A stretch of DNA of 12,980 nucleotides, taken from the NCBI GenBank assembly GCA_043763605.1, contig JAYULM010000233.1, forward strand, positions 1-12,980, written 5' to 3'. Source of the stretch: Armatimonadota bacterium (GTDB lineage: Bacteria > Armatimonadota > Armatimonadia > Armatimonadales > Armatimonadaceae). This document shows, piece by piece, positions 1-12,980 of this stretch (positions are counted from its first letter, which is position 1; each line of letters begins with the position of its first letter). The notes below the pieces were generated by a model that worked only from the letters and a program-made list of their open reading frames with translations, was not told where the DNA came from and made no database searches. The position numbers and the translations under genes were made by a program.

Positions 1-479
1 GCGCGATCAGGGACTTACAGCACCGGACGGACATTGTGCAGTCGTTCTTCCGAATGGCTGGTTTAGAAACTTAACGACGGATCAATAAGGATGAAGAACT
101 GAGATAGACAATCAACGCTGACGAGTAGGATGAAAGGCGGCTCGTCGAAAATACGGTCAATTCAAACTGACTTGTGTTGTCTATGCAGGATTTCGCGCCC
201 GCCGTACCCGGTTCATTCGCGGTAAAAATGTTTTCGTGGTCGGGATGATCTACCAGGCAAACCCCTTACACAACCGAAGCAAAATCGAAGATTTTTGAGA
301 GTTATAGCCAGGGCACTCATGCCCCGGTAACTCCGCCCCATCTACCGCGTCCTCAAGAATCCTCGTATCGTATACACGTGCGGCAATCCTCCGAGGCGCA
401 CACCGTGCTCGCCGCTCGCGACGCAATCCGCCACATATACGGGAACCCCGCCGCGCGTCCCGTGCGGCTGACCGAGTGC

Positions 480-887
480 CTAGTTCGCGTGCGTCACCGT
501 CCACCGCTTGCCGTCCGCCGACACGTGCTCCACATACGCGACGTGCCCATACGGGTTGCCGTCCCACGCGTCCAGCACCATCACGGAACCTGCGGTAGGG
601 GTGTCGGACCGCGTCGCGTTCGTCACCTTCTTCGTCCAGTGGCGGGCGTGCCTGCCGGAATCGGTGTCGAAGCGCAGCCACCAGCCGTCGTCCGCCGCGC
701 GAACACAGGCGTACCAGGTACATTCGCCTTTTGGGAGCGGGCGGCGCATCCAGGAAAGGTTCGCGTCACGCTCCGGCAGTACGCGGTTGCGCAACCGTTG
801 CCAGGCATTCGGGACCATTAGCAACGTCACCAGAACCAGCACCGCAAGCGATGCAGTACCCATCCCGACGGAACGCGACCATTTCAT
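480..887 (-). CDS. Small membrane-anchored CHAP-domain protein (cysteine/histidine-dependent amidohydrolase/peptidase, probable cell-wall amidase or peptidase)
   Basis: 135-aa ORF. N-terminal hydrophobic anchor (ASLAVLVLVTLLMVP). The segment GECTWYACVR carries the CHAP catalytic-Cys signature (C-T-W-[FY]). The downstream GHVAYVEHVSADG carries the conserved His segment. Stop TAG read from 482 to 480 on the minus strand. GC-rich coding composition contrasts with the flanking lower-GC DNA. Confidence 0.6.
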   Translation of the reverse strand: MKWSRSVGMGTASLAVLVLVTLLMVPNAWQRLRNRVLPERDANLSWMRRPLPKGECTWYACVRAADDGWWLRFDTDSGRHARHWTKKVTNATRSDTPTAGSVMVLDAWDGNPYGHVAYVEHVSADGKRWTVTHAN

Positions 888-1244
888 ACCGGTAGGACAC
901 GCGACAAGTGAGGGTAGTTACACTGGGGGTTCCGGAGTGTAAATCCACGCGCGCTGAGAACTGGGCGCACGAGTAATCAGGCGACAACTCTTCCCCTGCC
1001 CGGTTCTTGCCTCTCATTCACAGGTACGTGTGACGCATTTTAACTCGACTCAGTGTGCAGGCAAGATCGGAGTCAGCGTCAGGTAAACTTAACGCCATAA
1101 CGGGATAGCATACTGCGTTTAGAAGCCATCGTTCCCGCCATTCGAAAGAGTGTTGCGGGTGGATCGTGTCCTGTTCTCTGGGGCAGGTGAGGTTTTCCTG
1201 ATGACCATCGAAAGTACGAAAACATAACGCGGCAATCAACTGAC

Positions 1245-1280
1245 CGGGGGCGGGGCGCGACACCGTGCACCCCGCCCCCG
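1245..1280 (-). terminator. GC-rich hairpin downstream of the peroxidase gene. Candidate transcript 3'-end, terminator or stabilising stem-loop.
   Basis: 11-bp perfect stem cGGGGGCGGGG(1245-1255)/CCCCGCCCCCg(1270-1280) with a 14-nt loop, 49 bp downstream of the stop of the minus-strand gene 1329-3251. On the transcribed (minus) strand it is followed by gttatgttttcg, only a weak and interrupted U-tract. Assignment as an intrinsic terminator is therefore tentative. Confidence 0.35.
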
Positions 1281-1328
1281 AACAAACCACCCAACACCCC
1301 AACCGTTCAATCATCCGACACCCCCGAA

Positions 1329-3251
1329 TCACTTCACCAGCGGGTTCGTGAATTTCGGGTCGGCGGTCAGGGTGCCGTCGTTCAGGGTGCGCAGGAACGC
1401 CACCAGCGCATCGCGGTCCGCGACTGTGAGGGGCAGACGTTGCGGTTGCCCCTGTGGGTTTTTCAGGCGGTTGTCCAGAGCGGGACCGTTCTGTACGCCC
1501 CTGATGTAGTGGTCCACCGCCTGCTCCAGCGTCGCGAACCGACCGTCGTGCATGTAGGGACCGGTCAGCGCGACGTTTTTGAGCGACGGCGATTTGAAGA
1601 TGCGGGACTCGCCCGCGTCCAGACCGTTGCTGAGCGAGGTGGGGGCGAGGGCGAATGTGGGAGCCTGATGGCAGGAGTTGCAACCCGCGCCGCCCTGCCC
1701 CGGTCCGGTGGTGAACAACACCTTGCCGCGCTCTTCCTGCGCCGTATAGCCGGGAAATCGTGTTTCCAGACCCCGTTGCGGCAGGGCGGGGTTGAAGACG
1801 CGGGCGAACTCGGTATCGAAGCGGCTGTTTACCGAAACGATGCTACGTTCGTACTGCGCCAGTGCCCGCTGGATGCGGTCCTCGGTGATCGCCGGATCGC
1901 CGTACACCCAGCGGAACAGTTCGGGGTAGTACGGGAGTGTCCCCATCTTCGCCGTCACCGCGCCGAACCCGCCGTGCGCGGCGTCGAAGCCCATTTCGAC
2001 CTCGTTCTGGATCGGTTGGGTCGCCTGCGCTTCCACGCTTGCCGCCCGCTTGTCCCAGAACATCGCGCGCCCGGCGTAGAAGCGGAGATTCGCCAGACGC
2101 ATCGAGTGCGCGTCAGTGAACGCCGTCCCGTTGAAGCCCCGACTAAACCGGGCAGGGTCCACGAACCCGTTCGATTGCTGGTGGCAGGACGAGCAGGCGG
2201 TGGTGTCGTTGATGCTAAGCCGTTTGTCGAAGAAGAGCACCCTGCCCAGCGTCGCGCCCCGGTCCGTGACCGGGTTGTCAACCGGGGTGTTGTCCTGTTT
2301 GCGCACCGCGTTGTCGTAGTGCGCCGGGAACGCCGGGTTCGCGTAGTCCGGCAAGTTATTCACGTCGATATTCGTGTATTCGCGCACCCCGGCGAACGGG
2401 TCGGGCGTCGCGGTCGGAGTCGGCGAGGGAATCGGCGTCGCGGTCGGCGTAGGAGTGGGCGTCGGGAGAGGCGAGGGCGTCGGCGACGGCGCGGCGGAAA
2501 CTGTGAGCGGCAGGGTCGCGGTTTTGCCGGACTCGGTTTCCGTCACGGTGACGCTCGCCGTGCCGGGGGCGGTTCCGGTGACGGTCAGACTCGCGCCGCC
2601 GGGTACTACGGCGGCAACGGATGCGGGGGAGATCCCCCACCGCCACGTCGTCGCGCCGGTCAGGATCAGATTACCCGCCGCGTCGAGCGCACTCGCCGCG
2701 AACGTCGCCGTTTGCCCGACACCGACCCCGGACGCGGACTGTGTCAGCGCAAGGCGGTCGATAGTCGAGTTCATCGTAAGGTTCAGCGCGAACGTCTGCT
2801 CGGCGACGGCTTGCGCGATCTGTGTGCCGCTCGCCTGCGGCGGTTGGGCGTCGCCCGTCGCGTCGGCGTGTGCGGTCGCTGTGACAGTGAGCGCGCCGGG
2901 CGGTAGATTGTCGAACGCGGCACCGGTCGCCGGTCGCGCGATGACCTGACTGACACGAAACCCGGTGGCGTTCGTGATCGTGACGCGGACGCTGTTCGAC
3001 GCGATGGGGACCAGACGGGTGTCTTCGGAGCGCGCGGGCCATTCTATCGACACGGTCGCGCGGGCGGTGGGCGTGGCGACGGTGGGTGCGGCGGTAGTGG
3101 GGGCAACGACGACCGGTACGCCGCTCCCCGGATTACCGCCTCCACTCCCGCCGCCGCCGCAACCGGCGGCGATAAAGGCGATCCCGACGGGAAGCAGGAG
3201 CGCGGCGAGAACGGTGAGTGGGACCGGGATTTGTGCGGGGAATGTTTTCAT
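1329..3251 (-). CDS. Lipoprotein with N-terminal Big_2 (bacterial Ig-like) domain, Pro/Thr-rich linker and C-terminal di-haem cytochrome c peroxidase (CCP/MauG family) domain
   Basis: 640 aa. Signal peptide with lipobox IAAG|C followed by Gly/Ser-rich tether. Residues about 165-250 (LTQSASGVGVGQTATFAASALDAAGNLILTGATTWRW...SVTVTETESGKTATLPLTV) look like a Big_2 fold. PT linker PSPTPSPLPTPTPTPTATPIPSPTPTATP. Two haem-binding CxxCH motifs (CSSCH and CNSCH). Di-haem CCP-like blocks: GATLGRVLFFDKRLS upstream of the first motif, LPYYPELFRWVYGDPAITEDRIQRALAQYERS between motifs, and C-terminal YMHDGRFATLEQAVDHY ... DRDALVAFLRTLND. Confidence 0.8.
   Translation of the reverse strand: MKTFPAQIPVPLTVLAALLLPVGIAFIAAGCGGGGSGGGNPGSGVPVVVAPTTAAPTVATPTARATVSIEWPARSEDTRLVPIASNSVRVTITNATGFRVSQVIARPATGAAFDNLPPGALTVTATAHADATGDAQPPQASGTQIAQAVAEQTFALNLTMNSTIDRLALTQSASGVGVGQTATFAASALDAAGNLILTGATTWRWGISPASVAAVVPGGASLTVTGTAPGTASVTVTETESGKTATLPLTVSAAPSPTPSPLPTPTPTPTATPIPSPTPTATPDPFAGVREYTNIDVNNLPDYANPAFPAHYDNAVRKQDNTPVDNPVTDRGATLGRVLFFDKRLSINDTTACSSCHQQSNGFVDPARFSRGFNGTAFTDAHSMRLANLRFYAGRAMFWDKRAASVEAQATQPIQNEVEMGFDAAHGGFGAVTAKMGTLPYYPELFRWVYGDPAITEDRIQRALAQYERSIVSVNSRFDTEFARVFNPALPQRGLETRFPGYTAQEERGKVLFTTGPGQGGAGCNSCHQAPTFALAPTSLSNGLDAGESRIFKSPSLKNVALTGPYMHDGRFATLEQAVDHYIRGVQNGPALDNRLKNPQGQPQRLPLTVADRDALVAFLRTLNDGTLTADPKFTNPLVK
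2397..2492 (-). repeat. Low-complexity Pro/Thr/Ser linker-coding repeat inside the peroxidase gene
   Basis: DNA shows reiterated ggcgtcgg / gtcggcg units. Translation on the minus strand is (P-[TS])n, residues about 254-285 of the 640-aa protein. Typical flexible inter-domain linker, not a CRISPR or mobile repeat. Confidence 0.7.
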
Positions 3252-3297
3252 GGCTTTTCTTCGGGCAAACTCGTCTGTGTTGCGGCAACGATGCCGG

Positions 3298-3484
3298 GGG
3301 CGATGGTTCGGGCGTTGATCGGACGGTGAACCGTTCCGCTGGGAGCCTTCGGCTGTAGACGCTTCGCGTCAGGGAGTCGTTAGGCTGTCGCACGAACCGT
3401 CTGCCTCCGGTGACGCGAAGCGTCTACAGCCGAAGGCTCCCAGCGGAACGGTTCACCGTCCGATCAACGCCCGAACCATCGCCC
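3298..3484. repeat. Perfect inverted repeat: two 74-nt arms (3298-3371 and 3411-3484) separated by a 39-nt non-palindromic spacer. Giant hairpin/cruciform element in the intergenic region.
   Basis: I reverse-complemented arm 2 (tgacgcgaagcgtctacagccgaaggctcccagcggaacggttcaccgtccgatcaacgcccgaaccatcgccc). It is identical over 74/74 nt to arm 1 (gggcgatggttcgggcgttgatcggacggtgaaccgttccgctgggagccttcggctgtagacgcttcgcgtca). Spacer is gggagtcgttaggctgtcgcacgaaccgtctgcctccgg. The element lies in the 322-bp gap between the stop of the deacetylase gene (3574) and the start of the peroxidase gene (3251). Confidence 0.95.
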
Positions 3485-3573
3485 GTGTAGCAGGCTATCG
3501 CCCGATACTGAAGAGTTGCTGAAGGCGGCACGCTATCTTCGCCGAAGGGGAAAATGCCGGTCGCGAAGACGGC

Positions 3574-4581
3574 TCAGAGGAGCGCGAATCGGTAGCCGCG
3601 ATTGCGCAGTCCGGCGAGAAGGTCGGGCAGGGCGGCGCGGGTGTCGGCGACGGCGGCGTGCAGGGCGATCACCGCACCGGGGCGGGCGGCGAACAGGACG
3701 CGGCGCGTGATCTCGCGTGCGCCGGGGCGGGAATGGTCGTAGGGGACGACGACCGGGCGGCGGGGCGACGCGGGCGTGGTGCCGTCGGCAGTGCGCAGTT
3801 CGGTGGTCCCCGGCGGGCGGTACAGGGTCGGGCGGACGCCGGTTATCGTGCGCAAAAGATCGGCAGAGCGGGCGAGACCGGGGCGGCTTCCGTCGTGGTC
3901 CCAGGAGTGCATTTGCAGGCGGTGTCCTTCGTGCGCGGCGCGGCGGGCGAGGTTCGCGCCGACGCGGTGGGTCAGGTGTTCCGCGATGCAGAAAAACGTC
4001 GCGGGGGCGGCTTCCCGGCGCAGGATGTCCAATAATCCTTCATCCGGCGACCGTTCTACGCCGGAAGGCGGAAGCGTCGGGAAGTCGTCGAACGTCAGGA
4101 AGATGTCGCCGGAAAAATCGGACGCCGCCGGGGGGCGTTCGGTAGCGAGGCGGCGCAGGCGGGATTCGAGTTCGTCGGTGCGTACGATCCCCTGCCGCGT
4201 CCAGTCGATCATACCGTGCGCGTCCACGACCACGGTCCACGGTACCGCGCGCAGCCCCAGCCCCGCGCTGACCCGCCCGCCGGCATCAAGGAGAACGCTT
4301 TCTTCCGCCGCGCCGCCGCCACCGGGGAACCGTTCCGCCCAGCGTCCGTCCACGCTGATCGTCCGGTAGTCAATCGGTAGCCCGCGCAGGTTGTGCCGCA
4401 CGACGGCGAGGCGGCGGCTCTGCTCGCGCCATGTGTCGCACCACAGAGCGCAGAAGGACAGCACGGAAACCTGCCCCGGTCGCCAGGTTTGCGGGCGCGC
4501 GCCGCCGTACGGAAGCAGGGTGAACGCGGCGACGCGGTCGCCGGGACCGGACACGCGCGGGGGCGTCGTCGGCGGTTTCAC
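3574..4581 (-). CDS. Fusion protein: N-terminal thioredoxin-like (TlpA/redoxin-like, degenerate CxxC) domain + C-terminal NodB-type polysaccharide deacetylase domain
   Basis: 335 aa. N-terminal VAAFTLLPYGG...GQVSVLSFCALWCDTWREQ resembles the redoxin/TlpA motif (F.a.WC..C) but reads C-D-T-W (single Cys). C-terminal half has NodB motifs in canonical order: TFDDF (MT1 Asp-Asp), HSWDH (MT2 His-His), YRPPGTT (MT3 RxPxG), IALHAAV (MT5 LxH). Start is GTG at 4581-4579, overlapping the TGA stop of the upstream A2M gene (GTGA), which implies translational coupling. No obvious signal peptide. Confidence 0.7.
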   Translation of the reverse strand: MKPPTTPPRVSGPGDRVAAFTLLPYGGARPQTWRPGQVSVLSFCALWCDTWREQSRRLAVVRHNLRGLPIDYRTISVDGRWAERFPGGGGAAEESVLLDAGGRVSAGLGLRAVPWTVVVDAHGMIDWTRQGIVRTDELESRLRRLATERPPAASDFSGDIFLTFDDFPTLPPSGVERSPDEGLLDILRREAAPATFFCIAEHLTHRVGANLARRAAHEGHRLQMHSWDHDGSRPGLARSADLLRTITGVRPTLYRPPGTTELRTADGTTPASPRRPVVVPYDHSRPGAREITRRVLFAARPGAVIALHAAVADTRAALPDLLAGLRNRGYRFALL

Positions 4582-7500
4582 GGCGTTTTGTCCTCTTTCG
4601 GGGCATCACGAACGTCCAACACCTGCGCCGCGCTCCCGCCGCGCACCGCCGGGCGGCGGATCAACTCGCCGGTCGCGGGCAGTGCCATCAACATGCCCTC
4701 CGACTCGGACCGCAGGTAATAGCGGAACGTGACCGGCTCCGAACCGTTCACCGGCAGATAGTGGAACAGGGCACCGTCGCGCACCTCCTCGCGGGCGTTC
4801 CCGCCGCGCTCGGAGTCCACGAACTCGAACCCCGCCGGGAGCGGTTCGATCACCTTCACCGCGTCCGCCGTTTCGTTGGGCCAGACCACCACGGTGACAC
4901 GTACCGCCGCCCCGGGGCGCAGGCGCGATGCGGGCAACACTTCGCCCCAGACGCCGTACTCGTTCTGCGACTCGAACCGGCGCAGGACGCGCATCCCGGC
5001 GGCGATCTCGGCTGTCTGCGCGCGGTAGACCAGGGCTTCAGCGGTAACGAACGCTTCCCCCGCCGTGCTCCGGGCGCGCTTCAGCGTGACCGCGTTCGCG
5101 CCGTCCTTCAACAGGTCGCGGGGCACGTTCGCCGTCAGCGGGGCGATGCTTTCGGTGCCGGGGGCGCGTTTCTCCCAGGGCACCGCGACGCCGTTGACGG
5201 TCAGCGTGAAATCGTCGGCGGACGGCATTTCGCTCCCGGTGCCGTTACCACTGTTGCCGTTGCCCTGCGCACGGCTGTATAGGAGCAGGGCGCGGATGAT
5301 GTCGGCTTCCTCGGAAGGCGTCGCTTCCGGTCTGCCCTCGCCGTCGCCGCCGTCCGGGGGGAGCAACAGCCAGCGGGCAAGCTTGGTACGGGCGGGTGCG
5401 TCGTTGCCGTCATTCAGCGCGACCAGCGTTTCCAGGGCGCGCGCCGTGGTTTCGATCACGCCCGCCCGTTGCCCCGGTCGCTCCCCGGCGGGGATGTAAG
5501 CGGTTTCCGGTCCGGCGACGCTCTGGGAGGTGATCGCCCGGGTGAATTGGCGCGCCCGGTCTTTGTTTCCGGCTTCCAGAAACCCCTTCGCCAGAATCAG
5601 CGTCGCCGCCGGGGACAGCGTCCCGGCGTTGCGGTCCGCGACTTCCGCAAGGAACGGCGCGCTCGCCGGGTCGAGCGGGGCGAGTACCGCCGCCAGATAC
5701 GCCCGCTCCTCCCACAAGCCGGTTTCGCGGTACAGCGTGTTGCCGCCGCCGATCCCGCGTTTGAGCAGGTTTTCGGGGAACGGGACGCTTGCGGGCAGGA
5801 TTCCGGGGGCGCGTTTCAGGGCGACGAGTGCCCGCATGACGCGCGCGGTGACACGGGCGTCGGCGGGGGCGTCGTCCCACCAGCCCCACGCGCCACCCGG
5901 CGTTTGACCGCGCGATAGCAGGGCGAGGGCGTCGCGCAATGCCGCCGAGTCGGCGGGCGGGGCACCGGGCGTCGCCGCGACTAACAGCAAGTCCGCCGCC
6001 GCCAGCGTCCCGTATCCCGAATTTTTATACAGCCGCGCGGCGGCAGACCGCGCCGTGGCTCCGGCTCCGCCGCGCACCGACACCCGGAACTCGGTCGCCG
6101 GTTCGATGCGCCCGGCGGGCAGATCGAGCGACACCGTGGTCTCGTCGGCGGTGCCCGACACCGCCGCCCCGACCCGCGCGGTGGTCGCGACCCCGCGCGG
6201 GCGCACCGGCACCGAAACGCGGACGCGGTCCGACAGGTCAGCGAGCGTTTCGCCCGGTCCCGGTTCCGTGGTCAGGGTTCCTTCCAGCACCGCCCGCCCG
6301 TCCGGGGCGGGGATGGCGTCTGCCGACACGCGCCACTCCACCGTCGCCTCGCCCTTCGCCGGGACAGTTACCGACTGCGCCGCGTTCTCGCCCGGCGCGG
6401 GCTGTACGCCGGTCGCGGTCAGGGAAACGCGGAACGTCCGTTCGCGGTCGGTGCGGTTGCTCACGGTACCGATCAGGGTCAGGCGGTCGCCCTGTACGAA
6501 CTGTCGCGGCGTCGCGAGCCGGAGCATCACCGGGCGCGACGATGTGACGCGGCTCAGGGTATGCCCGACCGCCGTGGAACCGGTGACGCCGAACGCGGTT
6601 GCACGCCACGCCGTCAGGTTTCCGGGCAGTTCCACGGTGGCGACGGCGTTCCCGTCTGAACCGGTGACGAGGCGGGCGTTCCAGAATGCCGTGTCGAGGA
6701 ACTTTTGCCGCACCGGGGCGACGCCGGTCGGCTCCGCGTTCTGGTACGCCCCGCCGCTGACCTCCTCCGGCGCGGACGCGGCGGTTTGTGTGTGGTTTTC
6801 GCGGTACCCCCAGAACGCCCCATAAATGTCGGGCGTGGCGTCGGGGCGCACGGCGAAGATGGCGTCATCGATCACCGCCAGCGCGACCTCGGCTCCGGCG
6901 ACCGGTGCCCCCGTTTTGCCGTCACGCGCCCGCACCGTGTAGAGCACCCGGTCGCCGGGGCGGTAGTCGTTCCGGTCCGGCGTCACCGTCAGCGCGAGGC
7001 GGCGGGAGCGGTCGGGGACCGGGAGTGGTACGCCGCCGGTCAGGAGGCGAGTATAGCGCGTCTTGCTCGCCGGGTTTTCGCGCACCGCCACCCACTGCGA
7101 CGCGGAAACGTGCGCGTTGGGAGCCATCCCGGCGGTCGCAGGCAACTTCCACGTGTACGCCGATTTTCCCGGCGGCACGACTTTGTAGGCGAACAGCGCG
7201 TTGCCCTCGACGGTGAGCAGCACGGGACGTTCGGGCTTGTTCGCGGCGAGAAACACGCTGACGGTGTCGCCGGGCTGGTACGACGGCGCGCCCAGCCGGA
7301 CGCGCACACTCGGCTCCTCCCGCTCCGCCGCCACTTTCGTGTCGGGCGCGGACACATAAAACGCGGAAACGGCGACGGCGATTCGTTTCGCGCCGTCGGT
7401 GATTGTCGCGCGCAGTTCGACCTCGCCCTCCTTCGCGGCGGGCACGGTCGCGGTCGCCTTGCCGCTCGCCGGGACCACGGCGGCGGACTGGCTGAGCACG

Positions 7501-9224
7501 CGCCAGGAAGTGGCACCGGTCTTTTCGTCGTAGACGCGTTGCCGTGTCACCAAGCTCACCCGACCGCCGACCGGGCGACCGTCCAGGTCGGACAGGCGCA
7601 ACTCCACCGGCACGACGCCGTTGAGCGGCGCGGTATAGACTTTCGTACGGATGCCGAGGCGTAGCGACGCGGCGTACACGGGCACCGAGCCGGTCGCCGT
7701 GACCTCGCGCCGTTGCCCGTCGGTAACGGTGCAGGAGATCGCGTAGGAAGCGTCGCCGATGTCGCCGCGCGTCGGAAAGGTGATGTTCGCGCGCCCTTCG
7801 GCGTCTGTGGTCACGGTATCGTCGGCGACCACGTCATCGGCGGCGTACGTATCGCGGGCGTACAGGTTTCCGTCGCCGCTGGCAAACCAGGCGGAATCGG
7901 CGGCGTCGCTACCGTTGCCGTCGCCGCTCGCGAACGCGCCGTAGTATGGGGTGGCACTGCGCCGGATCACGTAGCGCACCGTCGCACCGGGGAGCGGCGC
8001 GCCGAAGTAGTAGGTCGCCTGTACCGCGAACGTCCCGGTTTCGCCGGACAGGTACCGCTTTTTCGCGGGCGTGACCGTCGCCAGAAAGTCCGGCTTGCGG
8101 TATTCGGCGACCGTGAACGTCGCGTACGCCTTTTGCCCGTCGCGGGCGGTCAACACCAGCGAGTACGGTCCCAGTGCCCCCTGGGCGGGAATCGCGAACG
8201 ACCCGGCGACCGTGCCGAGCGGACTGCTGGTCTCCGTGGTTTGCTGCTGGACGTTGTCGCGGCTGTCGCGCACCTCGGCGGTCACGGGAACGTTCGCTTC
8301 GGTTGCGTAGCCGGTCCCTTTCGTGCGGCGCAGGATCGCCCGGTACGACACCGTCGCGCCGGGGCGGTACACCGGTCGGTCGGTCTGCAGGTGACTGACC
8401 AGGCGGTTGTCCGGGTCGTTACTGCCGAGCGAGAGCGCGGCGATGTCGGCGGGTGTGCCCGGCGTTTCCCGCGTCACGATCACGGTCTGTGTGGTGTCCG
8501 GGCGCAGTTTCACCCGGTAGATGCCTTCGGAATCAGTGCGCCCTTCGGCACTGGATTTGCCGCTCGCGCGGTCCCACAGCGTCACCTTCGCACCGGTAAC
8601 AGGTGCGCCCGTGCCGTGATCCGTCACCCACGCCAGCAACGAATCGGGTGTCCGTTTGAGCACCACGGCGAGGTTCGTAACATTGACCACCGCCCAATCC
8701 TTCTTGCCGTCGCCGCCGTTCGCGACCAGCAGGTACGTTCCCGGCGGAAGTACCGGCAGGTTGAACTGCTTGCTCCGATAAATGTCGGGCTGTTCGCGCG
8801 ACGATTTCAACTTCGGGTCGCCGACCGTGACCGGGAAAACGCGGGCAGGCTTTCCGGGCGGCAACGCGTCCGGCATCGATCCGCTGTTGCCACCGTCGTT
8901 GCCGTCGCTGTTGTTCTTTTCGCGACGGAGCATCCACCGCGCGGCATCGATCTTGTAGGCGGAAACCGTGATGTGCGCCAGGTTGCGCGTATTGACATAC
9001 AGGCGAATGGCGGGACCGGGAGCCACATCACGCTTCGTGGACAGGCGCACCTCGGTTACAGGCGACGCGACCGGCGGCGGCGGTGCCGGCTTCTGCTGCG
9101 GGGACGGGTCCGCCGCGACGCCGCCGAGGAAAAAGATTCCGAGCGTCAGGGCGAGAGCGGCGACGACACCGAAAATCATCAGGATTCGCGGCAAAAAAGG
9201 TGCTTTGGAGAGGATCGACATAGT
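4578..9224 (-). CDS. Alpha-2-macroglobulin family protein, YfaS/MagD-like size class, lacking the CxEQ thioester, with N-terminal membrane anchor or signal peptide
   Basis: The six-frame ORF runs 4578-9611. Its first 129 codons are Arg-rich, overlap the AMMECR1 gene in another frame and look non-coding. The likely start is Met130 (ATG at 9224), giving MSILSKAPFLPRILMIFGVVAALALTLGIFFLGG (hydrophobic anchor, no lipobox Cys) and about 1547 aa. A2M hallmarks: FLDTAFWNARLVTGSDGNAVATVELPGNLTAWRATAFGVT (the ...TWR... block preceding the A2M domain) followed by RPVMLRLATPRQFVQGDRLTLIGTVSNRTD (the PF00207-like ...fv.l..P.svvrGe.v.l...v.Ny segment). Many beta-rich MG-like repeats upstream and a C-terminal receptor-binding-like domain. 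At the position where GCGEQ is expected the sequence reads YKNSGYGTLAAADL (no Cys-x-Glu-Gln). No CxEQ occurs anywhere in the protein. Confidence 0.85.
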   Translation of the reverse strand, partial: TMSILSKAPFLPRILMIFGVVAALALTLGIFFLGGVAADPSPQQKPAPPPPVASPVTEVRLSTKRDVAPGPAIRLYVNTRNLAHITVSAYKIDAARWMLRREKNNSDGNDGGNSGSMPDALPPGKPARVFPVTVGDPKLKSSREQPDIYRSKQFNLPVLPPGTYLLVANGGDGKKDWAVVNVTNLAVVLKRTPDSLLAWVTDHGTGAPVTGAKVTLWDRASGKSSAEGRTDSEGIYRVKLRPDTTQTVIVTRETPGTPADIAALSLGSNDPDNRLVSHLQTDRPVYRPGATVSYRAILRRTKGTGYATEANVPVTAEVRDSRDNVQQQTTETSSPLGTVAGSFAIPAQGALGPYSLVLTARDGQKAYATFTVAEYRKPDFLATVTPAKKRYLSGETGTFAVQATYYFGAPLPGATVRYVIRRSATPYYGAFASGDGNGSDAADSAWFASGDGNLYARDTYAADDVVADDTVTTDAEGRANITFPTRGDIGDASYAISCTVTDGQRREVTATGSVPVYAASLRLGIRTKVYTAPLNGVVPVELRLSDLDGRPVGGRVSLVTRQRVYDEKTGATSWRVLSQSAAVVPASGKATATVPAAKEGEVELRATITDGAKRIAVAVSAFYVSAPDTKVAAEREEPSVRVRLGAPSYQPGDTVSVFLAANKPERPVLLTVEGNALFAYKVVPPGKSAYTWKLPATAGMAPNAHVSASQWVAVRENPASKTRYTRLLTGGVPLPVPDRSRRLALTVTPDRNDYRPGDRVLYTVRARDGKTGAPVAGAEVALAVIDDAIFAVRPDATPDIYGAFWGYRENHTQTAASAPEEVSGGAYQNAEPTGVAPVRQKFLDTAFWNARLVTGSDGNAVATVELPGNLTAWRATAFGVTGSTAVGHTLSRVTSSRPVMLRLATPRQFVQGDRLTLIGTVSNRTDRERTFRVSLTATGVQPAPGENAAQSVTVPAKGEATVEWRVSADAIPAPDGRAVLEGTLTTEPGPGETLADLSDRVRVSVPVRPRGVATTARVGAAVSGTADETTVSLDLPAGRIEPATEFRVSVRGGAGATARSAAARLYKNSGYGTLAAADLLLVAATPGAPPADSAALRDALALLSRGQTPGGAWGWWDDAPADARVTARVMRALVALKRAPGILPASVPFPENLLKRGIGGGNTLYRETGLWEERAYLAAVLAPLDPASAPFLAEVADRNAGTLSPAATLILAKGFLEAGNKDRARQFTRAITSQSVAGPETAYIPAGERPGQRAGVIETTARALETLVALNDGNDAPARTKLARWLLLPPDGGDGEGRPEATPSEEADIIRALLLYSRAQGNGNSGNGTGSEMPSADDFTLTVNGVAVPWEKRAPGTESIAPLTANVPRDLLKDGANAVTLKRARSTAGEAFVTAEALVYRAQTAEIAAGMRVLRRFESQNEYGVWGEVLPASRLRPGAAVRVTVVVWPNETADAVKVIEPLPAGFEFVDSERGGNAREEVRDGALFHYLPVNGSEPVTFRYYLRSESEGMLMALPATGELIRRPAVRGGSAAQVLDVRDAPKEDKTP

Positions 9225-9253
9225 TGGTGAGTTCCAGTGTTCGTCGGTCGCGG

Positions 9254-9892
9254 TCAGCCGCGAAACCGCCGGGCGACGATGCGCCACAGGCGGCAGGAGG
9301 AATCGTTCGGTACGCCCGCTTTTTTGTACGCCCAGCGGAGTCGGGTCGCCGGGTCGCGCCCTTCGTACGGAAGTACCACGCCGGTGCGGCTCCCGGATTC
9401 GAGCGCGAGTCCGTCGGCGGGCGTGAGCGTCAGGGCTTCCCCGCGCCCGACCGGTTCGAGTCGTTCGATCACCGTCACCGTCACCCGGAACCGGGACAGG
9501 TCGGCGGGCGTCAGCGGGCAGTAGCGCGGGTCGGCGGTGGCGGCGGAGCGCGCGGCGGTCTGCACCTCTGCGCGCAGGGTGGCGAAGCGCGGACGCAGTG
9601 TCCCCCGGCACCCGATCACGGTTCCGTCCCGCTCAATGGTCACGAACACGCCCCGCGCGGGCGTCTCCGGCGACACCGCATCGTGCGCAGGCGCGGATAC
9701 GGAACCAGTGACGGCATTGCGAACCGCATCCCGGGCGAGCGCGATCAGCGCGGCGTCCGGCGTGGGCAGGGGCGAGGCGTTCTGCGCGCGCACCCCGGTA
9801 TCCGCCGCCGCGAGGACGGAAGCAGTAGTTAGAAGCCCGGTGACGATTACGACGCCTCGGAATCGGGCTCTATTCTTGCCATGCGGTTTCAT
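9254..9892 (-). CDS. AMMECR1-domain protein with N-terminal secretion signal
   Basis: 212 aa. N-terminus MKPHGKNRARFRGVVIVTGLLTTASVLAAADTG has a basic n-region plus hydrophobic h-region, a signal-peptide look. AMMECR1 blocks: RGVFVTIERDGTVIGCRGTL (compare the family's .aFVTl....LRGCIG block, with R in place of I here), DPRYCPLTPADLSRFRVTVTVIERLEPV (DPRF.Pl...El..l.ieVSvLs block), DGLALESGSRTGVVLPYEGRD and RLRWAYKKAGVP (C-terminal blocks). 29 bp upstream of the A2M start, same strand. Confidence 0.7.
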   Translation of the reverse strand: MKPHGKNRARFRGVVIVTGLLTTASVLAAADTGVRAQNASPLPTPDAALIALARDAVRNAVTGSVSAPAHDAVSPETPARGVFVTIERDGTVIGCRGTLRPRFATLRAEVQTAARSAATADPRYCPLTPADLSRFRVTVTVIERLEPVGRGEALTLTPADGLALESGSRTGVVLPYEGRDPATRLRWAYKKAGVPNDSSCRLWRIVARRFRG

Positions 9893-10142
9893 TGGCGACA
9901 GTTTAACACATGACTAACGCTGTAGTCAATAGGGGCGTATGGATATTTTCTGGTTTCGATTGAGCATAGCCGAACGAGATGATTGTGGACTGGTTCCACG
10001 CGATCCGCCTCCGATCTCATATCGACGAGTGCCCCCGGTCCAATCGTAACACCGAGCTCCCCACAATTCCGAAAAAATAATTTATCGCGATGATGCCACC
10101 TGCGAAAAGTCGGCGGGTCTGACCTTTTGGAGAACCAATAGG
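9893..10142. promoter_or_regulatory. Divergent intergenic region: lower-GC, should carry promoters for the minus-strand AMMECR1-A2M-deacetylase operon and the plus-strand NfeD-flotillin operon
   Basis: 250 bp without an ORF, visibly AT-richer (for example gaaaaaataatttatcgcgatgatg). Flanked by divergently oriented start codons at 9892 (minus) and 10143 (plus). GGAG at 10129-10132 sits 10 nt upstream of ATG 10143. I could not call -35/-10 boxes confidently. Confidence 0.4.
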
Positions 10143-10877
10143 ATGACGGGTTCGATCTATTTACAGTGGCATTATCTTGCTTTCATAGCACCGATGGCGG
10201 CATCGGCAACCCTGCTGATCCTGTCGGGCATGCGGACCGGCAAACATCGATCACACCAGCGCGGTGGACACATGGCGCGATCCGCCGGGAGCGCGAGAAG
10301 CGTCAGGCACGCATCCCCCCCCGCCAAACACGCGGTTCGGACCACATCCGGGGCAAAACGAAATGGCACCACTCCGGAAGCCGCGAACACCCACGGTGTC
10401 AGCGAGTTTTTTTTCGCGGTTACGGGATTCAATCGATTGTCGCCGCTGTTACTCGCACAGATGTTCTTGTTATATGGCGGTCTGGCAGGCTTCTGGGCTA
10501 ACCGGCTACTACTCCCGAACATCGATACCCCCACGCTCGCACAATGGCTGCCCTGCCTGGGAATCGCAATCGGCGTGGGCACTCTGGGAGCACGCTTATC
10601 CGGCGAATTAATCGCCCGCCTGATGCCGCAAGACGCTTCGTCGGTCACGCGGAGCGATGGGCTGATCGGGCTTACCGGCAAAGTGGTCTTCCCGATCACC
10701 CAAACCAGTGGGCGTATCCACGTTTACGATACGTTCGGCACACTGCACGATCAGACGTGTCGTCTGGCACCCGGACAAGCCCCGATAGATCGGGGCGGTT
10801 TCGCGTTCATTTCCGACCGCGACCCGTCCGGGCATTTTTTAGTTGAGGAAGCGGCGGAGCCAATCCGACTTCGCTGA
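10143..10877 (+). CDS. NfeD-like membrane protein (membrane helices + C-terminal OB-fold beta-barrel), partner of the downstream flotillin
   Basis: 244 aa. Hydrophobic helices YLAFIAPMAASATLLILSGM, LSPLLLAQMFLLYGGLAGFWANRLLL, LAQWLPCLGIAIGVGTLGARL. C-terminal DGLIGLTGKVVFPITQTSGRIHVYDTFGTLHDQTCRLAPGQAPIDRGGFAFISDRDPSGHFLVEE matches the NfeD/YuaF OB-fold pattern (G..G.v....sGrv.v..e.w.a.s...i..G..v.V...dg..L.V). Stop TGA 10875-10877 lies immediately upstream of the flotillin gene. The true start could be an internal Met (for example Met44 or Met107). The basic low-complexity loop between helix 1 and 2 is atypical. Confidence 0.6.
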   Translation: MTGSIYLQWHYLAFIAPMAASATLLILSGMRTGKHRSHQRGGHMARSAGSARSVRHASPPAKHAVRTTSGAKRNGTTPEAANTHGVSEFFFAVTGFNRLSPLLLAQMFLLYGGLAGFWANRLLLPNIDTPTLAQWLPCLGIAIGVGTLGARLSGELIARLMPQDASSVTRSDGLIGLTGKVVFPITQTSGRIHVYDTFGTLHDQTCRLAPGQAPIDRGGFAFISDRDPSGHFLVEEAAEPIRLR

Positions 10878-10913
10878 TGGTTGGAGGTGAATAGCACTAA
10901 GGAGGCTATGGAT

Positions 10914-12941
10914 ATGGGATTCTTAATCCTGTTGTTTGGGGCGGTCGTTATCGTCGTCGGCATGCTGGGAATCGTCCCCGGAACAGGGGGCGTGGTACTC
11001 ACCGTCATCGGGGCGGCAATGATGGTCGCGGGCGTTCCTGCCGGACTCATGACGTTCTACCGGCGCACCAGCGCGGACCAGGCGTTTGTGCGGACGGGGC
11101 ACGGCGGGAGTCTGGTCGTGCTCGACAACGGCGCACTGGTCATTCCGGGGTTGCACCGGTTACTGGAAATCAACCTGCGCACCATGAAACTCGGGGTAAA
11201 CCCGCGCGGCCAGAACGCGCTCATCACGCGCGACAACTTGCGGGCGAACGTCCTCGCGCAGTTCTACATTCGGGTCCAGGCGGACTCCGAGCATATCTTA
11301 AACGCCGCCCGGTCGTTGGGGGAGTCGTCGGTGAACGCCGAGGCGGTGGAGGGGCTGGTATCGGAGAAGCTGGTTTCCGCCCTGCGTGCCATCGCGTCGC
11401 AGATGGACCTGTTCGAGATCCATACCAAGCGCGACGAATTCGCCGAGCGGGTCAAAGAGCATGTCAAGTCGGACCTGGAATCGAACGGTCTGTTGTTAGA
11501 ATCGGTCACGATATCAGAACTGGACCAGACCGACCCCGCCGACCTGTCTGACGACAACGTCTTCGACGCACAGGGGAAACGTAAGATCACCGAGATCACG
11601 GCGGCGGCGGCGGTCGAGCGGAACGCGTTGGAGCGGAACGCGGAGCAGGCACGAAAACTCAAGGACGTCGAAACCCGCCAGCAGATACTGGGACTGGAAC
11701 GGATGCAGGCGGAATCCGAAGCGCAACAGGCGACCGAAATCGCCAAAGTCCGCGCCGACAAGGAGCGCGAGTCGCAGGAGGCGGTGATCACCCAGCAACG
11801 GCAGGTCGAACTCGCCAAGATCGAAAAAGACAAACAACTCCAAGCGCAGGAGATCGGTCGCCAGCAAGCGGTCGAAACGCTCCGGGTGCAACAGGAACAG
11901 GCGGTGCAGGCGGCGGGCATCGAAAAAGAAAAGGCGGTCAGTCTCGCCGGACTGATGAAGCAGATCGCTGTCGCCGAGCAGGAGACGGCACGGGCGAAGG
12001 CGGAAGAAGCCACGCTGGTCGCGTCCGCCGAGCGTGAACGTGCCAGCCAGCAAGTCACCACGGTCACGCAACTCGCGGAAGCGGAACGCGACGCTAACAA
12101 GAAACTGATCGCGTCGCGCCAGGAGATCGAGCAGGCGAAACTGCGCCAGCAGACCACCGCCGATGTCGAGGCGTACTCGCGGATCAAGGAGGCGGACGCC
12201 GAACGCGAATCGTCGGAAATGCAGGCGCAGGCGAAACTTCAACTTGCCGAAGCCGAAGCACACTCGCGGGAAATGATCGCGAAAGGCGAACGCGCCCAGC
12301 AGATGGTCGCGGTGGAAGTCGCCCGCGAACAGGTGGACGTGGAGCAGGCGCAGGTTGCGGTCGAGCGACAACAACTGGAAAACCGGCAGCAGTTCGCCGA
12401 AGCCGGTATCCATTTAGAGATACAGCGGCTGAGCATTCAGGCGAACCGCGATGTTCAGATCGAATTCGCGAAATCGCTGGCGAACTTCCTGGCGTCGGGG
12501 CGTATGACGCTGTACGGCACGCCCGAAACGGCGACCATGATGCTTGACAACATGGCGAAAGGGTTCGGTTTGCGGTCCATGGTCGAGGGCTTCGTGAACG
12601 GATCGGGCGGAGACGGAACAGGGAAAATTCCGGCGACTAACGGCACGACGGCGACCGCTGAACTGGTGCCGGCCACCAACGGCAACGGCACCCACGCCTC
12701 GGGCGACGCTGTCGGGGCGTTGCTCAGTCAGGTCGGCGGTCTGTTGCAACCGGCAATCACGCGTCTGACCAACGGTTCGGCAAATAGCAAGCCTGCGCCG
12801 TCGGCGGACGAGGTCGCGCGACGGCTCGCGGACGACCCGGCACTACTCGCCGCGCTCCGAAACGCCCTCGCAACGGCGCAAACAGATGAGGAAGAAGAGG
12901 CGACGCCCATTAAAGAAGTGGCGGGAATGACGCGCAAATAA
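10914..12941 (+). CDS. Flotillin-like SPFH/band-7 protein (YqiK/FloA type) with a long Glu/Ala/Gln-rich coiled coil and a Gly/Thr/Asn-rich C-terminal tail
   Basis: The ORF opens at TTG 10881, but a strong Shine-Dalgarno AAGGAGG at 10899-10905 lies 8 nt upstream of ATG 10914 (MGFLILLFGAVVIVVGMLGIV..., N-terminal membrane hairpin). SPFH core: ADQAFVRTGHGGSLVVLDNGALVIPGLHRLLEINLRTMKLGVNPRGQNALITRDNLRANVLAQFYIRV. Then about 300 aa of EA/Q heptad-like repeats (flotillin coiled-coil domain). C-terminal tail is NGTTATAELVPATNGNGTHASGD... Confidence 0.85.
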   Translation: MGFLILLFGAVVIVVGMLGIVPGTGGVVLTVIGAAMMVAGVPAGLMTFYRRTSADQAFVRTGHGGSLVVLDNGALVIPGLHRLLEINLRTMKLGVNPRGQNALITRDNLRANVLAQFYIRVQADSEHILNAARSLGESSVNAEAVEGLVSEKLVSALRAIASQMDLFEIHTKRDEFAERVKEHVKSDLESNGLLLESVTISELDQTDPADLSDDNVFDAQGKRKITEITAAAAVERNALERNAEQARKLKDVETRQQILGLERMQAESEAQQATEIAKVRADKERESQEAVITQQRQVELAKIEKDKQLQAQEIGRQQAVETLRVQQEQAVQAAGIEKEKAVSLAGLMKQIAVAEQETARAKAEEATLVASAERERASQQVTTVTQLAEAERDANKKLIASRQEIEQAKLRQQTTADVEAYSRIKEADAERESSEMQAQAKLQLAEAEAHSREMIAKGERAQQMVAVEVAREQVDVEQAQVAVERQQLENRQQFAEAGIHLEIQRLSIQANRDVQIEFAKSLANFLASGRMTLYGTPETATMMLDNMAKGFGLRSMVEGFVNGSGGDGTGKIPATNGTTATAELVPATNGNGTHASGDAVGALLSQVGGLLQPAITRLTNGSANSKPAPSADEVARRLADDPALLAALRNALATAQTDEEEEATPIKEVAGMTRK

Positions 12942-12980
12942 CCGCGTCCCACACAGTCGCGCCGCGCGGGTAACTCCCCC

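What the first reader, a model, noticed from the sequence alone, without database searches (positions are those of the whole stretch)
3298..3484. Perfect 74-bp-arm inverted repeat (187-bp palindromic element) between the A2M operon and the peroxidase gene
Two 74-nt arms are exact reverse complements (74/74) around a 39-nt asymmetric spacer. This is far longer than an intrinsic terminator and far longer than typical REP/BIME units. A perfect stem of this length would extrude as a cruciform in DNA. Transcribed from either strand it gives a roughly 74-bp perfect dsRNA, an RNase III substrate. Because the element is a palindrome, both strands give the same hairpin. Candidate interpretations: (i) MITE-like non-autonomous mobile element (size fits, but I see no flanking target-site duplication); (ii) bidirectional terminator/insulator separating the A2M operon from the peroxidase gene; (iii) processed structured RNA or a site for a structure-specific DNA-binding protein or recombinase; (iv) fold-back assembly or amplification artefact. 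Perfect conservation of such a long stem suggests either recent origin or selection on pairing.
Basis: seen in the sequence. Interest (0 to 1): 0.75.

Follow-up and report, generated by a model that had tools for sequence, protein, structure and literature searches.

The report
Palindromic intergenic repeat, REPIN-like family copy
The perfect 74-bp-arm hairpin is real, and it is one unusually perfect copy of a small family of non-coding palindromic repeats scattered between genes in an uncultured Armatimonadota bacterium, the same general kind of selfish or co-opted repeat as REP/REPIN and MITE elements, so it is interesting but not a new kind of biology.

Summary
Arms 3298-3371 and 3411-3484 are 74/74 complementary around a 39-nt spacer. 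Predicted folding energy is -190 kcal/mol, z = -20.

The element is not unique. Related inverted-repeat elements occur in at least three other places:
- E2, after a PBP4 (Peptidase_S13) gene in the same strain.
- E4, after an EamA gene in the same strain.
- E3, in another Armatimonadota MAG.

These copies have 51-62-nt arms that are 85-86 % complementary, with 37-41-nt spacers. Each arm is a roughly 52-nt module of three mini-hairpins and includes a GTAG placed 5' of a hairpin, which is the REP hallmark. Changes that preserve pairing occur both within arms and between arms. All four copies lie 0-90 nt after a stop codon. None has a target-site duplication. Closely syntenic relatives lack the element.

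I read it as a REPIN/MITE-like dispersed palindromic repeat. The window copy's arms have been made identical and extended 22 nt into the flank. No transposase was found, so the way it moves is inferred.

One caveat: public assemblies of this strain either break inside the arms or join the peroxidase-side arm to a different upstream gene. The local arrangement therefore needs confirmation from reads.

I found no terminator signal and no Rfam family match.

The parts
3298..3371 (.). Peroxidase-proximal arm P (74 nt). It is identical in contigs L001, L002 and, in part, L003.
3372..3410 (.). Asymmetric 39-nt spacer. It is homologous, in the same orientation, to the 41-nt spacer of copy E2.
   Evidence: Global alignment score 8 against -5.6 +/- 3.5 for shuffles; 1 of 2000 shuffles reach it. 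Alignments.
3411..3484 (.). Deacetylase-proximal arm D (74 nt), the exact reverse complement of P.
   Evidence: The outer 41 nt next to the deacetylase flank are confirmed independently by contig L007.
3312..3373 (+). Family-level arm module in P (about 52 nt plus flank): hairpin H1 3320-3338, H2 3344-3354, GTAG 3355-3358, H3 3358-3370.
   Evidence: Covariance model R1 scores 90.4 bits. Structure and pair counts.
3409..3470 (-). Family-level arm module in D: H3 3412-3424, H2 3428-3438, H1 3444-3462.
   Evidence: R1 scores 91.5 bits.
3298..3319 (.). Outer 22 nt of P (GGGCGATGGTTCGGGCGTTGAT). Not conserved in the other family copies, so it is a locus-specific extension of the palindrome.
   Evidence: Alignments. 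The E4 flank was compared by eye.
3463..3484 (.). Outer 22 nt of D, the mirror image of 3298-3319.
1329..3251 (-). Downstream gene: di-haem cytochrome c peroxidase (CCP_MauG) with a lipoprotein-type N-terminus. Its ATG lies 46 nt from the element.
3574..4581 (-). Upstream gene: polysaccharide deacetylase, the last gene of the A2M operon. Its stop codon lies 90 nt (89 intervening bases) from the element.

Best explanation
The 187-bp palindrome (E1) is a genuine genomic copy of a lineage-restricted family of non-coding palindromic intergenic repeats in an Armatimonadota bacterium.

What the family looks like (shown). The family unit is an inverted doublet of a roughly 52-nt module around a 37-41-nt spacer that has a direction. 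Each module has this layout:
- hairpin H1: CGG-ACNN-TRAA-NNGT-T-CCG
- G/C-TGGG
- hairpin H2: AGCC-TTC-GGCT
- GTAG
- hairpin H3: GACGC-TTC-GCGTC
This is the architecture of a REPIN, meaning a REP doublet that forms a hairpin.

How it spreads (inferred). Such elements spread or are maintained as single-stranded hairpins, most probably through a Y1 HUH transposase of the RAYT/IS200 type encoded elsewhere in the genome. That mechanism leaves no target-site duplication.

Why this copy is perfect (inferred). The two arms have been homogenised, and the palindrome has been extended 22 nt beyond the family module into locus-specific flank. The likely cause is intramolecular template switching or gene conversion between the arms, the process known as quasipalindrome correction. 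That would explain why it is perfect and longer than its relatives.

Consequences in place (inferred). Read-through from the A2M-deacetylase operon would produce a 74-bp perfect RNA duplex just upstream of the peroxidase start. That duplex would be an RNase III substrate and a barrier to 3' exonucleases. As a dispersed repeat, the element also acts as a recombination and assembly breakpoint.
For: Family membership.
- E2 (L002 3881-4023) has 51-nt arms at 86 % and a 41-nt spacer. It overlaps the stop codon of a Peptidase_S13 gene.
- E3 (L004 2708-2868, Armatimonadota MAG ES-bin-63) has 62-nt arms at 85 % and a 37-nt spacer.
- E4 is an arm at L002 160-87 on the minus strand, about 20 nt after the EamA stop. 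R1 scores it 28.3 bits, E = 1.7e-6.
- E1, E2 and E4 are three copies within about 33 kb of DNA from one strain.

Structure.
- All copies fold into long hairpins, with z = -9.6 to -22.
- Within arms, 97.9 % of cells pair, against 28-48 % when partners are slid. Three pairs carry double changes.
- Between arms, three further pairs are kept by double changes between E1 and E3.

REP-like signature.
- GTAG lies immediately 5' of hairpin H3 in the arms of E1, E2 and E3.
- This matches the published definition of a REP as GTAG 5' of the hairpin foot (PMC3479197) and of a REPIN as an inverted REP doublet plus spacer that forms a hairpin (PMC3337134).

Insertion context.
- All four copies are extragenic and lie 0-90 nt after a stop codon.
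- No TSD was found.
- Two relatives with conserved EamA-DUF4394-PeptS13 synteny have no element in 39 kb. Their homology to L002 stops at the first bases of E2.

Authenticity of E1.
- It is identical in two assemblies.
- The junction between the deacetylase flank and the arm is confirmed by L007.
- The E1 spacer is homologous to the E2 spacer.

Locus-specific extension.
- The outer 22 nt of the arms are not shared with E2-distal, E3 or E4.
Against: - No RAYT or other transposase was seen next to any copy or anywhere in the roughly 45 kb available from these genomes. The way the element moves is therefore untested.
- Only four copies are known. The copy number per genome could not be measured.
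- One genome-collection scan and one metagenome scan with exact 19-23-nt core patterns returned only E3 and one chance hit.
- E4 has CGAG in place of GTAG and a different H2.
- Single arms are not significantly more stable than shuffled sequence (z = -0.7 to -2.3).
- The apparent covariation rests on four distinct arms. It could arise from template switching within the palindrome rather than from selection.
- Assemblies disagree about what lies next to the peroxidase-side arm. Part of the perfect symmetry could therefore reflect an assembler's choice among near-identical repeat copies.
Confidence: 0.6

Rival explanations
1. The element is a classical MITE. On this reading it is a deletion derivative of a DDE-type insertion sequence, its long arms are terminal inverted repeats, and it is mobilised in trans by the parent IS.
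For: It has a dispersed arm-spacer-arm architecture and a size of 145-187 bp. It sits in intergenic positions and is absent from syntenic relatives.
Against: - No target-site duplication was found at any of three complete copies.
- The arms are 51-74 nt and built of internal hairpins, rather than short 15-40-nt TIRs.
- No IS or transposase was seen on any contig.
- There was no similarity to anything in the plasmid or phage collections.
Confidence: 0.12
2. The element is a host-selected structural element rather than a mobile one. Possible roles are an mRNA 3'-end stabiliser, an RNase III processing site, a Rho-independent attenuator that decouples the A2M operon from the peroxidase, or a binding site for a structure-specific protein.
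For: All four copies sit just downstream of a stop codon. Both long and short hairpins are preserved through paired changes. The core is 100 % conserved over about 40 nt between two genomes whose GC content is 56 % and 63-66 %.
Against: - There is no T-tract and no terminator consensus.
- There is no Rfam family match. The only hits are sub-threshold matches to generic miRNA hairpin models.
- Orthologous sites in relatives lack the element, so it is dispensable at those loci.
- Co-option of selfish repeats is the usual route to such roles, so this reading partly overlaps the main one instead of replacing it.
Confidence: 0.15
3. The perfect 74/74 symmetry or the local gene order is an assembly artefact. 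The assembler may have taken a fold-back or wrong-exit path through near-identical repeat copies. In that case the true locus would be a less perfect element, or the deacetylase and the peroxidase would not be neighbours.
For: - The same strain (3.3 kb 100 % identical) gives a second contig in which the same peroxidase-side arm follows a Peptidase_S13 gene with a different spacer and an imperfect distal arm.
- The left half of that version is confirmed by a Logan contig.
- MEGAHIT k119 contigs stop symmetrically 41 nt into each arm.
- A further three of the five contigs carrying the A2M gene are only 5-10 kb long.
- All contigs also end within 86 nt of each other about 440 nt beyond the CHAP gene. 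The 3.4-kb arm-peroxidase-CHAP segment is therefore bounded by graph branch points on both sides.
Against: - The junction between the deacetylase flank and the outer 41 nt of the arm exists in an independent assembly. An inverted repeat of at least 41 nt, including the 22 non-family nucleotides, is therefore real.
- The spacer is a bona fide family spacer, not junk.
- Two assemblies of different contig length agree base for base.
- Natural imperfect relatives show that the architecture is biological.
Confidence: 0.13

Closest known systems
REPINs (REP doublets forming hairpins) and their RAYT transposases, as described in Pseudomonas fluorescens SBW25 and E. coli BIMEs
   Same: Both consist of two short palindrome-containing units in inverted orientation around a variable spacer, and the whole folds into a long hairpin. 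Both are extragenic, often lie at the 3' ends of genes, lack a TSD and are lineage-restricted. This family has GTAG immediately 5' of a small hairpin, and its GTGGGAG-type head resembles Pseudomonas REP heads (PMC3337134, PMC3479197).
   Different: Here each arm is a composite of three hairpins (about 52 nt) rather than one REP of about 20-25 nt. The element is 145-187 bp, against about 89-110 bp for REPINs. No RAYT was found, and copy number is unknown. The phylum is Armatimonadota, for which I know of no described REPIN system (own knowledge; a literature search found none).
Bacterial MITE-like palindromic repeats that are transcribed into long hairpins: Correia/NEMIS elements of Neisseria and ERIC/IRU of enterobacteria (own knowledge)
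   Same: These are 100-160-bp intergenic elements with long inverted arms. They are co-transcribed with neighbouring genes, and their RNA duplexes are cut by RNase III (Correia) or alter mRNA stability (ERIC).
   Different: Correia elements have 26-bp TIRs, a TA duplication and an IHF site. ERIC elements insert at TA. No TSD or comparable motif is seen here, and there is no sequence similarity.
Quasipalindrome correction by intramolecular template switching (Ripley model, studied in E. coli; own knowledge)
   Same: It turns imperfect inverted repeats into perfect ones and can lengthen them. This is the proposed origin of the 74/74 arms and of the 22-nt extension into the flank.
   Different: It is a mutational process, not an element family. 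It is inferred here from the end state only.

Membership tests
REP / REPIN | The unit is a short imperfect palindrome with a conserved 5' tetranucleotide (GTAG) at the foot of the hairpin. | tested here: met
   GTAG directly precedes hairpin H3 (ACGC-TTC-GCGT) in all arms of E1, E2 and E3. E4 has CGAG instead. The definition is taken from PMC3479197.
REP / REPIN | [quoted passage not shown] | tested here: met
   E1, E2 and E3 have arms of 51-74 nt and spacers of 37-41 nt, with folding z = -9.6 to -22.
REP / REPIN | Tens to hundreds of extragenic copies per genome. | tested here: inconclusive
   Three copies were found in about 33 kb of one strain and one in another MAG, all extragenic. No whole genome was available. 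Scans of the collections with exact core patterns found only one further locus.
REP / REPIN | A single-copy RAYT (Y1 HUH transposase, PF01797) gene flanked by the repeats. | not testable with these tools
   No such gene lies on any contig fetched. The rest of the genome could not be reached.
MITE (derived from a DDE-type IS) | Terminal inverted repeats flanked by a target-site duplication. | tested here: not met
   No flanking direct repeat longer than 3 bp was found at E1, E2 or E3 with boundaries shifted by up to 6 nt.
MITE (derived from a DDE-type IS) | A parent IS with matching termini in the same genome or lineage. | not testable with these tools
   No IS lies on the available contigs. 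There were no hits in plasmids, phages or viral contigs.
Intrinsic (Rho-independent) terminator | A GC-rich hairpin followed by a T-tract. | tested here: not met
   No terminator-like site was found on either strand in 3100-3700. The sequence after either arm has no T-run.
Any curated RNA family (Rfam 15) | A score at or above the family's gathering threshold. | tested here: not met
   There were no hits at gathering score in the window, L002 or L004. The only matches were sub-threshold ones to miRNA precursor hairpin models (32 bits against a gathering score of 52), as expected for any long hairpin.

The most novel reading that the evidence does not exclude
The family elements may be sites of active, possibly enzyme-driven, DNA rearrangement. 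In one clonal population the same arm-peroxidase-CHAP segment is found joined either to the A2M-deacetylase operon or to the PBP4 gene, with different spacers. The 3.4-kb segment is bounded by assembly branch points on both sides. This could reflect a cassette-like module that moves or is exchanged between element copies, swapping the upstream context of the peroxidase, rather than passive repeats or a misassembly.
Probability: 0.07. Interest if true: 0.7.

Novelty: new member of a known kind. Interest (0 to 1): 0.3.

Why it matters
If confirmed, this would be a REPIN/MITE-like palindromic repeat family in Armatimonadota, a phylum known mainly from MAGs, where I found no published description of such repeats.

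Its arms are unusually composite, with three hairpins each. One copy has been driven to a perfect 74-bp palindrome, a length expected to be unstable in DNA and to give a long dsRNA when transcribed.

In practice the family explains why assemblies of this organism fragment and disagree at these loci. It also marks breaks in synteny. None of this changes current understanding of how bacterial repeats work.

Tried and rejected
- Rfam search by E-value and at gathering score: only sub-threshold miRNA-hairpin matches.
- Terminator and promoter scan: nothing found.
- tRNA scan of flanks and contig ends: none found.
- Metagenome scan with the 19-mer core: one AT-rich chance hit with no partner arm, rejected.
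- Three viral-contig scans, plus distant blastn against plasmids and phages: no match.
- Peroxidase orthologues in relatives, to look for an empty site: no conserved synteny and no element, so this was uninformative for E1.
- Attempt to fetch the 13.5-kb NCBI contig carrying the PBP4/EamA block, which would have shown the complete E4 and the true neighbour of E2. It was not returned by the PBP4 look-up. The NCBI-length EamA protein was not on record.
- A2M, deacetylase and Band_7 look-ups: the shorter contigs from the other assemblies were counted but not shown.
- attC site of an integron: considered from memory and rejected. There are no R''/R' core sites at the element ends, and the neighbouring genes are not cassette-like.
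- Coding potential: only spurious overlapping ORFs (3133-3393 on the - strand, 2965-3318 on the + strand), which are not shared by the other copies.

Full report
OBSERVATION

The inverted repeat is exactly as described. Arms 3298-3371 and 3411-3484 are 74/74 complementary around a 39-nt spacer. Nothing else in the window comes close: the next inverted repeat is 35 nt at 74 %.

Folded as RNA, either strand forms one long hairpin of about -190 kcal/mol. Shuffles average about -88 kcal/mol, z is -20 to -22, and 0 of 200 shuffles fold as well.

All neighbouring genes are on the minus strand:
- AMMECR1
- A2M, 4578-9221
- a polysaccharide deacetylase, 3574-4581, overlapping A2M by 4 nt
- the element
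- a di-haem cytochrome c peroxidase lipoprotein, 1329-3251

The element lies 90 nt after the deacetylase stop and 46 nt before the peroxidase ATG.

SOURCE

The window is a 12,980-nt NCBI contig. It is 100 % identical over 12,936 nt to ENA scaffold ERZ28573671 BUSI22-1_SAMN19433758 scaffold_1635, which is 25,973 nt long. Named homologues of its proteins come from Armatimonadota MAGs.

THE ELEMENT IS NOT UNIQUE

Looking up the peroxidase protein returned a second contig from another assembly, L002 (ERZ27314335 k141_936453). From 8 nt inside the spacer through the peroxidase and CHAP genes, 3.3 kb in all, L002 is 100 % identical to the window. Its upstream gene is different: a Peptidase_S13/PBP4 gene. 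The element there (E2) has the same peroxidase-side arm, a different 41-nt spacer, and an imperfect distal arm (51 nt, 86 %) that overlaps the PBP4 stop codon.

A scan of one genome per species with a 22-base core pattern found one locus, in Armatimonadota MAG ES-bin-63 (L004). That copy (E3) has 62-nt arms at 85 % and a 37-nt spacer. It lies between an unannotated 128-aa ORF and a SUKH-1 gene.

I built a covariance model from the six arms (R1). It found a fourth, more diverged arm (E4; 28.3 bits, E = 1.7e-6) about 20 nt downstream of the EamA gene at the start of L002.

The family therefore has three copies in about 33 kb of one strain and at least one copy in another genome. All four sit in different intergenic contexts, and all lie 0-90 nt after a stop codon.

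ANATOMY

The family unit is a module of about 52 nt present in both arms:
- CGG-ACNN-TRAA-NNGT-T-CCG (hairpin H1)
- G/C-TGGG
- AGCC-TTC-GGCT (hairpin H2)
- GTAG
- GACGC-TTC-GCGTC (hairpin H3)

Across the six arms (four distinct module sequences), 97.9 % of cells in these three hairpins pair, against 28-48 % when partners are slid by 1-3 columns. Three pairs show changes on both sides. In H1, ACGG/CCGT changes to ACGT/ACGT and to ACAC/GTGT. In H3, GACGC/GCGTC changes to GACCC/GGGTC.

Between arms, three pairs of the long stem are also kept by double changes between E1 and E3. In E1 and E3 the two arms of one element therefore carry the same variants. In E2 and E3, some differences between the two arms break the long stem but keep the small hairpins.

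Single arms are only marginally more stable than shuffled sequence (z = -0.7 to -2.3). With so few sequences, the covariation is suggestive and not conclusive. It could also arise from templated mutation inside palindromes.

The spacers of E1 and E2 are significantly similar in the same orientation (1 of 2000 shuffles reach the score), so the element has a polarity. No flanking duplication longer than 3 bp exists at any complete copy.

WHAT IS SPECIAL ABOUT THE WINDOW COPY

E1's palindrome extends 22 nt beyond the family module on each side (3298-3319 and 3463-3484). These 22 nt are not shared with E2's distal side, E3 or E4. E1 is also the only copy with perfect arms.

I infer that the arms were homogenised and the palindrome was lengthened into the local flank. 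The likely mechanism is intramolecular template switching or gene conversion (quasipalindrome correction; own knowledge). This is inferred from the end state, not demonstrated.

COMPARISON WITH RELATIVES

Two relatives (L013, L014) share the EamA-DUF4394-PBP4 block, with proteins 71-81 % identical. They have no element in 39 kb. Downstream of PBP4 they carry a convergent small gene and a TetR gene, not the peroxidase.

Nucleotide homology with L002 stops at GACGGAC, which is the first bases of E2's H1. In the source strain the conserved block is bracketed by E4 and E2, so the elements mark breaks in synteny.

Peroxidase orthologues in other relatives have unrelated neighbours and no element.

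ASSEMBLY CAVEAT

Public assemblies of this strain disagree at the element:
- Two (the ENA scaffold and the NCBI contig) run deacetylase-E1-peroxidase.
- One (k141) runs PBP4-E2-peroxidase.
- A Logan contig confirms the left half of E2 and stops 23 nt into the shared arm.
- Two k119 contigs stop 41 nt into each arm, symmetrically. That is exactly the one position where E1's arm (CCG-C-TGGG) departs from the family consensus (CCG-G-TGGG).
- All peroxidase-bearing contigs also end within 86 nt of each other, about 440 nt past the CHAP gene.

The 3.4-kb arm-peroxidase-CHAP segment is therefore bounded by graph branch points on both sides. It could be duplicated, it could be structurally polymorphic, or one of the joins could be wrong. 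I could not resolve this without reads.

A pure fold-back artefact is unlikely for four reasons:
- The junction between the deacetylase flank and the outer 41 nt of the arm exists in an independent assembly.
- The spacer is a genuine family spacer.
- Two assemblies agree base for base.
- Imperfect natural relatives have the same architecture.

WHAT IT IS NOT

- Not a terminator: no T-tract and no terminator consensus.
- Not a promoter by consensus scan.
- Not a curated RNA family.
- Not a tRNA.
- Not similar to anything in plasmids, phages or viral contigs.
- Not accompanied by a transposase on any available contig.

INTERPRETATION

The best-supported reading is a REPIN-like palindromic intergenic repeat. 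It consists of two inverted units carrying small hairpins, one of them preceded by GTAG, around a variable spacer. It is extragenic, has no TSD and is lineage-restricted.

These features match the published definitions. REPs carry a conserved GTAG 5' of the hairpin foot, and that GTAG is required for binding and cleavage by TnpA-REP (PMC3479197). REPINs are inverted REP doublets with a spacer that form hairpins and are thought to be moved by RAYTs (PMC3337134, PMC3116915).

Membership is not established. The defining RAYT association and the high copy number could not be tested. The arms are also composite and longer than a canonical REP. I therefore say it works like a REPIN and do not say it is one.

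A DDE-type MITE is less likely because there is no TSD. A host-selected RNA or DNA structure is possible and would overlap with co-option of a selfish repeat.

The dsRNA and RNase III consequence for the A2M-operon transcript and for the peroxidase 5' region follows from the structure, but it is untested.

VERDICT

The perfect arms and the conflicting junctions add some interest. Interest is 0.3, and I classify the novelty as a new member of a known kind.

Noticed in passing
L002 1-69 (ENA ERZ27314335 k141_936453): The contig starts with an untrimmed Illumina TruSeq P7 index adapter (CAAGCAGAAGACGGCATACGAGAT-index-GTGACTGGAGTTCAGACGTGTGCTCTTCCGATCT). It is fused directly to genomic sequence at position 70, which lies in the central spacer of element copy E4. 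This is adapter contamination in a public assembly. It may also mark a recurrent fragment end in the loop of a palindrome.
   Followed up: partly
window 1-480; L002 6864-7384: An AT-richer non-coding stretch of about 440-520 nt lies downstream of the CHAP gene. All four contigs (window, L001, L002, L003) end there within 86 nt of each other, so there is a second assembly branch point. No tRNA, Rfam family or element module was found in it.
   Followed up: partly
L007 end (6072-6112) and L003 start (1-41); window 3339/3443: Two MEGAHIT k119 contigs stop exactly 41 nt into each arm. That is the single position where E1 (CCG-C-TGGG) differs from the family consensus (CCG-G-TGGG). This may indicate heterogeneity at that base in the population.
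   Followed up: no
L004 848-907 and 398-545 (Armatimonadota MAG ES-bin-63): The same 3.3-kb contig holds two other unrelated palindromes. One has perfect 28-nt arms with a 4-nt loop (TTTTCTCCCTCCCCCAGCCCCCTCTCAT / ATGAGAGGGGGCTGGGGGAGGGAGAAAA). The other has 37-nt arms at 89 % with a 74-nt spacer. This genome may be rich in palindromic intergenic repeats of several families.
   Followed up: no
L002 3881-3890 against L013 and L014: The PBP4 coding sequence of the source strain ends inside hairpin H1 of element E2, with the stop codon TAA in the H1 loop. Relatives end with different last codons (DGR*/DGL* against DGH*). The element therefore appears to have replaced the last codon and the stop of the gene.
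   Followed up: partly
L008 12438-13982 (scaffold_1635, beyond the window end): Next to the Band_7 gene there is a PIN/VapC plus HTH_17 pair and an NTP_transf_2 (nucleotidyltransferase) gene. These look like toxin-antitoxin-type modules.
   Followed up: no
window 1329-3251 (-): The di-haem peroxidase has an N-terminal extension of about 300 aa with a lipoprotein-type signal (…LLLLPVGIAFIAAGC…). In relatives the extension carries a Big_2 domain. The CCP_MauG domain begins only at residue 332.
   Followed up: no

Follow-up and report, generated by a model that had tools for sequence, protein, structure and literature searches.

A conserved trio of AMMECR1, alpha-2-macroglobulin and monothiol thioredoxin-like genes in Armatimonadota

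The bacterial alpha-2-macroglobulins (A2Ms) closest to the locus described here are those of type I (ECAM/YfhM, and the Salmonella A2M encoded with pbpC) and type II (MagD/YfaS, encoded by the mag operon and E. coli yfaPQSTA). Pseudomonas aeruginosa MagD traps protease non-covalently without a thioester, and its stability requires operon partners (MagB) (PMC5764988). An A2M gene was examined in a 12,980-nucleotide stretch of Armatimonadota DNA (the window). Like MagD/YfaS, its product is an envelope A2M of about 1500 residues that lacks CxEQ and appears to share an operon with small partner proteins; its MG region was found by BLAST to be closer to YfaS than to YfhM (E-value 3e-33 vs 2e-12). 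Unlike in the MagD/YfaS systems, YfaP, YfaQ, YfaT, and YfaA (counterparts of the Mag partners) are absent from the window, and the partners are instead an AMMECR1-domain protein and a monothiol thioredoxin-like protein. The window A2M is not a demonstrable MagD/YfaS ortholog: it is only 24% identical to YfaS over half of the protein and differs from it in its degenerate thioester site and adjacent deletion. With type I A2Ms the window protein shares (i) the MG/BRD/TED/MG10 architecture; and (ii) predicted anchoring to the inner membrane facing the periplasm, for which ECAM uses a lipid and the window protein a hydrophobic N-terminus. However, it has no thioester, lipobox, or pbpC neighbor, and its similarity to YfhM is confined to residues 639-1022 (23% identity). 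The fusion of a NodB domain to one partner superficially resembles the type I two-gene logic of an A2M plus a cell-wall enzyme. The preliminary description held that the known A2M partner genes (pbpC, mag/yfa) were missing, and no homologues of PbpC, YfaP, YfaQ, YfaT, or YfaA were found within the window. Its view that the association was undescribed also stood, with no account of the trio, or of any link between AMMECR1 and a bacterial A2M, found in the literature. For bacterial macroglobulins, the trio is a third gene context, previously undescribed, and it offers a new handle on AMMECR1 function.

Three co-directional minus-strand ORFs were located within 3574-9892, as originally placed, and their domain assignments (AMMECR1, A2M, thioredoxin-like, and NodB) were upheld by Pfam, profile searches, and AlphaFold models. 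The first gene (9254..9892; identical to the public gene call) encodes a 212-residue AMMECR1-domain protein, followed by an A2M-family protein of 1547 residues without a thioester (4578..9221) and by a 335-residue thioredoxin-like::CE4 (NodB) fusion (Trx::NodB) with a GTG start (3574..4581). This GTG (4581-4579) overlaps the A2M TGA (4580-4578) in the exact GTGA reported at 4578-4581. The A2M initiates at the ATG at 9221, in agreement with the public gene call in L001, so that the gap separating it from the AMMECR1 stop (9222..9253) is 32 bp instead of the 29 bp given earlier. Among relatives, the AMMECR1 and A2M genes often overlap by 4 nt (L004, L008, L025, and L106), and an overlap of this length is also what the A2M and thioredoxin genes most commonly show (about 30 of 78 loci). 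A consensus scan of 3200-10200 identified a single sigma-70-like site, compared with a shuffle mean of 0.3: a minus-strand TTGACT-18 nt-TAAACT with TG extension at 9900..9929, which is a consensus match only and carries no evidence of function. As this site ends 7 nt upstream of the AMMECR1 ATG, its position suggests that the transcript may be leaderless or near-leaderless.

The trio was found to recur in about 50 Armatimonadota loci, with order and linkage kept at 27-45% protein identity (A2M down to approximately 27-40%) and with very short spacers or 4-nt overlaps between the genes; the flanks are unrelated and add no further conserved gene. This synteny effectively refutes the notion that the adjacency is fortuitous or merely reflects co-regulation without a functional link, which we regard as vanishingly improbable. 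The A2M adjoins AMMECR1 in all 14 GTDB loci recovered by an AMMECR1 peptide pattern and tblastn, although one contig breaks off within the A2M and another has no adjacent third gene; the labels are Armatimonadota in every case but one (‘uncultured archaeon’). Neighborhood look-ups revealed the same arrangement amid different flanks in L002-L004, L008, L023-L025, L106, and L109. When 80 metagenome loci were selected solely by the pattern [FYL]WCDTWK, the A2M was directly upstream in 34/34 and AMMECR1 in 33/34 of those with at least 5.6 kb of upstream sequence, and an A2M match was present in 67 of the 69 with at least 400 bp. The largest conserved cluster of flanking genes covered only 6 of about 90 loci. 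The WCDTW thioredoxin-like family is almost never encountered away from an A2M gene, nor is the trio AMMECR1 clade wherever its context is readable. The invariant core is AMMECR1, the A2M, and the monothiol WCDTW thioredoxin-like protein, and the trio is almost certainly a conserved, dedicated module. It has been seen so far in Armatimonadota only, a restriction that rests on the labels of named matches and on pattern-limited scans.

Within the A2M, Pfam identified bMG3 (8421-8678), MG2 (8106-8390), A2M_BRD (6849-7298), A2M (6417-6689), and bMG10 (4656-4994), all on the minus strand. Its N-terminal hydrophobic segment (residues 12-38, RILMIFGVVAALALTLGIFFLGGVAAD; 9108..9188, minus strand) is a probable signal anchor and has no lipobox cysteine; the orthologues carry ordinary cleavable-looking signal peptides, and, unlike its partners, the A2M has a signal peptide in all lineages. 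The reported absence of a thioester was borne out. The protein has no CxEQ and a single cysteine (residue 497), and MAFFT aligned GYGTLAAAD (5991..6017, minus strand) with the YPYGC[AT]EQT of relatives and the GCLEQ of E. coli YfhM. Just after this degenerate site, the clade has lost about 16 residues, a deletion not found in E. coli YfaS. Most sister branches of the trio retain YPYGC[AT]EQT, similar to the YPYGCLEQT of YfhM; trio types ii and iii (25 loci) have the thioester, 16/16 type i loci do not, and the orthologous A2M of L016 has no cysteine at all. As sister clades keep the thioester, and as the site and deletion differ from YfaS, the thioester-less state is, judged from these alignments, derived by an independent loss in the window's lineage.

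A TED-like alpha/alpha-toroid region (residues ~1040-1400; 5022..6104, minus strand) lies below Pfam TED_complement detection, and a profile of 10 orthologues gave weak matches to squalene-cyclase C-domains (E-value 8e-5) and the C3 TED (E-value 3e-3); PF07678 was matched by the A2Ms of L023 and L106 and by the second A2M of L018. Because this region is so diverged, inhibitor function may possibly have been lost, and the thioester-less clade could encode a large envelope or surface protein built from MG domains, with a different role, structural or ligand-binding, that the partners serve. In keeping with such a change, the thioester site was erased along with the deletion, and the first ~180 residues, and seemingly the bait region, are not recognizably conserved. 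Nonetheless, we consider it very unlikely, as the full-length MG/BRD/A2M/MG10 architecture persists in the same gene context and is colinear over about 1500 residues with trio A2Ms that bear the thioester (27% identity, E-value 3e-96), and MagD is itself a thioester-less A2M that still traps proteases. By analogy with MagD, a non-covalent protease trap is the function we slightly favor for this A2M.

The AMMECR1 protein matched PF01871 at 88 bits (cutoff 25), and its AlphaFold model (pLDDT 87) superposed best by Foldseek on PH0010 (1vaj; TM 0.67/0.70, E-value 4e-14), with 1zq7 at a marginally lower E-value and 1wsc also matched. A signal peptide had been proposed; residues 1-31 (MKPHGKNRARFRGVVIVTGLLTTASVLAAAD; 9800..9892, minus strand) do form a signal-peptide-like extension with a hydrophobic core (pLDDT ~50 over residues 1-40), with an equivalent in 48 of 54 distinct orthologues and none in canonical Memo-linked AMMECR1 (P0075). 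The protein thus appears to be exported in this organism, while the signal peptide is missing from type iii loci and Armatimonas sp. L109. Cys95 of the G-C-R-G motif (codon 9608..9610, minus strand), the invariant cysteine of the AMMECR1 family, was invariant in both alignments examined. In common with the AMMECR1 of the AmmeMemoRadiSam system (AMMECR1, Memo, and radical SAM; TIGR04335-04337), the trio protein has the AMMECR1 fold and the invariant Cys, Asp-x-Arg, and Leu-Pro motifs. It differs in scoring 80 bits (under the TIGR04335 cutoff of 99), in bearing an N-terminal signal peptide, in having LP[WY]EG instead of LPQV and a conserved C-terminal RFRG, and in having no Memo or radical-SAM neighbors. 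The trio clade makes up less than 1% of AMMECR1-family clusters (51/8762 at E ≤ 1e-30).

The third protein was modeled by AlphaFold (pLDDT 90, pTM 0.81) as a TlpA-like fold joined to a CE4 fold, a pair of domains that no PDB entry spans. Profile searches and Foldseek placed a TlpA/ResA/CcmG-like thioredoxin-fold domain at residues 14-147 (4141..4542, minus strand): the N-terminal half of the fusion matched DsbE (E-value 8e-7), the ortholog profile matched TlpA/ResA-type thioredoxins (3kcm in the PDB, E-value 7e-17), and the domain superposed on 3kcm at TM 0.77. Extracytoplasmic thioredoxins are usually dedicated to a single partner enzyme, to which they are sometimes fused (e.g., MsrA/B in PilB). 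Although fold and profile are those of TlpA/ResA/CcmG/Etrx thioredoxins, the window protein lacks a signal peptide, and W-C-D-T-W (residues 47-51; 4429..4443, minus strand) replaces W-C-x-x-C and aligns with the WCPPC of 3kcm. The substitution of the second active-site cysteine by tryptophan (C-D-T-W) rules out a normal dithiol reductase cycle; hence the domain, although of the redox fold given in the preliminary description, is no ordinary CxxC redox protein. WCDTW was invariant in 15/15 aligned orthologues, and WC[DNE]TW was found in 120/120 top database matches.

The CE4/NodB polysaccharide-deacetylase domain (residues 159-333; 3583..4107, minus strand) was identified by Pfam (Polysacc_deac_1, 54.9 bits, cutoff 23.1), alignment, and Foldseek (7ax7, PdaC, and PgdA). 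Alignment to 7y51 revealed all of its motifs intact (minus strand: TFDD, 4084-4095; HSWDH, 3895-3909; YRPPG, 3808-3822; LH, 3652-3663), such that it shares both fold and TFDD, HSxxH, RPP, and LxH motifs with PgdA, PdaC, acetylxylan esterases, and NodB. It was initially proposed that the three proteins act as parallel, independent envelope-protection enzymes, in which the A2M traps proteases, NodB deacetylates peptidoglycan against lysozyme, and redox or unknown roles fall to the other two domains, thioredoxin-like and AMMECR1. Such a set would be analogous to the proposed ‘trap and repair’ pair of A2M and PBP1C (PMC5764988). This precedent, the intact catalytic motifs, the resemblance of the CE4 domain to peptidoglycan deacetylases (PdaC, PgdA, and Bc1960), which is about as good as that to xylan esterases, and the signal peptides found on all three proteins in most orthologues are consistent with that proposal. 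Counter to it, (i) the NCBIfam PgdA equivalog models scored 36 bits against a cutoff of 400, with all equivalog models for CE4/NodB substrate classes far under cutoff; (ii) Trx::NodB has no signal peptide in the window or in 14 related protein clusters (down to 53% identity), or in type iii loci, and the domain is probably cytoplasmic, unlike the CE4/NodB deacetylases compared; and (iii) NodB is dispensable, being absent from the majority of trios, including the stand-alone thioredoxin-like proteins (160-180 residues) of L022, L023, L106, and about 45 metagenome loci, and having lost its catalytic motifs in L003/L009, L008, and L013. NodB was added later in particular lineages and has since decayed in several relatives, and so is not the reason that the genes stay together. 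The missing signal peptide also makes deacetylation of mature peptidoglycan, and thereby the suggested lysozyme resistance, doubtful here. As the thioredoxin-like domain is monothiol, and as the AMMECR1 clade and WCDTW family are near-obligately linked to the A2M, which suggests dependence rather than parallel action, independent enzymes are decidedly unlikely. Thus, the domains, absent thioester, gene overlap, and conserved association of the preliminary description were retained, and its reading of the proteins as parallel envelope-protection activities was not.

The explanation that best accounts for these results, to which we assign a probability of about 0.5, is a self-contained three-gene module built around the A2M: a membrane-anchored, non-covalent protease trap with two dedicated accessory proteins. 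The A2M would be the effector, held by its N-terminal hydrophobic anchor at the outer face of the cytoplasmic membrane, and, having lost the thioester, would trap proteases sterically after bait cleavage as does P. aeruginosa MagD. AMMECR1 and the monothiol thioredoxin-like domain would serve in its maturation, stabilization, or regulation, comparable to MagA/MagB/MagF for MagD, instead of as free-standing defense enzymes; we give this accessory role even odds. Co-transcription of the trio, complex formation, and protease trapping are all inferred.

An enzymatic variant would have the two partners covalently modify or mature the A2M as their substrate, before export where they lack signal peptides and after it where signal peptides are present. 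Lineages differ in the compartment of the partners, whereas the A2M is exported throughout, which is most easily explained if they could act on the A2M chain from either side of the membrane; in addition, both junctions are translationally coupled, the partners hardly ever occur without the A2M, and catalytic-looking AMMECR1 residues are conserved. However, no conserved candidate modification site was found, no chemistry is known for the AMMECR1 family, and one partner appears exported in the window while the other does not. Furthermore, the partners persist beside A2Ms that have lost the thioester, or even all cysteines, which excludes thioester-related maturation as the shared role. Overall, covalent modification of the A2M is unlikely.

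Within the favored module, only two cysteines are invariant: Cys95 of AMMECR1 and Cys48 of the thioredoxin-like domain. A naturally occurring C-x-x-W thioredoxin is configured like a substrate-trapping mutant. On these grounds, the two partners might act mutually or on a common substrate by single-cysteine chemistry, for example through a mixed disulfide by which the active-site cysteine of AMMECR1 is protected or controlled. Such pairing is a tentative and rather doubtful proposal, and direct Cys95-Cys48 interaction is disfavored in this organism, where AMMECR1 appears to be exported and Trx::NodB does not. With its catalytic and metal-binding motifs all kept, the CE4 domain is probably an active deacetylase here, and the lack of a signal peptide in this lineage favors a cytoplasmic precursor as its substrate over mature peptidoglycan. 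More generally, the signal peptides of the two partners are evolutionarily labile, and this lability would not be explained by a strictly periplasmic complex.

Gene neighborhoods were compared at loci with unrelated flanks, and the association of A2M, AMMECR1, and a thioredoxin-like protein proposed in the preliminary description was found to be conserved across genomes. The AMMECR1 homologues carried Armatimonadota labels (Fimbriimonas, Abditibacterium, and others), and in every readable neighborhood AMMECR1 was followed by A2M and usually then by the third gene, with nothing shared in the surrounding DNA. A scan of GTDB with one genome per species and one peptide pattern gave 14 AMMECR1 loci, all from Armatimonadota MAGs except one labeled 'uncultured archaeon'. 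A2M adjoined AMMECR1 in all 14 (28-43% identity over the aligned length), and a thioredoxin-like::NodB (Trx::NodB) gene directly followed A2M in 11, the exceptions being: (i) L011, which ends inside A2M; (ii) L018, which has no adjacent third gene; and (iii) L022, where the thioredoxin-like gene is 2.5 kb downstream. A metagenome set of 80 loci was picked solely by the peptide [FYL]WCDTWK; where at least 5.6 kb of upstream sequence was available, A2M was directly upstream at 34 of 34 loci and AMMECR1 was present at 33 of 34, and where at least 400 bp was available an A2M gene end was detected at 67 of 69. All-vs-all clustering of the flanking ORFs from about 90 loci revealed no fourth conserved gene, with nothing recurring in more than six loci, and CcdA/DsbD, a protease, Memo, and radical-SAM proteins were each rejected as a fourth member on this basis. 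The commonest A2M/third-gene junction was a 4-nt ATGA/GTGA overlap, the AMMECR1/A2M junctions were often 4-nt overlaps as well, and terminator-like sites inside the trio did not exceed shuffle expectation. Overall, the comparisons indicate that the linkage of the AMMECR1, A2M, and thioredoxin-like genes is more than chance. Its restriction to Armatimonadota is read from the labels of the named hits and from scans limited to one peptide pattern each, and some taxonomic labels look wrong: the 'uncultured archaeon' MAG (L015, CAWHLK010000057.1) has a typical Armatimonadota trio, and the nearest relative of the window (P0002/P0212, GCA_014381035.1) is Fibrella sp. in one source and bears a name beginning 'Arm' in another.

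The central gene of the trio (4578-9221, minus strand) encodes a 1547-aa protein with an ATG at 9221, the start also given in the public annotation of the source contig. The same-strand adjacency of AMMECR1 and A2M reported previously was thus correct, but with this start codon the spacer is 32 bp rather than the 29 bp first given. Assignment to the A2M family was upheld by five Pfam domains in canonical order (bMG3, MG2, A2M_BRD, A2M, and bMG10) and by PDB sequence matches that include human A2M (2e-17) and YfhM (3.5e-16). The protein has a single Cys (residue 497), no CxEQ, and the sequence GYGTLAAAD at the thioester site, and so is thioester-less as originally described. No Pfam TED match was detected in the window A2M, and the profile of this region only weakly matched a toroid (8e-5) and C3-TED (3e-3); the region is colinear with that of relatives that match PF07678. 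The N-terminus includes a 27-residue hydrophobic segment (residues 12-38) with no Cys in the first 496 residues, a lipobox Cys being absent. When the trio loci were compared, the thioester motif was missing from all 16 loci that share the architecture of the window, while YPYGC[AT]EQT was present in 25 trio loci of the other types; in L092, a further lineage, the thioester was lost separately, and the A2M orthologue of L016 has no cysteine whatever. On these counts the thioester is at least widespread in the A2M family of the trio, if not ancestral to it. The thioester-less clade was monophyletic in a rough distance (NJ) tree that included one YfaS and one YfhM representative.

Bacterial A2Ms have been divided into two types by gene context, those with a thioester and a neighboring PBP1C gene and those that are thioester-less and reside in the mag/yfa operon (PMC5764988). 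The window A2M differs from type I (ECAM/YfhM) in having no CxEQ, with its single Cys, and no lipobox lipoprotein signal, and tblastn with E. coli PbpC was blank in the window and in the other fetched loci. It has the absence of a thioester in common with type II (MagD/YfaS); however, tblastn with the four E. coli counterparts of the Mag partners (YfaP, YfaQ, YfaT, and YfaA) found no match in the window, in support of the earlier statement that the known A2M partner genes are absent, and the Pfam matches among the neighbors of the trio were CCP_MauG and Band_7. The preliminary description had called the protein MagD/YfaS-sized, and a shared loss of the thioester through orthology with YfaS would be in keeping with the rough NJ tree, where YfaS was beside the thioester-less clade and both were far from YfhM. 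This orthology appears unlikely, since identity to YfaS is 24% over 779 aa, the degenerate site of YfaS (EPWGGVINT) is different, a clade-specific deletion is absent from YfaS, and thioester-bearing sisters share the trio. The sole yfa/mag link among the loci searched was in L025, a thioester-bearing trio in which a YfaP-like (DUF2135) gene (L025 1304-2041) overlaps the AMMECR1 start and encodes a protein of 36% identity to E. coli YfaP (E 3e-19). An anti-phage defense annotation was also considered and rejected, as PADLOC gave zero matches, and full-text literature searches returned no paper joining AMMECR1 with a bacterial A2M or Armatimonadota with A2M. The trio thus represents a third, phylum-wide gene context for bacterial A2Ms. 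The same partners are found beside A2Ms with and without a thioester, so this context cuts across the thioester divide, and a classification based on the thioester misses this level of A2M organization.

AMMECR1 proteins form a universally conserved family whose biochemistry is unknown, and the human member is a disease gene. The first gene of the trio (9254-9892, minus strand) encodes a 212-aa protein that matched Pfam PF01871 at 88 bits (cutoff 25), and its AlphaFold model (24 homologues, pLDDT 87) was best superposed in the PDB on PH0010, an AMMECR1 protein (Foldseek, 1vaj, TM 0.67/0.70, E 4e-14); the domain call made from inspection is therefore sound. Residues 1-31 form a basic and then hydrophobic extension of low model confidence. 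Cys95, within VIGCRGT, corresponds to the cysteine of the (L)RGC(I)G motif and was kept in 26 of 26 aligned sequences. The NCBIfam model TIGR04335 (AmmeMemoRadiSam system protein A) scored 80.4 bits, below its cutoff of 99, and no Memo or radical-SAM gene was detected in the window or its 26-kb source contig, a metagenome scaffold, in contrast to the canonical Memo-linked outgroup P0075, which has Memo adjacent. When compared with the family at large, the AMMECR1 proteins of the trio are a small, distinct clade, comprising 51 of 8762 family clusters at E ≤ 1e-30, with LP[WY]EG in place of LPQV, a conserved C-terminal RFRG, and a signal peptide in 48 of 54 distinct sequences. Only one sigma-70-like site was found between 3200 and 10200, directly upstream of the AMMECR1 ATG: a promoter-like TTGACT-18-TAAACT with a TG element (9900-9929, minus strand), with its end 7 nt before the start codon. 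Based on this spacing and the lack of a visible Shine-Dalgarno sequence ahead of the ATG, the first gene may be translated from a leaderless mRNA. The 250-bp leader had zero Rfam matches to regulatory RNAs.

The third gene (3574-4581, minus strand) encodes a 335-aa protein whose GTG start overlaps the A2M TGA, and inspection of the sequence found the GTGA overlap to be exactly as reported. Its C-terminal half is a CE4/NodB domain (Pfam 54.9 bits, cutoff 23.1), in which the motifs TFDD, HSWDH, RPP, and LH aligned with those of solved CE4 enzymes (7y51) and were invariant in the orthologue alignment, in agreement with the initial NodB call. With regard to substrate class, every NCBIfam equivalog model was far below cutoff, the PgdA equivalogs reaching at best 36 bits against a cutoff of 400. 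The N-terminal half has a TlpA/ResA/CcmG-type thioredoxin fold, as found by a comparison of its profile with the PDB (3kcm, E 7e-17) and by Foldseek (TM 0.77); the DsbE model TIGR00385 matched below cutoff (E 8e-7), and the two-domain AlphaFold model had a pLDDT of 90 and a pTM of 0.81. The CxxC active site is absent from this domain, and W-C-D-T-W(K/R) is found instead, which was invariant in 15 of 15 aligned orthologues, with WC[DNE]TW in 120 of 120 top database hits. As WCDTW aligns to the WCPPC of TlpA-type proteins, the resolving cysteine has been replaced by tryptophan, and the trio defines a new monothiol (C-D-T-W) branch of TlpA-like thioredoxins. A peroxiredoxin-like reading of the monothiol domain appears unlikely, since the peroxiredoxin motif is PxxxTxxC and the Thr at position -3 is absent (A-F-W-C). 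In the window clade an extra Cys is located four residues before the invariant Cys (F-C-A-L-W-C, window 4438-4452, Trx::NodB residues 44-48), and the resulting CxxxC is common in NodB-fused forms; it is not family-wide (FVAFWC and FWAFWC). Of the third partner as first described, the thioredoxin-like fold was retained, whereas the fusion was not the core: the core is the WCDTW protein, to which NodB is fused in some lineages only. More than half of the loci (e.g., L023, L106, and L022) have a stand-alone thioredoxin-like protein of 160-180 aa with a signal peptide, and in L003/L009, L008, and L013 the His-His and Arg-Pro motifs of NodB are deleted. The CE4 domain of the window is probably active, but an add-on.

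Signal peptides were assessed by hydrophobicity and alignment rather than with a dedicated predictor. By this approach an N-terminal signal or anchor was always present in A2M, while the signal peptides of its partners were labile between lineages. A signal peptide was found in 73 of 78 distinct third-gene products. The window Trx::NodB cannot carry one: the GTG is just eight codons from the preceding stop, the thioredoxin fold starts almost at once, and a hydrophobic segment is absent. Signal-less forms were also found in L024, L002, and 15 protein clusters (identity down to 53%), one of them from an Armatimonas sp. MAG; all of these keep the WCDTW and CE4 motifs, so that the lack of a signal peptide is a stable trait rather than a product of misassembly. 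AMMECR1 was likewise signal-less in L109 (Armatimonas sp.) and in loci with a different gene order, A2M(thioester)-Trx::NodB-AMMECR1 (L072/L073 and L085/L087). In the latter neither partner has a signal peptide, and an in-frame GTG located 6 nt beyond the A2M TGA serves as the start of the third gene. Fusion of Trx::NodB to A2M by a -1 frameshift or stop read-through was considered. No conserved slippery heptamer was present at the junctions inspected (the window, L024, L002, L109, and the loci of type iii, a thioester-bearing architecture); in type iii the TGA is followed 6 nt later by an in-frame GTG, and the junctions of the window clade have 4-nt or 1-nt overlaps. Orthologues with signal peptides also have the ATGA/GTGA overlap as their most frequent junction; the arrangement is therefore ordinary translational coupling, and recoding was rejected as unsupported. 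The lability of the signals argues against the three independent periplasmic defense enzymes implied by the envelope-protection module of the preliminary description; partners whose target is the A2M chain, or a shared substrate reachable from either side, would account for it better.

The trio is conserved, tightly coupled, and self-contained; in the window its A2M is without a thioester, its thioredoxin-like domain is monothiol, and its CE4 domain is intact, on evidence that is comparative or predictive throughout. The domain calls are ordinary; the weight of the finding is in the near-obligate, phylum-wide linkage and the constraint it places on AMMECR1 biochemistry. MagD traps proteases without a thioester, and its Mag partners bind and stabilize it (PMC5764988). 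By analogy, the A2M would be the effector, anchored at the periplasmic face via its N-terminal hydrophobic segment and trapping proteases sterically, with AMMECR1 and the thioredoxin-like protein as A2M-dedicated accessory factors. Just two cysteines are invariant across the module, Cys95 of AMMECR1 and Cys48 of the thioredoxin-like protein, and a C-x-x-W thioredoxin resembles a substrate-trapping mutant; on these grounds, we suggest that the partners use single-cysteine chemistry, either with each other or on the same substrate. This step is weak, as the AMMECR1 and Trx::NodB of the window are apparently on opposite sides of the membrane. In this lineage the CE4 substrate would probably be cytoplasmic. 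The broader reading, to which we assign a probability of only about 15%, is that AMMECR1 and the WCDTW monothiol thioredoxin-like protein could be a two-component enzyme system acting on A2M-family proteins via single-cysteine chemistry (e.g., modification, cross-linking, or controlled activation). If true, the trio would show what the AMMECR1 family does biochemically, a question of long standing, and the many extracytoplasmic members, located where SAM, ATP, and nucleic acid are unavailable, would argue for a protein rather than a nucleotide as substrate. The association is unusually tight and simple for AMMECR1, with two fixed partners, an often extracytoplasmic location, and neither Memo nor radical-SAM, such that hypotheses on its chemistry are directly testable using three recombinant proteins. 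An S-layer operon of Pyrobaculum/Thermoproteus (Thermoproteales) is reported to encode an Ig-like membrane protein, AMMECR1, and a thioredoxin-like-fold protein (bioRxiv 10.64898/2026.08.21.746120). In this operon the pairing of AMMECR1 with a thioredoxin-like protein may have recurred independently beside a secreted beta-sandwich protein, and we consider it a loose parallel to the trio.

Additional features were observed in the window and in related loci. In L018 (Fimbriimonadaceae; 899-7730, minus strand, and 16046-17158, plus strand), a second, thioester-bearing A2M (FPYGCVEQT) is located 4 kb from the trio and is flanked by a VanW-like gene and a 476-aa gene, with an HtrA-like protease downstream. 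In the window, a perfect 74-nt inverted repeat (3298-3371 and 3411-3484, 39-nt spacer) separates the Trx::NodB end from the start of a cytochrome c peroxidase gene; its predicted hairpin is of about -184 kcal/mol, it was found in zero other fetched loci, and it could be a strong terminator or hairpin element, or else an assembly artifact. Both the downstream peroxidase and an upstream gene pair were rejected as members of the trio, since neither was conserved beside it in any relative. The peroxidase (1329-3251, minus strand; 640 aa; CCP_MauG, E 1e-46) is a di-heme enzyme; its signal resembles that of a lipoprotein (…IAAGC), and its N-terminal region is long and rich in Pro/Thr. The upstream pair is divergent from the trio and consists of a 244-aa membrane protein with zero Pfam/NCBIfam matches (10143-10877, plus strand) and, 3 bp downstream, a 686-aa Band_7/flotillin-like protein whose tail is a long coiled coil (10881-12941, plus strand), an arrangement that we take to resemble the NfeD-flotillin pair.

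Follow-up and report, generated by a model that had tools for sequence, protein, structure and literature searches.

An AMMECR1-domain protein with a predicted export signal is encoded beside a thioester-less alpha-2-macroglobulin in Armatimonadota

AMMECR1 proteins are universally distributed, are represented by solved structures and take their name from a human disease region. Their biochemical function is unknown, and in archaea they are listed as uncharacterised proteins of top priority (PMC6393860). Canonical AMMECR1/AmmeMemoRadiSam A proteins, such as PH0010 (1VAJ) and MM0484 (1ZQ7), carry an LRGCIG block, and in the canonical AmmeMemoRadiSam system the partners are MEMO and a radical-SAM enzyme.

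Two types of bacterial alpha-2-macroglobulin (A2M) operon are recognised in work on the Mag complex of Pseudomonas aeruginosa (PMC5764988). Type I, represented by ECAM/YfhM and by the Salmonella A2M with PBP1C, combines a protease trap with a peptidoglycan enzyme, and its criteria are a CxEQ thioester, a lipoprotein signal and an adjacent pbpC gene. Type II includes the mag operon and E. coli yfaPQSTA, and has as its criteria an A2M without the CxEQ thioester and neighbouring DUF2135, DUF2300, DUF1175 or DUF2138 genes. The Mag accessory proteins are small, most are signal-bearing, and they bind to the A2M at the inner membrane and keep it stable: MagA, MagB and MagF each associate 1:1 with MagD, and this type II A2M depends on MagB for its stability in the periplasm (PMC5764988). 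In the literature searched, we found nothing that connects AMMECR1 with a bacterial A2M, with signal peptides or with the periplasm. Databases already list relatives of the protein described here, with non-specific names such as 'AMMECR1 domain-containing protein', and some of those predicted to be exported are called 'AmmeMemoRadiSam system protein A'.

The stretch of DNA that we analysed (12,980 nucleotides, hereafter the window) matches a 25,973-bp metagenome scaffold (ENA ERZ28573671), which is our source contig, L001. The AMMECR1-like gene and its features are as follows.

9254..9892, minus strand: AMMECR1-like open reading frame, 212-aa precursor (ORF list and translation; Pfam PF01871, 88 bits)
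9275..9742, minus strand: AMMECR1 domain, residues 51-206 (Pfam PF01871)
9602..9613, minus strand: G-C-R-G, the clade form of the LRGCIG block, containing Cys95 (homologue alignment)
9785..9892, minus strand: predicted Sec-type signal peptide, residues 1-36 (sequence inspection, simple heuristic)
9803-9856, minus strand: h-region of the predicted signal, residues 13-30, 18 uncharged, hydrophobic residues (sequence inspection)
9900..9929, minus strand: sigma-70-like promoter match, TTGACT-18-TAAACT with extended TG (consensus scan, weak evidence)

ATG 9892 is the earliest start codon past the in-frame stop upstream, the frame stops at 9254, and the gene call on the source contig is identical. 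An earlier note on the window had claimed an AMMECR1-domain protein, and this held by both HMM and fold. Pfam PF01871 matches at 88 bits against a gathering threshold of 25 (E 6.4e-25, profile positions 2-159 of 168), and the outcome that the note had named as refuting, an HMM search not supporting AMMECR1, did not occur. The AlphaFold (AF2) model has a pLDDT of ∼97 over residues 45-212, and its fold matches are AMMECR1 structures only, which meets the criterion of an AMMECR1 three-dimensional fold; these matches include no carbohydrate- or lipid-binding relative. In a sequence search, the clade profile recovered three solved AMMECR1 structures, 1ZQ7, 1WSC and 1VAJ.

The family LRGCIG block reads V-I-G-C-R-G in the window protein, within TVIGCRG at residues 91-97; Leu, Arg and Ile are replaced and, as had also been claimed, the Cys is kept. 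Cys95 and Gly97 are invariant across 37 aligned homologues, and GCRG as a whole is invariant across the 21 closer ones. The alignments show the Cys, Asp-Pro-Arg and Leu-Pro blocks of the family to be kept in the clade, together with clade-specific blocks, VVLPWEG[KR]DP..RL.WAY.KAG and a C-terminal ARRFRG. Retention of the family blocks suggests that the AMMECR1 pocket is still in use, without a MEMO or radical-SAM enzyme, although this is an inference.

One alternative is that the window protein is simply protein A of an AmmeMemoRadiSam system. TIGR04335, the model for that protein, is the best NCBIfam match, and two relatives (P0099 and P0219) are labelled 'AmmeMemoRadiSam system protein A' in their sources. 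However, the TIGR04335 score of 80.4 bits falls short of the curated cut-off of 99. A check for MEMO and radical-SAM genes, proposed in the earlier note, found none on the 26-kb source contig, and none adjoins the AMMECR1-like gene in L085, L087, L088, L089 or L091; in L086, an unrelated radical-SAM/SPASM gene lies ∼8 kb away. The periplasm would also be unsuited to a radical-SAM partner, it being established biochemistry that such an enzyme cannot work there. We regard this alternative as very unlikely.

The window protein also differs from canonical AMMECR1 proteins in its N-terminus. In canonical members the domain begins only a few residues after the start, whereas here ∼45 residues lie ahead of it. 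Their order is MKPHGKNRARFR-GVVIVTGLLTTASVLAAA-DTGVRA/QN, the slash marking the predicted cleavage point. The n-region, MKPHGKNRARFR, has five Lys or Arg within residues 2-12, the mean Kyte-Doolittle value over residues 14-30 is 2.15, and the c-region, DTGVRA, places the predicted V-R-A/Q cleavage (residues 34-37) six residues past the hydrophobic core. By inspection and a simple heuristic, the criteria for Sec export and SPase I cleavage (a basic n-region, an h-region of 10-20 residues, small residues at -3 and -1) are met. A 69%-identical homologue begins MKPRG.., compared with MKPHG.. here, and also has a hydrophobic stretch. Small-x-small sites followed by Gln are aligned in the closest homologues (SRA/Q, SKA/Q, ARA/Q, SSA/Q and CPA/Q), and except at this site the sequence of the extension is not conserved, as expected of signal peptides.

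For a wider check on the N-terminus, open reading frames were re-derived from the DNA of 36 related loci, 35 of which were testable. A hydrophobic N-terminal segment precedes the AMMECR1-like domain in 31 of the 35. By a crude heuristic, 60 of 81 GCRG-type proteins are signal-like, as against 7 of 39 of the canonical GCIG type. The claim of a signal-peptide-like N-terminus, made in the earlier note, therefore held on its n/h/c anatomy and its recurrence. The exceptions are L002, L007, L034 and L035, where the AMMECR1-like protein has no hydrophobic N-terminus at all; L034 and L035 are near-duplicates, which leaves ∼3 independent cases. Given these exceptions, export, inferred here from signal-like N-termini, is probably the rule in the clade without extending to every member. 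For the window protein itself export is likely and well supported, but not proven: both export and cleavage are inferred, and no trained predictor was used.

It could be argued that the protein is a cytoplasmic AMMECR1 whose start has been mis-assigned, and that the true start is the GTG at Val34, the only alternative start within the frame. In favour of this, no Shine-Dalgarno sequence is visible before ATG 9892, and a few relatives lack a hydrophobic N-terminus. Against it, the MKP.G start and hydrophobic stretch are common to the 69%-identical homologue, the extension recurs in 31 of the 35 testable loci, and the partner proteins carry signals. In addition, the promoter-like match ends 8 nt ahead of ATG 9892, inside the area's only low-GC stretch (GC 0.49), a position which fits a leaderless mRNA. 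The consensus scan returned one site against 0.6 expected, and with a single match as its weak support, a leaderless or near-leaderless mRNA at ATG 9892 is compatible with the data but only possible. Overall, we consider a mis-assigned start to be highly improbable.

A further alternative is that the signal is never cleaved and serves as an anchor, tethering the domain to the inner membrane on its outer side and maybe holding the A2M there as MagB does. The 18-residue h-region is fairly long, the AF2 model shows residues 8-30 as one continuous low-confidence helix detached from the domain, and the window A2M likewise looks anchored rather than cleaved. On the other hand, the small-x-small site VRA/Q lies at the usual distance past the h-region and is aligned in the closest homologues, and the h-regions of many relatives are short (10-15 residues), too short for a membrane span. 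An uncleaved anchor thus seems unlikely, and a cleaved signal remains the preferred reading.

The two genes that follow the AMMECR1-like gene make up the rest of the cassette.

4578..9221, minus strand: alpha-2-macroglobulin, 1547 aa (Pfam MG2, A2M_BRD, A2M, bMG3, bMG10)
9111-9185, minus strand: putative hydrophobic N-terminal anchor of the A2M, 25 residues, followed by a Pro-rich linker (sequence scan)
3574..4581, minus strand: third cassette gene, Trx-fold plus CE4/NodB polysaccharide deacetylase, 335 aa (Pfam Polysacc_deac_1; NCBIfam DsbE-like, residues 32-142)

The A2M start, ATG 9221, lies 32 nt downstream of the AMMECR1-like stop on the same strand. Its sequence matches in the PDB are human A2M and E. 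coli YfhM. A motif scan found no CxEQ thioester motif in the window A2M, whose single Cys is residue 497, and a lipobox cysteine is absent from its N-terminus. Judged from sequence alone, the 25-residue N-terminus probably resembles a membrane anchor more than a short cleavable signal. The earlier note had proposed that the AMMECR1-like gene is encoded directly upstream of an exported A2M, acting as a protease trap. The adjacency held as stated, both here and in most relatives; the protease-trap partner held with the corrections that the thioester is missing and that the N-terminus is anchor-like.

The third gene begins with a GTG that overlaps the A2M stop (GTGA). It has the deacetylase motifs TFDD, HSWDH (H-S-x-x-H) and RPP, and the redox motif of its Trx-fold part is atypical, F-C-A-L-W-C-D-T-W; TlpA-type proteins carry F-W-A-x-W-C-x-x-C at the same motif. 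No signal peptide is present on the third gene in the window, where the deacetylase starts on the A2M stop codon, and the same arrangement, again without a signal, is seen in L002, L005 and L007. Across the related loci a hydrophobic N-terminus is found on all 32 of 32 partner A2Ms and on 23 of 30 third genes. The gene order of the cassette is AMMECR1-like, thioester-less A2M, Trx-like/CE4 deacetylase; that the A2M is membrane-anchored is inferred. As a separate observation, the A2M keeps its signal in the four loci whose AMMECR1-like protein has none, a combination that a strictly periplasmic complex does not predict.

A genome scan, with one genome per species, yielded 38 related loci, nearly all from Armatimonadota MAGs (Fimbriimonadales, Abditibacteriales, Armatimonas), and 36 of them had enough flanking DNA to test A2M adjacency. 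In 30 of these 36 the A2M starts within or just past the AMMECR1-like stop, and in 2 more it lies elsewhere in the same locus. Because it recurs in so many testable loci, the adjacency is not due to chance. The Trx-like/deacetylase gene is third in ∼28 loci, and one 4.72-Mb circular MAG has the same triad beside a PBP5-type carboxypeptidase gene that is transcribed divergently. A CxEQ thioester motif is missing from all 30 complete A2Ms found directly after the AMMECR1-like gene in the genome-scan loci.

Like the mag operon and yfaPQSTA, then, the window encodes a thioester-less A2M together with a small accessory protein that is apparently signal-bearing, and the window A2M is nearer in sequence to YfaS than to YfhM (61 bits against the latter, the lowest among the comparisons made). 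The type II criterion of an A2M without CxEQ is met. The neighbour-gene criterion is not: DUF2135, DUF2300, DUF1175 and DUF2138 genes are absent from the window and from L001, and only the distant locus L041 has one (DUF2135/YfaP-like). A further difference is that the mag and yfa type II A2Ms are thioester-less, whilst many AMMECR1-linked A2Ms keep the thioester. As regards type I, the window A2M meets none of the three criteria, and the gene downstream encodes a Trx-like/CE4 deacetylase. Nevertheless, the CE4 deacetylase can be seen as the window's analogue of the type I peptidoglycan enzyme, and a type I-like logic appears elsewhere, with VanW, SpoIID or PBP5 genes near AMMECR1-linked A2Ms. 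We think it likely that these loci represent a third type of bacterial A2M operon, in which the accessory protein is an exported member (export being inferred) of a fold whose other members are known as cytoplasmic proteins.

When 1.84 billion representative proteins were searched exhaustively with a profile, 11,004 AMMECR1 relatives were returned. Many of the best-scoring stand-alone relatives have clear signal peptides, and they fall into divergent subgroups, one marked by LLPGEA[KR]TA and another by C-C-M-G, whose members by source names belong to Armatimonadota, Myxococcota and Candidatus Sericytochromatia. The search for signal-bearing homologues and their neighbourhoods that the earlier note had called for thus found them in Armatimonadota and in a distant clade, often with an A2M. 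The note's claim of a new context for AMMECR1 held with the correction that the window protein is not alone: exported AMMECR1-like proteins, so predicted, form a sizeable multi-phylum set in metagenome data.

The LLPGEA[KR]TA subgroup was located at 40 loci in a scan of metagenome contigs, and the 28 with at least 1 kb of downstream DNA were testable. An A2M (1554-1724 aa) follows directly downstream in 15 of the 28, with a gap of 0-13 nt or an overlap, and most of the complete A2Ms carry CLEQ, CVEQ or CTEQ. Four loci, one of them named Myxococcota, have the order VanW, AMMECR1-like, A2M with a TED domain; others have SpoIID upstream and VanW downstream of the A2M; and in L041 the order is YfaP/DUF2135-like gene, AMMECR1-like gene, thioester A2M. 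The AMMECR1-like/A2M pair is also found in L085-L087, L089 and L091. A link of the AMMECR1-like partner to the thioester was considered and rejected, the partner being found with both CxEQ-bearing and CxEQ-less A2Ms. The AMMECR1-linked A2Ms score 268-436 bits against each other, compared with 129-197 against E. coli YfaS and 61-151 against YfhM. As they are closer to one another than to either E. coli protein, the pair looks like a co-inherited unit and its A2Ms like a separate lineage, the thioester having probably been lost in the Armatimonadota branch. With some members that carry the thioester and others that lack it, such a lineage broadens what is known of bacterial A2M systems.

On balance we lean towards the AMMECR1-like protein being a dedicated periplasmic accessory partner of the A2M, with its export, its contact with the A2M and the role of Cys95 all inferred. 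In this model the precursor would be exported via the Sec pathway and cleaved past Ala36, which would leave a mature AMMECR1-fold protein of ∼176 residues in the periplasm; in culture, Armatimonadota stain Gram-negative. There the protein would be the dedicated companion of a membrane-anchored A2M, the two being made in step because their genes abut or overlap, and being inherited together across phyla. Its action would rely on the AMMECR1 pocket with the retained Cys and would involve neither MEMO nor a radical-SAM enzyme, and by analogy its role would resemble that of the signal-bearing Mag proteins that bind and stabilise MagD. Taken as a whole, the cassette may then protect the envelope by pairing a protease trap with modification of the cell wall. 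Physical contact with the A2M, a catalytic or ligand-binding role of Cys95, and actual export and cleavage have not been shown.

The main rival to this model is that the target of the AMMECR1-fold protein is peptidoglycan or a lipid-linked (undecaprenyl) cell-wall precursor, and that the A2M is merely co-regulated with it, as part of an island for cell-wall maintenance, and is no physical partner. Several lines of evidence are in its favour. Cell-wall genes are recurrent neighbours (CE4 deacetylase, VanW, SpoIID, PBP5-type carboxypeptidase), and in L088, from Armatimonadota, the AMMECR1-like gene is paired with SpoIID alone, the two genes overlapping. In L059, L065 and L075, which have no A2M, the AMMECR1 domain makes up the C-terminus of a ∼560-620-aa protein, fused to a ∼400-aa N-terminal region weakly similar to YfaQ/DUF2300. 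In all, an A2M is missing from 13 of the 28 loci that could be tested in the distant clade, some of which lie beside unrelated genes, and the fold may therefore serve the cell wall instead of the A2M. Moreover, in all four loci where the AMMECR1-like signal is lost the deacetylase signal is also absent, and the reverse combination was never seen; this would fit a shared substrate found on both membrane faces. Burroughs et al. 2019 (J Biol Chem) are reported to have tied Memo-AMMECR1 contexts to isoprenoid or nucleotide-base modification, which is a further point for the cell-wall reading. Against it, the closest and commonest link is with the A2M, whose gene abuts or overlaps the AMMECR1-like gene in at least three divergent subclades, with and without the thioester, and the fold search gave no carbohydrate- or lipid-binding relative. 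The cell-wall reading is therefore possible, and we continue to prefer the A2M-companion model.

If the companion model is correct, a periplasmic AMMECR1 branch coupled to an A2M and to cell-wall enzymes would narrow the chemistry possible for the family, since SAM, ATP and nucleic acids would not be available, and this setting would lend it a simple, testable context outside the cytoplasm. A bolder reading is that a third, hitherto unrecognised A2M lineage, distinct from the PBP1C-linked type I and the mag type II, has signal-bearing AMMECR1-fold proteins as its obligate partners, and that these proteins expose the core activity of the Cys pocket on a protein or lipid-linked cell-wall substrate. 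We consider this possible but less likely than not. Were it true, the core activity of AMMECR1 would be shown where SAM, ATP and nucleic acids are all absent, which would redirect hypotheses for the whole family, human AMMECR1 included.

Some other candidates were considered and set aside. Homology between the AMMECR1-like clade and YfaP, YfaQ, YfaT or YfaA was not supported (hhalign probability of at most 0.2%). A MauG-like (di-haem MauG/MbnH-like) peroxidase, a 244-aa membrane protein and an SPFH protein were dismissed as cassette members, having no counterparts by the triad across the 38 loci. As to known anti-phage defence, PADLOC gave no matches for any of the three proteins of the cassette, nor for the 244-aa protein encoded upstream. 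Finally, a programmed frameshift fusing the A2M to the third gene was ruled out, as the four loci without a signal on the third gene have plain stop/start overlaps (GTGA, ATGA, TAGTG); these overlaps most likely reflect coupling rather than a shared slippery site.

The A2M (alpha-2-macroglobulin) of the window contains a single cysteine and lacks the CxEQ thioester motif. Nor was this motif found in any of the 30 complete A2Ms encoded directly after an AMMECR1-like gene in the genome-scan loci. By contrast, CLEQ, CVEQ or CTEQ is present in A2Ms whose AMMECR1-like partners are more distant, and the thioester thus appears to have been lost within one A2M lineage. The A2M, the third cassette gene and its thioredoxin-fold motif lie as follows.

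4578-9221, minus strand: A2M
3574-4581, minus strand: gene 3, encoding a thioredoxin-like and CE4 deacetylase protein
4440-4466, minus strand: thioredoxin-fold motif S-F-C-A-L-W-C-D-T-W, residues 40-48 of the gene 3 product

The gene 3 start overlaps the A2M stop, as GTGA in the window and as ATGA or TAGTG in the core loci L002, L005 and L007, and in all four the gene 3 product has no signal peptide. Most other Armatimonadota loci encode an orthologue with a clear signal peptide at its N-terminus. In L002, L007, L034 and L035 the signal is lost from both gene 3 and the AMMECR1-like gene, and among the loci compared there was no case in which the AMMECR1-like protein had lost its signal and gene 3 had not. 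Within the thioredoxin-fold motif, the usual nucleophilic Cys is retained, Trp stands in place of the resolving Cys, and an additional Cys lies four residues upstream of the nucleophile. W-C-D-T-W is kept across the orthologues (FCAYWCDTW, FWAFWCDTW). It is possible that this redox domain is of a monothiol type or unusual in some other way.

The exported-type AMMECR1 domain also occurs without a nearby A2M, in three metagenome fusions and beside SpoIID in an Armatimonadota MAG.

L059, 6642-8498: AMMECR1 fusion protein
L065, 6792-8567: AMMECR1 fusion protein
L075, 6912-8600: AMMECR1 fusion protein
L088, 7847-9639: SpoIID and exported AMMECR1-like gene

In the fusions the domain makes up the C-terminal portion of a protein of 560-620 aa, and no A2M lies within 8 kb of the gene. 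In L059 and L075, and in the metagenome locus L076, tblastn gave a weak match between the N-terminal region and E. coli YfaQ, a DUF2300 protein of the yfaS/mag operon. In L088 the SpoIID gene overlaps the start of the AMMECR1-like gene, with no A2M near the pair, and in the metagenome loci L048 and L056 SpoIID lies upstream of AMMECR1-A2M-VanW clusters.

Two of the signal-bearing, A2M- or SpoIID-linked AMMECR1-like proteins, P0099 and P0219, are labelled 'AmmeMemoRadiSam system protein A' in public sources. Since no MEMO or radical-SAM genes adjoin such proteins, this label is likely to be an over-annotation. Several clade members (P0007, P0012, P0013, P0027) have twin-arginine-like n-regions (IRRGIIG, ARRMVL, TRRALL, PRRLVW), from which we infer that some may use the Tat pathway. 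The n-region of the window protein, R-A-R-F-R, has no twin arginine.

Other genes of the window are:

10143-12941, plus strand: divergent pair opposite the cassette, a 244-aa membrane protein then a 686-aa SPFH/Band-7 (flotillin-like) protein
1329-3251, minus strand: MauG/MbnH-like di-haem peroxidase, 640 aa, with two CxxCH motifs
480-887, minus strand: small protein with a CHAP domain (53 bits in Pfam)

A Pfam search with the 244-aa protein gave no match; its position and beta-rich C-terminus could suggest an NfeD-type partner of SPFH proteins, although this is our own untested reading. The peroxidase has a lipoprotein-like N-terminus (..FIAAGCGGGG), a weak, sub-threshold match to an Ig-like domain (Big_2), and no conserved neighbour relation to the cassette. 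The CHAP-domain gene lies downstream of the cassette on the same strand, and its family is of the cysteine-type peptidoglycan amidase/peptidase type.
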